This document shows positions 1-64,000 of a DNA stretch of 64,000 bases, one piece after another; the stretch's first letter is position 1, and every line of letters starts with the position of its first letter. The position numbers and the translations under genes are program-made. The stretch spans positions 61,993 to 125,992 of the forward strand of contig JAXMNT010000020.1 in NCBI GenBank assembly GCA_034670305.1, written 5' to 3'. The notes under the pieces are model-generated. The model worked only from the letters and a program-made list of their open reading frames with translations, did no database searches and was not told the origin of the DNA. Origin of the DNA: Deltaproteobacteria bacterium (GTDB taxonomy: Bacteria > Myxococcota_A > Polyangia > Polyangiales > Houyiibacteriaceae).

Positions 1-124
1 TCGTGCTCGGTTATACGTGTGTGGGCCCGGGAAGTTCTCAGGCGATCGACGCGTTGCCCTTCTGTCTGCGATCAGTTATGTCGGTCGGCCCGGCACTCTC
101 GCTGGGCCCTACCCCGACCAAAAC

Positions 125-400
125 ATGTACCGCTGCGAACTCTGCAAGGCCGTTCAGGCCCCGCGCACCCCGTGTATCCGCGTGACCGTGGAAACCCGAC
201 CGACCGAATACCCGAGCCGTCCCAAAGCGCACAAAATGCGTGTGGGCCGCAAGATGAAGACGTTCGACGACTCCGGCGGGGCTGGCTACGAGATCGCCAA
301 AGAAGCGAAAGCATGCCCGAAGTGCGCGGAAGAGTTCGTCGCGAAGCAGAAAGCCGCCGAAGCCGCGGGCATCTACGACGACGAAGTCGCCAGCGCCTGA
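125..400 (+). CDS. small putative zinc-ribbon protein
   Basis: ATG at 125; CELC near the N-terminus and CPKC near the C-terminus; GC-rich third codon positions. Confidence 0.6.
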   Translation: MYRCELCKAVQAPRTPCIRVTVETRPTEYPSRPKAHKMRVGRKMKTFDDSGGAGYEIAKEAKACPKCAEEFVAKQKAAEAAGIYDDEVASA

Positions 401-759
401 CGCACTTCCGCTGATCATCCCAACGCCCCACCCGCGCCGAGTCGATCGTCGCGGCTTGGGGCGTTCGTCGTCTGGGTGAGCGCTGGCTCGATCTCGAGCA
501 CCGTTTCACCCCTCGGGTTGGAGGGTGCGCCGCCGCCCGCAGCGCAGTCTGCTCCCCGACTCCGATTCTCATCAGCCACAAGGTGCTGATATTGCACAGC
601 TTTCCCCGAAAGCAGCGAGCCGCATGTCTCAAGGTCCATTTGACAGCAGGTGGCCTCGCGCTCTAGGTGGGCTCGTCCATCACCCGTGAAGCGGGGTTCC
701 GCCAGTTGGCACAGACGCCTGTCTCGCCCTGCTGAACCACCGAAAACTCAGAGGAATTC

Positions 760-3759
760 GTGTCGCGAACGCTCGTCATCGTAGAGAGCCCTGCCAAGGC
801 CAAGACCATCGGGAAGTACCTCGGAAAGGACTTCGTGGTGGAGTCGTCCGTCGGGCACATCCGGGATCTCGCCGTCCCGAAGCAGCTCTCGAAAGAGCAG
901 CGCAAGAAGAACGTGTACATCGACGGCTACGCGGTTGACGTCGAGAACGATTTCCTGCCCATCTACGTGGTCGACGCCCGCAAGAAGTCGACCGTCGCCG
1001 AACTGAAGAAGATCCTGAAGGGTTCGGACGAACTCCTGCTCGCGACAGATGAAGACCGCGAAGGAGAGAGCATCGCCTGGCACCTCGTCGAGGTGCTCAA
1101 GCCCAAAGTGCCCGTGAAGCGCATGGTGTTTCACGAGATCACGAAGAAGGCGATCCTCGAGGCGGTCGGCAAGCCCCGCGAGATCGACCAGAACCTCGTC
1201 GACGCGCAGGAAGCCCGCCGAATCCTCGACCGGCTCTACGGCTTCGCGATGAGCAAGATGACGTGGCGCCGCACCAAAGGCCGCTCCGCGGGCCGGGTGC
1301 AGAGTGTCGCCACCCGCATCGTCGTGGAGCGGGAACGCGAGCGCATGGCGTTCCGCCGCGCGAGCTACTGGGACGTCGACGGCGAGTTCGCGGCGTCCGA
1401 CGCGAAGTTCCCGGGCCACCTGCTGGAGATCGACGGCAAGCGGGTCGTCAGCGGCAAGGACTTCGGCGACGACGGCAAGTTGAAGAAGACGACGGTCGCA
1501 CATCTCGACGAGACCGCGGCCCGAAAGCTGGTGCAGGACCTCGGACAAGCCACCTTCGAAGTGGCCCAGGTGCAGAAGAAGCCGACCACCCGTCGACCCT
1601 CCCCGCCCTTCATGACGTCGACGCTTCAGCAGGAAGCGAGCCGCAAGCTCGGCTGGGGTGCGCAGACGACGATGCGGGTCGCGCAGTCCCTCTACGAAAA
1701 CGGTTTCATCACCTACATGCGTACGGACTCCACGACGCTGTCGCAGACGGCGCTCGACGCCGCGCGCACGCAGATCGCGGAACTCTACGGCAAAGACGAG
1801 GTGCCCGCGGCGCCCCGTCAGTACAACCGCTCCGTCAAGAACGCCCAAGAGGCCCATGAGGCCATCCGCCCCGCCGGCGACTCGTTCCGCACCCCGGACG
1901 ACGTCGCGCGCGGTCTCGGCAAGAACGAATCCCGCCTGTACGAGCTCATCTGGAAGCGAACCGTCGCCTCGCAGATGAACGACGCCAAGGGCGAACAGGT
2001 CAGCGTGCGCATCCTGGCGAAGACGCCCGGTGGGCAGGAAGCCATGTTCTCGGCCAGCGGACTCACCTGGACCGCGCCCGGCTTCTTCAAGGCCTACGTC
2101 GAAGGCAGCGACGACCCGGAGGCCGAGCTCGAGAGCAAGGAACGCACGTTGCCGCCGCTCGCTCAGGGACAGAAGCTGGGCGGCGGTCCGTTCGAGGCCA
2201 AGGGCCACGAGACCCAGCCGCCCGCGCGCTTCACAGAAGCCACGCTGGTCAAGAAGCTCGAAGAGCTCGGGGTCGGCCGGCCGTCCACCTACGCGTCCAT
2301 CATCACGGTGATCCAGAACCGCGGCTATGTCTGGAAGAAGGGCCGCGCGCTCATCCCCAGCTTCACCGCGTTCGTCGTGGTTCGACTGATGGAAGATCAC
2401 TTCGCGGACCTGGTCGACTACCAGTTCACCGCGCGGATGGAGGACGATCTCGACGCGATCGCGAGCGGCGCCGCTGGCCGCAACGAGTACCTGCGCAAGT
2501 TCTTCCTGGGCGACGACACCAGCGACTCCGACGCCAAGAAGGGCCTCGAAGTCCGGGTGAAGCAGAAGCTCGAGGACATCGACCTCGACGAGACCAAACG
2601 CCTCGAGACGATCCCGCTCGGCAAAGCCGACGACGGCCGCGAGTTCGTGGTCCGCATCGGTCAGTACGGCCCCTACCTCCAGGTCGTCGGCGAAGAAGGC
2701 GCGACCGCGAGCGTGCCGGACGACATGGCGCCGGACGAGCTCACCATCGAGAAGGCCATCGAGCTCTTCGAGGCGCCGAGTGGCGACCGCGAGCTCGGCA
2801 CCGATCCAGACACGGGCAAGAAGGTGCTGCTGCGCGCCGGGCGCTTCGGGCTCTACGTGCAGCTCGGCGAAGGCGGCAAAGACAAAGAGAAGCCTGCGAC
2901 CGCGAGCCTCTTCAAGTCCATGGACCCCGAGACCGTCACGCTCGAGGAAGCACTCAAGCTGCTCTCCTTGCCGCGCACCGTGGGTGTCGCGGAAGACGGC
3001 GTGGAGATCCAGGCCCGCAACGGCCGCTTCGGTCCGTTCGTGACCAAGGGCACCGACAACCGGAACCTCGAATCCGAAGAAGCGATCTTCACCGTGACGC
3101 TCGAGCAGGCGCTCGAACTCTTCAAGCAGCCGAAGCGCCGCCGCGGTCAGAAAGAGACCCCGGTCCTCAAGGAGCTGGGGACCGATCCGGTCAGCGAAGG
3201 CAAGATCGTCCTCAAGGAAGGCCGCTGGGGCCCCTACGTGACCGACGGCGAGACCAACGCGTCCCTACGCCGCGGCGACACGATCGAAGAGATCACCCCG
3301 GAGCGCGCGCACGAGCTCTTGGCGTTGCGCCGCGAACGCGAGGCGAACTCACCGAAGAAGCCGAAGAAGAAGGCCGCCAAGAAGAAGGCCGCCAAGAAGA
3401 AGAAGCCGGCCAAACAGCTCGACACCGCGCTCGTCGCAGCCGCCGAGAAAGCGGTCGCCGGCAAGGGTGACGGCCGCATCGGACTCGACGACGCGAAGAT
3501 GCTGCTCGGTCTGGTCAAAGACGGCGGCAAGTACACCGACATCGAGAAACACACCGTCTCGCACCTGCGCAAGATGACGTGGACCGACGAAGCCGATAAG
3601 TGGTTCCGCTCCGAGATCCGCAAGTGGACCACCTCCATGGGCCGCGCCGCGAAGACCACGAAGAAGGCGACCAAGAAGAAGGCCGCCAAGAAGAAGACGG
3701 CCAAGAAGAAGACGGCCAAGAAGAAGGCGGCCAAGAAGAAGGCGGCCAAGAAGGCCTGA
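760..3759 (+). CDS. topA: type IA DNA topoisomerase I
   Basis: [22 protein letters not shown] (Toprim), SAGRVQS, catalytic [14 protein letters not shown]-type C-terminal repeats, Lys/Ala tail. Confidence 0.97.
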
Positions 3760-3815
3760 CTCGGGTCCCAGCCGCTGCGGGTCAAGAAGGTTGATCCGTC
3801 CAGGCGTCTGAGTCG

Positions 3816-3821
3816 TATAGT
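3816..3821 (+). promoter_or_regulatory. candidate -10 element for a leaderless transcript
   Basis: TATAGT 6 nt before the GTG at 3828; TTGATC at 3791-3796 (19-nt spacer, non-optimal). Confidence 0.4.
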
Positions 3822-3827
3822 CCGATC

Positions 3828-4217
3828 GTGACCTCCCCTGCCTACCGCCGGACCGACGCCGCCTTTGGGCTGCTGTTGTGGATCCTGGGCGGGGAGTTTC
3901 TTCCTTTGGCGCATCTGGTGATGCACGAGGACCTGGGCGAGCACACCCACGACGCGCACGAACGCGCGCACGAACAGGGACGCGCCCACCCCCACCCCGA
4001 GCCGGAAGACGACAGCGACCCATCGACCGGGCCGTCTTCCCAGGCGCACGGCGAGGGCAGCTTTGCCCATCACGACGAGATGATGGCGCAAGGCGCGCTG
4101 GCACCGCCGCTGGTCCCACCGACCCGCCTGGGCGTGCCGCCGGCGCTCCCGTCGCCGTGGACGCCCGCCGGCCGGACCTTGGTCCGGACCGCCAACGCGC
4201 GCGCTCCTCCGGTCTGA
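3828..4217 (+). CDS. His-rich leader protein ending in RAPP (DUF2946/CruR-like architecture)
   Basis: hydrophobic N-terminal segment, 11 His, no Cys, Pro-rich linker, C-terminal ARAPPV; directly upstream of a TonB-dependent receptor. Confidence 0.75.
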   Translation: MTSPAYRRTDAAFGLLLWILGGEFLPLAHLVMHEDLGEHTHDAHERAHEQGRAHPHPEPEDDSDPSTGPSSQAHGEGSFAHHDEMMAQGALAPPLVPPTRLGVPPALPSPWTPAGRTLVRTANARAPPV

Positions 4218-4249
4218 ACGACCTCCGAAACCATCGTTCGTGAGCGACC

Positions 4250-4300
4250 CAGGTCTTGAGATCAGGTCTTGAGATCCGTCTGAGATCTCTGCCTGAGATC
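4250..4300 (+). repeat. short direct repeats in the leader-receptor spacer
   Basis: CAGGTCTTGAGAT twice; TGAGATC at 4257, 4270, 4281 and 4294. Confidence 0.75.
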
Positions 4301-4418
4301 GCCGCTCGCCATTCCGTGAAGCGGGATCTTTGGCATCCCTGCCTCCGTCTTCATTCGTGTCCGCTCGATCTCGAGTTCGAGCTGGGCTCTTCCTTCTCCA
4401 ACGAAGCGTTGCCTTCGC

Positions 4419-7193
4419 ATGCCCTCTTCTTCCGCGCAGTTCGCGTCCGGAGTCTCCGTGGTGCTGTTGCTCGTTGCGTTCTCCTCGAACGCGTCGGCAC
4501 AGAACAACACCCCGGAACGCGTGCCGCCGTCCGTCGGGCACGCGCCGGCCGTCGCCTGGCCCGCGGGGGCGCCGGAGGGGCCGCGAGAGGTGGTGGTCGT
4601 GCTCTCGCTCGAGGTCGACGCCGACGGCGTGCTCACGGGCGCCCAAGTGGTGACCGCGCCTCTCCCATCGGTCCTGTTTCGTCGAGCGGCGCTGGCCCAC
4701 GTCGCGCAGATCGTGTTCCGCCCGGCGACGGTGGATGGCGTGCCCGTGGCGGCGCGGGTTCAGTACGCAGTGCGGTTCCGGGCGCCAGTGGCGGCCGACG
4801 TGGGGGCTGAGACCGACGCCGAGGCCGACGCCGAAGCCGAGGCCGACTCCGAAGCGGATGGCGAAGCCGACTCCGACGCCGACGCCGACTCCGATGCCGA
4901 GGCCGATGCCGACTCCGATGCCGATGCCGATGCCGATGCCGGTGCCGATGCCGATGCCGATGCCGATGCCGATGCCGATGCCGATGCCGATGCCGATGCC
5001 GATGCCGACTCCGACGCCGACTCCGGCTCCGACTCCGACTCCGAAGCTGGTGCCGGTGCCGACTCCGACTCCGACTCCGAAGCCGGTTCGTTCGGGGCGC
5101 GGGGGTGGACGGATCTGGATGTCGTCGAGCGGCCGCCGGCCGCCGCGAGTGAGTCCGACATCCAGCTCACCGCTTTCCGTTCGGTGCCCCGGCGATCCGC
5201 CGAAGAGAACCTGACGCTCGCGCCTGGGATCGTGCTCGCGAACCATGGCGGCGAAGGCAAAGCGAGCGGCATCTACCTGCGCGGGTTCGATGCCGGTGAG
5301 GGGCAGGACGTGGAGGTGCTCGTCGATGGCATCCCGCTCAACGAACCGAGCAACGCACACCTGCACGGCTACGCCGACAGCCACTTTCTGATCCCCGAGC
5401 TCGTAGAGAGCCTGCGTCTGCTCCCGGGTCCGTTCGACCCGGCGCAAGGGGACTTCGCCCTCGCGGGCACCGTCGAACACCGCCTCGGCGCGGACGAACC
5501 CGGCCTGCAGATCTTGGGCGGCTACGGATCGTACGCGCGCCGCCGCGCGTTGCTGCTGCTCGCGCAGGACGAACAACGGTTCGTCGGTTTCGAAGTCCAG
5601 TCGGGCGCAGGCTTCGGCATCAACCGACAGCACCGCAACGTGCGGCTGCTCGCGCGGTGGGGCGGCGGCGACGGCCGGCTCAGGTACCACATCACCCTCG
5701 CGAGCCACGCGCTCCGCTTCGATTCCGCCGGGGTGGTTCGGTCCGACCGCGTGACGGCCCGCGCCCTCCCCTGTGCCTCGGACAGCGACGCCCAGTTCTT
5801 CTGCACGGACGACAACAACCAAGGCGGCTCGGCTTCCCGGCACCTCGTCGCCGCCCACCTGGACTGGCGGCGTCCCGGCCAGCGGTACCGGCAAGTCGTA
5901 TGGGCCCAGCTGCGACGCAACCGGTTCCGAGAGAACTTCACCGGCACCCTCTTCGACGAGCGCGGCGATGGGCTCGACGAGCTGACCGACACCGTCACCG
6001 TCGGACTTCGGGGCGACTACGTCACCGACGCACTCGTCCGGCGCGGTCCACTGCGCGGCCTTCGGCAACAGCTGGAGCTTGGCTACCTCGCGCGCCACGA
6101 CCGCGGCGAGTCCCGGATGTTTCGGGTGCGCGGCACGGGTGAACCGCATTCGGTGGTGTTCGACGACGACCTCGCGCTCACCCACGTCGCCGCCCACGTC
6201 ACCGGCGTGTTGCGGGTGCCCCGGTTGTCCGTCCGCGCGGGTGCGCGGATCGCAGGGTTCGTCTTCTCCACCGTGGACCACAACCAACCGGAGATGGACC
6301 GAGTCGGCGAACGACTGCCGGAACAGTCCACCGAAGCGTTCGGCATCGCGTTGCTGCCGAGGATGAGCGCCGCGGTTCACCTGCTCGAGGGGTTCGACTG
6401 GACCACCAGCCTCGGTCTCGGGAGTCGATCCAGCGATGCGCGCGCGCTCAGCGAAGGCGAGTCGGCACCGTTCGCCCGGGCGCGTTCCGTGGAGAGTGGC
6501 TTGTCCCTGCTCCGAACGGTGGGAGACGTGAAGTTGGACGCGCGGGCGGGCGCGTTCTGGACGAACGTCGATCGCGATTTGCTCTTCGACTCCGAGTTCG
6601 GACGCAACGTGCCGCTCGGCGAGACCCAACGGTTCGGCGCGTTCGCGTCGCTCGGGGTTCACCTGGACGATTGGGTGGACCTGCTCGGCAGCTTCGCGTG
6701 GACCGAAGCACACCAGGCGCTCGATGGGGCCGGACCGTTCGATCTCACGAGCGGCCCCCGACTGCCCTTCGTACCCCGCTTCGTTGGACGGCTGGACGCC
6801 GCGCTTCGCCGCGAAGTCAAAGTGCGCAACGACGGTGTCGTCTTCGGGCTCGCCGCCGGTGCCAGCCTCATCGGTCGGCGCCCGCTGCCGAACGAGCAGC
6901 TGTCTCAGCGCATCTTCGTGGTGGATGCCGCCGGCAGCATGCGCTGGCGCTGGCTCGAACTGGACATCGCGGTCCGCAACCTGCTCGACACGCGCTACCG
7001 CGCGGTCGAGCTGCAGTACGAGTCGCGCTTCGCCGCGGACGACTTCGGTTCGCTGCGCCCGGCCCGCCACTTCGCCGCGGGTCCGCCCCTCGAGGTCATG
7101 ACGAGCCTCACCGTGCACCTGGACCTCCAAGCGTTCCGAAGTGTGTCCCAAGAAGACGCGTCCGCGCCGTCGAACCCAAGTGAGACCCCATGA
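4419..7193 (+). CDS. TonB-dependent receptor with N-terminal TonB-C-like domain and acidic linker
   Basis: signal peptide; [11 protein letters not shown] TonB-C-like segment; plug motifs [38 protein letters not shown] near the end. Confidence 0.9.
4812..5083 (+). repeat. hexamer array encoding an Ala/Ser-Asp/Glu linker
   Basis: GCCGAT/GCCGAC/TCCGAC units in frame within the receptor. Confidence 0.9.
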
Positions 7194-7999
7194 CCCGCCC
7201 CATCCAGCTGCCCGTGCTCTGCGTCCGAAGCGCAGTGCCAGCTCACCGAAGCGCAGTGCTGTCCTCGAGAATCGCTGTGCTCTTCGCGCTCGCCCTGCCC
7301 TTTCTCCCCACCCCTGGGTGCGGCGCGGGAACCGGCGCGCCGATCGTCGACGCGTCTTTTGCGATCGGCGGCAGCGACGCGGCGCGGTCCTTCGCGACCT
7401 CTGCGGGTTGGCAGGTCGAGCTCACCGAAGCGCGCATCGTGCTCGGACCCATCTACGCGTTGGCACCCCGCGACGAAGTGCCCATGGCCTTGCGCCTTTG
7501 GCCCACGTCGGTCGCCCGCGCCCACGGCGGCTTCGACGCACTCGATGGCCGCATCGTGCGCATGGAGGTGCTCGATCAGTTCCTCGTCGACGCCCTCGCG
7601 CCGGAGCCGCAGATCATCGCGACGCTGGCCGAAGAAGGCCGCGCCACCGAACTGTCGGTCGGCATCCTGCCACCGGTCGATCGGCACGTAGAAGCAACCC
7701 GCGGCTTCGATGTTTGGGTCGAGGGCACGGCCCGCCAAGGAGAGACCGAGGTGCCCTTCAGCGGCGGCCTCGATCTCGGCGACGACCCCATGGCGCGCCG
7801 AGTCCAGAACATCGACCTCGACGCGAGCCTTGCCGAAGGCGGCACACTCCAGCTCTTGGTCGATGCGCGCGTCTGGCTCGACGGCGTCGACTTCGACCGG
7901 GTCGACGGCGAGTTCGCCCTGGACGGCCAGGCCCACGCCGCGCTCCGCGTCGGCGCGCGGCGACCCACTGCATTTTCGGCGACCTACCAGGCGCCCTAA
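7190..7999 (+). CDS. putative lipoprotein of the receptor operon
   Basis: ATGA overlap with the receptor stop; hydrophobic stretch then TPGC; start uncertain. Confidence 0.7.
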   Translation: MTRPIQLPVLCVRSAVPAHRSAVLSSRIAVLFALALPFLPTPGCGAGTGAPIVDASFAIGGSDAARSFATSAGWQVELTEARIVLGPIYALAPRDEVPMALRLWPTSVARAHGGFDALDGRIVRMEVLDQFLVDALAPEPQIIATLAEEGRATELSVGILPPVDRHVEATRGFDVWVEGTARQGETEVPFSGGLDLGDDPMARRVQNIDLDASLAEGGTLQLLVDARVWLDGVDFDRVDGEFALDGQAHAALRVGARRPTAFSATYQAP

Positions 8000-8031
8000 C
8001 TCAACAACAACGAGACTCGAGCTTCAACGAC

Positions 8032-8937
8032 ATGACCATGAACAACACCCATCGCCCGCGGAGAGCTGGAATCGGCTCCCTGATCCTTCTCGCCATCGTT
8101 GCGTGCGGCAGCGGGTCCACCGGCACCCTCGAAGTCCAACTCTCCGGTGAAGAAGCCAGCCAAGTCGGCTTCCCGGTCGGTGAAGGCGAGGGGCTGATCG
8201 CCTTCACCGATGGCTGGCGCATCGCATTCGATCGTGTGCTGGTCTCCGTCTCCGAGATCCACGTGCGCGCCTCGGACGGAGACGACGCGCTCGTCATGGC
8301 CGATCCAGTCGTCGTCGACCTGCATCTCGGCGAGCCGATCGCCTGGCGCTTCGAGAACGTGCCTTCGCGCCGCTGGGACCGCGTGTCGTACCAGTTCGCG
8401 CCCGCCACTTCGGCGAGCCGCGGCGTGGGCGACATCTCCGCCGACGACGTGCAAGCCATGGCAGCCGGTGGCCACTCCTTCTGGATCGAAGGCACCGCCA
8501 CCCGCGGCGAGGAGTCGGTGGCGTTCTCCTGGCAGTTCGACGCCTCCATCGAGAACACCGGCTGCATCAACGGCATGGACGAGACCGATGGTCTGGTCGT
8601 GCGCGAGAGCGGCGTCAGTGGTGTGCAGCTCACCGTGCACTTCGACCACCTCTTCTTCGACAGCTACGCCCACGACGATCCGCAGCTGCGTTTCGATCCC
8701 ATCGCGGCGGTGGCGGGAGACGACGGCGTCGTGACGCTCGAGGAACTCGCCTCCCAATCGATCGTCGACATGCGCGACGCCGAAGGCGCACCGATTCTGA
8801 TCGACGGCGCCCCCCTGACCTACGACCCAGGCGACCTCGACATTCCGACGACCGACCTGCGCGCGTACATGATCGGCGCCCTGAGCACGACGGGACACTT
8901 CAACGGCGAAGGCCACTGCGACTACGAGTTGCGTTAG
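8032..8937 (+). CDS. putative lipoprotein, possible metal binding
   Basis: lipobox IVAC; HFDHLFFD and C-terminal GHFNGEGHC; start 8032 or 8038. Confidence 0.75.
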   Translation: MTMNNTHRPRRAGIGSLILLAIVACGSGSTGTLEVQLSGEEASQVGFPVGEGEGLIAFTDGWRIAFDRVLVSVSEIHVRASDGDDALVMADPVVVDLHLGEPIAWRFENVPSRRWDRVSYQFAPATSASRGVGDISADDVQAMAAGGHSFWIEGTATRGEESVAFSWQFDASIENTGCINGMDETDGLVVRESGVSGVQLTVHFDHLFFDSYAHDDPQLRFDPIAAVAGDDGVVTLEELASQSIVDMRDAEGAPILIDGAPLTYDPGDLDIPTTDLRAYMIGALSTTGHFNGEGHCDYELR

Positions 8938-9332
8938 TCGGCGCAGGTGTCGCAGAGGCCGCGCAGCTGCACTTCTTCGACGTGGGCCACGCCCGTCACC
9001 GCGACCGACTCGATCGGGAGGCACGCCACGGTGCCGCACTCGGTACAGAGCAGATGCGGATGCTCCTGGTGGCGCTTCTCGCTCGCGAGCTCGAACCGCC
9101 ACACGTGGTCGCCGTGGTCCGAGCGTTTCGCCAAGCCCACTTCGACCAGGTCGCTCAGGTTGCGGTAGAGCGTCGCGCGGTCGAACCCGCGGGCGGCCAG
9201 ACCGTCGTTCACTTCGGAGTGGCTGAGCGGCCGCGTCGCTGCCAGAAGCAACTCCAGCACCGCCATGCGGGCGCCGGTCGCTCGGAGCCCATGGGCCCGG
9301 AGCGCGGCTTTCAGCTCGTCGACACTGGCCAC
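8934..9332 (-). CDS. Fur-family regulator (Zur-like)
   Basis: GLRATGAR, DRATLYRNL, HPHLLCTECG, GLCDTC; start estimated. Confidence 0.9.
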   Translation of the reverse strand: MASVDELKAALRAHGLRATGARMAVLELLLAATRPLSHSEVNDGLAARGFDRATLYRNLSDLVEVGLAKRSDHGDHVWRFELASEKRHQEHPHLLCTECGTVACLPIESVAVTGVAHVEEVQLRGLCDTCAD

Positions 9333-9411
9333 CCGCACAGCATCCCACGCACCCCCGCCATCAGCAACCACAACCCAGTTGCAAAAACGACCCGGTTGCG
9401 TACGGTGCAGC

Positions 9412-10989
9412 ATGGTCGCCGCTTTGGCCATCTCTGTCCTCTCGGTCGTGTTCGGTGCGTTGCTCGCGCTGGGCCGTCGACGTTGGGCCATGCACGGGCT
9501 GCAGACGTTCGCGGTCGTGGCCGCGCTCGCGGTCGTGCTCATGCACCTGCTGCCCGAAGCATTCGTGGGGGCCGGCATCGGCGCACTGGTCGTGTTCGGC
9601 ATCGCGTTCGGTGCCGCGCGCCTTCTCGACCGGTTCCACACACACGACGTCGACGCGGCCGATCCGGCACGGAAGGAGTGGGGTCTCGAGCTCGGCTTCT
9701 GGGCTTTGTGTCTGCACAAGCTCATGGATGGCCTCGCGCTCGGCTGGTACGCGCGGCAGGGCTTCTCCCGCTTCTCGGGCGGCCCGAACTTCGACGTGCT
9801 CTTCGCGCTCGCCGCCCACGCGGTGCCGGTGACCGCGCTCGTCGTCATCGCCTACCTGCCGCGCGGCACGAAGGTCGCCCTCACCCGCGCCGCGTGGTTG
9901 GCCGGCATGAGCGTCGCGGGTGTGCTGCTCGTGCGGGTGCTTCCCACGAGCCTCTACGTGCCCGTCGCACCGTGGATGGCGGCGGTCACCGGCGGACTGC
10001 TCTTGCACGTGGTCTCGCACTCCCACGGCGCCGACGCGCGGTCGCACGACGGGCCGATCCCACTGCGTTCGCGGGTCGTCGACCTCCTGGCGATCGGTGG
10101 CGCGCTGATGCTCGTCGTGCTCGCTCGAGGGCCCGTCGGTCCGGCCGGCGACATCCGCTGGCGCACCGTCGACGCATTCGTCGAGCTCGGTCTCGAAGTC
10201 GCGCCCGTGCTCGTGGTCGCACTGCTCGCCGTCGCGCTGCTCCGCACCAGCCTCGAACGCACCCAGCTCGGTTCGCGTGTGCTCTCGGTATTGGTTCCGC
10301 TGGCTGCGATCGAGACCCTCGCCGTCTCGACGCGGCTGCTCGGGGAATCGTTCGCGGCGCTTCGCGTCGCCAACGCGATCGGCATCGCGCTCGTCGCCGG
10401 CGCGCTCGTCCGGCACAGCCGCAAGAAACAAGAGCCCACCACGCTCGCGCCGCAGCTCGATCGGCTCTTCGCGCGCACCGTCCCGTGGACGTTGATCGGG
10501 TTGCTCGCCGCCGCGTACGTCCAAGTGCTCCTTCCCCCTCAAGCGCTCGCCCAGGTCTCTCTTGGGACCGCGTTTCTGGTGGTGACCCTCGTCGCGGTCC
10601 CGAGCTACATGTGCCCGGTCGCGGTCACGCCGCTCGCAGCGGTACTCATCGCCCGCGGCCTGCCCGCAGGGGCCGTTCTTGCGGGGTTGCTGCTGGGCCC
10701 TGCACTGCATCTCACGATGGCCAACCACCTCGCACGCAGCCACGGCCGCAAAGCAGCGCTGCTCTTCGTCGGCATCGTGCTGACGCTGGCCTGGGGCGCC
10801 GGTGGGTTCGTCGAATGGTCGGAGCTTCCGATCGCGCTGCGGGTCGAAATCGAGCCGCACCTGCACCATCCGCTCGAACAGCTCGCCCTCGGCATCTGCG
10901 CCGCGGTCGTGGCGCGGATGCTCTATCTGTTCGGAATTCATGGTTTCTTTGCGACGGCGAGCCCCGACCGGTCCCGCATCGCCGTCTGA
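9412..10989 (+). CDS. multi-pass permease (ZIP-like N-terminal half plus DUF318/ArsP-like C-terminal half)
   Basis: HLLPEA, LHKLMDGLAL, AHAVP, GLLLHVVSH; YMCPVAVTPLAAVL...GLLLGPA; many hydrophobic helices. Confidence 0.75.
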   Translation: MVAALAISVLSVVFGALLALGRRRWAMHGLQTFAVVAALAVVLMHLLPEAFVGAGIGALVVFGIAFGAARLLDRFHTHDVDAADPARKEWGLELGFWALCLHKLMDGLALGWYARQGFSRFSGGPNFDVLFALAAHAVPVTALVVIAYLPRGTKVALTRAAWLAGMSVAGVLLVRVLPTSLYVPVAPWMAAVTGGLLLHVVSHSHGADARSHDGPIPLRSRVVDLLAIGGALMLVVLARGPVGPAGDIRWRTVDAFVELGLEVAPVLVVALLAVALLRTSLERTQLGSRVLSVLVPLAAIETLAVSTRLLGESFAALRVANAIGIALVAGALVRHSRKKQEPTTLAPQLDRLFARTVPWTLIGLLAAAYVQVLLPPQALAQVSLGTAFLVVTLVAVPSYMCPVAVTPLAAVLIARGLPAGAVLAGLLLGPALHLTMANHLARSHGRKAALLFVGIVLTLAWGAGGFVEWSELPIALRVEIEPHLHHPLEQLALGICAAVVARMLYLFGIHGFFATASPDRSRIAV

Positions 10990-10993
10990 CCCC

Positions 10994-11035
10994 TTGACCT
11001 GTTCGATTCAACACTTCATCATTCATTCAAGTGAT
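10994..11035 (+). promoter_or_regulatory. promoter with SmtB/ArsR-type operator
   Basis: TTGACC at 10994; AT-rich imperfect inverted repeat CACTTCA-N8-TCAAGTG at 11012-11033 upstream of the ArsR gene. Confidence 0.6.
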
Positions 11036-11057
11036 GGAGGATGTGAGACGAGGCCCC

Positions 11058-11423
11058 ATGCTGATCGATGTCGAGTCCGCCGACCCTCTGGAAGACGAGG
11101 CGTGCGAACACGAACACGAAGGCGTCGATCACGAATCGATCGACCCGGATGTTCTGGAACGCGCCGCCGCGATCTTTCACGCAGCGGGTGATCCCGGTCG
11201 CCTTCGCATCCTTCACTGCTTGCTCTGCGAAGAGCACTGCGTAAGCGACCTGGCCGCCGAAATGGGCGACGCCATGTCGACGATCTCGCAGCGCCTGAAG
11301 GTGCTGCGCTCGCAGCGCCTCGTCACCCGTCGCCGGGACGGAAAACACATCTACTACGGACTCGCCGACGACCACGTCGCCGAACTCGTCCGCAGTGCCA
11401 TCGAACACGCCAGTCACCACTGA
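11058..11423 (+). CDS. SmtB/ArsR metalloregulator
   Basis: GDPGRLRIL, STISQRLKVLR, RRDGKHIYY; alpha5-type site DDH-x10-HASH. Confidence 0.92.
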   Translation: MLIDVESADPLEDEACEHEHEGVDHESIDPDVLERAAAIFHAAGDPGRLRILHCLLCEEHCVSDLAAEMGDAMSTISQRLKVLRSQRLVTRRRDGKHIYYGLADDHVAELVRSAIEHASHH

Positions 11424-11442
11424 CCCACCAAGGAGCCCGCTC

Positions 11443-11781
11443 ATGCACGACCACGAAGACCACGACCACGAACACGGCGAAGGCTGTGGACACACCCAGG
11501 TCAAACACGGGGACCACGTCGACTTCGTGCACGACGGACATCTGCACCACGCCAAGGCGGACGGTGCGATCGAAGAGCACGCGCTCGAGGTGACCGAAGA
11601 CAACCCAGCGGGCTGCAAGCCCCACTCGTGTGCCTCGCACGAAGGCGACCACGAACACGGTGTCGACTGCGGACACGAAGCGGTCCCGCACGGCGACCAC
11701 ACCTGCTACATCGTGGATGGCCACCTGCACCACCCGCACGGCGATCACTGCGACGACCACGGCCCCGTCGAAGTCGTCTAG
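11443..11781 (+). CDS. His/Cys-rich putative metal-sequestering protein
   Basis: AGGAG RBS; 26 His and 6 Cys in 112 aa; duplicated CGH..V.HGDH....DGHLHH module. Confidence 0.85.
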   Translation: MHDHEDHDHEHGEGCGHTQVKHGDHVDFVHDGHLHHAKADGAIEEHALEVTEDNPAGCKPHSCASHEGDHEHGVDCGHEAVPHGDHTCYIVDGHLHHPHGDHCDDHGPVEVV

Positions 11782-11820
11782 CAGCCGCCAACAAACGCGG
11801 GGGCGCATGCAGCTCCCACC

Positions 11821-12864
11821 ATGATCAAGTACCTCGGTTCCAAGCGCCGTCTGCTCCCTCAGCTGACGGCGCTTTTTGGCGCGTTGCCCGACGCGCACCA
11901 TGTGCTGGATCTGTTCAGTGGCACCGCCCGGGTGGGACGCGCGCTCAAAGCAGCCGGCCACCAGGTCACCTCCTGCGACGAGCTCACCTTCGCCGCGACC
12001 CTGGCGCGCTGCTACGTGCAGGCGGATCCCGCCAAGGTGACACCTCGGGTGAAGCGCGCGCTGAAGGAGCTCGCCGCCCTGCCTCCGAAGCCCGGCTACT
12101 TCACGAAGACCTTCTGTGAAGACGCGCGCTTCTTCCAGCCGAAGAACGGCGCCCGCATCGACGCGATGCGTGACGGGCTCGACGACCTCGATCTGGACGA
12201 AGACACCCGCGCGGTCGTGATGGTCGCGCTGATGGAAGCCGCCGACCGGGTCGACAGCACCACCGGCGTGCACATGGCCTACCTGAAACAGTGGGCGCGG
12301 CGCGCGCACAACGATCTCGAACTCCGCATGCCGGAACTCGTGCCCGGCACCGGCCGCGCCCACCTCGAGAGCGCCGCGACGGTGGCGCGCACCACTCCGG
12401 CCGACGCCGCGTACCTCGACCCGCCGTACAACCAGCACAGCTACCTCGGCAACTACCACGTGTGGGAGACGCTCGTGCGCTGGGACGCGCCGGAAGCCTA
12501 CGGCGTCGCGCAGAAGCGCATCGATCGCAAGACCCGCAAGTGCGCCTTCAACTCCAAGCGCGCGATCGAAGGCGCGCTGAAAGAAGTGCTCGACGCGCTC
12601 GACGTTCGGCACGTCGTGGTGTCGTTCAACGACGAGGGCTACCTCTCGCGCGACCAGCTGATCGAGATGCTCTCCCCCCGCGGGCACGTGGAAGTCGTCG
12701 CGATCGACCACGCCCGCTACGTCGGCGCGAAGATCGGGATCCACGATCCGAGCGGACAGAAGGTCGGCAAGGTCAGCCACACCCGCAACCAAGAGCTGCT
12801 CTTCATCGCCACGGGGCGCCCGGCCGACGCCCAAGCCGCCGCCGCCGCCTGCACCCGCGCCTGA
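11821..12864 (+). CDS. DNA adenine methyltransferase (D12-class-like), orphan
   Basis: KYLGSK, DLFSGT, YLDPPY motifs. Confidence 0.88.
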   Translation: MIKYLGSKRRLLPQLTALFGALPDAHHVLDLFSGTARVGRALKAAGHQVTSCDELTFAATLARCYVQADPAKVTPRVKRALKELAALPPKPGYFTKTFCEDARFFQPKNGARIDAMRDGLDDLDLDEDTRAVVMVALMEAADRVDSTTGVHMAYLKQWARRAHNDLELRMPELVPGTGRAHLESAATVARTTPADAAYLDPPYNQHSYLGNYHVWETLVRWDAPEAYGVAQKRIDRKTRKCAFNSKRAIEGALKEVLDALDVRHVVVSFNDEGYLSRDQLIEMLSPRGHVEVVAIDHARYVGAKIGIHDPSGQKVGKVSHTRNQELLFIATGRPADAQAAAAACTRA

Positions 12865-12971
12865 CCCAACCAGGCAGGGACAAAACGTCCGCCGTTCCGG
12901 ACCATTCGCGCATTCGTTCGAGGAGGTTGGATACCAAGGGCGCCGGCCCTTTTCGGCACTACGATGCACGC

Positions 12972-13937
12972 ATGGCTGTCTCTCGTACTGTGGTTCGAGC
13001 GCTCCTGAACGCGGCCGAGGCCGCCGGTCACCCCATCGAGTTCGAGGTCCAAGACAACACCTCCGAAGCCGAGGAACTCGACCTCTGGACCCGGCTGCTG
13101 GCGGTCATCCCCGACCTGGGATTCCAGGCGGCGACGACGTGGACCAAGGGACAGTTCCGGGTGCTCGAGTATCTGATGCGGACCGCGCCGACCATGCAGG
13201 ACAGCCTGGACGAACTCGTCCGATTCAACCGCGTGCTCCATGGCACCGCGATCTTCGACGGTGGGTTCGACGCGGACACGAAGCGGTACACCGTCCGCTT
13301 TCTCACCCCGCATCCGGACCACGCGTCGGTCGCAGCCGCGGGGGCCGAGTTTGCCCTCCTCTCGCTCTTCCGTTTCGGGTGCGACGCCACCGGTGCCGAC
13401 CTCGAGATCGCGGAGCTGCTCTTTCGGCATCCCCCGCCCGCACACGCGGACGCGCTCGAGCGCGCATTCCGTCGACAGCCGGTGTTCGATGCCGAGACCG
13501 ACGCGATCTCGTTCGGCCCGCCTGCGCTCGAGCGCGCGTTGGAGCAGCGGGACCCGGTGCTGCACGAGATCCTCGAAGAGGTTCTGCAGTCCGAGCTTCA
13601 CTCGCAACCACGGACGGACTTGCTGCGCCTCGTGCGGACCCACACCGCCGCGCTGCTTCGACACGCCGAGCCGAAGCTTGCCGACGTGGCCAAGGTGATC
13701 GGTCTGAGTCGACGCACCCTTCAGTCGCGCCTCGAGGGGGAGGGCACGACGTTCCGCGCCGAGCTCGAGAGCCTGCGCGAGTCCCTCGCGCGCGGGTACC
13801 TGCGGACCTCAGACCTGGACGTCGCCGAGATCGCGGCGCTGCTGTCCTATTCGGAGGAGTCTTCGTTCCGCAGAGCGTTCAAGCGTTGGACGGGTCGGAC
13901 CCCGACTCAGTATCGGAAACAGGTTCGCAAGCCGTGA
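12972..13937 (+). CDS. AraC-family regulator
   Basis: LSRRTLQSRL, EIAALLSYSEESSFRRAFKRWTGRTP. Confidence 0.92.
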   Translation: MAVSRTVVRALLNAAEAAGHPIEFEVQDNTSEAEELDLWTRLLAVIPDLGFQAATTWTKGQFRVLEYLMRTAPTMQDSLDELVRFNRVLHGTAIFDGGFDADTKRYTVRFLTPHPDHASVAAAGAEFALLSLFRFGCDATGADLEIAELLFRHPPPAHADALERAFRRQPVFDAETDAISFGPPALERALEQRDPVLHEILEEVLQSELHSQPRTDLLRLVRTHTAALLRHAEPKLADVAKVIGLSRRTLQSRLEGEGTTFRAELESLRESLARGYLRTSDLDVAEIAALLSYSEESSFRRAFKRWTGRTPTQYRKQVRKP

Positions 13938-14493
13938 GCTCTTCGAGCGCTTCAAGTTGCGAGCGACTGTTCTGAATCAGACCGAGCGCGGTCTCGAGCA
14001 GGTCCCGTGCTTCTTGCTCGTGGCCGTCTTCGATCTCCCGATGTGCGAGGCCGATCAACTCTCGGATGTGGGCGAGGCGGGCCGACCGGTCTGGCAGCGA
14101 AGCGCGGTGGACGGAGAGCTCCCGCTCCAGCTCGCGGACGACGACGCGTTCGCGGATGGATTCGGTGAGATCGTCGATGACCACGTAGAGACCGCCGTCT
14201 CCGACGAGGGTCGTCATGCGGAGCTTTCGTGGCACCGAGCTGTTCGTGGTCCACACCCGAACGTCCCGGTTCGGTCCCACGAGCGCGTCGCGAATCGGAA
14301 TCGAACCCTTCTGGAGGGCTTGCGAGAGCACATCCACCAGACACGAACCGTCCACGGCCGCCACGGGCAGACCGAGCAGTTCGAGCGCCCGCTCGCCTGC
14401 CCCGAGCACACGCAGGTCGGCGTCGGTGCGGATCACCCCCACCCGCAAATGGGCGACCAAACGCTCGACCTCCAAGACCCGCATCGAGCGCAT
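13879..14493 (-). CDS. hypothetical protein, possible PAS-like domain
   Basis: GVIRTDADLRVL...ALELLG resembles a PAS start; overlaps the AraC 3' end; start uncertain. Confidence 0.5.
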   Translation of the reverse strand: MRSMRVLEVERLVAHLRVGVIRTDADLRVLGAGERALELLGLPVAAVDGSCLVDVLSQALQKGSIPIRDALVGPNRDVRVWTTNSSVPRKLRMTTLVGDGGLYVVIDDLTESIRERVVVRELERELSVHRASLPDRSARLAHIRELIGLAHREIEDGHEQEARDLLETALGLIQNSRSQLEALEELTACEPVSDTESGSDPSNA

Positions 14494-14559
14494 GCTCGCG
14501 GAACCCATTCGAATGCGTCGAGGACCGAGAGCGCGAAAGTTCGAACCGAACACGCAAGC

Positions 14560-14680
14560 GGGCAAGGGCAGAGGGGCAGAGGGCAGGGGCAGGGGGCAGA
14601 GGGCAGAGGGCAGAGGGAAAGAGGGCAAGGGCAGGGGCAAGGGCAAGGGCAAGGGAGCAGGCCGCTTCGCGGCCTGCTAG
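14560..14680 (+). repeat. G-tract array plus hairpin ending in CCTGCTAG
   Basis: 15 GGG tracts (GGGCAA/GGGCAGA units), then perfect stem AGCAGGCCGC-TTC-GCGGCCTGCT. Confidence 0.85.
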
Positions 14681-15741
14681 AGCCAGCGGCGGCGGCGGAA
14701 GTACAGGAGCATGCCGGCGGCGACGACGATCATGACGCCCCAGAAGATGAAGTAGCTGTACTCGTACTTCAGCTCTGGGAGGTTCTCGAAGTTGGTGCCG
14801 TAGATGCCCGCCAGAAACGTCAGCGGAATGAAGACCGCCGAGAAGATCGTGAGCAGCTTCATGATGTCGTTCATGCGGTTGCTGACCACCGTGTTGTAGG
14901 TCGCGAGCGCGTCCGACAGCATCTCCCGGTACAGCTCGATCGCGTCGGTCGCCTGGGTCGTGTTGTCGAGCAGCTCCTTCATGAACGGGACCGTTTCTGC
15001 CCGGACGATGGAGACGTCCAGCTTCGAGAGCTGGGCGATGGCTTCTTTCGCGGGGCGGACCTGTTTGCGAAAGAAGGTCATCTCGCGCTTGAGCCGCGTG
15101 ATCTTCGACAGGATCTGCGGGGTGGGATCGCCCAGCACGTCGAGTTCGACGTCCTCGGCGTGACCACCCAGACGTTCGACGATCTCGATGTAGTTGTCGA
15201 CCACGGCATCGAGCAGGGCGAACGCGAGGTAGTCGACGCCGCTCATGCGGATGCGCCCTTGGCTGTTGCGGATGCGGTTGCGCACCGACTCGAACACATC
15301 GCCCGGCTGCTCCTGAAACGTGAGCACGAAGGTGCTGCCGAGCACCATGCTGAGCTGCTCGGCGATGACCAGCTTCTTCTTCTTGTCGTAGCGAAGCATC
15401 TTCACGACGAGGAACACGACGTCGTCGTAGAGCTCGAGCTTCGGACGCTGTCCGGTGTTGAGCACGTCCTCGAGCAAGAGCGGGTGCAGGTTGAGCGCGT
15501 CGCCGATCGCCCGAATGCTCGCGGTGTCGTGCAGCCCGTTGATGTTCACCCAGGAGACGGTCTTGGAGTCGACGGCGTCGCGCGCCTCGGCGAGCTCGGA
15601 CAGCTCCTGTTCGGTGAGCTGTTCGGCGTCGTAGTCGAACAGGTGGACCCCGATCTCCTCGACCTTCTTCTCACCGATGAACACCAGCTGCCCTGGGGCC
15701 AGCCCCTTGCTCTCCCCGCGCTTCTTGAAAAACCTCGCCAT
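14677..15741 (-). CDS. corA: Mg/Co transporter CorA
   Basis: LHPLLLEDVLNTGQRPK, MNDIMKLLT, PLTFLAGIYGTNF (GTN variant of GMN), LPEL. Confidence 0.93.
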   Translation of the reverse strand: MARFFKKRGESKGLAPGQLVFIGEKKVEEIGVHLFDYDAEQLTEQELSELAEARDAVDSKTVSWVNINGLHDTASIRAIGDALNLHPLLLEDVLNTGQRPKLELYDDVVFLVVKMLRYDKKKKLVIAEQLSMVLGSTFVLTFQEQPGDVFESVRNRIRNSQGRIRMSGVDYLAFALLDAVVDNYIEIVERLGGHAEDVELDVLGDPTPQILSKITRLKREMTFFRKQVRPAKEAIAQLSKLDVSIVRAETVPFMKELLDNTTQATDAIELYREMLSDALATYNTVVSNRMNDIMKLLTIFSAVFIPLTFLAGIYGTNFENLPELKYEYSYFIFWGVMIVVAAGMLLYFRRRRWL

Positions 15742-15776
15742 CGCTGCTCCTTGGTCGCCCGCTAGGAATATGACAG

Positions 15777-15808
15777 TCACCGGACGGGGTTTGGGGCGGT
15801 GCCCCAAG
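15777..15808 (-). repeat. REP-like motif
   Basis: minus strand CTTGGGGCACCGCCCCAAACCCCGTCCGGTGA, close to the motif at 62235-62265. Confidence 0.6.
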
Positions 15809-15922
15809 AGACAACGGACGGTACGTGGAAAGCCGGCCCACCGCGACCGGCCTCGATCGGTGCGGTTCGGCGGTTCGCCCGCTGGTTGCGTCCCGACCCG
15901 TTTCGTCGCAGAAATCGGCATC

Positions 15923-16360
15923 ATGAGCCTGAGCCAAGCACTCACCGACGAAGCCAAGAAGCCCACCATCATCGCCGACTGCCTGCAGTTGATCGACGAC
16001 GAGGTGAAGGACAAGCGGGGCCTGAGCGGCGCCGCGATCAAGGCCGGCTACAAAGCCGTCAAAGGCATCAAGCCTGGCTTCATCCAGAACGTCGTCGAAG
16101 GGCTCCTGCCGGAGTTCGCGGAGGGTCTGGATCCGATCCACGCGGAAGCCGTCGCGAAGGGCCAGGACGTGACGTCCTACTTCGACGCGCACAGCGACCG
16201 CGTCGCGGATGCCCTCTTGAACATCACCGACGCCAAAGCCGCCAAGTCCACAAACGGTCTCGTGAAAGGCACCTACAAGCGCCTGCGCGGCAGCGCCAAG
16301 AAGAACGTGGAAGCGGCCGTGCCGCGACTCGCGAAGCTGATCCAGACCCACGCGGGCTGA
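15923..16360 (+). CDS. conserved hypothetical protein (DUF6918-like)
   Basis: LIDDEV.DK.GLSG.AIKAGYKAVKGIKPG pattern; strong codon bias. Confidence 0.75.
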   Translation: MSLSQALTDEAKKPTIIADCLQLIDDEVKDKRGLSGAAIKAGYKAVKGIKPGFIQNVVEGLLPEFAEGLDPIHAEAVAKGQDVTSYFDAHSDRVADALLNITDAKAAKSTNGLVKGTYKRLRGSAKKNVEAAVPRLAKLIQTHAG

Positions 16361-16410
16361 TTGCGCGGAAGGTGCGGGCGCTCCGCCGAGCCATCGGTCA
16401 ACCTGTGCCT

Positions 16411-16890
16411 GTGAACCGGGCCGTGAGGACAGGGAGGGTGCTGCTGGCGAGTGGCCTGATGGCGTGCGCGGCGACGCTCCCCACCGAAGCGCAGCCAACC
16501 CAGCCGGCGACCTCCGTGGTCGTGCGCGGGACGACGATTCGCACCCAGCCGATCACATTCACGTTCGGCGACCGGTCCGACGGGCAAGAGAACCGCGTGT
16601 GGCTCCGCGTCGAGACGCAGAGACCAGTCCAACTCGAGTTGTTGCGCGTGGAATCGATGCGTGACGGGCGACGGGTGCGACACGCCATCCAGCGGTGGCA
16701 AGTCGACCGCGGCCCTTGGCAGACCGGAGCCGCATCGGTGTCTGGAAACACCCAGATCGGCATCGAGCTCCGGACCCTGCTCGGGGTGGCGGATTCGGAC
16801 ATCCGGTTGGTTCTGAAAGTCGGTCGGCGGCGGGTGCGCGTCGGGTTCGAGGCCTCCTCCGCGCATGTGCACATGGAGTACGTCCAATGA
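16411..16890 (+). CDS. hypothetical exported protein
   Basis: signal-like N-terminus; fills the gap between co-oriented genes; start uncertain. Confidence 0.5.
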   Translation: MNRAVRTGRVLLASGLMACAATLPTEAQPTQPATSVVVRGTTIRTQPITFTFGDRSDGQENRVWLRVETQRPVQLELLRVESMRDGRRVRHAIQRWQVDRGPWQTGAASVSGNTQIGIELRTLLGVADSDIRLVLKVGRRRVRVGFEASSAHVHMEYVQ

Positions 16891-16960
16891 ACGGTGTGAA
16901 CTCCGAGCCGGTCCGCAAGAGGATTGGATTCGCCGGCAGCCCGCAGGTACCCTGACGCCG

Positions 16961-17824
16961 TTGCTTCGACTTCTCCTGGTTGCCTCTTGCTTCGCCTTCG
17001 CGGCGCAGACCTCGGTCGCGTCGGCGTGGTGCCAGGCGCGCGATCGGGTCAGCGGGGTCGGAGGCTGCGTACAGCCCTGCATCGACGAAGGGCTGGCGCT
17101 TCATTGGACCAGGCCCTGCATCGACTACACGGTGCACGAGGACGGTTCCCGGGATCTGGACGACGTGCTCCTCTTTGGGGTTCTCGACCGAAGCTTCGAG
17201 TCCTGGACCTCGATCGATTGCGGTGGACGGCGACTCGGGTTCGAGGTGCGTCGCCGCGGCGAGCGCACCCGGTGGGAAGGGCCCGCGTACGTGAGCGGCG
17301 AAGGCAACACCAACCAGTTCGAGTTCGTGGACGAGGAGTGGAGTGAACGCGGACACAGCGCTGGCGCCTTCGCGCTGACCACGACGTGGTTCAGCCTGAG
17401 CGACGGAACCATTCTCGACGCCGACATGGAGATCAACGAGCAGCACTGGGGCTGGGCGGTGTGCCCGGACGCCGGCTGCACGGATGGCAACGTCGACCTC
17501 GAGAACACCATCACGCACGAGCTCGGTCACTTCTTCGGGCTCGCCCACACGCCCGACGACGAAGACGCGACCATGTGGGCGTGCGCCGACGAAGGCGAGA
17601 CGCTCAAACGCACGCTCGAGACCGACGACGCGGAAGGCGTGTGCGCCATCTACCCGGAGGGTGCACTCGACGCGACGTGCAGCTTCGAGCCGCGCGGCGG
17701 CTTCGCACGTTTTCCTGGCGACGACGGATGTGGATGCCGCGCCCCCGGCACCGGCGGAACCACCGCACCGCTCGGCTTCGCGATCGCCCTGCTGGCGCTC
17801 GTGGTCCACCGCCGCCGACGCTGA
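16961..17824 (+). CDS. matrixin-like zinc metalloprotease with MYXO-CTERM-like tail
   Basis: HELGHFFGLAH, Met-turn ATM, terminal GCGC + TM helix + RRRR; start uncertain. Confidence 0.88.
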   Translation: MLRLLLVASCFAFAAQTSVASAWCQARDRVSGVGGCVQPCIDEGLALHWTRPCIDYTVHEDGSRDLDDVLLFGVLDRSFESWTSIDCGGRRLGFEVRRRGERTRWEGPAYVSGEGNTNQFEFVDEEWSERGHSAGAFALTTTWFSLSDGTILDADMEINEQHWGWAVCPDAGCTDGNVDLENTITHELGHFFGLAHTPDDEDATMWACADEGETLKRTLETDDAEGVCAIYPEGALDATCSFEPRGGFARFPGDDGCGCRAPGTGGTTAPLGFAIALLALVVHRRRR

Positions 17825-17833
17825 CCGTGGCGG

Positions 17834-18952
17834 CTACCCGAGTTCGATCACTCGCTCGACGAACCAGTACGCGGCGGGCACGCCGACGCCGTAGGCTGCG
17901 TACCGACGAACGTCCCCGGCGCGAGCGGTCCAAGCCTGGCCGAACAGCCGTTCCACACCGAGCGCGCCGACGACGAGCGCCGCGACGAAGGCGAGCTGGC
18001 CGACCTCGACGCCGAGGTTGAAGCCCAGCAGCGACGACGCGACCTCGCCCGGCGGCAACCCGACCTCCCGAAGCGCGCCGGCGAACCCGAGCCCGTGCAG
18101 AAGCCCGAATGCCAGCGCCATCCAGGCCGGCTTCTGCGAGAGCAGCGTGGTGCTTCCGGTCCGCGTCGCTTCGCGCGCGAGCAAGAGCACACTGAACGCG
18201 ATGCAGGCCTCCACCGGCGGCGCCGGAAGCGCTACATGCCCGAGCACCGAGAGCGCGAGGGTGGCGCTGTGGCCGATCGTGAAGGCGGTGATCGTCGAGA
18301 CCAGCGCGCGCTTGCGGACCAGCAGAAAGAGCCCGAAGACGAACAGCAGGTGGTCGAAGCCGCCCGCGATGTGTTCCGCGCCGAGCCTGCCGAACGCCAC
18401 GAGGCCACTCGGCCCTGCGCCGAACTCGAGCACCGGCTGAGACACGTCGAGCATCGCCACCGTCTCCCCGCCCGAGCGCGCCGCGCGTCCGCGGATCTGC
18501 AGGTCCGCCGGCAGCCCCAGCAGTGCGACCGAGTTCAGCTCGGTGCACTCGTAGGTCCAGGTGCGGTCGATGCCGGTGCTCGAGATGTGGGTCTGCACGG
18601 GACCGCGCGGCGTGCAGGTCGGCGGCATGCGGACCTCGATCGATCGGTCCCGAAGGCCCGCGCAGCGGAACTGCACCTCAACCGAAGCGAGGTCGGTCGC
18701 GTCGACGTCGAGCATGCCGAAGCCGACCGGGTGGGCCTGTACGGTCGACGGGGCGACCGCGCAGAGGCCGAGACACAAGAGCCCGAGGACGAGTCGCGAG
18801 GCGGCGGGGCGATGCGGCCACGAACGGGGTGGGGTCGGGGTCGGCTTTGGGATCGGGCTTCGGATTCGGATTCGGATTCGAACCACGGGCACGGGCACGG
18901 GCACGGGCAGCACGGGCACGGACACGCAGCGCCGACTGTCGCGACCGTTCAT
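17834..18952 (-). CDS. HupE/UreJ-family membrane protein
   Basis: EHIAGGFDHLLF, TAFTIGHSATL, FGLLHGLGFA, FNLGVEVGQ; ATGA overlap with the upstream gene. Confidence 0.9.
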   Translation of the reverse strand: MNGRDSRRCVSVPVLPVPVPVPVVRIRIRIRSPIPKPTPTPPRSWPHRPAASRLVLGLLCLGLCAVAPSTVQAHPVGFGMLDVDATDLASVEVQFRCAGLRDRSIEVRMPPTCTPRGPVQTHISSTGIDRTWTYECTELNSVALLGLPADLQIRGRAARSGGETVAMLDVSQPVLEFGAGPSGLVAFGRLGAEHIAGGFDHLLFVFGLFLLVRKRALVSTITAFTIGHSATLALSVLGHVALPAPPVEACIAFSVLLLAREATRTGSTTLLSQKPAWMALAFGLLHGLGFAGALREVGLPPGEVASSLLGFNLGVEVGQLAFVAALVVGALGVERLFGQAWTARAGDVRRYAAYGVGVPAAYWFVERVIELG

Positions 18953-19782
18953 GGCGTGCGCCGTACGTTCAGACGCTGCACGAGCGCGTCGGTCGCGTGT
19001 TCGAGGGCGGCGGCTCGGCGTTCGTCCGCCCACGCTTCAGCGACTTGGCGATGCACCTGCCCGAGTTCCGGGAGCGCGCCCTCGCGCCGTGCGCTCACCC
19101 GCACGAGGTGCTGCCCGAACGCGCTCTCCACCGGCCCGTGCCACCCGTCGAGGGGCGCGGTTCGGATCGCGGCGGCAAACCCCTCACCGAACTGGCGCGC
19201 GATCTCGGGCACCGAGCGGTCCGTGACGACGTACCCATGCAGGAACGGGTCGCCGTCTGCTTCGGCGCGCACGGTCTCCGGCGACAAGGTGGCGCGCACG
19301 GCTTCTGCGTCGGCGCGCGGATCGTCTCGCCGCTCGTCGCTGAAGAACACGTGGGTGAACGCCACACGCTCGCGGGTGCGAAAACGTTCCGGATGCGACT
19401 GCATGTAGTGCTGGAGCTGCGCGTCGGTCGGCGCGTCGACCGCAGCGCCGCTTCGGAGCAGGAACTCCATCTTCTGGATGAGCCGCCGGCGCACGATCAC
19501 ATCGTTTCGGTCGAGGCCGAGCGCGAGCGCTTGCCGGTAGAGCGCTTCGTCGCGCACGAACCGGCGCACCAGCGCCTCTTCGTCCTCCGGCGGCGAGCCG
19601 GTGCGCTGTTCGTGTTCGAGCGCGAGCCCGCGAATGAAGTCGGGCGAGATCTCGAGCGACGTGGTGTCGCCGGGTTCCGCCAGGTACCGGTGGGCCGCGA
19701 AGAGCAGCCCACCCACGAGGAGAAAATGAACGAGCGGCTCGCCCGCGAAGCGCCGAAGCCGCGACTTCGCGCGCTCCCCCAC
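18949..19782 (-). CDS. PpiC/parvulin-type peptidyl-prolyl isomerase family protein
   Basis: EPLVHFLLVG, ALGLDRNDVIVRRRL, GPVESAFGQHLV. Confidence 0.85.
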   Translation of the reverse strand: MGERAKSRLRRFAGEPLVHFLLVGGLLFAAHRYLAEPGDTTSLEISPDFIRGLALEHEQRTGSPPEDEEALVRRFVRDEALYRQALALGLDRNDVIVRRRLIQKMEFLLRSGAAVDAPTDAQLQHYMQSHPERFRTRERVAFTHVFFSDERRDDPRADAEAVRATLSPETVRAEADGDPFLHGYVVTDRSVPEIARQFGEGFAAAIRTAPLDGWHGPVESAFGQHLVRVSARREGALPELGQVHRQVAEAWADERRAAALEHATDALVQRLNVRRTP

Positions 19783-19783
19783 G

Positions 19784-20440
19784 TCAGGTCTCGAGCAACC
19801 CGCGGAGGTTGAAGTCGAGCACGATCAGCGCCGAGCGGTCGACGTCGTCGGCCAGGTGTTCGTCGTCGCTCATGACAAGCTGCTCCATGAACTGCTTGAT
19901 GGTGCCGAGGACGCAGAAGGCCGCAATCTCGGTGTCGATGTCGCGCACGATGCCCATCTTCTTGCCGTTCTCCAGCGACTCCCGGATGTAGTCGAGCAAC
20001 GAGTCGTAGAAGAGCTTGAGGCGGGCATCGACCTCGGCGTCGAGACCGACGGCCTCGCGCACGAGGATGCGGGTCAGCGCGCGGTTGTCGACGACGGTCC
20101 CAAGGATGCGGCGCACCGTGCCGACGAGCTGCGCTTCGACCGGTGGGGCGCCTTCGTCGGTCTCGACCCCAACGATGTTGGCTTTGAGTTCGTCGAGCAG
20201 CGAGTCGAGCAGCTCGCGAAAGATCGCCGCTTTGGAGTCGAAGTACAGGTAGAAGGTGCCACGCGCGATGCCGCAGGCTTCGATGATGTCGGCGACGTGG
20301 GTCTGGTGGTAGCCCTTGGCAGCGAAGACCCGGCGCGCTTCGTCGAGTACCGCCTTGCGGCGGCTCTTGCGCTTCTGGCTCGCACGTTCGGTCCGTCGGT
20401 CGGCCGGGCCGGTGGTCTCGGGGGAGTCGGCAGCGTTCAT
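19784..20440 (-). CDS. TetR-family regulator
   Basis: VFAAKGYHQTHVADIIEACGIARGTFYLYFDSK. Confidence 0.95.
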   Translation of the reverse strand: MNAADSPETTGPADRRTERASQKRKSRRKAVLDEARRVFAAKGYHQTHVADIIEACGIARGTFYLYFDSKAAIFRELLDSLLDELKANIVGVETDEGAPPVEAQLVGTVRRILGTVVDNRALTRILVREAVGLDAEVDARLKLFYDSLLDYIRESLENGKKMGIVRDIDTEIAAFCVLGTIKQFMEQLVMSDDEHLADDVDRSALIVLDFNLRGLLET

Positions 20441-20543
20441 CGTACGTCTCGGTTCTGCGTCGCCGCGGAAAGTCGGTTGCCAGCTCTCGGGCACAACGGT
20501 CCTGTAGGGTCGAATCGCCGTGTGGATCTCTGTGGCCGCTCGG

Positions 20544-21473
20544 TCATGCCACCACCTCCAGCGCGCCCGGAAGCACCTCGAGGGCATGCAGCGTGAGCTT
20601 CTGGATCTCGCCATCCAACATGACGAGCCGTTCGCGTGGCTGCAGAAACTCGACCCGCTTCGCACGCCGTTCGTCGACCTGCCCGTCTTCGACGTGGCGG
20701 CCTTCGTAGCAACGGATCAGGTTCTTCACGAAACGCGGACGGTTCATCGTGCGTGCGCGCACGATGTCCACCAGCCCGTCGCCGGGATCGGCGTGTGGTG
20801 CGATGTGGAACTTGCCGCCGGTGAACTGGCTGTTGCCGAAACACGTAAACGACGCGGCGTGGTCGTCCCAGAGTTCGCCATCGACACGCATCGGGTCGCG
20901 TTCGTGCCGCAGGCGGGCGACGCCGATCATCGCGGCCAGCAAGTAGCCGGCTTCGCCGAGTGGTTTGAATCGGCGGTTGGTGAGGTCGCCCGCGTTGGTG
21001 ACGAAGCCCACGGTGAGCAAGTTGATGAAGTGCAGGATGCCGCCCGCGTGTTCGACCCGAATGACGTCGATGCTTCGGGTGCGGCCGCGGGCCAGCGACG
21101 CGACGGCGTCGGCCTCGTTCTCGATGCCGAAGTCCCGCAGAAACGAGTTGCCGGTGCCGAGCGGCAGCATGCCGAGCGTGACGGGGTCGTCTGGGTGTTC
21201 GAGGACCAGCGGAAACAGACCGTTGATGATCTCGTAGGTCGTGCCGTCTCCGCCCACCGCCAGGATGTGACGTTCGCCGCGCTCGTACGCTTCACGAGCC
21301 AGCTCGCTCGCGTGCCCGGCGTGCTGGGTCACGACCACGTCGATGAACAGGCCCTTGGCCCGCAACGCGTCGAGCGCTTCGGTCGCGCGTTTGCTGCAGC
21401 GCCCGCCCCCGGCCGCGCCGTTGACGATCGCGAGGAACCCCGGACCGGAGAGCGTCTGGTGCACACCGCTCAC
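20544..21473 (-). CDS. diacylglycerol/lipid kinase family protein
   Basis: IVNGAAGGG, VGGDGT, LPLGTGNSF, MLDGE; GTGA overlap. Confidence 0.92.
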   Translation of the reverse strand: MSGVHQTLSGPGFLAIVNGAAGGGRCSKRATEALDALRAKGLFIDVVVTQHAGHASELAREAYERGERHILAVGGDGTTYEIINGLFPLVLEHPDDPVTLGMLPLGTGNSFLRDFGIENEADAVASLARGRTRSIDVIRVEHAGGILHFINLLTVGFVTNAGDLTNRRFKPLGEAGYLLAAMIGVARLRHERDPMRVDGELWDDHAASFTCFGNSQFTGGKFHIAPHADPGDGLVDIVRARTMNRPRFVKNLIRCYEGRHVEDGQVDERRAKRVEFLQPRERLVMLDGEIQKLTLHALEVLPGALEVVA

Positions 21474-23197
21474 GTCGAGAGGCTCCGCAACTTCGAGCGG
21501 TCGGCGCCGTCGCGCAGCTGTTCGGCGAGCACGTTGCGTTTCACCTTCATGGACGCAGTGCGCGGAAACTCGTCGGTCCACTCGAGCATGGCGCCAACCC
21601 GCTTGAAGTCCGGCAGGCTCTGGTTGCGTCGGCGCAGGTCATCGAGCGCACCTGCCGGGAGCTGGGTGCCTTCTTTGGGTCGAACGATCGCGACGAGTTC
21701 TTCGCCCGTGAGCGCCGCGCCGTCTTTCGTCTTCGATTTTGGCCAGACGAACCCGGACGCGAACACGACGAGTTCTTCGCAATCGAGTCCGTCGAACACG
21801 CCCTCGATGTCTTCGGGGTGAATGTTCTTTCCACCCGCGGTCACGATCATGTTCTTCGAGCGGCCGACCAGGTGCAGCTGCCCGCTCGGATCGAGGTAAC
21901 CGCGGTCGCCGGTGCGCAGCCATCCGTCCTGAAGCACCTCGGCGGTGAGCTCGGGTTCGTCGAGGTAGCCGGCGAACACCGTGCGGCTCTTGACCCACAC
22001 TTCGCCCACACCGTCCGACGCATCGCGGATCTCGATCTCCACGCCTTCGAGCGGCTTGCCGACCGAGTCGGGCCGGAACGGTTTCATGTCGTTCACGGTG
22101 AGCACAGTGCACGCTTCGGTCAGGCCGTACCCGATCACGACCGGCACGCCGATGTCGTAGAAGAGCTGCGCGCGCGCCTTGTCGACGAACGCGCCGCCAC
22201 AGAAGAGCATCTTCAGCTCCGGCCCGATCTTGTCGTGGATGGGTTTGAGCAGCCGGCGGCTCATCCAGCGGCGGGGTTTGCTGAGCGTGAGCGACGCGTT
22301 GAGCTGCTTGATGCCTTCGAAGAGGTGCTGGGTGACCTCGCTCTTCTCTTCGAGCTGCTCGGTGATGCGGCGTTCGAACGCTTCCAGCAGAAGCGGCACC
22401 ACGGACATGTGGGTGATGCCGCGGGTCTGCATGACCCAGCGCACGAACTCCGGACGGAGCGACCGCTGATGCACGACCGTCGCGCCGCAAGCGAACGGGC
22501 CGAGGAAGCCGCACATGAAGTCGATGGCGTGGTTGGTGGGCAGCACCGAGAAGTAGCGGTCGCCGACTTCGAACGGGTACAGCTCGATGAGCGTGCGGTA
22601 CTGCTCGAGGTAGTTGTCGTGGGTGAGCAGGCAACCCTTCGGCGCGCCGCCGGTGCCCGAGCTGTAGACCAAGGTCGCGTGGTCGCTGCGTTCGCGTTGC
22701 ACGAACGTGCCTCGGCCCTCCGGGAGATCTTCGTAGCGCACGTGCTTCGCAGGCAGCTCGATCTTCTCTGGGACCTCCGAGACGATCACGAGTCCGATCT
22801 CGGCTTCGGGCTGCAGCGCCTCCGGGAGGTCGCGCCACTCGGGGTACTCGGTCACCAGCACGCGCGGCCGGCAATGGCGCAGGAGCACCGCTTGTTCTTC
22901 GCCGCTGAGCTTGAAGTCGATCGGCACGAGCACGGCGCCGCGGTAGAGCGCGGCGTACGCAGCGATGAGCCACTTCGACTGGTTGCTCATCACGATCGCG
23001 ACCCGTTCGCCCGCGCCCACGTCCGCGTCTTCGAGACGCCGCGCAAGCCGCTCGCCGCGGATCATCACCTCGAGGTAGGTGAGCGTTTCGCTCTCGCGCT
23101 TGCGATCGCATTCGATCAGGGCGGTCTGCGTCTTGTACTGGAGGAAAGAGTCTCGAAGGAGCTCTCCCAGGCAGCGGTATCGTTCGGGCGGAATCAC
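21470..23197 (-). CDS. AMP-dependent long-chain acyl-CoA/ACP synthetase
   Basis: YSSGTGGAPKG, GYGLTE, WLRTGD, GRSKNMIV. Confidence 0.93.
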   Translation of the reverse strand: MIPPERYRCLGELLRDSFLQYKTQTALIECDRKRESETLTYLEVMIRGERLARRLEDADVGAGERVAIVMSNQSKWLIAAYAALYRGAVLVPIDFKLSGEEQAVLLRHCRPRVLVTEYPEWRDLPEALQPEAEIGLVIVSEVPEKIELPAKHVRYEDLPEGRGTFVQRERSDHATLVYSSGTGGAPKGCLLTHDNYLEQYRTLIELYPFEVGDRYFSVLPTNHAIDFMCGFLGPFACGATVVHQRSLRPEFVRWVMQTRGITHMSVVPLLLEAFERRITEQLEEKSEVTQHLFEGIKQLNASLTLSKPRRWMSRRLLKPIHDKIGPELKMLFCGGAFVDKARAQLFYDIGVPVVIGYGLTEACTVLTVNDMKPFRPDSVGKPLEGVEIEIRDASDGVGEVWVKSRTVFAGYLDEPELTAEVLQDGWLRTGDRGYLDPSGQLHLVGRSKNMIVTAGGKNIHPEDIEGVFDGLDCEELVVFASGFVWPKSKTKDGAALTGEELVAIVRPKEGTQLPAGALDDLRRRNQSLPDFKRVGAMLEWTDEFPRTASMKVKRNVLAEQLRDGADRSKLRSLST

Positions 23198-23235
23198 GGT
23201 GAGTCTTCAGGTCTTGGTGACGATCAGGAGGTCGT

Positions 23236-23475
23236 TCAGAGCCGGGTCTCGATGACGTCGGCGAGTTTGTCGAAGGTGGTGACGCCCTGGAGTTCGTAGT
23301 CGGGGATCTCGACGTCGAGCGCGTCTTCGAGATCCGTCATGAGCTCCATCGCCTGGTACGAGTCGATGCCGAGCGTCTGGAAGAAGTCGTCGCCGGCCTT
23401 CATCTCGCTCGCCGGCTTTCCAAATCGTTTGGAGGCGAGTTCGATCAGCTTCTGGATCAGGTCGTCACGGCTCAT
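23236..23475 (-). CDS. acyl carrier protein
   Basis: 79 aa, acidic, LGIDS phosphopantetheine site. Confidence 0.92.
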   Translation of the reverse strand: MSRDDLIQKLIELASKRFGKPASEMKAGDDFFQTLGIDSYQAMELMTDLEDALDVEIPDYELQGVTTFDKLADVIETRL

Positions 23476-23530
23476 GGCGGGTTCTCATCGAGTTCGGATT
23501 CGTTGCGGGTTCGGGCTCAGGTGGTGAGAT

Positions 23531-24598
23531 TCAGGGGAGGTAGGGTCGGACGTCGTCCGATTCCACGAACTTGCGAAGCGCGGCCGCCACGACGGGGCTG
23601 GCGATCATCTCGAGGAAGAGATCCTTCTCTCGGGCGAGCTCTGCGCGCGGCAACGGTTTGCTGAACGCTTTGGCCCGCGCGGTGGTCTCGGGATCGAAGC
23701 GCGCGGCTTGTTCGGCGACCTTGCGCGCGACGCCGAGCGCTTTGCCCCGGCCGACGAGCTGGCTGACGAGCCCGACTTCATGCGCGCGTTTCGCGGAGAT
23801 GCTCCGGCCCGTGAGAAGCACGTCTCGGACAACCGCATTGCCGACGTCGCGGCGCAGGCGCGGGATGCCGCCGAAGCCGGGCACGAGCCCGAGGCGCAAC
23901 TCCGGGAACGCGAACCGGGTGCTCTTGTCGGCGACGATCACATCGCAGGTGAGCGCGAGCTCGAACCCGCCGCCAAAGACGAACCCGTGGGTCGCCGCGA
24001 TGGTGGTGATGGGCGCCATGTCGAAGGTGTCGAAGACCGCGTGGATGCGATCGATGAACCCGCGGACCTCGTGCGCCGTGCGAAGTCGTCCGAGCAGCCC
24101 GCCTTCGTCGGCGCGGGCCAAGAGGCCCTCGTGCAGCTCGCGCAGATCGGCGCCGGCGCAGAAGCCGCGGTCAACCGACGAGTAGAAGATCAACGCGCGC
24201 GCCCCAACCGCGCCAGCGCGCACCAGCGTGGCGAGCAGTTCGAGTTCCGCGAGCGCGGTCGTGCCGATCTCGTTGCAGGGCGTCCGGCAGAGATCGACCT
24301 CGAGCGCGTCGCCCCGCAGCGACCACCGCATCGCGCGGCCGATGAAGTCGGTCGGCGGCACGTCGAGCCGCACCGCGGGACGCGGCGCGCCGTCGAGAAG
24401 CGCACCAGCGAAGGGCGCCAGGTCACGCACGAGACGCGTCGCACGTTTGGCCACGCCGGTGCGCAGCAGCCGGGCTTGCCACGCGCCGAGACGCGTCGAG
24501 AGCGGCACCACATTCGGTGTGGCCGGTCCAGCGACGGTGCGCTCGGGTGCGGCGGTGGCGGATGTGCCGACGCCGTTCTGGGTGACGTGCTCCGTCAC
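23531..24598 (-). CDS. enoyl-CoA hydratase/isomerase family protein
   Basis: FCAGADL, GGGFELALTCD, FPELRLGLVPGFGG; GTGA overlap. Confidence 0.92.
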   Translation of the reverse strand: MTEHVTQNGVGTSATAAPERTVAGPATPNVVPLSTRLGAWQARLLRTGVAKRATRLVRDLAPFAGALLDGAPRPAVRLDVPPTDFIGRAMRWSLRGDALEVDLCRTPCNEIGTTALAELELLATLVRAGAVGARALIFYSSVDRGFCAGADLRELHEGLLARADEGGLLGRLRTAHEVRGFIDRIHAVFDTFDMAPITTIAATHGFVFGGGFELALTCDVIVADKSTRFAFPELRLGLVPGFGGIPRLRRDVGNAVVRDVLLTGRSISAKRAHEVGLVSQLVGRGKALGVARKVAEQAARFDPETTARAKAFSKPLPRAELAREKDLFLEMIASPVVAAALRKFVESDDVRPYLP

Positions 24599-26430
24599 GC
24601 GCGCGCCTCGGCGGACGCCTTCGGCGCGTCGCTGCTGGTGCCGGCGTTGCGTTTGGCCCGCACCCGCTCGACGAGTGCGACGACCGCAGGTGCCAGGGAA
24701 GGCAGGTGTTGCCACGGGTCGCCCGCGGTTCCATCGGCGAGGGTTTCGCCGAGCTCGGGTCGGAACGGAAACTCCGGGTGATGCCGGCGCACGTAGTCGA
24801 CGAGGATCATGCCCATCTCGCCCATGCGCTCGAGGTTCTGGTAGACGCAGTCGTCGATCCCAGCGCGAATCACGTCGCGCTCCGACGTGAGGCGCACCAG
24901 CACGTCGTAGAGGTGCTGCTCGAGTTCTGGATCGTCGGTCTGGAGCGCGAGGCCCGGCGTGCCGCGATCGATCATCAAGTTCTGGATGCGCTCGTCCATC
25001 GTGACGCCGGCCGAGATGACCCCGCCGGCCATGGTCATCACGCACGCGTGGTAGCGGCTCGAGACCATGAAGGTCGACTGGCGCATGGCGCTGACCATCG
25101 CGTACATGTCGTGGTCGTCGCTCACGATGATCGGGAACCCGTTCTCGCGAACCGCTTCGGGCAACTTCTCCCAGGCGGGTGTGCCTTCCAGGCGCTCGAT
25201 CAACTTCTCGTTGAGCGCTTCGGCCGCGAACCGGTCGAGCTGCTCGCTGCCGAAGAGGCACGGAAGCACCTGATGAGTCTCGAGCAGCCGCGTGGTCGCT
25301 CCGGCGAAAGCGTCCAGGTACCGGTCCTGGGCGTCGGTGACGTCGGTGCCTTCTTCATGGAAGTACACGCTGCCGTAGTGGCTGTCGTCGTAGAGCCCGC
25401 TGAACGAGTTCATCGCGGCGCGGGTGACGTTCGGCTTCACCGGCCACCAGAACGGGTTGATCGGACAGAGCGCGAGGATCTCCATCTCTCCATCCCAGCC
25501 CGCGTCCATGAGGATGCGGCGGCCAACTTCCGGGTCGGCCGGATCGAAGGTCCACGCGGTGTCGGTGCCCGAACGCGACGCGACGCCGAGTTTGCCGAGC
25601 ACACCCTTGCTGGCTTCGTTCCGCGCGATGATGAGGGCGTCCTGGCAGTAGCGGCGCACGAGGTCGGCGAGCGAGTCGTCCATCTTGCCGGCTTCGCCGC
25701 CGTAGCCGACCGCGAGTTTGCCCTCGGCGGCTGCAAGGCCGATCGCGCCGACCATCATGGTGCTCAGCGCGTTGGCGAACTTGCTCTTGAACATCGATCC
25801 CTCACACGCGATGACCGCGTGCGCTTCGTGGATCGTGTCGAAGAGGAAGCGCGGGAACACCTTCGGCATGTGGAGCTGCCGAACGGTGCGGAAGTACCCG
25901 CGGGTGAGCTCCGGATCGAGCGTGTAGATCGAGAGCTCGACGTGGTCGTCGCCGAAGAGGTGGCGGAACTGCCGAATCATCTCTTCGACCCGCACATCGG
26001 CCCCGGTGTTCCGCGTGCCGCTGTAGCCCGCGAGCAGAAGTCGAAGCGGTTCGCCCGGTGCCCATTGCGCGCCGGGATCGAGCGCGTAGCGGCTCGCCGC
26101 CAGCTCGATGAACCCGCTCATGGCGACCATCAACGCGCGGTCCGCGTCGAAGTAGCCCTTCACCTTCTCTTTGCCGGCTTCGAAGATGTCCTTGAACACG
26201 CCGCGCAGCTTCTCGGCGTCGCGTGCTTCGGCCTTCTCTCCAAGATCCTCGACGAAGGTCTTCATCTCCGCCCAGGTCTTCGGCAGCACGTCCGAAGGCT
26301 TCTCGGAGCCGTTCGCATCCGACTGGGCCATCGCGGCCGCCGGGGTCTCCACGGGATCCTTCTTCGGGCGCCAGACCTTGACGCGACGTTTGTCGCGCGG
26401 GGTGAACTGCGGTTTGGACTTTCGTTTCAC
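24595..26430 (-). CDS. polysaccharide pyruvyl-transferase family protein
   Basis: GYSGTRNTGAD, ARNEAS, DTAW, SSRYHA; GTGA overlap. Confidence 0.8.
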   Translation of the reverse strand: MKRKSKPQFTPRDKRRVKVWRPKKDPVETPAAAMAQSDANGSEKPSDVLPKTWAEMKTFVEDLGEKAEARDAEKLRGVFKDIFEAGKEKVKGYFDADRALMVAMSGFIELAASRYALDPGAQWAPGEPLRLLLAGYSGTRNTGADVRVEEMIRQFRHLFGDDHVELSIYTLDPELTRGYFRTVRQLHMPKVFPRFLFDTIHEAHAVIACEGSMFKSKFANALSTMMVGAIGLAAAEGKLAVGYGGEAGKMDDSLADLVRRYCQDALIIARNEASKGVLGKLGVASRSGTDTAWTFDPADPEVGRRILMDAGWDGEMEILALCPINPFWWPVKPNVTRAAMNSFSGLYDDSHYGSVYFHEEGTDVTDAQDRYLDAFAGATTRLLETHQVLPCLFGSEQLDRFAAEALNEKLIERLEGTPAWEKLPEAVRENGFPIIVSDDHDMYAMVSAMRQSTFMVSSRYHACVMTMAGGVISAGVTMDERIQNLMIDRGTPGLALQTDDPELEQHLYDVLVRLTSERDVIRAGIDDCVYQNLERMGEMGMILVDYVRRHHPEFPFRPELGETLADGTAGDPWQHLPSLAPAVVALVERVRAKRNAGTSSDAPKASAEARA

Positions 26431-27581
26431 GCGTGCACTCCGCGAACGGGCACGCTCACGGGCCGGGCGGGCAGCGCTTCGTAGGGGAAGCGGTACTGGT
26501 GTCCGCGGCACCACTCGGCGAACTCGGGGCCGTAGTCGAGGAAACTCGCCGGGGCTTCGTTGATCTCGTCCACCGCGCGGTCGTTCACGAAGACCGTGTC
26601 GAACGTGATGTAGGGGAGGAAGACTTTGAAGAGCGACCCGATGAAGGTGAGCGTGTTCTTCTGGGGCAGCCCCGCGATGAGATCGAACGCCATCTTCGTC
26701 GCGCCATGCAGCTGCGGGACCATCTTCGGCGGCCGGCGACCGAGCGTCGCCATGGCCTGCCCGAGCGCGTAGGCGCGCGGCGAACCGACGCCGGCTGCGA
26801 GGTGGTAGATGTCGTGGGCGGGATCCGCCTTGCGGTGGATCTCGAAGATCGCTTTGCCGACCCAGTCCGCGTTCACGATGTCGACGCGGGCGTCCGGATG
26901 GATGGGGAACACCGGGAGCTGAAACACGGTGTTGAACGCGCGCACCATCTCGAACTGGGTGCTGCGCGGATGGCGCGAGTCGCCCATCACGGTGCTCGGC
27001 CGGTAGATGGTGGTGCGCACGTCGGGGAGCAGCTCCGCGATCATGTGTTCGCAGAACTTCTTGGTCCGCGCGTAGGGATCGTAGTCGGAGAGATCCCAGT
27101 CGAGCACTTCGTCTTCGACGAGCGTCGCGCCCTGGCGCTGTCCAGCGATCGCGGTGGTGCTCACGAACCCGAACCGGCGCAGCCCATGGTCCTCTTGGGC
27201 GAGGCGCGCGAGTTTGCACATCGCGAGCGTGCCCTTGAGGTTGTGGTTGAGACACGCCTTGCTGCTCTTGCGGTTGAGCGACGCGGCGATGTGCAGGATC
27301 GACTCACTCTCGCGCCAGACCTTCTCGTAGTCCGTCTCGCTCATGCCGAGCTTCGGCGAGGAGAGATCGCCGGAGACGATGTCGACGCGATCGACGAGCT
27401 GCCAGAAGGTGTTCGCGTCCTGGTGGACTTGAAGCGCGTTCCACAGCTTCTCGATGCCCTGCTCGCGGTTCGCGGCGCGGGTGAGTACCGAGATGCGCGC
27501 ATCGGTCTCGCGCAGGTAGTGGTCGAGCACGTAGGAGCCGAGAAACCCCGTCGCTCCGGTGATGAAGATGCGTTCGCTCAT
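26427..27581 (-). CDS. extended SDR / thioester-reductase-like oxidoreductase
   Basis: ITGATGFLG, HIAA, YARTK, YRPSTV. Confidence 0.9.
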   Translation of the reverse strand: MSERIFITGATGFLGSYVLDHYLRETDARISVLTRAANREQGIEKLWNALQVHQDANTFWQLVDRVDIVSGDLSSPKLGMSETDYEKVWRESESILHIAASLNRKSSKACLNHNLKGTLAMCKLARLAQEDHGLRRFGFVSTTAIAGQRQGATLVEDEVLDWDLSDYDPYARTKKFCEHMIAELLPDVRTTIYRPSTVMGDSRHPRSTQFEMVRAFNTVFQLPVFPIHPDARVDIVNADWVGKAIFEIHRKADPAHDIYHLAAGVGSPRAYALGQAMATLGRRPPKMVPQLHGATKMAFDLIAGLPQKNTLTFIGSLFKVFLPYITFDTVFVNDRAVDEINEAPASFLDYGPEFAEWCRGHQYRFPYEALPARPVSVPVRGVHA

Positions 27582-27636
27582 GACACTTGTTCTCGAAGGG
27601 GAAAAAGGCCGACCGAGATCGGCGGTTTCGAATCGT

Positions 27637-29406
27637 TCAGCCTGCGACCGCGACGCGTTCGCCATCGGCGCCCACGTCTTCGGGTCGCACGATCGGCACT
27701 TCGCCGGTGCGCTGGCGGAGGTCCGGCTCGCTCGTCGGACGCGGAAGCGGCTCGTCGTCGGGGACCTTCTCACCGCGGAGCAGCGGAAGACTCCACAGGT
27801 CGAGTCCCGGCACCTGGATGTTGACCCAGTAGTGGCGCCAGCAGATCGCCGGTACATCGAACCCGAAGAGCACGCGCTCTTCGTCGCTCAGACGTTCGTC
27901 TTCTTCCGCGAGATGATCGGTGAGGAAGGTGTAGTTCAGGTCCCAGATGAAGGGGCGGTACTGCCGAAGCATCTCGTCGACCTGACCAAGTTTCCGATCA
28001 GCGGTCCGGCACTTCATGGAGAAGCTGCGGAGATCCGCGTCGACGCGCTCACCGTCGATGCGGTCGTAGAGTTTGGGCGAGAGGTTCTTGGACAGGTCGA
28101 ACTCGCGCAAGAACGAGCGGGTGGCGCGTGCGACCAAGCGCATCCGGCGGAAGCCGAGCACTTGTTCCCGGTCCACGTCTTCGACGCAGTGCGAGTCGAG
28201 TCGCGCGAGCACATTGCGCTCCCAGCTGTCTTCGCTCTTGCGGTGGATGCGGCGAAGCGCGATGCCGCTCATGTCGACCGCACGCTCGTAGGTGAACGGG
28301 TTCATGTGGCTCGAGGCACACTGGTAGACGGGCCGCGCCGAGTCGGTGAGCGCGGCGGCCACCACCACCATCATCGCGCGCGAGACGGTGTCGACCGGCA
28401 CGATGTCGAAGTGGTTCGAGGCCTTCGCCGGGAAGCGCTGAAAGCTCGTGCCCAGCAGCCAGATGATCGGCCCCGACGTGTTGATGCCTTCGTTCCACCC
28501 GACGAAGGGGTAGTTCTGGGCGCACTCCACGATGGCCGGGCGGAAGGTGGTCGTGACGACGTCTTCGCGGCCTTCGAGCAAGTGCTCGGAGAGGCCCTTC
28601 GTGTAGGTGTAGATGTTGGGCCAGCCGAGCGCTTGCCCGCGCGCCATGGCGAAGTCCACCCGGTCCGACTTCTTGTCGAGGCCGACGAGTCCGGCTTCGA
28701 GGGCCGCGAGTTCCTCTTCGGGATCGAACACGACGCCGGTGGGCCCGACGCCGACTTCGATCGACTCCGGGATCTCGTCGTTGCGCAGCCCGGCGACGAA
28801 GGTCGTCGACACGTGTACGTAGCGGCCCGAGGGCGAGAGCGCCGCAAGATCGGCCGCGTGGCGTGCGCCGTGAATGTTCGCGTCGATGGCGTGGCGCGGA
28901 TCCGGCTCGAAGTCGGTGAGCCCGGCGAAGTGCACCACCGCGTCCACGTCCTTCATGAGCTCGGCGGCCGCGTCCGGGTCGAGACCGCAGAGCGGCTCCA
29001 CCAGTCGGGCGTCGAGCACGTCGACCTTCTCCGCCATGATCGTCCACAGCTCGGAGCCGTACTTGGCGCGGAGCGGTCGCAGGGCCGGGGAGCTCTCGAC
29101 GATCCAGTCGAAGCGGGCGCGGGCGTCTTCGCCCTTCTTGCCACGCACGACGACGGTCAGGCGCCCCACGTCCTCGACATGGTCGAGCAACATGGTCATC
29201 CAGACCTTGCCGAGGAAACCGGTCACGCCGGTCACCAGCAGATGTTTGCCGCGGTAGGCATCGCGAATCTCGAGCGCACCTCGCTCGTCCGCGGAGACCA
29301 CGATTCCGGCATGTGCGCCGTTCTTCGCGCCGTTGCGCCGGATCCCGCTCTTCTGCATGCCGTTTTTCTTCACGCCGTTGCCATTCGTTCCCATCGATCC
29401 ACTCAC
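27637..29406 (-). CDS. fatty acyl-CoA reductase-like protein
   Basis: VTGVTGFLGKVW, GWPNIYTYTK, RPAIVE, GWNEG, DIVPVD. Confidence 0.88.
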   Translation of the reverse strand: MSGSMGTNGNGVKKNGMQKSGIRRNGAKNGAHAGIVVSADERGALEIRDAYRGKHLLVTGVTGFLGKVWMTMLLDHVEDVGRLTVVVRGKKGEDARARFDWIVESSPALRPLRAKYGSELWTIMAEKVDVLDARLVEPLCGLDPDAAAELMKDVDAVVHFAGLTDFEPDPRHAIDANIHGARHAADLAALSPSGRYVHVSTTFVAGLRNDEIPESIEVGVGPTGVVFDPEEELAALEAGLVGLDKKSDRVDFAMARGQALGWPNIYTYTKGLSEHLLEGREDVVTTTFRPAIVECAQNYPFVGWNEGINTSGPIIWLLGTSFQRFPAKASNHFDIVPVDTVSRAMMVVVAAALTDSARPVYQCASSHMNPFTYERAVDMSGIALRRIHRKSEDSWERNVLARLDSHCVEDVDREQVLGFRRMRLVARATRSFLREFDLSKNLSPKLYDRIDGERVDADLRSFSMKCRTADRKLGQVDEMLRQYRPFIWDLNYTFLTDHLAEEDERLSDEERVLFGFDVPAICWRHYWVNIQVPGLDLWSLPLLRGEKVPDDEPLPRPTSEPDLRQRTGEVPIVRPEDVGADGERVAVAG

Positions 29407-30065
29407 TTCTCGACCACCGGCCAGTCGTGATCCTTCGCGAGCCGGCGCAACGTGCGATCCGGGTTCACCGCGCAAGGTTGTCCAATCGCGCTCAAGAGAA
29501 GACTGTCCGCGCCACACGCGCCGTACGCCCAGGAGGCGCCAAGATCGATGCCGTGTTCGGACGCAAAGCTGCGCGCCCATTGACCGGCGATGTTCCCACC
29601 GATGACCGGATCCTCGAGCCGGCCGGTGGCCTTGCTCTTCCGCATCTCCAGCTGGTTGCAGATGAGGTCGTCCGCGCCGAGCAGCTCCGCCAGCGGTCCG
29701 ACGATGAGTTCGATGTTGTCGCTGATGAGCACGATGCGGCGGTTCTGCTTGCGGGCTTGCTTCACGAGCTCCTTGCCCACGTCGAGCACGTCGTCCTTCA
29801 GGTACTTCTCGAAGTACTCCTCGCCGAGCAGCGTCAGCCGGTCTTCGCTCATGCCCCGCACACCCATCCAGGTCAGGCGGGTGCCACTGGCACCGGATTG
29901 CAGCCCAAGCATCGAAAAGGGTGCCGCGAGCGCGACGTTGCCGAGCCGGGCGACCCGTTCCCCGAGCCCTTGGGCGTTGGAGGCGAGCCACGCGGCCGCC
30001 GCGAGGGTCGACCGTTCGATCAGGGTGCCTTCGACTCGAAAGAAGGCGGCGGTTGGATTGCTCAT
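29403..30065 (-). CDS. HAD-IB family protein with degenerate catalytic motifs
   Basis: AAFFRVEGTL in place of DxDGT; AVNPDRTL; HDWPV end. Confidence 0.85.
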   Translation of the reverse strand: MSNPTAAFFRVEGTLIERSTLAAAAWLASNAQGLGERVARLGNVALAAPFSMLGLQSGASGTRLTWMGVRGMSEDRLTLLGEEYFEKYLKDDVLDVGKELVKQARKQNRRIVLISDNIELIVGPLAELLGADDLICNQLEMRKSKATGRLEDPVIGGNIAGQWARSFASEHGIDLGASWAYGACGADSLLLSAIGQPCAVNPDRTLRRLAKDHDWPVVEK

Positions 30066-30149
30066 GATGCTGAAAACACTCGGGCGAAGGGGACCTCGAT
30101 CGCCTGCCTCACCGGAGCGCAGGACACATCGAGCATCGATCGCGACACG

Positions 30150-30224
30150 ACTAGACTGACGTGTCAGTTTTTCGGGGGCCCGAGGAACCCGGCGTTTGTA
30201 GCTCAACTAGACTGACGTGTCAGT
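30150..30224. promoter_or_regulatory. duplicated palindromic operator
   Basis: ACTAGACTGACGTGTCAGT identical at 30150-30168 and 30206-30224; core ACTGAC-N2-GTCAGT. Confidence 0.8.
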
Positions 30225-30377
30225 GAACTTGTCGCCGAACCGTGAGAGAGGCCTCACACGACGGCAAAAAACGCAACCATATCGTCACGATATGGCGATT
30301 GGGTGCCCGGGATCAGGCGGCTTTTGGTCCGCCGACCGTGAACGGGCTTCACGATCCACCAGCCTGCGTTCGGGCAT

Positions 30378-30959
30378 CTACGACTGAACGATCCGGTCGC
30401 GCAGCACCGGACCGGTGACCACACCCACCACCAGCCCCACCGACACGCCCTTGAGCAGCTCCAGCGCGAAGACCGCAAACGAGAACGGGCCCCAGATCAG
30501 TTGGGAGAGCAGTGCGCTGACGAGCAAGCCGCTCGACCAAGCGAGTGCGTTCCAAAACATCCACGGCAGCCGATCCAGCTTTGGGTTCGCCTGCGCTTGG
30601 AAGAGCCCGACCAGCGCACCCACCACCACCCCGCCGATCGCAGAGCCGCCGAGCATCAGCCCGAGCGTGGGCGGTGCCGCGGGTTCGAAGAAACTCAGGA
30701 GCCCGCCGCCAAGCCACGCGAGCGACAGCCCGGTGCCGGTCGCGACCACCCACCGTTTCGGCGAACCCACCACGCCCGTGGCCTTGGATTGGAAGCCGCC
30801 AACGATCGCGCCTTCCACGAACCCGAGCACCGGCATCAAGGCGACGAGCGCCCAGCCGCCTTCCGGCGCCAACCGGGAGACGAGCATGCCAAGGACGGCC
30901 AGCACCCCGAGTGCCACCCCTTCCCCCAACACACACGCCAGAATCCAACGCCGGATCAC
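30378..30959 (-). CDS. hypothetical membrane protein
   Basis: about six Gly-rich hydrophobic helices. Confidence 0.7.
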   Translation of the reverse strand: MIRRWILACVLGEGVALGVLAVLGMLVSRLAPEGGWALVALMPVLGFVEGAIVGGFQSKATGVVGSPKRWVVATGTGLSLAWLGGGLLSFFEPAAPPTLGLMLGGSAIGGVVVGALVGLFQAQANPKLDRLPWMFWNALAWSSGLLVSALLSQLIWGPFSFAVFALELLKGVSVGLVVGVVTGPVLRDRIVQS

Positions 30960-31153
30960 CGCGCCGGACTAGCACACCCGCCCACGTCCACTCAGGGGAA
31001 GTTGACCACGTCCACCGGCGCGGTTTGCAGCGTGGCGGGTCCCCAAACCCACCAAGCCAAACGTCGTCGCATCCGGCCAGGATGGGCGAAGCCCCCTCGG
31101 CCCCGGTGTCCGAACCTGAGCACCCGGTGGCACGATCTGAACAGGGCGCCCGC

Positions 31154-32293
31154 TCAGCGGCGCCGAGCGGCCTGACGGGTGGCGCGCACCGTGCGGCGGC
31201 GGAAGTGTCGCAAGGCGCGCCTCGTCGAGGCGTCGGTGGGTGCCGCGAGCAGGGAGAGCACGTAGCTGCGTTCGGCTTCGACCGGATCCGAACGCTCCTG
31301 ACGCTCCGCCTGGGTCCGCAGCGCAACCGCAGCCAGCGCGAGGCTCGCGACTCCGTCGGGCGTCGAGGAGAGCGCGACGCTGTCCGCCGTCGGGACCGCG
31401 AAGGCGACGCCGGTGCTCACACTTCGCGGATGGCCCTCGTGCCCTTGCACGACCTGACCCTCGTGCCGGGGCTGGAAACCCCGCGGCAGCGCGACCCAGC
31501 GGAGCGAGTGGCCGAAGTCCATGCGCGCGTCGCCTGGCTCGGAGACGACGCTGCCGGTCCATCGCAGAAGCGCCTGCCGTCGCTCACCACGGGCCGGAGT
31601 GGCCGGAGAAGCAAAGAGGTCGACTTCGATCGCGTAGGGGAGGTACGCGAGCGGGTGGTCGCCCTCCATGTAGTAGCCCGAGTCGTCGTACTCGGAGCGA
31701 CCGAGGTTCACACGCTCACGCATCACCTCGTGCCAGCGTCCGCGGTGCACGACCTCGACCTTCAGCAGGGCGACGAACTGCTCCATGACGCGGATCGACG
31801 CGCGGAATTGATCGCGGGCCAGCGGATGTGCGGGCGCGAGCCCGGCGGCCTGCCCCGAGTCGGTGCCGAACGGTTCGGGTTCCTCGGTCGCCGTCTCGTA
31901 GCCGTCGGCGGGAGTGCCGCACGACGACCCGACGGTGGGCGTGGCGGAGTGGCGATCGAAGCAGGTGGTCGGGGCGGCTTGCCCGACCTGGTACATCTCG
32001 TCGACCGAGTAGAGTTCGCACCCGAACCGCTGGTAGTGCACGAGCAGCCGCGTGCCGTCGCTCGACCAGCCCACCGGCGCGCGGTCGGACGTCTGCTCGC
32101 AGCACGCGCACGCGTTCGCCTCACTGGCCGAGAGCAAGAGCAGCGCGCCCACAAGCACCGCAACGATCGTGGCCCACCCACTCGTCCCGGGGACGCGCGA
32201 AGCAGCGGGGGTGCGCCAGACTTCGGACTCGTCGGGTTGGGCGGTGCGGCAAGCGGTCCAGAGAAGTTGCGGCGGGTTCATGCGCAGGTGCAT
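31154..32293 (-). CDS. hypothetical exported protein
   Basis: signal-like VAVLVGALLLLSASEANA then CACC; start uncertain. Confidence 0.55.
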   Translation of the reverse strand: MHLRMNPPQLLWTACRTAQPDESEVWRTPAASRVPGTSGWATIVAVLVGALLLLSASEANACACCEQTSDRAPVGWSSDGTRLLVHYQRFGCELYSVDEMYQVGQAAPTTCFDRHSATPTVGSSCGTPADGYETATEEPEPFGTDSGQAAGLAPAHPLARDQFRASIRVMEQFVALLKVEVVHRGRWHEVMRERVNLGRSEYDDSGYYMEGDHPLAYLPYAIEVDLFASPATPARGERRQALLRWTGSVVSEPGDARMDFGHSLRWVALPRGFQPRHEGQVVQGHEGHPRSVSTGVAFAVPTADSVALSSTPDGVASLALAAVALRTQAERQERSDPVEAERSYVLSLLAAPTDASTRRALRHFRRRTVRATRQAARRR

Positions 32294-32484
32294 CGCAACC
32301 ACCGTACCATCGCAAAACCCGCGAAAACCGCCGCGACGGCTCTGGCGCACGTGGCGTCACGGACACGGCGCGCGTGGGCGCGCGACCACAGCAGCTGCGG
32401 TTGTGGGGCCACGACGGCCACGACGGCCAAGCGCTGTTGTGGGATACTCGCCGCGTGGACCTCGACGAATGTCTTGCGTCTGCC

Positions 32485-32522
32485 TCGATATTTCTTGGGG
32501 GCACAGCCCCAAGAAATATCGA
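32485..32522. repeat. REP-like hairpin
   Basis: TCGATATTTCTTGGGGGC-ACA-GCCCCAAGAAATATCGA. Confidence 0.75.
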
Positions 32523-32592
32523 ACGGGCTCTCGCCCACCTCGAGCAGGTCGTCGCGATGCTCGTCGCGCTGATCAAGCGATCTGACCGCTGA
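32520..32592 (+). pseudogene. 3' remnant of a possible four-helix-bundle (IVP/Avd-like) gene
   Basis: reads ERALAHLEQVVAMLVALIKRSDR*, resembling the family's last helix; same sequence recurs at the window end. Confidence 0.4.
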
Positions 32593-32676
32593 TCCGCGGG
32601 CAAGGGCAAAGGCAAGGGCAGGGGCAAGGGGCAAGCTGCGAGAACGCCCTGCGGGCGTTCTTCAGCAACCTGCTAG
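32551..32676 (+). repeat. dispersed repeat, copy A
   Basis: 125/126 nt identical to the reverse complement of 63875-64000. Confidence 0.95.
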
Positions 32677-33374
32677 AGCCGGATGGCGTTGCTGGGCGGG
32701 CGGAAGGCGAAGCGGGCGCTGGGCACGTCGCGGTTGAAGCGCAGGGAGCGGAGCTCCAGCTTGTTGCGGTTGCCGTCGTGGTCGTCGATCCGGATGCGGT
32801 GAATCACGCCGGCCGTGCCCGGGCGGGCGTCGACGTACAGCAGGATCCGCCGCACCTGGGGATCGGAGACGCGGGGAACCAGCTCGAGCACGTGTCCACG
32901 CCAGCGGTAGGTGCGCGCGTTCAGAAGCCGGGTGCGGTAGTCGTCCGCGATGCGGGTGTGTCCGGTGAGAAACGCGAGCCCGCCGACCGTGGCGTTGCCG
33001 CCCACGCTCTGCTTGAGGTACTGGCCGGGCGCTCCGTCTTCGCCCGGTTCGTACGCCGTCAGGTGGCGGCCGTCGCTCACGAAGACCTTGCCGTTCGGTT
33101 GGTCGTAGTCGAAGCGCATGCGGCCCGGCTTGTCGACGACGAGCTGTCCCGCCGATCGCTGATAGCGGTCGTACATGCGGTGGTAGAACGTCTGCGAGAA
33201 GCGCGCTTCGATCGTCTCGGTGCGGTCGTAGAACGCCTGCACCCGGGCCGCCACGGCGTCCGCCGAGAGCGGCTGGGACGCGCTTTGCGCGACGGCATGA
33301 GGCGCCGCCGGAGCGAGCGTGGCGCAGAGCGCGGTGGCCAAAAGAGCGAGCGAGAATCGTCGGGTCTTGGTCAT
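32673..33374 (-). CDS. lolA: outer-membrane lipoprotein carrier LolA family protein
   Basis: signal peptide, ARFSQ, KPGRMRFDY, VSDG, FAFRPP. Confidence 0.85.
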   Translation of the reverse strand: MTKTRRFSLALLATALCATLAPAAPHAVAQSASQPLSADAVAARVQAFYDRTETIEARFSQTFYHRMYDRYQRSAGQLVVDKPGRMRFDYDQPNGKVFVSDGRHLTAYEPGEDGAPGQYLKQSVGGNATVGGLAFLTGHTRIADDYRTRLLNARTYRWRGHVLELVPRVSDPQVRRILLYVDARPGTAGVIHRIRIDDHDGNRNKLELRSLRFNRDVPSARFAFRPPSNAIRL

Positions 33375-33436
33375 GTACACTTCGACAGCAACCACGCGCC
33401 GCTATTCAGACTTTCTCAGCAAGCACTCAACATCAT

Positions 33437-33793
33437 TTAGCTTTTCGCCATCTCCGTGTCGGAAGACGTGGGCCATTTCAGTGCATGGAGCACGGCGCTG
33501 GCGATGAACAGAAGCGACGCGCAGCCGAAGGGCACCATCGCGTTCGCAAAGAGCGCGTAAGTCGCGAAGGCGAAGGTCGGCACCATCACCCACGCGCCAA
33601 TGCGCGTGGTCTTCGGGGGCAGCAAGAGCAGGCCGCCAAGCAGCTGCAGCACGCCGAAGGCGATCGTGGCTCCGTCGCTCATGCCGAGGTTGCGGAAGAG
33701 CGCCATCTCCTCCGGCATCTGGGCGAGCTTCACAGCGCCGGTCGAGATCGACAAGAGCGTCAAGAGCACCCGGTTGACCCAGAGCGCCTTCAC
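33437..33793 (-). CDS. DoxX-like membrane protein
   Basis: [22 protein letters not shown] overlap. Confidence 0.75.
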   Translation of the reverse strand: MKALWVNRVLLTLLSISTGAVKLAQMPEEMALFRNLGMSDGATIAFGVLQLLGGLLLLPPKTTRIGAWVMVPTFAFATYALFANAMVPFGCASLLFIASAVLHALKWPTSSDTEMAKS

Positions 33794-34155
33794 GATGCCG
33801 CCTCCAGGAAGCGGACTTCCAGCCGCACGATGCGTCCGTCCTGCACCGTGCACGTGTCGACGCCCCGCACGGGCGCCGGAAACGCGGGCGAGCGACACGT
33901 CCACTCGCTCCGCACCACCGCACCGTCGACGTCGACCCGGTTGACCTCGAGCGTCAACTCCGGCGGCGTCTGGGTCCAGCCCGCGCGAAAACACGCCTCG
34001 ATGGCGGCACGGCCTTCGTGGGTTCGTTCGGTTCCGGAGAACGGCTCGACGTACACCGCGTCGTCGGCGAAGAGCGCGAGGAGCGCGTCGCCTGCCGCTT
34101 CTCCGACCTGCATGGCGCGGAAGTACCGTTCGACGACATCGGCTGGGTTGTTCAT
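33790..34155 (-). CDS. NTF2/SnoaL-like protein
   Basis: LLALFADDAVYVEP, GRAAI, DGRIVR. Confidence 0.85.
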   Translation of the reverse strand: MNNPADVVERYFRAMQVGEAAGDALLALFADDAVYVEPFSGTERTHEGRAAIEACFRAGWTQTPPELTLEVNRVDVDGAVVRSEWTCRSPAFPAPVRGVDTCTVQDGRIVRLEVRFLEAAS

Positions 34156-34206
34156 GTCCGCGACCCTAGTTGCACTCCGCGGTCGCGCCCATCCATCCTT
34201 CGATGG

Positions 34207-34611
34207 ATGCTCGACGAAGACGCGCTCCGCGCCCTGCGCGAGGCACTGGAAGCGGTGAAGCGCCACCAGGGCCGGAGCGTGCCCCGCGATTCTCTCGCGC
34301 GGCTGCAAGCGGTGCTCCCCGAGGGCATGGGCATGACGGTCGACTTCGACGCCGCCGACACGCTCGGACAGCCACTCGTCGTCCTGCGTCCGATGCAACC
34401 CGCGTCGCCCGATGCAACCTTCGATGGGCTGACGCCCAGAGAACGCGAGGTCGCTGGTCTGGTCGCGGCCGGGCTGCGCAACAAAGACATCGCGCTCGCG
34501 CTGTCGATCTCACTCGGCACGGTGAAGGACCACGTGCACGCGATCTTGCGGAAGTCCGGGTTGGACGGGCGGGCGGCGATCGCGGCGGAGTGGGTGCGGG
34601 CGGAGCGGTGA
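34207..34611 (+). CDS. LuxR-type HTH regulator
   Basis: [22 protein letters not shown]...[12 protein letters not shown]; divergent from the NTF2-DoxX pair. Confidence 0.9.
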
Positions 34612-34649
34612 GGGGGTCGAGGGGGGGGGGTGGTCGTGTGGCGCGATCC

Positions 34650-34933
<284 letters not shown>

Positions 34934-35743
34934 CTACTGCTCGCCGAAGACGGGATCGAAGAGGGCTTGGAGGGCGGTGGGGGATTCGACGTGGAGCCAG
35001 TGGCCGGCGGGGAGGCGGTGCACGTGGATGGCGTCGTTGCCCTCGGCCAACGCGTCGGCGCGGGCTTGGTCGGCGGGGCTGTAGACCGGGGAGTGGGTGC
35101 CGATGACGAGGTGGGTTTGTTGGGCGCTCGGAACCGCGTCCCAGCGATCGGCTGCGAAGTAGTCGGTGAGGACGGACTCGATCGCGTCGAGATCGATCGG
35201 GTAGCGGACGCCCTCGTCGGTGCGCTCCACGCTCATGGCCAGCCACTGCGCGATCGGGCGGGTGAGGCCGGCGTCCTCGAGCGCAGAAACGAACCGGCCG
35301 CGCGAGGGGTGTGATTTGGGCACCGCACGGAGGGCGGCCAACACGTCCGCGATCGCCTCGGAGCCGCTGCGATCCGGTCGCGCACCCGGCACCGAGTCGA
35401 GCACCCAGAGATGTTCGAGCGGCACGTCATCGGCCGCCCGCAGCGCCGCGTACTCGAGGCCGACCTTGCCGCCAAAGCTGTGTCCGATGACCGAGGTCAC
35501 CGGGTAGGGCAGATCGAGCGCGTTCAAGTCCTCTGCGCAGGCGCGCAAGGTGTGCGGTGGGGCCGCATCGAGGGACTCCCCGTGGAGCCGCAGATCCACG
35601 CAGACCGCGGCCCACTGCGGATGACCGGCGACCAGGGTTCGGGCCATGGAGCGCCAGTTGGCGCCTCGTCCGAGGATGCCGTGGAGGAAGAGCACGGCCT
35701 TCGTGGCACCGGACTCTGCGTTCGTCTCAAAGGACAGCGGCAT
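34934..35743 (-). CDS. alpha/beta hydrolase
   Basis: [26 protein letters not shown]. Confidence 0.9.
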
Positions 35744-36119
35744 GGAAGGGGCCCTCGCACGCCGGGGAGACTCGAGCAAGGGAGGGGGTGGGGAGAGGAG
35801 GCTCACCCGGCGGCGAAGACCCGTTCGATCATTGGTACGCCCACCGGTCCCAAGCGTTACCTGCCACCCGATCGGACAGCGCGAGGTCCGAAGCGCACGC
35901 CGCCCACCTGGCACGCAATGCCGCGGGTACGCAAAGAATGCGGCGCCTGGTGGTTCGATCCAACGACGGATCCCGCACATTCGGCCCCGACAATTCGCGA
36001 TCTCCCATGTCGAAGAGAGGTCCGAAAATTGCAGTCCTGCGCTAGAATGATGGGGTGGTGACGCAGACGCGAACCACGTTCAGGATCTTTGGGACGCAGT
36101 TCGCGTCCGCATCGTTGGC

Positions 36120-39100
36120 TTGGGAGGCAAACGCGTGGGTTTCATGAAGTCGGTTCGGTTGGGTTCGCAGAGTTTGACGAACGCTGGGGTGCTCGCCATG
36201 GCGGCCGTGGTGGGGATCGGTTTGCTGCCAGCCGAAGCCTCCGCCCAGACGGCGATCAAGCCGTACTTCATGGTGATCTTCGACGACTCCGGATCGATGG
36301 GGTCGTCGACGGGCAGCGGCAACAACAGCTGCGGTCGGCCCCGCACCCGCATCAACGACGCGAAGTGCGCGCTCCAGTCGGTCGTGAGTGCCTTCGGTGA
36401 CGTCACCTTCGGGCTCACCTCGTTCAAAGAGTACGGCACCGGCACGACGATTCACGTCGGCATCATGGAGGACAACCAGGACGCCATCGTCTCCTGGGTC
36501 GACTTCACCGGTAGCCCAGAACTCGTCGACAGCGGCACGACGCCGATCCGCGACGCACTCGACGACGTGCGCGCCTACTACCAGAGCGCCAGTGGTCCGG
36601 TCCGAGCCAACGGCGGCGACCCCGCCCGCGGCTGCCGCCCCTACTTCGTCATTCTCCTCCACGACGGTGAACCGTGTTGCGACGGTCGAAACAGCCAGGC
36701 CAACACCGTGGCGGCCGCGACCCGTCTCCGCGACACGCCCATCGCCGGGGGCCCCAACGAAGACATCCGGACCCACGTCGTCTTCTTCGGGTCGTCGCCC
36801 TCCGGTCTCGCGACCCAGGCGAACCAGATCGCCGCGGCCGGTGGCACCGGTGCCGCGCAGCCCGCGAGCGACGAAGAGTCCCTCGCCATCGCCTTCGCGA
36901 ACATCATCAGCGACTCGATCCTCACCGAGACCTGCAACGGCGACGACGACGACTGCGACACCCTCGTCGACGAAGGCTTCCAGAAGTACTGCGACATCGA
37001 CGGCGTGTTCGGCGCGCCGACTTCGGATCCCCGCGCCTACTGCAGCGACCCCGGCGACGACTGCGACACGAGCGACGACAACTGCTTCGCCGGTCTCACC
37101 GACCAGCCGGTCAACGCGTGCGGCGTGTGTGGCCCGGTGCCGACTGAAGTCTGCGACCGCGTCGACAACAACTGCAACGGGCTCATCGACGAAGGCGACG
37201 TGTGCATGGGCTGTATGCCCACCGGCGCAGAGACCTGCGACGACCGCGACAACGACTGCGACGGCACTGTCGACGAAGGGCTCATGCGCGGCTGCGGCAG
37301 CAGCATCGGCGCATGTATGGCGGGGACCGAGACTTGTATGGCGGGTGTGTGGACCGGATGCACGGCGACCACCGGTGGACCCGAGACCTGCAACAACATC
37401 GACGACGACTGCGACGGGCGCATCGACGGCATGAGCCGTTCGTGCGGCACCGACGAAGGCGCCTGCCGCGCGGGCGTCCAGGTCTGCACCTCGGGGTCGT
37501 TCGGCTCGTGCATCGGACGGGTGGGCCCGAGCCGCGACATCTGCGACGGCGACGACAACGACTGCGACGGCCGCATCGACGAAGACGACCCGGACGTCGG
37601 CGACAGCTGCGGCGACGGCACCGGCGAGTGTTCGCCGGGCACGATCATCTGCAGCGCGGGTGCGCTCGTGTGCGATGGCGCCATCGGCCCGACCGCCGAG
37701 ATCTGCAACCTGCTCGACGACGACTGCGACGGAGTGGTCGACGACGGCCTCGGGGTCGGGGCTCCGTGCGGAAGTGACGTCGGTGTCTGTCAGCCGGGCG
37801 TGAATGTCTGCCGAGACGGCGCGACGATCTGCGAGGGCGAAGTCGGCCCGATGGCCGAGAACTGCAACTCCATCGACGACGACTGCGACGGGACGATCGA
37901 CGAAGGTCTCGGCATCGGAAGCGCTTGCGGCGCGGACGAAGGCCTGTGCATGGAGGGCGTGCTCCAGTGCGTCGAAGGGCGCGAGACCTGCGTCGGCGAA
38001 GTGCCGCCCGGCATCGAGTCGTGCGACTGCGAGGACAACGACTGCGACGGCGCCATCGACGAAGAAGCAGACGGCGCGCTGTGTCCCGGCGACTCGGCGT
38101 GTGTCAGCTGCCAGTGCGCCCTGCCCTGCGGCATGTCCGAGTTCGGCTTCATCTGCCCGACTGGACGCGCGGCCGAAGTCCAAGACGACGGCATGTGCTT
38201 CTGCGTACGCGAGGCCTGCAACAACGAGCTGTGCGCCGGCGAGACGATCGAACGCGACGACACCGTGCGCTGCGGACCGGGTACGGACGTTCCGAACTGC
38301 TCGTGTCGCGGCAACGCCTGCACCTTCCCGTGCGAAGGCGTGACCTGCACCGAAGGCACCGTCTGTGAGGCCTTCACCGGGACGTGCGTCGAAGACAGCT
38401 GCCGCGGCCTGGGATGCCCGGCGGGCGAACTCTGCGACGTGCTCACCGGCGCATGCGAAGCCGACCCCTGCGCCGACACGATGTGCGCCGCAGGTCAGGC
38501 GTGTCGCGCCGGCACCTGCATCGGCAGCTGCGCGGGTGTGATGTGTGGCTCCGGTGAACGCTGTCGCGCCGGCGCGTGCGAGGCGGACCAGTGTTCGGAC
38601 GTCAGCTGCGCCCGCGGCGAGGTCTGCGACCCGGCCTCCGGCGACTGCGTCGACGACATGTGCGACACGGTGCGCTGCCCGAACGGAACCGTCTGCGAAG
38701 GCGCGACCGGCGAGTGCGTGCCCGACCCGTGCGTGGGCCTGACCTGTCCGGACATGCAGATCTGCATCGATGGCGACTGCTTCGACGAGGACGAGGGTGT
38801 GGACGCCGGTCCCGGTGTCGACGCGGGGCCGGGCGACCCGGCGCAGCGTGTGCTCGCGGGCGGCGGTGGTGGCTGCGCTTGTGAGGTCGGCGAACGTCCG
38901 GCAGACGAACTTCCGGCGGGCCTGCTGGGTCTGCTGGGCCTTCTCCTCTTCGCCCGCCCGCGGCGTTCTGCCAGCGGCCGGAGGCCAAGAAAAAAAGCGC
39001 CGCGCTCTGAGGCTGCAACCGCAGCGCTCGGGGCGGGTTCGGCCCTGCGACATGTCGCTGCGCTCCTTCTGAGCGTTGCGCCCGCCGCCGGGATCGCAAC

Positions 39101-41183
39101 CGCCGCGTCTCTCAGCACCGGCTGCGACGTCGAGCCGTTCTGCCTGAACTGCGAAGACGCGATGGTCGACGCCGGTCCCACGGTGGACACTGGGCCGCGT
39201 CCGGACGTGCCCTTCCCCGACACCGGCTCGATCGACGTTGGGCCCGACACCAACGAGGACGCCGGCTGCGCCGAAGGCCGCGCCGAGCTCTGCAACGACT
39301 TCGACGACGACTGCGATGGCACGGTCGACGAAGGCATCGACACGAACACGGACACCGAGAACTGCGGCGGCTGCGGCGAGCTCTGTGCGCCGCCCGGCGC
39401 GTTCGCCCAGTGCGTTGACGGCGTGTGCGGCATCGACCGCTGCGACGTCGGTTTCTTCGACAGCAACGGCGACCCGTCGGACGGATGCGAGTACGCCTGT
39501 CTCCCGAGCGGCGTCGACGATTCGGTCTGCGACTTCCGCGACAACGACTGCGACGGAGAGATCGACGAAGACTTCGACTTCACGACCGACCCGGCCAACT
39601 GCGGCAGCTGCGGCCGCACCTGCTCGTTCGCCCACGGCGCGGCCACCTGTGCCGACTCCGCCTGCGTGCTCGGCGACTGCGAAGCCGGCTACTACAACCT
39701 CGACGGCGTCGATGCGAACGGATGCGAGTACGCCTGCACCGTCGCGGACCCGGCGGTCGAGACCTGCAACCGGCGCGACGACGACTGCGACGGCACGGTG
39801 GACGAAGGCAACCCTGGGGGCGGCGGAAGCTGCGGCATCGGCACCGGCGCATGCACCACCGGCACCGAGATGTGTTCGGCCGGCCGCATCGTCTGCAACG
39901 GCGCCGTCGAACCGGCGACCGAGGTCTGCAACATGTCGGACGACGACTGCGACGGAAGCACCGACGAAGGTTTCTTGAGCAACGACATCAACAACTGCGG
40001 CATGTGCGGCAACCGGTGCATGTTCGAGAACGCCTTCGCCCAGTGCAACGCGGGCTCCTGCGAGTTGGTCGTCTGCGAAGACGGCTTCTGGGACGCGAAC
40101 ATGGACCCGTCGGACGGCTGCGAATACGCCTGTGAGTTCAGCGGCGCCGAAGCCTGCAACGGCAGCGACGACGACTGCGACAACGTGGTCGACGAAGACC
40201 TCTCGCCGCCCAGCAACTTCTGCAACCCGAACGGCGTCTGCGCTTCCGCGACGGTCCGCTGCGACCCTGGGATGGCCCGGTTCGTCTGCGACTACCCCGC
40301 GACCTACGAAGAGACCGAGACCCTCTGCGACGGACTCGACAACGACTGCAACGGGCTCGCCGACGATCCCTTCCTGAGCATGGGCCTCGGCACGAGCTGC
40401 AGCAACGGCGTCGGCGCGTGTCAGCGCTTCGGCTCCGTGGCCTGCACCCTCGACCGGCGCGGCGTCGCCTGCAACGCGCCCCTCGCCGGATCTCCGGGCA
40501 CCGAGATCTGCGACGGCATCGACAACGACTGCGACGGAGTCCGAGACGAACCCCAAGGCGCGCCCGGAACCAACCCGAGCTACGTCGTCGAGCCCATGGT
40601 CCAAGTGACCCAGGGCGGCGCGAACTTCTACATCTACCAATACGAAGCTTCGCGCCCGGACGCGACCTCCAGCAACGCCGGCGCTTCGTCTGCCCGCAGC
40701 TGTTCCCGCGCGGGCGTGTTGCCCTGGACCCAGCTCAGCCACACGGAAGCGAGCGACGCCTGCGCCGCCGCAGGCATGCGCCTGTGCACCGAGTCCGAGT
40801 GGGAGCGCGCCTGCGAGAGCTCGAGCGGAAGCTGCCAGTGGGCCTACAGCGCGAGCTGCGGCACCTACCAGGCCAACACCTGCAACGGAAACGACTACGA
40901 CCCGATCCCCGGCGCCCCCGACGACGACCAAGTCCTCGCCACCGGCGCACTGGCCGCCTGCTACGCCTCCCACGGCGGCGGCGCATCCAACCGTATCTTC
41001 GACCTGAGCGGCAACGTGAAGGAATGGACCGAGGCCCGGAGCGCCGGCGTCAACCCGCTCCGCGGCGGCAGCTACAACAACAGCCGCCTCGGCCTCCGCT
41101 GCGACTTCGACTTCACCGTCGCCGACGACGACTTCCAAATCGCCAACGTCGGCTTCCGCTGCTGCTCGACCACCGCGCCGTAA
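36120..41183 (+). CDS. large Cys-rich surface protein: VWA-like domain, CDGxDNDCDG repeats, internal MYXO-CTERM-like segment, second repeat block, FGE-sulfatase-like domain
   Basis: signal peptide; FDDSGSM (MIDAS-like); many CxxxDxDCDG repeats; [20 protein letters not shown]; start may be 36144 or 36198. Confidence 0.9.
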
Positions 41184-41204
41184 CCGGCTGAGTTCCAGAG
41201 ACCG

Positions 41205-41239
41205 CGAAGAGAGCTGGGCCCACGCCCGGCTCTTCTTCG
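41205..41239 (+). terminator. candidate intrinsic terminator
   Basis: CGAAGAGAGCTGGGC-CCAC-GCCCGGCTCTTCTTCG shortly after the stop; weak U-tract. Confidence 0.45.
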
Positions 41240-41261
41240 TTGTGGGCGGCCGGTGGCATCG

Positions 41262-41511
41262 CGTCGGCATCGGCTCCGGCGTCGGCCTCGGATTCGGCGT
41301 CGGGTTCGGCTTCGGCGTCGGCTTCGGCTTCGGCGTCGGCTTCGGCTTCGGCTTCGGCTTCGGCTTCGGCTTCGGCATCGGCATCGGCTTCGGATTCGGC
41401 ATCGGCGTCGGCGTCGGCTTCGGCTTCGGCTTCGGCTTCGGCTTCGGATTCGGCGTCGGCCAGATCATGAAGGGGCAAGGGCAGGGGCAAGGGCAGGGGC
41501 AAGGGCTGGGG
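41262..41511. repeat. TCGGNN hexamer array followed by a GGGCAA/GGGGCA array
   Basis: directly visible upstream of gltA. Confidence 0.9.
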
Positions 41512-41569
41512 CGGCCTCTGCCTTTAGACCGGCGCGCGCAAGCGCGGCGGTGTGGTAGTCTCCGCGGCC

Positions 41570-42865
41570 ATGTCCGACGCCAAAGACACCCTCACCGTAA
41601 CCGACAACCGCACTGGCCAGACCTACGAGCTGCCAGTCAAAAACGGCACGATCCGCGCGATGGATCTGCGGCAGATCAAGACGGGGGAGGACGACTTCGG
41701 ACTGATGTCGTACGACCCGGCGTACAAGAACACGGCGTCGACCAAGAGCAAGGTCACGTTCATCGACGGCGACAAGGGTGTGCTCCGCTACCGCGGGTAC
41801 CCGATCGAGCAACTGGCGGAGCACTCGACGTTCCTCGAGACCGCGTACCTGCTCTACAACGGCGAGCTGCCGGGACGCTCGGAGCTGGATGCATTCCAGC
41901 ACTCGATCACCCACCACACGATGGTGCACGAGAACATTCGCGAGTTCATCGATGCGTTCCGCTACGACGCGCACCCGATGGGCATCCTCGTGAGCACGGT
42001 CGGCGCGCTGAGCACGTTCTACCCGGACGCGAAGCAGCTCAACGACAAGCAGAGCCGGATCCTGCAGATGCACCGGCTCATCGCCAAGATGCCGACACTC
42101 GCCGCGTATGCGTACCGGCACCGGCGCGGGCTTCCGTACGTCTACCCGGACAACGATCTCAGCTACTCCGGCAACTTCCTCAACATGCTCTTCAAGATGA
42201 CCGAGGTGAAGTACACGCCGAACCCGGTGATCGAGAAGGCGCTCGATGTGCTCTTCATCCTGCACGCGGACCACGAGCAGAACTGCTCGGCATCCGCGAT
42301 GCGTTCGGTGGGTTCGTCGCGCGTCGATCCGTTCAGCGCGACGGCGGCCGCCTGCGCAGCGCTCTACGGCCCGCTCCACGGCGGCGCGAACGAAGCCGTC
42401 GTCCGCATGCTCAACGAGATCGGTTCGGTCGCGAACATCCCGGCGTACGTCGAGAAGGTGAAGAACGGCGATCTGCGGCTCATGGGCTTCGGCCACCGCG
42501 TCTACAAGAACTACGACCCGCGCGCGAAGGTCATCAAGAAGATGGCCTACCAGGTGTTCGACCAGGTCGGGAAGAACCCGCTCATCGACATCGCCACCGA
42601 GCTCGAGCGCATCGCGCTGGAAGACGAGTACTTCGTCGAGCGCAAGCTCTACCCGAACGTCGACTTCTACTCAGGCCTCATCTACCAGTCGATGGGCCTG
42701 CCGATGGATCTCTTCCCGGTGCTCTTCGCCATCGGCCGCATGCCGGGCTGGCTCTCCCAGTGGGAAGAGATGCTGACGGACAAAGAGCAGGCCATCGCCC
42801 GCCCCCGCCAGGTCTACCTCGGCGAGCAGATGCGCGACTACCTCCCCCTCAGCGAACGCGGCTGA
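41570..42865 (+). CDS. gltA: citrate synthase
   Basis: [42 protein letters not shown]. Confidence 0.98.
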
Positions 42866-42943
42866 GCGAGACCGACGCTCGCCGCACCCGAATCGGGCCA
42901 GCCCACTCCCACGAGAAGGGGCGCCGCGCCAGAGTATGAGGAA

Positions 42944-43135
42944 CGGCGTCGGCTTCGGCTTCGGTGTCGGTCGGGGTCGGGGTCGGCTTCGGCTTCGGGG
43001 TCGGCTTCGGCTCCGGTGTCGGTGTCGGCTTCGGGGTCGGCTTCGGCGTCGGCGTCGGCTTCGGCTTCGGCTTCGGTATCGGCTTCGGCTTCGGGATCGG
43101 CTTCGGCTTCGGCTTCGGCTTCGGCTTCGGCTTCG
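42944..43135. repeat. TCGGNN hexamer array
   Basis: between convergent genes. Confidence 0.9.
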
Positions 43136-43177
43136 AAACCACGGGCACGGGCCTCCTTCTCGGCCCCCTCTCCAGCG

Positions 43178-44833
43178 TCAGTCGGTCGCGACCCAGACGA
43201 TCCACAGCGGCCGTCCGGGCTGCGGCGTCAACGCCGCAGGCTCCAGCTGCGTGGCGCGGTGGCCGATGAACGTTCGGTACCTCTCCACGACGCGGTTGCG
43301 GAGCAAGGTCGGTCCCGGCATCTCGATCGCGAGCTCGTCGATGGCGACCTGGCCCAAGAACCGGGTCGGCTCGACGACGTGGACCGAGCGCGCGCCGGCG
43401 GCGTAGAGGCTGTCGACGAACTCGAGCATGGCGGCGGCCTGGTGCGCCCGCGAACCTTCGCCCTGGAGGAAGAACCGCGCCTCGGGGTACTCCGGTGTGC
43501 CCTTGAGTCGGAAGATGCGGGCGACTTCGTCTTCATCGAGCTCCGCGAGCCGGGCCGCGAGTTGGTCGGGGTTCGGTTTCTGGAAGTAGTTCACACCGAA
43601 CGCGGCCGCGTAGCCAAGCACCAGCGCCGCGGCGCCCGGTCGCGCGCTCATGAGCGAGCCCTCGGGTCCGAAGAGCATCACCGTACCGACGATGAGCAGG
43701 CCGAGGCCGAGGGCGGCGAAGCCTACGCCGTCGCCCGCGAGGCTGAACATCGAGGCGGTGCCGAGAAAGCAGCTGCGCCCACGAAAGAGGAGCACCGCCA
43801 GCGGGATGAGGCCGACCACGATGAGGCCGATGCCGGGCAGCAGGGCGGCGGTACGCGACGCTTTCTCTTTGCGCCGGTCCACGACCACGCCAGGTGCGCC
43901 GGAACCTGCCCCGCCCGCGCGCGGTCCTGCGGCTGGCAGCGGTTCGCGTTCGCGACGGACCAGACGCCTCGGCGCGGCCTTCGGCACGAGCGCTTCGGCG
44001 AGCTGCAACTCGTCGTCCGTGTAGGCCCCGCGAGACGGCCCCTCGCCGGTGGGTCCACCGATGGCGGGCGGCAGATCGCTCTCGAGCAGGTCGCCGTACT
44101 CGAGCGAGTCCGTGGCCGATGCCGTCGCGGAGGGAGCGAGCCGCTCTTCGCGCGCGGGAGGGAGATCCAGCGACATCGACTCGACGTCGAAGCCTGCGTC
44201 CGGCAACGGCAACGCCTCGGCGGCGGGCGGCAACGCCGCAGGAAACGAGCCCGCGTCGTGGGGCACCCGAGGGGGGGGCGGTACATCCGGCAAGCTGATC
44301 TCACCGTGAGCCTGACCAACTGCGCGTGCTCGTGCGGGTTGGGGGGGAGCGGGGGCAGGCGCTGGGGCAGGCGGCGCGGGTGGCGCCGGGGCTGCGGCAG
44401 ACTTCTTCGCAGCGGCGCCGGGTCGTTGACGCGGTCGTTTGGAGCGCACCGGCAGATCGGCGTCCATTCCGAAGTCGGCGTCGAGGTCGACGCTCTCCCG
44501 CCGCGGCGGGGCCTTCGACACATGAGGAACACCTGGTGCGGCGACGATGCCGAGACCGAGAAGATCTTCCGAGGAAGGCTGGGGCGGCGGGAACACACTC
44601 GGCGGCGGTGGGGGATCGTTGGGCGCACGCAACTGGACCTGTGCTCCGATGCCCTCCAGCGCCTCGACCCACGGATCGATCTGGGTCGGACGCACCGCGT
44701 TCTTCACGATGCACGGGATGCGGCGCACGATGCTGCGGGCCTCGTACTCGTCGAGTCGGAACACGCGCATCAGGCCCGGCACCGGATCGGCCCCTGGCTC
44801 GAAGCCGGTCACCCAGAGGTCGAGCTCATCCAT
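43178..44833 (-). CDS. hypothetical membrane protein with Pro-rich linker
   Basis: 551-aa ORF with three hydrophobic helices. Confidence 0.7.
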
Positions 44834-45014
44834 CGGACCGGCCCATCCGACGCATCCGTCGCTGTGCGCAGGCTCGAGGGCGGTGGCCCAGCCGCGTGAG
44901 GGGACGGTTCACTGCTTCTCCGGTCTCACGGAGACGGGTCCGGCGTCAATTCTTCTGGTGCGCGCGTTCGCATGCGGGCGGTCCGAGGGGGTGGGCATGG
45001 GCTCAGTCATCGGC

Positions 45015-45692
45015 TCAGTCACTCGTACGGCTCAGCTGCAACACCCGCACGGGCGACTGAAAGCGCACCGTCAGTTCGGGCGCGCGGTGGTGGCGGCGGT
45101 GCGACGCTTCCAGGCTGACCGAGATCTCGAACCCGCCGCTTTGCCAGTAGTGCCGGGCTCGGGCGTCGTCCCGAAAACACGCTGCGTCGGTGCCGCGTTC
45201 CAGTCCCGCGCGGCAGTCTCCATCCGCACGCACGCGGCCAGACGCCTCCTCACCGAACGCTTCCCGCAGCGCACCGACGACGACGCCGTACCCAAGTGCC
45301 CAAGGTGCCCAGTGCACCTTGTCCTCCACCCGGCCCGAATCGAGCGTGAGACGGACCTCGCACAGCCGGTCCTCGCAGAACACCAGGTCGGCTTGTACGG
45401 GGAACCCGACGGAGCGGGCGGCGCCGCTGCAATGATACCCGGTGCTGTCCGCCTGAAGCGCAGACTCGGTCTCGGACCACTCGTGGCCGGCCCGAGTGCA
45501 TGCGGCACGCACCCGGTTCGGTCGGCGTCCGAAGGCGAACCCCGCGAGTTCGGTCGGGGCCGGCCCTGCCTCCCCGGCCGGTGGTGGTGCGCCTTCGGGC
45601 CAAAAGTGTGGCGTTCCCTCGGGCTGAGCCATGGCCATCGGGGTCCGCGGCGCCGCAGACACCAGACACACGCACACGATGAACACCCGCAC
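45015..45692 (-). CDS. hypothetical exported protein
   Basis: signal-like N-terminus; paired Cys. Confidence 0.55.
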   Translation of the reverse strand: MRVFIVCVCLVSAAPRTPMAMAQPEGTPHFWPEGAPPPAGEAGPAPTELAGFAFGRRPNRVRAACTRAGHEWSETESALQADSTGYHCSGAARSVGFPVQADLVFCEDRLCEVRLTLDSGRVEDKVHWAPWALGYGVVVGALREAFGEEASGRVRADGDCRAGLERGTDAACFRDDARARHYWQSGGFEISVSLEASHRRHHRAPELTVRFQSPVRVLQLSRTSD

Positions 45693-45896
45693 CCCGCCAA
45701 CGTACCGAGGTGGCGGATCCGCGCAAGAATTGTCCCTCCCGCGAGTGGATCACGTTCTTGGTCCGTGACAGGTTCCGCGGGCTGTCGGGCGGTGTGTGTG
45801 TGTGTATGTGTGCCCGCGGCAACTCTTTAGGATGTACTCGATGTCGCGCGGCTCGATGACCATCGATCCTGCGGCCGAGCTCGATGCGAGGTGTGT

Positions 45897-47168
45897 ATGT
45901 GGTTGGTTTCTGATGGCGGGCGCCAGGCGCTCTGCTGGGCACTCGTGGTGGCGCTGAGCGCATGCGGCGGAGACGACGACGGCGGCCGCGCGGATGCGGG
46001 CAGCTCGGACGTCGGTCCACGCGCGGACGCGCCGGGTGTCGACACCGGCACCGGCGACATGTGCGGCGACGAGCGCCGCGGCGGGCTCGTCTACTTCGGC
46101 ACCCCCGAACCCACCGCCCTCCCCCTCACCGCGGGTCAGGTGCAGGCGATTGGAACCTGGGGCGGGTGCAGCGGCACCTTCGTCACCGAGGACTGGGTCC
46201 TGACCGCCAACCACTGTCGCGTCGGCATCGGCGACCGGTTCTGCGTAGGCGTCGAACCGAGGACCCCGAACGTCTGCTTCACGGCTGCCGAGGTCCGAAG
46301 CCATCCGAGCCAGGACATGACACTCGCGCGCATGGATGCCTTCCTCAGCGATCGCCTCGCCACCGCCGAACCGATCCCGATCAACACCCAGACGCTCGAT
46401 GGGACGTTCATCGGCGTGACGGCGGAAGCCGCCGGTTACGGACAGCAAGAAGACGGCTCGAGCGGCGAGCGCGAGTTCGCCGCCGAACCCATCGACGGTT
46501 ACGAAGGCGAGTTCGTGGTCATCAACGGCGAGGGCACCCGCGGGGTGTGCTTCGGCGACTCCGGCGGCCCCGTGATGATCCTGGCGGGCGATGGCACCGT
46601 CCGAGTGGCGGGCGACCTCAGCTACGGCGATCCGAGCTGCGTCGGCCGCGACCGCTACTCCCGCACCGACCTCGCGGTGGACTGGATCGAAGGCTACACG
46701 GGACCGACGCTCGCCAGCGGCGCCTGCGACACGCTCGGCAACGAAGGCCGCTGCGTAAGCGCCCAAGCGGTGTGGTGCGAAGGCGAGGACGTCCAGATGG
46801 AGCGGTGCACTGGCGCGTGCGGATGGGACGCAACGGCCGAAGGCTACCGCTGCCTCACCGGCGCCGATCCCTGCGACGGCGTGGACGCGACGGGCGTCTG
46901 CGACGGGGACACGGCGCGCTGGTGCGAGCGCGGGGTGCTGCGGCAGCGCGACTGCGCCGCGTGCGACCAGGTGTGCGGCAACGTCTCCGAAGTCGGCGGC
47001 GCGTACTGCATGGACGATCCGTGCGCCGGCATCGACTTCCTCGGTGAGTGCGACGGCAACGTCGCAGTCTGGTGCGACGAGAACATGGTCCGTCGACGCG
47101 ACTGCTCCCGGCGTGGTGGCACGTGCGAGTACATCGACGACCGCATCGGCTACTTCTGCACCCGCTGA
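45897..47168 (+). CDS. trypsin-like S1 serine protease, lipoprotein
   Basis: LSAC lipobox, VLTANHC, CFGDSGGP, three Cys-rich C-terminal repeats. Confidence 0.9.
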   Translation: MWLVSDGGRQALCWALVVALSACGGDDDGGRADAGSSDVGPRADAPGVDTGTGDMCGDERRGGLVYFGTPEPTALPLTAGQVQAIGTWGGCSGTFVTEDWVLTANHCRVGIGDRFCVGVEPRTPNVCFTAAEVRSHPSQDMTLARMDAFLSDRLATAEPIPINTQTLDGTFIGVTAEAAGYGQQEDGSSGEREFAAEPIDGYEGEFVVINGEGTRGVCFGDSGGPVMILAGDGTVRVAGDLSYGDPSCVGRDRYSRTDLAVDWIEGYTGPTLASGACDTLGNEGRCVSAQAVWCEGEDVQMERCTGACGWDATAEGYRCLTGADPCDGVDATGVCDGDTARWCERGVLRQRDCAACDQVCGNVSEVGGAYCMDDPCAGIDFLGECDGNVAVWCDENMVRRRDCSRRGGTCEYIDDRIGYFCTR

Positions 47169-47250
47169 CATCGGCCCTCATCCGCGTCGCGGCCCCTTTG
47201 CTCTGAAGCTCGTTGGTCCGCTCCCGTCTTCGGGTTTTAGGCGTCGGAGA

Positions 47251-47442
47251 TCGGCCTCGGACTCGGACTCGGAGTCGGCTTCGGAGTCGGCTTCGGTGTC
47301 GGCTTCGGCGTCGGCATCGGCTTCGGAGTCGGAATCGGCCTCGGAGTCGGCTTCGGAGTCGGCTTCGGAGTCGGAGTCGGCTTCGGCTTCGGCATCGCTG
47401 TCGGCTTCGGCTTCGCTGTCGGGGATCGGCTTGGGCTTCGGG
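47251..47442. repeat. TCGGNN hexamer array
   Basis: TCGGCT/TCGGAG units downstream of the protease gene. Confidence 0.88.
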
Positions 47443-47650
47443 ATCGAAGTCAGCCTCCGCTCGCTTCCACCCTCGGCCTTCAGTCTCGGCCCCGTCCACA
47501 GGCCCAAGCGACGGGTCTCGTTCTTGCACACGTCCCCCACAGCAGCGGGTCTCGACCGAACCGAACGTTCTTCGATCCTGCTGGCGCAAGAAACGACCTC
47601 GCCAACCCATCGCGCGCAGATTCTGCGCGCACCATTCCCCGGAGTGATCG

Positions 47651-48052
47651 ATGAGCCTGCCCAAGTACACAGTCAGCGACTTCTACACCGAGAGCCCCCA
47701 CACGGTGGACGCAGACGACGCCCTCGACCGCGCCCAAGACTTGATGACGCGCCACGGGATTCGACACCTTCCCGTGACCTCGAACGGAAAGCTCTCCGGC
47801 GTGCTGAGCGATCGCGACATCAAAACCGTGCTCGGCTTCAAAGGCGCGAGCACCAAACGCCTGAGTTGCGGTGAAGTCTGCAGCAACGACGCCTACGTCA
47901 CCCACCCGGACAGCCCACTGCAGCTGGTGGCCGGCGAGTTGGCGAGCAAACACTACGGCTCGGCTGTGGTCACCGAAGGAGACGCGGTCGTGGGCATCTT
48001 CACCACGACCGACGCGTGTCGGGCTCTGGCCCAGGTGCTCACCCCGTCATGA
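47651..48052 (+). CDS. CBS-domain protein
   Basis: IRHLPV, GVLSDRD, VGIFTTTDA. Confidence 0.9.
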   Translation: MSLPKYTVSDFYTESPHTVDADDALDRAQDLMTRHGIRHLPVTSNGKLSGVLSDRDIKTVLGFKGASTKRLSCGEVCSNDAYVTHPDSPLQLVAGELASKHYGSAVVTEGDAVVGIFTTTDACRALAQVLTPS

Positions 48053-48432
48053 CGACGCCCATCTCGGAGTTCATGACGCATGCGCCCCACACCATCGGGC
48101 ACGACCAGCCGGCGCAAACGGCGCGCGACTACATGCGGTCGCACAGCGTGCGCCACATCCCCGTCTTGAAGGGCGGCACCGTCGTCGGGATCGTCTCCGA
48201 TCGCGACCTGCAGTTCTTGGTGACGTTGGGGGACGCGGTGCCGGAGTCCATCCCTGTCGAAGAAGCGATGTCGCAGGAGGTCTACCAAACCGCCCCCGAC
48301 ACGCCGATCAAGGAGGTGGTGGTCTCGATGGCCGAACACAAGATCGGTTCAGCGGTCGTGGTCGAGGGGCGAAAGGTTGTCGGGATCTTCACGACGACCG
48401 ACGCCCTCCGGGCGCTCGCGAAGTGCGTTTGA
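48049..48432 (+). CDS. CBS-domain protein
   Basis: VRHIPV, GIVSDRD, VGIFTTTDA; ATGA overlap. Confidence 0.9.
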   Translation: MTTPISEFMTHAPHTIGHDQPAQTARDYMRSHSVRHIPVLKGGTVVGIVSDRDLQFLVTLGDAVPESIPVEEAMSQEVYQTAPDTPIKEVVVSMAEHKIGSAVVVEGRKVVGIFTTTDALRALAKCV

Positions 48433-48531
48433 GCCCCAGCTGACGGGCCCAGTCCCGCGTAGCGGGCAAAGCCCGCAAGCGAGACAACGAACACGTGCCC
48501 ACCGCCACTGCGTGCGGCAAACTTCACGCAG

Positions 48532-49647
48532 GTGGCGGTGGCAATCAAAGCAGACATCGGGATCCTCGGGATCGCGTGTGCGCTTGCATTTGGATGCGGC
48601 GGGCCCGGCGTCGCAGAAGATGGCGGGGGGTCCGATGCAGGGCTCGGCGACGCCTCGATCCTGGACGCCACCAGCGACGCCGAACACGACGCACGCGTCG
48701 ACGCGTGGTCCGGACTCGACGCCAGCCACGATGGGGGCGCGGACGCGTCCGATCCGTGGACAGGCACTCCCTGCTCGGTCGGCGGGACGCCGGGCATCTG
48801 CCGCGACGTCGCATCCTGTGAAGGCACATCGACCGCCGGCTTCTGTCCGGGCCCTGCGTACATCCAATGCTGCACCATCACGGGTGACGGCGGACCGATG
48901 GACGGCTCGTTCGACGCGGGTCCCCGCGACGACGCAGGTTCGATGACGTGCGATCCCGAAGCGCGCCCGCAGCCGAACGCGGGGCTCACAGAGGACCCAG
49001 GCGTCGGTGGTTGTCCGGCGGGCATGCTGCCGGTGGCAGGCTTCTGCGTGGACCGATACGAAGCGTCGTTGCTCGTCGTCGAAGACGACGGAAGCACCCG
49101 GCCACATTCACCCTACTTCAACCCCGGCGACCTCCGGGTGCGCGCCGTCAGTCTGCGCGGCGCAGTACCGCAGGGGTACATCGATGGCCGTCGTGCCGCC
49201 GAGGCGTGCCTGGAAGCGGGCAAGCGACTGTGCACCGACACCGAGTGGTTGCGCGCATGCCGCGGACCGGACGACCTCGTGTTTCCCTACGGCGCGACCC
49301 GAGACCCGGGCGAGTGCAACGACGCGCGCAGTCGCCACCCCGCGGTCGAGTACTTCGGCAGCTCCGAGCCTTGGGTCTTCGGCATGATCCAGCACCCGTG
49401 CCTGAACCAGCTCGAGGACGGGCTGGAACCGACGGGGGACCACCCAGGCTGCGAGAGCGCCGAAGGCCCCTTCGACATGATGGGCAACCTGCACGAGTGG
49501 ACCGCGGATCCGGCCGGCACGTTCCGCGGCGGCTTCTACGTGGACACGGAACGCAATGGGCCGGGGTGCCTCTACCGCACCACGGCCCACGACACCGCGC
49601 ACTGGGACTACTCGACGGGTTTTCGCTGCTGCGCCGACGCCACGTAG
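48532..49647 (+). CDS. lipoprotein with FGE-sulfatase-like domain
   Basis: AFGC lipobox, CPAGM, GKRLCTDTEW, DMMGNLHEW, TGFRCC. Confidence 0.85.
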   Translation: MAVAIKADIGILGIACALAFGCGGPGVAEDGGGSDAGLGDASILDATSDAEHDARVDAWSGLDASHDGGADASDPWTGTPCSVGGTPGICRDVASCEGTSTAGFCPGPAYIQCCTITGDGGPMDGSFDAGPRDDAGSMTCDPEARPQPNAGLTEDPGVGGCPAGMLPVAGFCVDRYEASLLVVEDDGSTRPHSPYFNPGDLRVRAVSLRGAVPQGYIDGRRAAEACLEAGKRLCTDTEWLRACRGPDDLVFPYGATRDPGECNDARSRHPAVEYFGSSEPWVFGMIQHPCLNQLEDGLEPTGDHPGCESAEGPFDMMGNLHEWTADPAGTFRGGFYVDTERNGPGCLYRTTAHDTAHWDYSTGFRCCADAT

Positions 49648-51086
49648 AAGTGGTTCATGAACTCGATGAGGAGCGCCTCGCGGGTCTCGGGCGCGAGTTT
49701 GTCGATGACGGCGTTCAACTCCGCGCGCTCTTCAGGCAACCCGTCTGACTTCTCCGAGCCGCCACCGAGCATGCCGAGCAGCTCGGTGTACTTGGCGCGC
49801 ACCATCTCGGGCGTGAGCATGGACGCGACCTGATCGAGCATCGCCGGCAAGGGCTTCGGCGGGTTCGCGCGCACGTGGGCGGTCGCCTCGCGCAGGTCGG
49901 CGAGGAACGCCTGCGCGTGCGGCGCGTTGCCCGGCTCGACCATCAAGTGGAGGTTCTTCGGGCTCTCGCCAAACGAGAGCTGCGGCAAGATGCGCCACCC
50001 TTTGCGTTCGAGCGCGTCCGAGAGCGCGAACACATCCACCGTGTCGGACGCGATCGCGATGAGCCCCATCACCGGCGTGCCGAGCACCCGGAGATCGTCG
50101 ATCGCTTCGATGCCTTCGAGGAGTTCGCGGGTGGCCACGGACATCTTCTTCGCGAGCGCCAGGTATCCGTCGCGTCCGAGGTGCTGCATCACCGCCCACG
50201 CGCCTGCGAGCGGGCCGCCGCTCTTGGTGCTCTGCATGGTGGTGTTGACCACGCCGTAGCCGCTCCAGTGGGAACACGCGAAGAGCTGGTGCCGGCGGTA
50301 GGCCGCGTCCCGCATCAAGAGCACCGACGAGCCCTTCGGCGCGAAGGCGTACTTGTGCAGATCCATGCTGATGGAGGTCACGCCCGGTACCCGGAAGTCG
50401 AACGCGGGCACCGGCTCGCCGAGCGCTTCGAGCAAGGGCAAGAGCCAAGCCCCGATGCAGCCGTCGACGTGCACCGGGATGTCGTGTTCGAGACCGATCG
50501 CGCCGAGCGCTTCGATCGGATCGACGACGCCGTGCGCGTAGCCGGGGGCGCTGCCGACGAGCAGCACCGTGTTGTCGGTGATCTTGGAACGCAGGTCGTC
50601 GAGGTCGACCTCGAACGTCTCCGGGTCCAGCTTCACCAGAATCGGCTTGATGCCGAAGTACTTCGCGCCCTTGTGAAAGGCCGCGTGGGCGCTCTCGGGG
50701 AGCAGCATCTCCGGCGCCGTGATGCCGCGCTCGGCCTTGGCCCGTTCGCGCGCCGTCAGGACCGCGAGCATGCAGCTCTCGGTGCCGCCGCTGGTGAACG
50801 TGCCCACCCCCGACGCCGGCGCGTTCAGGTGGCTCAGGCTCGCGCCGATGACCTCGTTCTCGAGCCGCCCGAGGCTCGGAAACGCCGTGGGGTCGAGCCC
50901 GTTCTTGCTCATGAACGCGGCGACCGCGCGCTTCTGGAGCGCCGCCACTTCGGGACCGGCGTCGTACACGTAGGTCCAAGCCCGGCCACCGCTCACGGCC
51001 ATGTCGTCGCTGCGGTACGCATCGAGCTCCGCAAAGATCGCGTCCACCGGGCGCCCTTCCGTGGGCAGTTCGAATCGGTCCGTCAC
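49608..51086 (-). CDS. group II PLP-dependent decarboxylase / sphingosine-1-phosphate-lyase-like protein
   Basis: TSGGTES, HGVVDPI, HVDGCIG, SISMDLHKY, APKGSS. Confidence 0.88.
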   Translation of the reverse strand: MTDRFELPTEGRPVDAIFAELDAYRSDDMAVSGGRAWTYVYDAGPEVAALQKRAVAAFMSKNGLDPTAFPSLGRLENEVIGASLSHLNAPASGVGTFTSGGTESCMLAVLTARERAKAERGITAPEMLLPESAHAAFHKGAKYFGIKPILVKLDPETFEVDLDDLRSKITDNTVLLVGSAPGYAHGVVDPIEALGAIGLEHDIPVHVDGCIGAWLLPLLEALGEPVPAFDFRVPGVTSISMDLHKYAFAPKGSSVLLMRDAAYRRHQLFACSHWSGYGVVNTTMQSTKSGGPLAGAWAVMQHLGRDGYLALAKKMSVATRELLEGIEAIDDLRVLGTPVMGLIAIASDTVDVFALSDALERKGWRILPQLSFGESPKNLHLMVEPGNAPHAQAFLADLREATAHVRANPPKPLPAMLDQVASMLTPEMVRAKYTELLGMLGGGSEKSDGLPEERAELNAVIDKLAPETREALLIEFMNHFYVASAQQRKPVE

Positions 51087-51174
51087 GTCGTCACCTCGGG
51101 TCCAGATCTAGCAAACTGGCACTGGGTGTCAACTTCTTTCCTGGCGTCCGGCCCTGGCTCGCCGCGAGACAGTC

Positions 51175-53922
51175 CTACGTCGTCGCTTCGGGGAGCCACA
51201 GGTTCAGGATGTAGGGATCGTTGCGGACCCAGTGGAACATCGGTGCGAGTTCCAGCTCGCGCACCAGATCTGCGACCGCGAGCAACATCTCGTTCTCCCG
51301 AAACCGGAGCCCATGCGGATGGGGCTGCTGCATCTCGTCGTCGCTCATGCCGATCGCGAACGCGTACCCCTGCCGGCCGAACGCTTCGATGCGGTCCACG
51401 GCGCCATCCGCTTCGCCGCTCTTGTTGTAGAAGGTCGGCCGCGGCCTCGAACCGAAGCGCTCCGCCAGATGGCGCATCAACGCGCGGGCGACTTCGCTTG
51501 CGTCCGGCGCCCACGGCAGGTCTTCCACGACCTCCAGCAGCCCGTGCACCACCCGGACGTCGGACAGGGCAAGCGGCATCAGGCGCACCTCGGGAATTTC
51601 CCCGTCCTCTCCTTCCAGCGGCTCGAGCGCCTCCGGCTCCGAGAACGGAACGACCGTCTCGTCGAAGCTCATCGCCCAGGCGGCTTCGTCGTCGTCTTCC
51701 GGCAACGCCACGCGTTCGAGCGGATCGAAGGGCGCGCCGTCGGCCATCCGGACGAACGCCACCTCGCGCACCATGTGCTCCGGCACACTGGAGAGCACCG
51801 CTGCCGCCGTCACCCGGCCGCCGCGTTCGACGATCGCGCGCCAGCTCAGCCCCTCGCCTTCGAACACCACCCCGGCGATGTCTTCGGGTTCCCACGCGCA
51901 GTGGAGTTCGAGGAGCACTTCGATCGTGTCGTCGCCCACGTTCTTCAGCCGCTCGTCGTCCAGCCCGCCCGGAGGAAGCATCCGCGGACCGGCAGAGACG
52001 GCGGGCCGCCGCATCACCAGCTCGTCGTGCACACACGGTGGCAACCCGGCCCGTCCCACCGCGCGCGCCAGCACGTCTTCCACCCACGCCGCGGACGGCG
52101 CCTCACGGGTCCACTCCCCGAACATGTACACCGGGATGTCGAGCTGGTTCATGTGCGGACTGATCGTGGAGAGGATGTTCCACTGCCGGATGCGGTCCAG
52201 GGTCTCGGGCGCGAGTGCGCGCTCGGAGAAACTGTCTTCGCGAAGATCGACCTTTCGGAACTCGAGCTCCGCGACCCAGTACCGGAGCGCGCCCTGCGCG
52301 GCGGCGGCCGTACGCACCGCCGGGTCGCAGACGAACGCCAACAGCGCAGCCTCGCGCGCGCGGTTCCAGGCATCCGAGATCGACGGGTCGGGTGCGAGCA
52401 GCGCGCGCACCACGTCGGCGTCGAGGGCGTGCGGAGACTCCGAGCGTTCGAACGCCGCGGACAAGGTCTCTGGCTTCTCCGGCCACACCGCGTCCATCGG
52501 CGCCACCGCGCGGCGGCGTTCGGCCGCGACCCACGCGCGGTAGGCGTCGTCGTAATCGTCGGCGATCTCTTTCTGCTCGGCCACGACGCGCGGGTGCACC
52601 GACTCCACCCAGTGCATCAGCTCGAACGCTTCGTCTTCGCGTCCGAGTTTTCGGAGAAGACTCGCGCGCGTGAGCTGGTGGTAGAGGTTCCAGGCGAACG
52701 GTCCGAGCGACTGATCGGAGTACGCGAGTGCCCGCTCGAAGTCCTCTTCGGTCTCGCCGTGGCAGTCGCCCTCGTACGCGAAACAATCGTTGAGTGCGTA
52801 CGCGCGGCAGAGCGCGTCGTACCAGTACTCGGGCTCGAGCGCGACGAGCATCGCCCCGAGTTCCGCGATGCGGGCGGTGAGCTTCGCGCGTGCCTCGCCG
52901 GACGCCGCGTCGCGCAGTTGTCGACTCGCGAACGTGGTCGCGTAGAGCGTCTGGGCGTCCTCGGGGTGGATCATCACGAGGTGCTCCCACACCGGACGCT
53001 GCGCTTCGTAGTCGGCGGTGGGAATGAACGGATCGACCAGCGGACGCCGCTGCGCGAAGAGCCGCCGGCGCGTCGGCAGGTCGAGCTCGAAGCCCTCGAA
53101 CATCGCATGCAGCGCTTGCGTTCGCGGCTCGTCGCCGGCCTGCATGGCTTCGAGGTGCGCGTCGAGCACCCACGCGACCGGCACAGTGAGTGTGCCTTCG
53201 TCGAGTGCGAGTGCGAGCAACGTGGCCCGCGCGTCCTCCGGCCAGTCGCTGGCGTGCGACTGCACGAGTGCGCTGGACGCGGCCGGATCGCTCTGGAGCA
53301 ACGCCCGGACCAGGTCGACGTCGCCGGCTTCGATCCGCGCCTTCGTCTCCGCCTCCGCGCGCTGCGCCGCGCGGTCTTCTTCCGAGGGCCCGCAGTACAC
53401 CGCGAAGGGTGCGTCCTTCAGCGCCTCGGGCACGGTCTCCGGGATGTCTTCGAACGCGAGCTGCAGTACGCCATCGGCGTCGGCGGGGACCTCGTCGAAA
53501 TACACGAACGGATAGGGCAGGTGCTCTTCGACCCAGCCGATCACCTGCCAGTAGTCCTCTTCGCCCGAGGGCACCTCCGGCGCGTCCGGCCCGAGCGCGA
53601 ACGCGCGCGCTTGATCGCTGACCTCCGCGACGAGGTAGCCAACCACGGCCGTCTTCAGGTGCTCGGCCAAGTGCACGGCGAGGCCGTAGTCGCAGGTGTA
53701 CCGGTCGCTGTCGTAGACCCCGACCCAGCCACCGAGCGCGGGGAACACCCCAAGCGCGAGCCGGCCCGTGCTCCAGACCGAGAGCGTCTCGAATGAGTCT
53801 TTCGGCGCGTCGCACGAAGTCGCCCCCCGCCCGGTCCAGTAGTCGCGCACCGCCTCAGCCACCGCTTCGGACGTGATGCCTTCGCGGACTTTGACGTAGA
53901 TCCCGCCGCAGTTGATTCCCAT
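51175..53922 (-). CDS. large hypothetical protein with helical/TPR-like middle
   Basis: 915-aa ORF with typical codon bias; no motif recognised. Confidence 0.7.
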   Translation of the reverse strand: MGINCGGIYVKVREGITSEAVAEAVRDYWTGRGATSCDAPKDSFETLSVWSTGRLALGVFPALGGWVGVYDSDRYTCDYGLAVHLAEHLKTAVVGYLVAEVSDQARAFALGPDAPEVPSGEEDYWQVIGWVEEHLPYPFVYFDEVPADADGVLQLAFEDIPETVPEALKDAPFAVYCGPSEEDRAAQRAEAETKARIEAGDVDLVRALLQSDPAASSALVQSHASDWPEDARATLLALALDEGTLTVPVAWVLDAHLEAMQAGDEPRTQALHAMFEGFELDLPTRRRLFAQRRPLVDPFIPTADYEAQRPVWEHLVMIHPEDAQTLYATTFASRQLRDAASGEARAKLTARIAELGAMLVALEPEYWYDALCRAYALNDCFAYEGDCHGETEEDFERALAYSDQSLGPFAWNLYHQLTRASLLRKLGREDEAFELMHWVESVHPRVVAEQKEIADDYDDAYRAWVAAERRRAVAPMDAVWPEKPETLSAAFERSESPHALDADVVRALLAPDPSISDAWNRAREAALLAFVCDPAVRTAAAAQGALRYWVAELEFRKVDLREDSFSERALAPETLDRIRQWNILSTISPHMNQLDIPVYMFGEWTREAPSAAWVEDVLARAVGRAGLPPCVHDELVMRRPAVSAGPRMLPPGGLDDERLKNVGDDTIEVLLELHCAWEPEDIAGVVFEGEGLSWRAIVERGGRVTAAAVLSSVPEHMVREVAFVRMADGAPFDPLERVALPEDDDEAAWAMSFDETVVPFSEPEALEPLEGEDGEIPEVRLMPLALSDVRVVHGLLEVVEDLPWAPDASEVARALMRHLAERFGSRPRPTFYNKSGEADGAVDRIEAFGRQGYAFAIGMSDDEMQQPHPHGLRFRENEMLLAVADLVRELELAPMFHWVRNDPYILNLWLPEATT

Positions 53923-53998
53923 GCCGGGCAGGCTACCAGCGGTGCGGTCTGTGAGGAGCGCCGAAGCCGAGGTCGAGGCCGAAGCCGCGGGTGCCGGC

Positions 53999-56044
53999 TC
54001 AGCGTTCGATGCGGGCGAGGCCGGCGCGGGTCGCGACCCAGACGCCGTTGCCGTCTTCCAGTACGTCGGTGACGTCGTCGGACGGAAGCCCCTGCGCGAC
54101 GCGCAGATGCGTCCAGGCGCCTCGGCGACCGATGAGCAAGCCGCGCTCGAGGGTGCCGACCCAGAGGGCGCCGTCGATGTTCTGCATCGCGTGTGGGTTG
54201 ACCCAACCGGCGGGCAGTCCGTGGCGTTCGGACTCGATGCGGAACCGGTCGCCGACCCGCCAGCTCAGACCGCCGTGGTACGTGCCGGCGACGAGTTGAC
54301 CGCCCACCGTGCTCAGCGCGGTGACCCAGTCGACCGGGAGGTCTCCGGTGGCGACGGTGTGGGGCTGGGCGCGGCCGGTCGCTGGATCGAAGCGGTAGAG
54401 CCCGTGCAACGAACCCACCCAGACTTCGAGCCGGCCACCCTCGCGGCGGGTCGTGACGGCGTGCAGCTGCGCGACCGGGAACCCGGCGTCGCTGTCCCAG
54501 TTCTGCCACCGGTCGGTCGCGTGGGTCCACCGGGAGAGCACCCGAGAGCTGGTGACCCAGACGTCGCCGCGCGCGTCAACATGCATGGAGGTCACGTGCT
54601 GCCGTCCGGGGCCGCGCGCGTCGTCCACCGGCGCGAAGCGGCGTCCGTCGTGCCAGTAGAGGCCGCGGTCGGTCGCGATCCAGAGGCGCTGGCTGCGGCC
54701 CCGTCCCGTCACCGCCAGGTCGTTGACGCGCCCATCGAGCGCGTATCGGGACGACGCGCGTTCCACCGCTTCGATGCGGCCGTTGCGCATCGTGGCGAGC
54801 CCTCGATCAAAGGTTCCGATCCACACCTTGCCGAACGCATGCGCCAGCGCGGTGACGTCCGCGGAGGGAAGTCCGCCTTCGACGAGCGCGCGACCGCCGA
54901 CCACGTTCGCACCGACGCGGTGCCCGACCACGAGCCCCTCGTGGGTGACCGCCGCCGAGAACGCGCGCAAGGTGGACTCCGGGCTTCGGGACTCGAGGCT
55001 GCGCGCGCCGCCGCCGTAGGTCACCGCGTACACCTCGGGGTCGGAACCCGCGCGGGCGGAGGACACCACGACCCGTCGCACGTCGCGGACCGGGAGCGCC
55101 GCGGCCGCACGCGACAAGGCGTGGGTGCGGAGCACCTGGGCGTCTCGCGCGCGCACCACGCTCAGTCCGTCGAGCGTGCCGACGAGGACGTTGCCTTCGT
55201 GTGCTTCCAGATCCCAGACGTGGTCGTGGCGCAATCCGCGGGTGCGGTTCACGCGGCCGACCACCGCGCCCTGTCGGTCGAGCCGGAGGATGCCGGCGCC
55301 GGCGGAGGCCACCCAGAGTTGCGCACCCTCCCCGGCGCCGACCACGAGCACATCGGTCAGCCGAGTGCGGGCGTGACTCGCGCCGAGTTCGTGGAGGGTG
55401 GTTCGCACCGCTCCGTCTCCCCGCGCGATCTCGCTCAGGCCCGCGTAGCCGGCCGCCCAGAACGAGCCTCCGAAAGACACCACGCGCCGGACCCGTCGCA
55501 GATCGTGGGAGCGCACGACCCGAAGGACGCCGCTCGGCAGCGCCTCGAGTTCGGCGAGTCCCTCGACCGCCCCGACGAACACCACCGCGGTTTCCGAAGA
55601 AGGCACTGCGGTTTCCGGCGAAGGCACTGCGCCTTCCGAAGACGGCACCGAAGCGAGCACCGACACCGAACGCAGCCGCGCACCGGGCAACCCGTCTGCG
55701 ACGCCGAGGCGTTGCACGACCCGGCCCTGACGCACGACGAGCAGTCCGCCGGAGGTGGCCAACAAGGTGCGGTCGCCGAGAGCGGCGACGTCGTGCACCT
55801 CGGAGTCTGCCCCGATGGTCTGCACCACGTGCTGCGCGGCGGTCGGCGCACAGAGCCCGAACGTGCCTCCGAGCAGGACGAACGCGATCCAGGCGATCCG
55901 GCCGGGACGCGTCGGGTTCACACGGCGTCGGGTCGCGCGGGGCTTGGTCGCACGGGGCTTGGTCGCACGGGGCTTGGTCGCACCGGTCGGTTGGGTCGCG
56001 CGGGGTCGGGTCCCGCAGGGTCGCGTCACTCGGCGGCGGGTCAC
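53999..56044 (-). CDS. exported beta-propeller protein (two-component-regulator-propeller-like repeats)
   Basis: repeated W[IV][GA]T..GL and GLP..[DW]V blades; GTGA overlap; N-terminal RATKP repeats. Confidence 0.8.
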   Translation of the reverse strand: MTRRRVTRPCGTRPRATQPTGATKPRATKPRATKPRATRRRVNPTRPGRIAWIAFVLLGGTFGLCAPTAAQHVVQTIGADSEVHDVAALGDRTLLATSGGLLVVRQGRVVQRLGVADGLPGARLRSVSVLASVPSSEGAVPSPETAVPSSETAVVFVGAVEGLAELEALPSGVLRVVRSHDLRRVRRVVSFGGSFWAAGYAGLSEIARGDGAVRTTLHELGASHARTRLTDVLVVGAGEGAQLWVASAGAGILRLDRQGAVVGRVNRTRGLRHDHVWDLEAHEGNVLVGTLDGLSVVRARDAQVLRTHALSRAAAALPVRDVRRVVVSSARAGSDPEVYAVTYGGGARSLESRSPESTLRAFSAAVTHEGLVVGHRVGANVVGGRALVEGGLPSADVTALAHAFGKVWIGTFDRGLATMRNGRIEAVERASSRYALDGRVNDLAVTGRGRSQRLWIATDRGLYWHDGRRFAPVDDARGPGRQHVTSMHVDARGDVWVTSSRVLSRWTHATDRWQNWDSDAGFPVAQLHAVTTRREGGRLEVWVGSLHGLYRFDPATGRAQPHTVATGDLPVDWVTALSTVGGQLVAGTYHGGLSWRVGDRFRIESERHGLPAGWVNPHAMQNIDGALWVGTLERGLLIGRRGAWTHLRVAQGLPSDDVTDVLEDGNGVWVATRAGLARIER

Positions 56045-59000
56045 AGCGTCACCGCCTGGCTGCGCACGTTGGCCGCGAGGTCGACCACGACGAGCGTACC
56101 CGCCGCCGCATGTCCGTCCGGAAGCTCGACTTCCCAGACGCCCGGTCCCGCGAGTTCGAGCGGCAGCACCTCGTCGCCCACCCGGAGCTCCACCCGGCGG
56201 GCATCGTGCAACATCTGCGCGCGGGCTTCGGTCAGGTCCGATCGCCGGGTGCCGACCTGTTCGAGGTCTGCGTCGGTGACCACCTGGGTCGCGCGCAACA
56301 CCGTCCGGCCGCCGCGCTGCACGAGCTCCACTTCGAAGACGGGCGCGCTCTCGTCCACCGTGTACCAGACCCGCAGGTGTTCGGACTCACCGTCGGCGTG
56401 CGTGATGAGGATCTCGACCGGGAACGTGCCTTCGGTCGCATCCGACGGCACCAGGAACCGGCCGCTCCACATCTCGAGCTCCGGCTCCCACACCGCGCTG
56501 ACCGTCTCCCCGAACGGAAGCACCAACGTCACCTCGCGCGCGTCGCGCGGCGCCGGCACTCGAACCTCCGGGTCGCCGGGCAGCGAGCGGGCGGGGCTGA
56601 TGCTGCTGCGCGATTGGGCTTCGGCTTCGGCGACCTCGCGTCGCTCGACCGCCACGAAGCTCGTCCACTGGGTGACCATCGAGTGCCGCAGGCCGAGCAG
56701 CGTCACCTCTTCGATGAGCGCCGGATCGTCTCGCAGGGTCAGTCGGCTCATGCGGTCTTTCACCGCGGCGCGGGCCCACAGCGTCGACTGAGACGCTGTG
56801 TCGGCGGCGGACACATCGGTCTTCGGCAGCCGCACCGTGAACGCACGCTCGTAGCGCTGGCCGTTCATCGTGCCGCGCACCCGGACTCGGGCGCTGCCGC
56901 CTTCGTCGAACCGGCCGTGCAAGACGAGCGGCCGTCCCGCGAAGAGATCCGGGGTGCGGCGCGGGTAGACGTCCTGCACATCGAGTCCGGCCCAGTCGAT
57001 CTCGACATCGGTGAACACCGGCCGCGCGATGAGTCCGCTGAACCGCGTGCCCACCGCTTCGGGATCTTCACCGAGCGACGCGAACATCGCGCTGCCCCGG
57101 CCGACCTCGGTCGCGCGGTCGAGCAAGAAGCGGTTCACCGCGCCACCGACACCGAGCGCGTAGAGCCGGGCGTCCCCGAGGTCCGCGGTGAGCGCGCGCA
57201 GCACGTCGGACTCGTTGCCGATGTACCCGTCGGTCAAGAGCACCACGATGCGCAATCGGGACGCCCCTTCGGCGCGGGCGCGGAGCGCGGTCTGGAGCGC
57301 CGGCACCATGTGGGTGCTGCCCACGGTGTCGAGTCCGTCGAGCATCGCGAACGCGCGCGCCTGCAGGTCGTCGTCGACCGGCTGCGGCACCTCGGCCAGG
57401 GACTCGACCTGGTCACTGAAGGTGAGCACGTTCATCGCGTCCTCCGGTCCCAGCGTCTCGATCACCGTCCGCATCACCGCGCGGGCTTGGTCCATCGCCG
57501 CCCCGCGCATCGAGCTGCTGCGGTCGAGCACGAAGGTCACTTCGCGCGGCGCGGCATGCACGTCGGTGCTGAGCTCGAGATCGGGCGGCTGCACGAGCAA
57601 CGAGAAGTAGCCGTTGGCGCTTCCGTCGTCGTCGGGACCGACCGGCGCCCGGTGCGCGAAGAGGGTCGCATCCGGGAGTGCGCCGCCCACGCGGTAGCGG
57701 AGCACGAAGTCGCGGTCGGTCGCGGCGGTCTCCTCGAGGGTGATCTGCGCGCGGCGGTCGCCGTCCTGCTGCACCGCCACCTGGTGGCTGGGGGATTCGA
57801 CGTGCGTGACCGCCAGGCCGGCGTCGAGCGCGACCCGCAGGTTCACCGAATCTGCGCGCCGGCGGGTCTCGGTGACGTCTTCCGCATCACCAGCGGTCGA
57901 CGGAGTGGGCGGCGCGCTCATCGGAAAGACGAGTTCGTACGCGCCCTGATCGAACGGCAGCGTCTGCACGTACTCGAGCTTCACTTCGATGCGCTCGAAG
58001 GGTTGGATGTTCGCGACGCGCTGCACGAAGAGGTTCGGGCGCTGCTGCTCGAGGAGCGCCGCACGGCGTCCTTCGGCGCGGGCTTCGTTGTATTCCTGGC
58101 GGGCCTGCTGGCGACGTCGAATCTGTCCCTGCACGACACGGTCCCCGATGCGCATCTCCATCGCGTCGACCGCCGCCTGGTCCGGGAGGGGAAAGAGGTA
58201 CTTCGCTTCGATGGCGTGTTCGTGCGGGTTCTCGAACGTCTGGGTCACCGCGACGCGCGCGACGAAGCCGGTGACCGTGGCCTCGACGTTCACATCGATC
58301 TGCGGAAGGTCCGAGTCGAGCAACGTGTCCGCGACTTCGCCCTCGTCTTCTCCTTCGGCGGGCGCCGGAACGGCGTCGGTGGCTTCTACACCTTCTTCCG
58401 GGGCACCTTCCTCCGGCACATCGTCCATCAGACCGGCGACGCGCAACGTGCCGCGGCCCGGTCGGTCGAGACTCGCGAGGAGCTGCGGCGACACGGTGCC
58501 CGCCCCTTCGACGAGACCCGCGTGCTGGGCGTTGCCGCCCCACATGTGCCAGCCGTCGAGCGCGGCGTCGCCGATCTCGAGACCGATGAGCCGACCGGCG
58601 CCGGTCGCGACGTACACCCAGCCCTGGGCGACGATGGGCTGGAAGACGATCGGTTCGCCGATGTCGTAGCCGCGGATCGTCATGCCGGTGTCGATGTCGG
58701 TGAAGTAGAGGTGGCCGTCGACGGTGCCGTAGACCAGCTGCGAGCCGATGACCGCCGGCGGCGAGATCGTCTGCGCGTCGCCCGCGTTGGGATCGCGCCG
58801 GGTCCACACGGTCTCTCCGGTGCGGATGTCCCGCGCCCGCAGCTCGTTGCCCACCGCGACATACGCGCGGCCATCGGCGACCGCCGGAGAGCTGCCCTGA
58901 AACGCCCAGCCGGACGCCACGTTGCGAAGCCCCAGGTGCTCGCCGTGCGGCACGCCGCCCCACGCGCCGGCCTGACCGGTGGCGAGCGTGCGGTCGCGGG

Positions 59001-60006
59001 AGTTGCCGTTGAGATACGGCGCCGGCACCCGGTCTCCGCGCGCGGTGATCGCACCGGTGCGCGCCGAGAGCACGAGCGGTTCTTCGAGGCGCTCGCGTCC
59101 TTGGTCCACGCGGCGCGTGAGCAGCACCTTGCCGTCGTCCACCCAGACCGCGCTCGACGCACCCACGGGCTTGTTCCACATCACGTGGCCATCGCGGGTG
59201 CGCACGCGGTACGCGCGTCCATCCATGGTCGCGAAGTACGCGCTGTCGCCGTGCACCTGCGGCGCCTGGATGATGTCGGCGCCGAGGCTCGTGGACCAGC
59301 GCGGCTCACCGTCCGAGAGGTTGAACGCGCCGAACAGATGCGCGCCGTTCGCGGGGTAGGCGCTGAGCACGAGGTCGCCTGCGATCGCCGGCTGACTCAT
59401 GAGCGGATCGCCGAGCCAACGTTTCCAGAGCAGCGCGCCGGTGTCTGCGTCCGCGACGAAGATCGTGCAGCTCTCGGTGTTGAAGAGCACCCGGTTGCGA
59501 TCGTAGAGCGCCGCCGTCGGCCCACCGTCGGGCGCGGAGAGGCTCCATTGCATCTCGCCACCGAACGCATCGAACGCGAAGAAGCGGTGGCTCGCAAACC
59601 CGCCGCCGAGGAACACCTTGCCGTCGCCGTACGTCGGCGTGGTCAACATCTCCGCGCGCGGGAGCGCGGTCACCCAGGCGCGTTTGCCATCGTCGAACGA
59701 GAAGCGCGCGGTGCCGCCACGCGGAGGGCTCGGGATGCGCATCGGGCGCACTTGAAAGCGGCTCCCGAGGTCGCCGGAGTTGTCGTCGTGAACGCCCGCG
59801 AGCGCGAGCTCCAAGAGCGACGCTTCGTCCATGTCGGCGGCCGGCGCGTCGCCGATCTCCCGGAACGTGTGATCGGCGGGCAGCGGTGTGGTGCGTCGCG
59901 GTGCGGTGCTGGCACCGCCCGAACACGCCGCGGCCACGACGACCCCGGTGGCGAAGAAGGCGACGGGAAGGAGCGAGAGGTTGAGACGGCGCGCGCGGAG
60001 AGACAT
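56041..60006 (-). CDS. lipoprotein with PQQ-like propeller, VIT and VWA domains
   Basis: AAAC lipobox; PQQ-type blades; VTQTFENP..IEAKYLFPLP (VIT); VLDRSSSM and LLTDG (VWA). Confidence 0.88.
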   Translation of the reverse strand: MSLRARRLNLSLLPVAFFATGVVVAAACSGGASTAPRRTTPLPADHTFREIGDAPAADMDEASLLELALAGVHDDNSGDLGSRFQVRPMRIPSPPRGGTARFSFDDGKRAWVTALPRAEMLTTPTYGDGKVFLGGGFASHRFFAFDAFGGEMQWSLSAPDGGPTAALYDRNRVLFNTESCTIFVADADTGALLWKRWLGDPLMSQPAIAGDLVLSAYPANGAHLFGAFNLSDGEPRWSTSLGADIIQAPQVHGDSAYFATMDGRAYRVRTRDGHVMWNKPVGASSAVWVDDGKVLLTRRVDQGRERLEEPLVLSARTGAITARGDRVPAPYLNGNSRDRTLATGQAGAWGGVPHGEHLGLRNVASGWAFQGSSPAVADGRAYVAVGNELRARDIRTGETVWTRRDPNAGDAQTISPPAVIGSQLVYGTVDGHLYFTDIDTGMTIRGYDIGEPIVFQPIVAQGWVYVATGAGRLIGLEIGDAALDGWHMWGGNAQHAGLVEGAGTVSPQLLASLDRPGRGTLRVAGLMDDVPEEGAPEEGVEATDAVPAPAEGEDEGEVADTLLDSDLPQIDVNVEATVTGFVARVAVTQTFENPHEHAIEAKYLFPLPDQAAVDAMEMRIGDRVVQGQIRRRQQARQEYNEARAEGRRAALLEQQRPNLFVQRVANIQPFERIEVKLEYVQTLPFDQGAYELVFPMSAPPTPSTAGDAEDVTETRRRADSVNLRVALDAGLAVTHVESPSHQVAVQQDGDRRAQITLEETAATDRDFVLRYRVGGALPDATLFAHRAPVGPDDDGSANGYFSLLVQPPDLELSTDVHAAPREVTFVLDRSSSMRGAAMDQARAVMRTVIETLGPEDAMNVLTFSDQVESLAEVPQPVDDDLQARAFAMLDGLDTVGSTHMVPALQTALRARAEGASRLRIVVLLTDGYIGNESDVLRALTADLGDARLYALGVGGAVNRFLLDRATEVGRGSAMFASLGEDPEAVGTRFSGLIARPVFTDVEIDWAGLDVQDVYPRRTPDLFAGRPLVLHGRFDEGGSARVRVRGTMNGQRYERAFTVRLPKTDVSAADTASQSTLWARAAVKDRMSRLTLRDDPALIEEVTLLGLRHSMVTQWTSFVAVERREVAEAEAQSRSSISPARSLPGDPEVRVPAPRDAREVTLVLPFGETVSAVWEPELEMWSGRFLVPSDATEGTFPVEILITHADGESEHLRVWYTVDESAPVFEVELVQRGGRTVLRATQVVTDADLEQVGTRRSDLTEARAQMLHDARRVELRVGDEVLPLELAGPGVWEVELPDGHAAAGTLVVVDLAANVRSQAVTL

Positions 60007-60303
60007 GCGCCCGCCCACTTCAGGCTCTGTGCCAGAACCGGAAGACCCGATTTTCCTGGGAGAACCGGACGAACCGCGCAACTCAGCGCGTACGGAGAGA
60101 CACCCGTCTGTGTCTCGAGACACGCACCGCGTTCAGATGTTCCCAGTCGCAGGAGCGGCGGGTGCACCGCCTGTGAGAAGACGGACACCGTGGGCGCCAG
60201 AAAAGTGACGCACATGTCCGGGCGGGTTCTCAGAGCGCGACACATTGGCACCCCGCGCAGGTCGCGGGCCGGGGTTTCCGGAAGGGTTTCGGGAACCAGC
60301 GCC

Positions 60304-60319
60304 CGGCATGAGAGTTGCT
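60304..60319 (+). promoter_or_regulatory. candidate sigma-54 promoter
   Basis: CGGCATGAGAGTTGCT = GG-N10-GC with TTGCT; ATG follows at 60331. Confidence 0.6.
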
Positions 60320-60330
60320 CTATCCAAGGC

Positions 60331-60855
60331 ATGTCCAGCCAGCCGAAGCCCACGAAGTTCGAGCTCCCCTCGCCGCATCTGCGGGCGAACTTTCACGAAT
60401 CGCAGCTGGCCGCCCGGCTGGTGGAACGCGTCTGCCGCGGCAACGAGGTCACCCCGCGCATCCTTGGTTCGTTCTCTGGGTCGATGCCCGTGAGCCTCAT
60501 CCGGTTCGAGATCGCTTCGGAAGCTGCCGAAGCGGTGTTCATCGACGCGATCTTCCGGGAACCCGAGTCTCAGTACGTACTGTGGTTCGACGGTGGCGTG
60601 TTGACGGTGCTTCGCGCCGGAGACGAACTCGAAGCCGTCGTCTGGGCCGACGAGATCCGCGCCTCGATGCAAGAGTTCGACATCGATCTCAGCGCCGGCG
60701 TGGCCTCGACCTCCGCACTCGGCAGCCGCGGCAAACTCAGCACGCTTGTGCGCATGTGCGACCGCGCCCGGAAGAAGGCATCCAACCTCGGTGGACGCCT
60801 GGTGATCGCGCACTCCCTCCTCGAAGCCGCCTGCCGAGAAGAAGCCGCCGCCTGA
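60331..60855 (+). CDS. degenerate GGDEF-like protein
   Basis: LSAGVAS...LVRMCDRARKKA..GG resembles the GGDEF C-terminal half; no GGDEF motif. Confidence 0.55.
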   Translation: MSSQPKPTKFELPSPHLRANFHESQLAARLVERVCRGNEVTPRILGSFSGSMPVSLIRFEIASEAAEAVFIDAIFREPESQYVLWFDGGVLTVLRAGDELEAVVWADEIRASMQEFDIDLSAGVASTSALGSRGKLSTLVRMCDRARKKASNLGGRLVIAHSLLEAACREEAAA

Positions 60856-60919
60856 CCACAAGGCTTGGGCACGACCAGGCAGCTGCAGGCTCAGGGTCGG
60901 CGGCTTCCGTCGCTGACTC

Positions 60920-61993
60920 CTACGTTGCTCCCGGGGCGTACGCTCTGTAGAAGCCTCCCGTCGGGTCTGGGTCTTCCATCGCGTCTGCGACCCAGCGAGG
61001 CAGTTGGTCGGAGGGGAGCTGCTCTGCCGTGCGGTGGATGCAGAACCGGCCGTCGGGATCATGCCAGACGTACGGGACTGCCAAACCTCCGACCAGATGT
61101 GGCAAGTCCTGACTTCCACGGAACAAGTCCACGAGGGACTCGGGGATTCGCGAGTACATGTCCCAAGAAGACGGGAGCTCCCGAAACACCGTGGTGTCCA
61201 CGACCCCACCATCCTCACCGCGCAGGATCGTTGAGCGGTCCTCCGTCGTCAGGATTGCTCCGTTTCGAAACGCCTGCTCGCCATACTTCTCCCCGGCGAC
61301 GACGGCGAAGGCGCTCGCCTCCAGCAGATCGTTGGGTACGTGTCGCCAAGTGTTCGCTTGCAGGATGAGGGTGGCGCCCACCTGCGTCGCGTACCAGCAC
61401 GGTCGGAGACACGGCTCGGTTGGGGGGCAGGGGACCAAATCAGCGTACTCGACGTCCCGAAACACGAGACACGCGTAGGAGCTCAGGCCGAGCTGCGTGT
61501 AGAAGCGTTGGAGCGCGAAGGAGGTCGACGCGGGAGGAACGCATTGCGCAAGCACTCGGACCGCACGCCGTGCCGGCAGCCGCCCGTATTCCTCGGGCCA
61601 ATGAGACCACGGACAGAGCGCTTCGAGCGTGGCCGCAGAGGCGTCGCGCACTGCGTGCACGACGCCGTCGACCTCGTCCATCGCGATTCGTCTCAGCTCC
61701 TCGGAGACGATCTCACCGTCGCGTTTCGGAGAATCCAGCAACCGCGCCAGCATCTCGATGCGGGCGTCGTTCCAGGTCGAGCGAACCCAGGGGACCGGGC
61801 GCATGCGAAGAACATCCGAGAGTGACTCTGATGCGGCGGCCCCGGAACTGCGGAGGTCCAGCACGGAACGACCGTATGGATCACAGACCGCGGTGGAGGC
61901 CCCCGCCGACAGCGCCACCTGCATGGCCTCGGGCAGTCCGAAGACTCGCGTGAGGCGAGACGAGAGGGTGTCCGCGCTGGCATCGGAGCTCAT
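60920..61993 (-). CDS. hypothetical protein with atypical composition
   Basis: 357-aa ORF from ATG 61993; visibly more A/T-ending codons. Confidence 0.55.
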   Translation of the reverse strand: MSSDASADTLSSRLTRVFGLPEAMQVALSAGASTAVCDPYGRSVLDLRSSGAAASESLSDVLRMRPVPWVRSTWNDARIEMLARLLDSPKRDGEIVSEELRRIAMDEVDGVVHAVRDASAATLEALCPWSHWPEEYGRLPARRAVRVLAQCVPPASTSFALQRFYTQLGLSSYACLVFRDVEYADLVPCPPTEPCLRPCWYATQVGATLILQANTWRHVPNDLLEASAFAVVAGEKYGEQAFRNGAILTTEDRSTILRGEDGGVVDTTVFRELPSSWDMYSRIPESLVDLFRGSQDLPHLVGGLAVPYVWHDPDGRFCIHRTAEQLPSDQLPRWVADAMEDPDPTGGFYRAYAPGAT

Positions 61994-62225
61994 GGGTTTG
62001 TGTTGCCCAGAAACCGGTCGCCCAGCCATCGGTGGATTCGTTCTCCGGCAGCGACTGAGACCAGGAGGTAGACGACCCACAGCCACGGGTGCCCCCAGGG
62101 GTCTCGCCAGAGCAGATGCTGGCAGAGGAGTCCTCCGCCGAGCCACAGCCCGACCACGATTGTCCACGACAGGACCATCACCTGTGGATGTTTGGAATCC
62201 TTCAAGTCGACACCCTGCGGAGTAC

Positions 62226-62300
62226 GATATTGCTGGGGGCACAGCCCCCAAACCCCGTCCGTGACACGGCTTGCTCGCTTCGCTCGGCTTCGCCGCGTCG
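62226..62300 (+). repeat. REP-like motif cluster
   Basis: GATATTGCTGGGGGCACAGCCCCCAAACCCCGTCCGTGAC then GCTCGCTTCGCTCG. Confidence 0.6.
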
Positions 62301-62352
62301 GATATTGGCCATCACCGCCGCGCCAGCAGAACAGGGCAACAACTCCTGACGC

Positions 62353-63222
62353 TCAGTCGTGGCCGAGGGGGCCGGCGGCGAGGAGGGCTTCGGTTCTCGT
62401 GCGGTCGAGGTCGATGCCGAACTTGGCGAGCGGCGCGAGGATCTCTTGGCGCACGGCTCTTCGGGCGGCGCGCGCGTAGGCTTCCGCTTCGTTCCAGCCG
62501 AGGCGCTGGATGTGTTCGAGCCGGAAGCCTTCGCTGGTGACTCCGTCCACCGTCTTGCTCTGCAAACGGGTCCAGTGCGGGGCGAAGAGTTCGAGGGTGT
62601 CGAGCGCCACGGTGGCGAGGCGGTCTTTCTCGCCAGCGCTCATCTTCGGTTCGGCCCAGCCGAGGTAGAGGAAACCGAACCGCCCGTGGGGCGCTTCGTC
62701 CTGCACGATGCGCTCGAGCACGCTCTTGGTCAGCGGGTGGCTTGCGTTGCGAAAGCAGCCGGCGAGCATCGGCACGCTGAACGCTTCTCCGACGCAACAC
62801 ACCCGGACCACCAGTTCGTTGGCGCGCTCGAACGGGGTGAGCCCCTCGGTCTCGGGCAGCGTGAGGTTCGTGAAGTCGATCGCGTAGGGCGCGCCGCCGC
62901 CGAGCTCCATCGCGATGCGGCTCGTCAGCTCCACGTGCAGCACTTCGTCCGCCACGAAGTCGCTCGCCATGCCGACCAGATCGACCGGCGCGTTCGTCTT
63001 GAGCAGCGCGCCGATCAGATCCGCGAACGCGGCCGCGGTGCAGTACTCGTTGTAGGCCGCTTCGGTCCACGACACCCGCGCGCGGTCGACGAGCAGCTGC
63101 GGCAGGTCCGCGGTCTCGAGCGTGCCCCAAGGCATCTCCTCGATGCCGGGGCGCACTTTGCGGAAGTGTTTCTCGGAGACGCCGCCGAGCCACTCGAGCT
63201 CGAAGGGAGCGCGCGACGTCAC
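62353..63222 (-). CDS. ferritin-like di-iron protein
   Basis: NEYCT, DEVLH, VGEAF, DEAPH give the E/ExxH/E/ExxH ligand pattern. Confidence 0.85.
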   Translation of the reverse strand: MTSRAPFELEWLGGVSEKHFRKVRPGIEEMPWGTLETADLPQLLVDRARVSWTEAAYNEYCTAAAFADLIGALLKTNAPVDLVGMASDFVADEVLHVELTSRIAMELGGGAPYAIDFTNLTLPETEGLTPFERANELVVRVCCVGEAFSVPMLAGCFRNASHPLTKSVLERIVQDEAPHGRFGFLYLGWAEPKMSAGEKDRLATVALDTLELFAPHWTRLQSKTVDGVTSEGFRLEHIQRLGWNEAEAYARAARRAVRQEILAPLAKFGIDLDRTRTEALLAAGPLGHD

Positions 63223-63232
63223 AGGCGCACCC

Positions 63233-63320
63233 CGCTGGATTCGGTCGCGCTGGGTTCGGTCGCGCTGGGTTCGGTCGCACTGGGTTCGGTCGCGCTGGGT
63301 TCGGTCGCGCTGGGTTCGGT
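63233..63320. repeat. 15-bp tandem repeat, about 6 copies
   Basis: unit CGCTGGGTTCGGTCG. Confidence 0.9.
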
Positions 63321-63337
63321 TGGCACCGAGAGCGGAC

Positions 63338-63799
63338 TCAAGCGTCTTCGTCGGGCGTGTACGAAGGATCGTAGAGCCGCATGTCGTAGAGCGATCCCTT
63401 GGGGTTCGCCGGGAGCGGCAACACCTCCATGGGCGTCGGCTGGATCGGCTCCGGGGGATCGGGCGGGCCGTCGGTCGTCTCCGTGGTGCCCTCTTCGGTC
63501 GCGCCCTCTTCGGCGGTGCCCTCTTCGGCCGTGCCCTCTTCGGTGGTGCCCTCTTCGGTGGTGTCTTCGGTCGTGCCCTCTTGGGCATTCCGGTCGCCAC
63601 CAGGCTCGGTGATCTCTTCGTCGTAGGTCGAGCCCTTGGGGTTCCCCGGCGGAGGCAGCAGTTCTTCGCCACCACCCACCGCACTCCCGCATCCGACCAG
63701 CATGGACCCGGCCGTCAGCGCGGCGGACTTCAGAAGCAAACGGGCGCGGGCTCGCGGCGGAGATTCAGGCGCGTCGGTGTCGGTGGGATCGTCGGACAT
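63338..63799 (-). CDS. small acidic lipoprotein with two NPKGSxYD motifs
   Basis: LVGC lipobox; PGNPKGSTYD and PANPKGSLYD separated by EEGTT-type repeats. Confidence 0.75.
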   Translation of the reverse strand: MSDDPTDTDAPESPPRARARLLLKSAALTAGSMLVGCGSAVGGGEELLPPPGNPKGSTYDEEITEPGGDRNAQEGTTEDTTEEGTTEEGTAEEGTAEEGATEEGTTETTDGPPDPPEPIQPTPMEVLPLPANPKGSLYDMRLYDPSYTPDEDA

Positions 63800-63874
63800 G
63801 GCCCGGAGTATGCCACCAAACCTGCCGGTGCTGCGCAACCGGAGCGGAAGCCAGCGGCAGAAGCAGAGTCAGAA

Positions 63875-64000
63875 CTAGCAGGTTGCTGAAGAACGCCCGC
63901 AGGGCGTTCTCGCAGCCTGCCCCTTGCCCCTGCCCTTGCCTTTGCCCTTGCCCGCGGATCAGCGGTCAGATCGCTTGATCAGCGCGACGAGCATCGCGAC
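63875..64000 (-). repeat. dispersed repeat, copy B (runs off the window)
   Basis: reverse complement of 32551-32676; encodes ...VAMLVALIKRSDR* with stop at 63959. Confidence 0.95.

Follow-up and report, generated by a model that had tools for sequence, protein, structure and literature searches.

A two-module surface protein with an internal sorting tag

The window, by which we mean the whole 64,000-nt stretch of DNA analyzed, carries on its plus strand a long open reading frame for a surface protein in which two modules are fused. The frame is open from TTG 36120, from which codons and residues are counted here (1687 aa), and the ATG at 36144 (MKSVRLG...) is the likely start codon, with the signal peptide likely ending at ASA-Q. 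A Pfam search of the open reading frame returned seven MopE-type Cys-rich motifs and an FGE-sulfatase domain. Module 1 comprises the signal peptide, a vWA region, Cys-rich repeats, and a MYXO-CTERM tag, and module 2 comprises a lipoprotein-type signal, Cys-rich repeats, and the FGE-sulfatase domain. The neighboring genes lie on the plus strand as well, and a 1808-aa antisense ORF was set aside as a GC artefact. The layout of the gene is as follows:

36144..41183, plus strand: coding sequence of the fused two-module surface protein (ORF list and translation)
38865..38966, plus strand: internal MYXO-CTERM tag, residues 916-949, running from the GGGGGCAC motif through a hydrophobic helix to a basic cluster (NCBIfam TIGR03901)
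39045..39125, plus strand: lipoprotein-signal-like segment, ending at the lipobox Cys (TGC 39123-39125; codon listing and alignments)
40707..41165, plus strand: residues 1530-1682, an FGE-sulfatase (SUMF1-like) domain that closes module 2 (Pfam PF03781, E = 3.1e-09)

Homologues were found in 33 of 41 related genomes, the best of them spanning the junction without a stop. The internal tag scores 21.3 bits against TIGR03901 (cut-off 20), and its GGGGGCAC motif is kept in an alignment of 11 homologues. In the zero-frame product, the tag is not C-terminal, with 738 residues following it; ORFs with an internal MYXO-CTERM are described as rare in one report, according to which the sorting tags do work mid-protein (PMC11980579). 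By eye, the segment that follows resembles a lipoprotein-type signal, with an n-region, an h-region, and a lipobox Cys. In alignments of homologues, the hydrophobic segment is followed by a conserved G-C-D-V-E/D-P-F/Y-C, and in a two-gene paralogue the second protein begins with this very segment, there a genuine N-terminal signal, MNRMLLALVAVGGLLVLSSC. No in-frame ATG, GTG, or TTG was found between the heptamer described below and the lipobox Cys, which rules out an internal start for module 2 there and leaves the signal segment internal.

Anatomy of the candidate frameshift cassette

The candidate frameshift site falls in the short basic cytoplasmic loop between the tag helix and the signal helix, and is made up of five elements:

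38980..38984, plus strand: SD-like GGAGG (from CGG AGG), ending 5 nt before the heptamer (sequence)
38990..38996, plus strand: zero-frame slippery heptamer A_AAA_AAA (codons AGA AAA AAA; sequence and ORF frame)
38997..39002, plus strand: 6-nt spacer GCGCCG; three weak extra pairs may lengthen the stem to 38999
39003..39035, plus strand: sense-strand RNA hairpin of 14 bp with one bulge and an AACC loop (folding)
39008..39010, plus strand: TGA in the -1 frame, four codons past the shift site (sequence)

All five had been named in the preliminary description of this stretch and were recovered exactly where it had put them, and its comparison with dnaX holds for the layout, with heptamer, stem, and early -1 stop in place. 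The SD-like element of a dnaX-type cassette stimulates from about 10-14 nt upstream (about 10 in dnaX), whereas GGAGG here ends 5 nt before the heptamer, so that the spacing does fall below that of dnaX, as had been cautioned. The zero frame reads CGG AGG CCA AGA AAA AAA GCG, which places the A7 in X_XXY_YYZ phase (R957 K958 K959), and the -1 frame reads AAA AAA AGC GCC GCG CTC TGA. Read in this way, a -1 slip would give the product end first proposed for it, ...RKKSAAL* with a normal C-terminal MYXO-CTERM tail; the tag would then be C-terminal, with the protein ending 14 residues past the model match. The loop with the heptamer is the one spot at which a -1 stop yields a complete, normally tagged module 1. 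Stops this close are uncommon: among 6650 in-frame positions in the loop windows of the family, just 2.3% have a -1 stop within 4 codons, and the median distance is 58.

The hairpin, with 10 G-C, 2 A-U, and 2 G-U pairs and a predicted energy of -23.8 kcal/mol, ranks as the most stable of the gene's 1677 windows of 33 nt (mean -8.4, sd 3.5). Plus-strand folding of 38997-39040 gives -29.2 kcal/mol (z = -3.46), a value matched by 1 of 200 shuffles. The earlier proviso that hairpins are common in GC-rich DNA was thus too modest for this one, given its rank and its sense-strand z score.

Strand asymmetry also bears on an intrinsic terminator on the minus strand, in which the hairpin and then the T7, read in reverse, would end antisense transcription. 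The extended stem does end 2 nt before the T7 on that strand, a small terminator-like site is predicted there, and of the 23 other genomic runs of at least 7, 4 stand immediately behind a strong hairpin when read as T-runs, in the manner of canonical terminators. However, the fold on the minus strand does not stand out (-19.8 kcal/mol, z = -1.32, matched by 22 of 200 shuffles), the two G-U pairs of the stem become C-A mismatches, and no gene lies on the minus strand, where the antisense ORF is an artefact and the neighbors run the other way. We rejected this reading on the asymmetry and regard it as hardly credible.

The A7 is the sole A or T run of at least 7 in the 64-kb window and one of 24 genome-wide. 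Across the genome (7.93 Mb, 68.1% GC), there are 14 A-runs and 10 T-runs of this length, with about 17.5 expected per base type; the rarity first ascribed to the A7 is borne out in the window, and in the genome such a run is no rarer than composition predicts. The 76-nt cassette is single-copy in the genome, which excludes a repeat or mobile element. An Rfam cmscan of 38800-39200 returned no family near its gathering score (best 16.8 bits against a threshold of 70), so the likeness to known frameshift elements is one of layout, not descent. A search of the genome's own dnaX for an in-frame heptamer found none, and this gene thus provides no positive control in the organism.

Slippery heptamers in fused junctions

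To place the cassette in its family, we surveyed 133 unique fused junctions (this gene and 132 related genes). A first replication, in which the tag had to match a strict regex and the loop was cut off 16 codons short of the Cys, found a single heptamer among 758 codons, compared with 12 among 17,887, a difference that was not significant (P = 0.42). The window was then fixed at 60 to 10 codons before the lipobox Cys, with heptamers defined as X_XXA_AAR or X_XXT_TTN; this wider window was chosen after the narrower replication had failed, and the effect appeared only with it. So defined, the 133 junctions hold 24 in-frame heptamers, compared with 2 and 1 in the other two phases and with 3.10 +/- 1.73 (maximum 9) in 1000 runs of synonymous-codon resampling with the window's own usage. 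They occur in 23 of the junctions, at varying positions, the other 110 having none, and comprise 11 A-type and 13 T-type sites.

Codon choice in the loop follows the heptamer pattern. All 11 A-type heptamers end in AAA and none in AAG, which fits the presence in the genome of separate tRNA-Lys(UUU) and tRNA-Lys(CUU) species, encoded by 2 genes (for the reader of AAA) and 4 genes, respectively. Within the same genes, G-K is written GGA-AAA at 7 of 13 occurrences in the loop versus 0 of 47 outside it, P-K is written CCA-AAA at 3 of 4 versus 0 of 15, and P-F is written CCT-TTY at 14 of 20 versus 19 of 127. The base before the pair is G in 7 of 7 GGA-AAA sites and C in 3 of 3 CCA-AAA sites, and the Lys codon in the loop is AAA after GGA, CCA, or AAA and AAG after Arg and Ala codons.

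Heptamers are also linked to stops in the frame into which a -1 slip would lead. A -1 stop lies before or at the lipobox in 21 of 23 heptamer junctions versus 22 of 110 others (P = 1.2e-10), whereas +1 stops show no link (17 of 23 versus 65 of 110, P = 0.24), and a -1 stop falls within 41 codons of all 24 heptamers (null median 58). Many of these stops involve the lipobox itself: in 7 of 11 A-type and 10 of 13 T-type junctions, the stop arises from TGT, the rarer Cys codon, together with the codon that follows it (GAC, GAA, or AAC), the two being read as TGA in the -1 frame. The link was kept after clustering at 70% identity (17 of 19 versus 18 of 83) and at 60% (7 of 8 versus 9 of 52), so redundancy does not explain it. 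GC content was likewise rejected as a confounder: heptamer loci have the higher background GC3 (0.909 versus 0.876), and the link is present in every GC3 tertile. Both the enrichment and the stop link were seen in each of three separately fetched sets (39, 68, and 26 junctions). A paired phylogenetic test, limited to 4 pairs on supported branches, was underpowered and did not reach significance, and the relatives are not independent.

Candidate stimulators are associated with the heptamers as well. Of the 24 family heptamers, 14 are preceded at 5-22 nt by an SD-like 4-mer, compared with 10 of 110 matched pseudo-sites; outside the present gene, these 4-mers start 9-21 nt upstream of the heptamer. 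Downstream hairpins average -20.3 kcal/mol at heptamers versus -16.4 kcal/mol at the 110 matched pseudo-sites (P = 0.0018), although for just 6 of the 24 the hairpin ranks within the top 5% at its locus. Taken together, the family pattern supports the view that slipping is selected, as it is the signature that such selection would be expected to leave in these sequences.

A rival account is that the heptamers are incidental to a fast-evolving loop that needs only positive charge, so that codon usage is relaxed and any slipping is noise. In the present gene, Lys-Lys would by chance have been spelled AAA-AAA behind AGA, and Ala, Arg, and Gly codons would by chance have become complementary enough to form the hairpin. 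GC3 in the loop is indeed below that in the rest of the genes (0.737 versus 0.858, and 0.768 versus 0.870 in a second comparison), rare codons of several kinds are enriched there, and A/T runs of at least 7 are not above expectation in the genome. The A-run is not conserved, 110 of 133 junctions are heptamer-free, and the locus-wide energy minimum lies in the loop in 5 of 31 junctions (1.3 expected), heptamer or not. Relaxed usage is, however, already built into the resampling null, which yields 3.1 heptamers against the 24 seen, and noise predicts neither the 24:2:1 phase bias, nor a stop link specific to the -1 frame, nor AAA after GGA, CCA, or AAA as against AAG after Arg and Ala codons. 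That one of the genome's 24 runs should lie 6 nt from the gene's most stable hairpin is also unlikely by chance, and we consider an incidental origin of the cassette unlikely, at something like one chance in a handful.

Alternatively, the loop could hold a programmed translational pause, with the SD-like motif, rare codons, and hairpin slowing the ribosome once the tag helix has been made, which would aid insertion of the first helix and targeting of the second, with slipping a side effect and the -1 stops a form of damage control. Rare Arg codons fit such a pause, AGG and AGA making up 24 of 204 Arg codons in heptamer windows versus 37 of 836 in the others, as do the enriched SD-like motifs and hairpins, and early -1 stops would be expected from selection against long junk tails. 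A pause nevertheless requires rare codons and not X_XXY_YYZ in one phase, and selection against slipping should purge heptamers, which stand about 8-fold above expectation. With the first base of the heptamer matching too (G in all GGA-AAA sites, C in all CCA-AAA sites), pausing for its own sake appears improbable.

The A7 might instead act through DNA or RNA polymerase, by transcriptional slippage to A8 or A6 mRNA or by replication slippage and phase variation; an A8 allele or mRNA would give exactly ...KKSAAL*. In E. coli genes, AAAAAAA is reported to be under-represented in all three frames, for which the authors suggest transcriptional slippage or frequent indels as possible reasons (PMC4066793). 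In the bacterial cases of transcriptional slippage cited in another source, the runs are of 9 A or T (PMC5009743), compared with 7 here. The length of the A-run, a point marked early on for checking, was examined at the DNA level in four runs from a single study, from which the assembly may itself derive: compared as contigs, in which rare A6 or A8 variants would be hidden, each run gave one contig over 38500-39500, with 0 differences and 0 gaps, and A7 is thus the DNA consensus. Among the sequencing runs listed as carrying the locus, none was an RNA run. Polymerase slippage, moreover, requires neither a hairpin nor a phase, and could not operate in the other 22 junctions with the -1-stop signature, whose heptamers contain only A4 or T4-T6. 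We give it very little weight.

Fused and two-gene relatives

In-frame junctions of tag and signal are widespread in the order, a junction profile matching 88 of 301 genomes, and the family contains both states, in-frame fusions and gene pairs that overlap by ATGA. Among 13 two-gene relatives, 9 have GGAGG 5-6 nt ahead of the ATG or GTG of gene 2, as its ribosome-binding site. The same motif at the same distance is found in the cassette, and its GGAGG may for this reason be a relic of the ribosome-binding site of a former gene 2. The -1 stop was considered as a relic of an old gene-1 stop and rejected: after fusion, the old stop falls in the +1 frame, in which stops are unlinked to heptamers.

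Conservation of the A-run itself in homologues had been named as a check in the preliminary description. None of the other 132 junctions has an A7, a comparison that reaches relatives of about 57-68% identity at the nearest. Closer relatives were sought in three ways. A DNA search of 88 family genomes gave nothing beyond about 70% identity over short pieces, a protein search reached 57% identity at best, and a metagenome scan found one 92%-identical contig, which starts after the junction, with the next at 68% and below.

A described parallel for the internal tag is Myxococcus xanthus MXAN_5598, which may be a two-gene fusion resembling TraA plus TraB, with the traA and traB ORFs themselves overlapping (PMC11980579). 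Fused and overlapping two-gene states likewise both exist in the present family. Unlike in MXAN_5598, the tag here precedes a lipoprotein-type signal and not a beta-barrel/OmpA part, and the fused junction is common in the order, as the profile matches indicate.

A proposed -1 frameshift

Our preferred reading draws on how the cassette is built, on a sense-strand hairpin of exceptional stability, on the conservation of the fused junction, and on the co-occurrence in the family of heptamers, -1 stops, SD-like motifs, and hairpins. From the sequence, we judge it slightly better than an even chance that the cassette directs programmed -1 ribosomal frameshifting of a dnaX-like kind, yielding module 1 alone; against it counts the fact that 110 of the 133 fused junctions do without a heptamer, i.e. 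the family works without one. In outline, the two modules would be joined by a membrane hairpin, from the tag helix through the basic cytoplasmic loop to the signal helix. Ribosomes that stay in frame would make the fused protein, which would presumably be cut by myxosortase at the tag and processed by Lgt and LspA at the lipobox to give two lipid-anchored pieces in a 1:1 ratio. With AAA-AAA occupying the P and A sites, a share of the ribosomes would pause, held up by a hairpin 6 nt ahead that is hard to unwind and by the decoding of AAA through the minor tRNA-Lys(UUU). These would slip one base back, read SAAL, and stop at the TGA at 39008, releasing module 1 alone with an ordinary C-terminal MYXO-CTERM tail, and such a product would bring module 1 into excess over module 2. 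The tail specific to the shifted product would lie beyond the myxosortase cut and may be degraded. That ribosomes slip at all, how often they do so, how the fused protein is processed, and what is gained from the ratio are points that we infer.

A wider reading, to which we would give somewhat less than an even chance, is that a large family of Polyangiales surface-protein genes builds the tag/lipoprotein boundary interchangeably by ATGA overlap, by in-frame fusion into a polyprotein cleaved at two lipidation signals, or by fusion plus a -1 frameshift, the last with a slippery heptamer written in the genome's rarest codons and a -1 stop often placed inside the lipobox (TGT and an A-starting codon giving TGA).

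Comparison with known frameshift genes

A survey in E. coli lists A_AAA_AAA, C_CCA_AAA, C_CCU_UUU, and U_UUU_UUC among heptamers with more than 0.1% frameshifting without stimulators, and describes an IS cluster with A_AAA_AAA plus a stem-loop as a proven case (PMC4066793). A_AAA_AAA is reported to be less shift-prone in E. coli than the A_AAA_AAG heptamer, and at E. coli dnaX 50% of ribosomes are said to shift, terminating one codon later (PMC5009743). Like the tau/gamma site of dnaX, the cassette combines an in-frame A-rich heptamer with a stem-loop a few bases downstream and an SD-like element upstream, and has a -1 stop almost at once, so that the shifted product would be the N-terminal part of the full-length protein. 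It differs in its heptamer (A_AAA_AAA here, A_AAA_AAG in dnaX) and in the shorter spacing of its GGAGG, belongs to a different gene family, and, by Rfam, has no sequence relation to dnaX.

The shift site of copA is C_CCA_AAG, close to the C_CCA_AAA of three family members. E. coli copA, where efficient -1 shifting yields a 70-aa N-terminal product as against 834 aa (PMC5009743), encodes CopA(Z) as its short form and is, like the present gene, a chromosomal, non-mobile gene for a membrane protein. The short form is a cytosolic chaperone domain in copA, whereas here it would be a complete exported module with a sorting tag. In the carboxysome gene cso2 (CsoS2), a frameshift is predicted in 79 of 162 species, apparently without a 5' SD stimulator (PMC5009743). 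Long and short forms confined to part of a family are a shared trait, with heptamers in 23 of 133 junctions here, but the protein is unrelated and has no membrane context.

Known examples of -1 frameshifting in chromosomal, non-mobile bacterial genes are few, with dnaX, copA, and cso2 named (PMC5009743), and our literature searches returned no paper combining "programmed ribosomal frameshifting" with "myxobacteria" and none joining frameshifting, sorting signal, cell surface, truncated, and slippery. If the proposed mechanism is true, about 19 sequence clusters of one family, from at least three families of the order, would join the -1 frameshift genes, and theirs would be one of a very small number of bacterial gene families outside mobile elements in which -1 frameshifting recurs, and the first tied to protein-sorting signals. 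It would also represent a new use of frameshifting, in which a tag is chosen either as the protein end or as part of a membrane hairpin leading into a second lipid-anchored module, and the ratio of two surface components would be set from one mRNA.

A caution for annotation would follow as well, with such ORFs filed as single proteins. Members of the family, some of them on record from the cultured relative Sandaracinus amylolyticus, are currently annotated as "vWA domain-containing protein," "MopE-related protein," or "SUMF1/EgtB/PvdO family."

The fused gene and its putative frameshift cassette

The window's gene fuses two modules in one ORF, and the simplest account of its sequence, towards which we lean, is that part of the gene family uses a dnaX-like -1 frameshift, with this gene holding the family's most canonical cassette. 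In the zero frame, translation would yield both modules as one fused protein. Shifting at A_AAA_AAA would instead end module 1 in ...RKKSAAL, placing its MYXO-CTERM tag at the true C-terminus, and the output of module 1 would then exceed that of module 2.

Features of the fused gene
36120-41183, + strand: ORF of 1687 aa, likely start ATG 36144
38980-38984, + strand: SD-like GGAGG
38990-38996, + strand: slippery A7 heptamer, ORF codons CGG AGG CCA AGA AAA AAA GCG
39003-39035, + strand: hairpin of 14 pairs (10 G-C, 2 A-U, 2 G-U) with one bulge and an AACC loop, -23.8 kcal/mol

The cassette elements and positions given in the preliminary description were exact on rechecking the sequence. Because the ORF is read in these codons, the A7 is a zero-frame A_AAA_AAA; the -1 frame after it does encode KKSAAL followed by TGA (39008-39010), as proposed for the short form, and only 5 nt separate the end of GGAGG from the heptamer. 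The earlier caution that hairpins are common in GC-rich DNA does not hold for this one, which has the lowest folding energy of the gene's 1677 33-nt windows (mean -8.4, sd 3.5). The fold of 38997-39040 is far stronger on the sense strand (-29.2, z = -3.46; 1/200 shuffles equally stable) than on the reverse strand (-19.8, z = -1.32; 22/200), and the hairpin is therefore a sense-strand RNA feature. That strand bias makes it scarcely credible that hairpin and T7 together serve as a minus-strand terminator. No Rfam match was found at the cassette, which has no homology to the dnaX element, and no second copy was found in the source genome (G000). A separate terminator-like stem (11 pairs plus a T-rich tail; 41209-41234, + strand) lies 26 nt past the gene's stop and may end its transcript.

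By Pfam, the MopE-type Cys-rich motif occurs seven times in the protein and an FGE-sulfatase domain lies at its C-terminal end, and the NCBIfam MYXO-CTERM sorting domain scores above cut-off in mid-protein (residues 916-949). After the basic cluster of this tag come 40 loop residues, a lipoprotein-signal-like segment ending STG-C and then DVEPFC, with no in-frame ATG, GTG or TTG ahead of the lipoprotein-like segment. The two helices, with the positively charged loop between them, would make up a membrane hairpin that leaves each module on the outer side, and we infer that the fused protein is cut at the tag by myxosortase and at the lipobox by Lgt/LspA. According to passages of the myxosortase paper, internal MYXO-CTERM motifs are rare, sorting tags are functional inside proteins, and MXAN_5598, which resembles TraA plus TraB, may have arisen by gene fusion (PMC11980579). 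An antisense ORF of 1808 aa (36042-41468, - strand) spans the whole gene and opens with a Pro-Lys/Pro-Thr dipeptide repeat; we rejected it as a gene, as it looks like a GC-rich antisense artefact.

The junction across relatives

The junction between tag and lipoprotein-type signal is widespread. A 367-aa junction query matched 33 of 41 related genomes, the best matches spanning the entire query, junction included, without a stop; 11 homologues align in one frame (tag motif, helix, RRRR, variable loop, helix, GC-D-V-E/D-P-F/Y-C); and a profile from 28 fused junctions matched 88 of 301 genomes of the order (a tally that takes in the unpublished genome G194, no sequence of which was used), with an interior stop in only 6 among the matches listed. 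These stop-free matches, the alignment and the profile's spread rule out an assembly error or recent accident.

In a first census of 41 junctions, both halves lay in one frame in 32 (one with an in-frame TGA then ATG, one doubtful) and gene 2 lay in the -1 frame in 9. Thirteen two-gene forms, in which the modules are separate adjoining genes, have the boundary ATGA (11) or GTGA (2), with GGAGG 5-6 nt ahead of the gene 2 start in 9. One such paralogue lies on the window's own contig, ~39 kb before the window (G000:C20:22678-22979), where gene 1, ending ...ARRRRGVR-TGA, overlaps (ATGA) the ATG of lipoprotein gene 2, MNRMLLALVAVGGLLVLSSC-DTDPYC. The genome has two more fused paralogues, one without a heptamer (contig C29) and one with C_CCA_AAA (C3). 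At another locus, L013 (G028:C163:13262-14756), the halves share a frame and are split by GGAGGGGAG-TGA-GCC-ATG, a two-gene form without frame change.

Slippery heptamers in the loops

The A-run itself is not conserved: A7 occurs in 0/132 other junctions, a check at family level only, since no close relatives with the junction were found. The nearest protein relative is 57% identical and the nearest metagenome locus containing the junction 68%, and DNA searches within the family turned up nothing close. The one close relative found, a 1051-nt metagenome contig (L143) with 92% identity to the module-2 query at residues 50-154, is uninformative on A-run retention because it begins past the junction. 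A7 is indeed the sole A/T run of at least 7 in the window; the genome (68.1% GC) has 24 such runs, no more than composition predicts. Slippage of RNA or DNA polymerase on A7 is very unlikely as the basis of the pattern, as the run is short, the mechanism is inapplicable to A4 and T4 heptamers, and A7 length is unchanged, with no indel seen, in four per-run contig sets of one study that is possibly the assembly's source.

What recurs is an in-frame X_XXY_YYZ heptamer, found at varying positions in 6 of the first 11 homologous loops. Across 31 fused junctions there were 7 heptamers in 579 loop codons vs 8 in 23,235 elsewhere, and with a slightly different loop cut (30 junctions) 7 were observed vs 0.88 expected when codons were resampled at the loop's own usage. 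The effect did not replicate at first in 41 further junctions (1 heptamer in 758 codons), under a loop definition that stopped 16 codons short of the Cys. Later scoring detected junctions less strictly and took a fixed window 60-10 codons ahead of the lipobox Cys in 133 unique fused junctions; we count it as a weakness that this wider window was picked after the failed replication. It contains 24 in-frame heptamers vs 2 and 1 in the other phases, with a resampled expectation of 3.10 +/- 1.73 (maximum 9 in 1000 runs); outside it, 71,702 codons hold 29 in-frame, 10 and 7. Three sets taken one by one each show the enrichment: 9 heptamers among the 39 junctions of the first (odds ratio 20), 9 among 68 in a second genome set (odds ratio 7; P = 1e-4) and 6 among 26 in a metagenome set (odds ratio 22).

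The heptamer codons are otherwise rare in these genes: G-K is written GGA-AAA in 7/13 loop cases vs 0/47 outside, P-K as CCA-AAA in 3/4 vs 0/15, and P-F as CCT-TTY in 14/20 vs 19/127. Lys appears as AAA after A-ending codons (11/15 AAA codons) and as AAG after Arg and Ala codons, with only 3/25 AAG codons preceded by A; all 11 A-type heptamers (X_XXA_AAR) end in AAA and none in AAG. The source genome has four tRNA-Lys genes with CUU and two with UUU, and by rules set out in parts of PMC5009743 we infer that shifting in such a genome is to be expected at AAA, whose minor tRNA can re-pair without mismatch after slipping back by one base. GC3 is also lower in the basic loops (0.737) than elsewhere in the genes (0.858; 30 junction loci, e.g. 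window 38950-39045); the loops are enriched in AGG/AGA, CGA, GGA, CCA and TTT beyond the heptamer codons (30-133 junction loci), a skew that may stem from a translational pause or from weaker selection on the loop. That the site is a pause element, with slipping a by-product, we consider distinctly unlikely.

Downstream -1 stops and candidate stimulators

A -1 stop follows within 41 codons of all 24 heptamers and within 28 of 22, compared with a median of 58 codons in loop windows, where only 13% of positions have one within 20. Scored from 45 codons upstream of the Cys to 2 codons past it, a -1 stop occurs in 21/23 heptamer junctions vs 22/110 others (odds ratio 42, P = 1.2e-10), and a +1 stop in 17/23 vs 65/110 (P = 0.24). 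In 7/11 A-type and 10/13 T-type (X_XXT_TTN) junctions the stop is made at the lipobox by TGT, the rarer Cys codon, with an A-starting codon next to it (mostly GAC; GAA or AAC in two), and the -1 frame then reads TGA; TGT occurs in 26/122 junctions lacking an A-type heptamer. All -1 tails are Arg/Gly-rich and none is hydrophobic, so the cytoplasmic tail of a shifted product would stay positively charged, as is normal.

Low GC was rejected as the cause of this link: background GC3 is higher at heptamer loci (0.909 vs 0.876), background -1 stop density is equal, and the link is present in every GC3 tertile (P = 0.025, 2.4e-4, 9e-7). It persists after clustering at 70% (17/19 vs 18/83) and 60% identity (7/8 vs 9/52). 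A FastTree tree has 13 or more changes of heptamer state; since a phylogenetically paired test, with only 4 pairs on supported branches, was not significant, shared ancestry may still play some part. It is unlikely, if less so than the other alternatives, that all this is incidental to a relaxed loop; the low loop GC3 and the 110 junctions without a heptamer fit that view, and phase bias, codon-pair choice and -1-specific stops do not.

Among hairpins beginning 3-10 nt past the heptamer, the best one per site has a mean energy of -20.3 kcal/mol (24 sites), compared with -16.4 for 110 pseudo-sites matched by distance in heptamer-free junctions (P = 0.0018). Ranked against its own locus, the hairpin reaches the best 5% at only 6/24 sites; the window's hairpin (percentiles 0.017 and 0.008 in two scorings) is among the family's clearest. 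An SD-like 4-mer is present 5-22 nt ahead of 14/24 heptamers vs 10/110 pseudo-sites, and anywhere in the loop window in 21/23 vs 62/110 junctions. Inheritance, and not selection for a stimulating role, may account for such an element, because GGAGG is the gene 2 ribosome-binding site at about the same place in two-gene forms.

Relation to known frameshifting

The proposed frameshift would be of the same kind as the chromosomal cases dnaX, copA and cso2 listed in passages of PMC5009743. Passages of PMC4066793 name A_AAA_AAA, C_CCA_AAA, C_CCU_UUU and U_UUU_UUC among motifs giving >0.1% shifting without stimulators and describe a proven case, an IS cluster with A_AAA_AAA and a stem-loop, which supports the plausibility of frameshifting here. 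Literature linking frameshifting with myxobacteria or sorting signals was not found, and the passages that a search on other terms drew from PMC11980579 do not mention frameshifting. The type of mechanism is thus already known, and its use in this gene family is a candidate. The source genome's own dnaX (C50:13585-15711) has no in-frame slippery heptamer, only a single off-phase CCCAAAC; E. coli-type tau/gamma frameshifting is therefore not expected there, and the gene provides no control within the organism.

In E. coli, A_AAA_AAG is reported as shiftier than A_AAA_AAA in a passage of PMC5009743. A canonical A_AAA_AAG, with TGA 3 codons on, occurs at junction locus L022 (G036:C25:67206-68667), where tag helix, second hydrophobic segment and lipobox, read by eye, fall in three frames; conceivable explanations are gene breakage, an indel in the assembly and two-step recoding.
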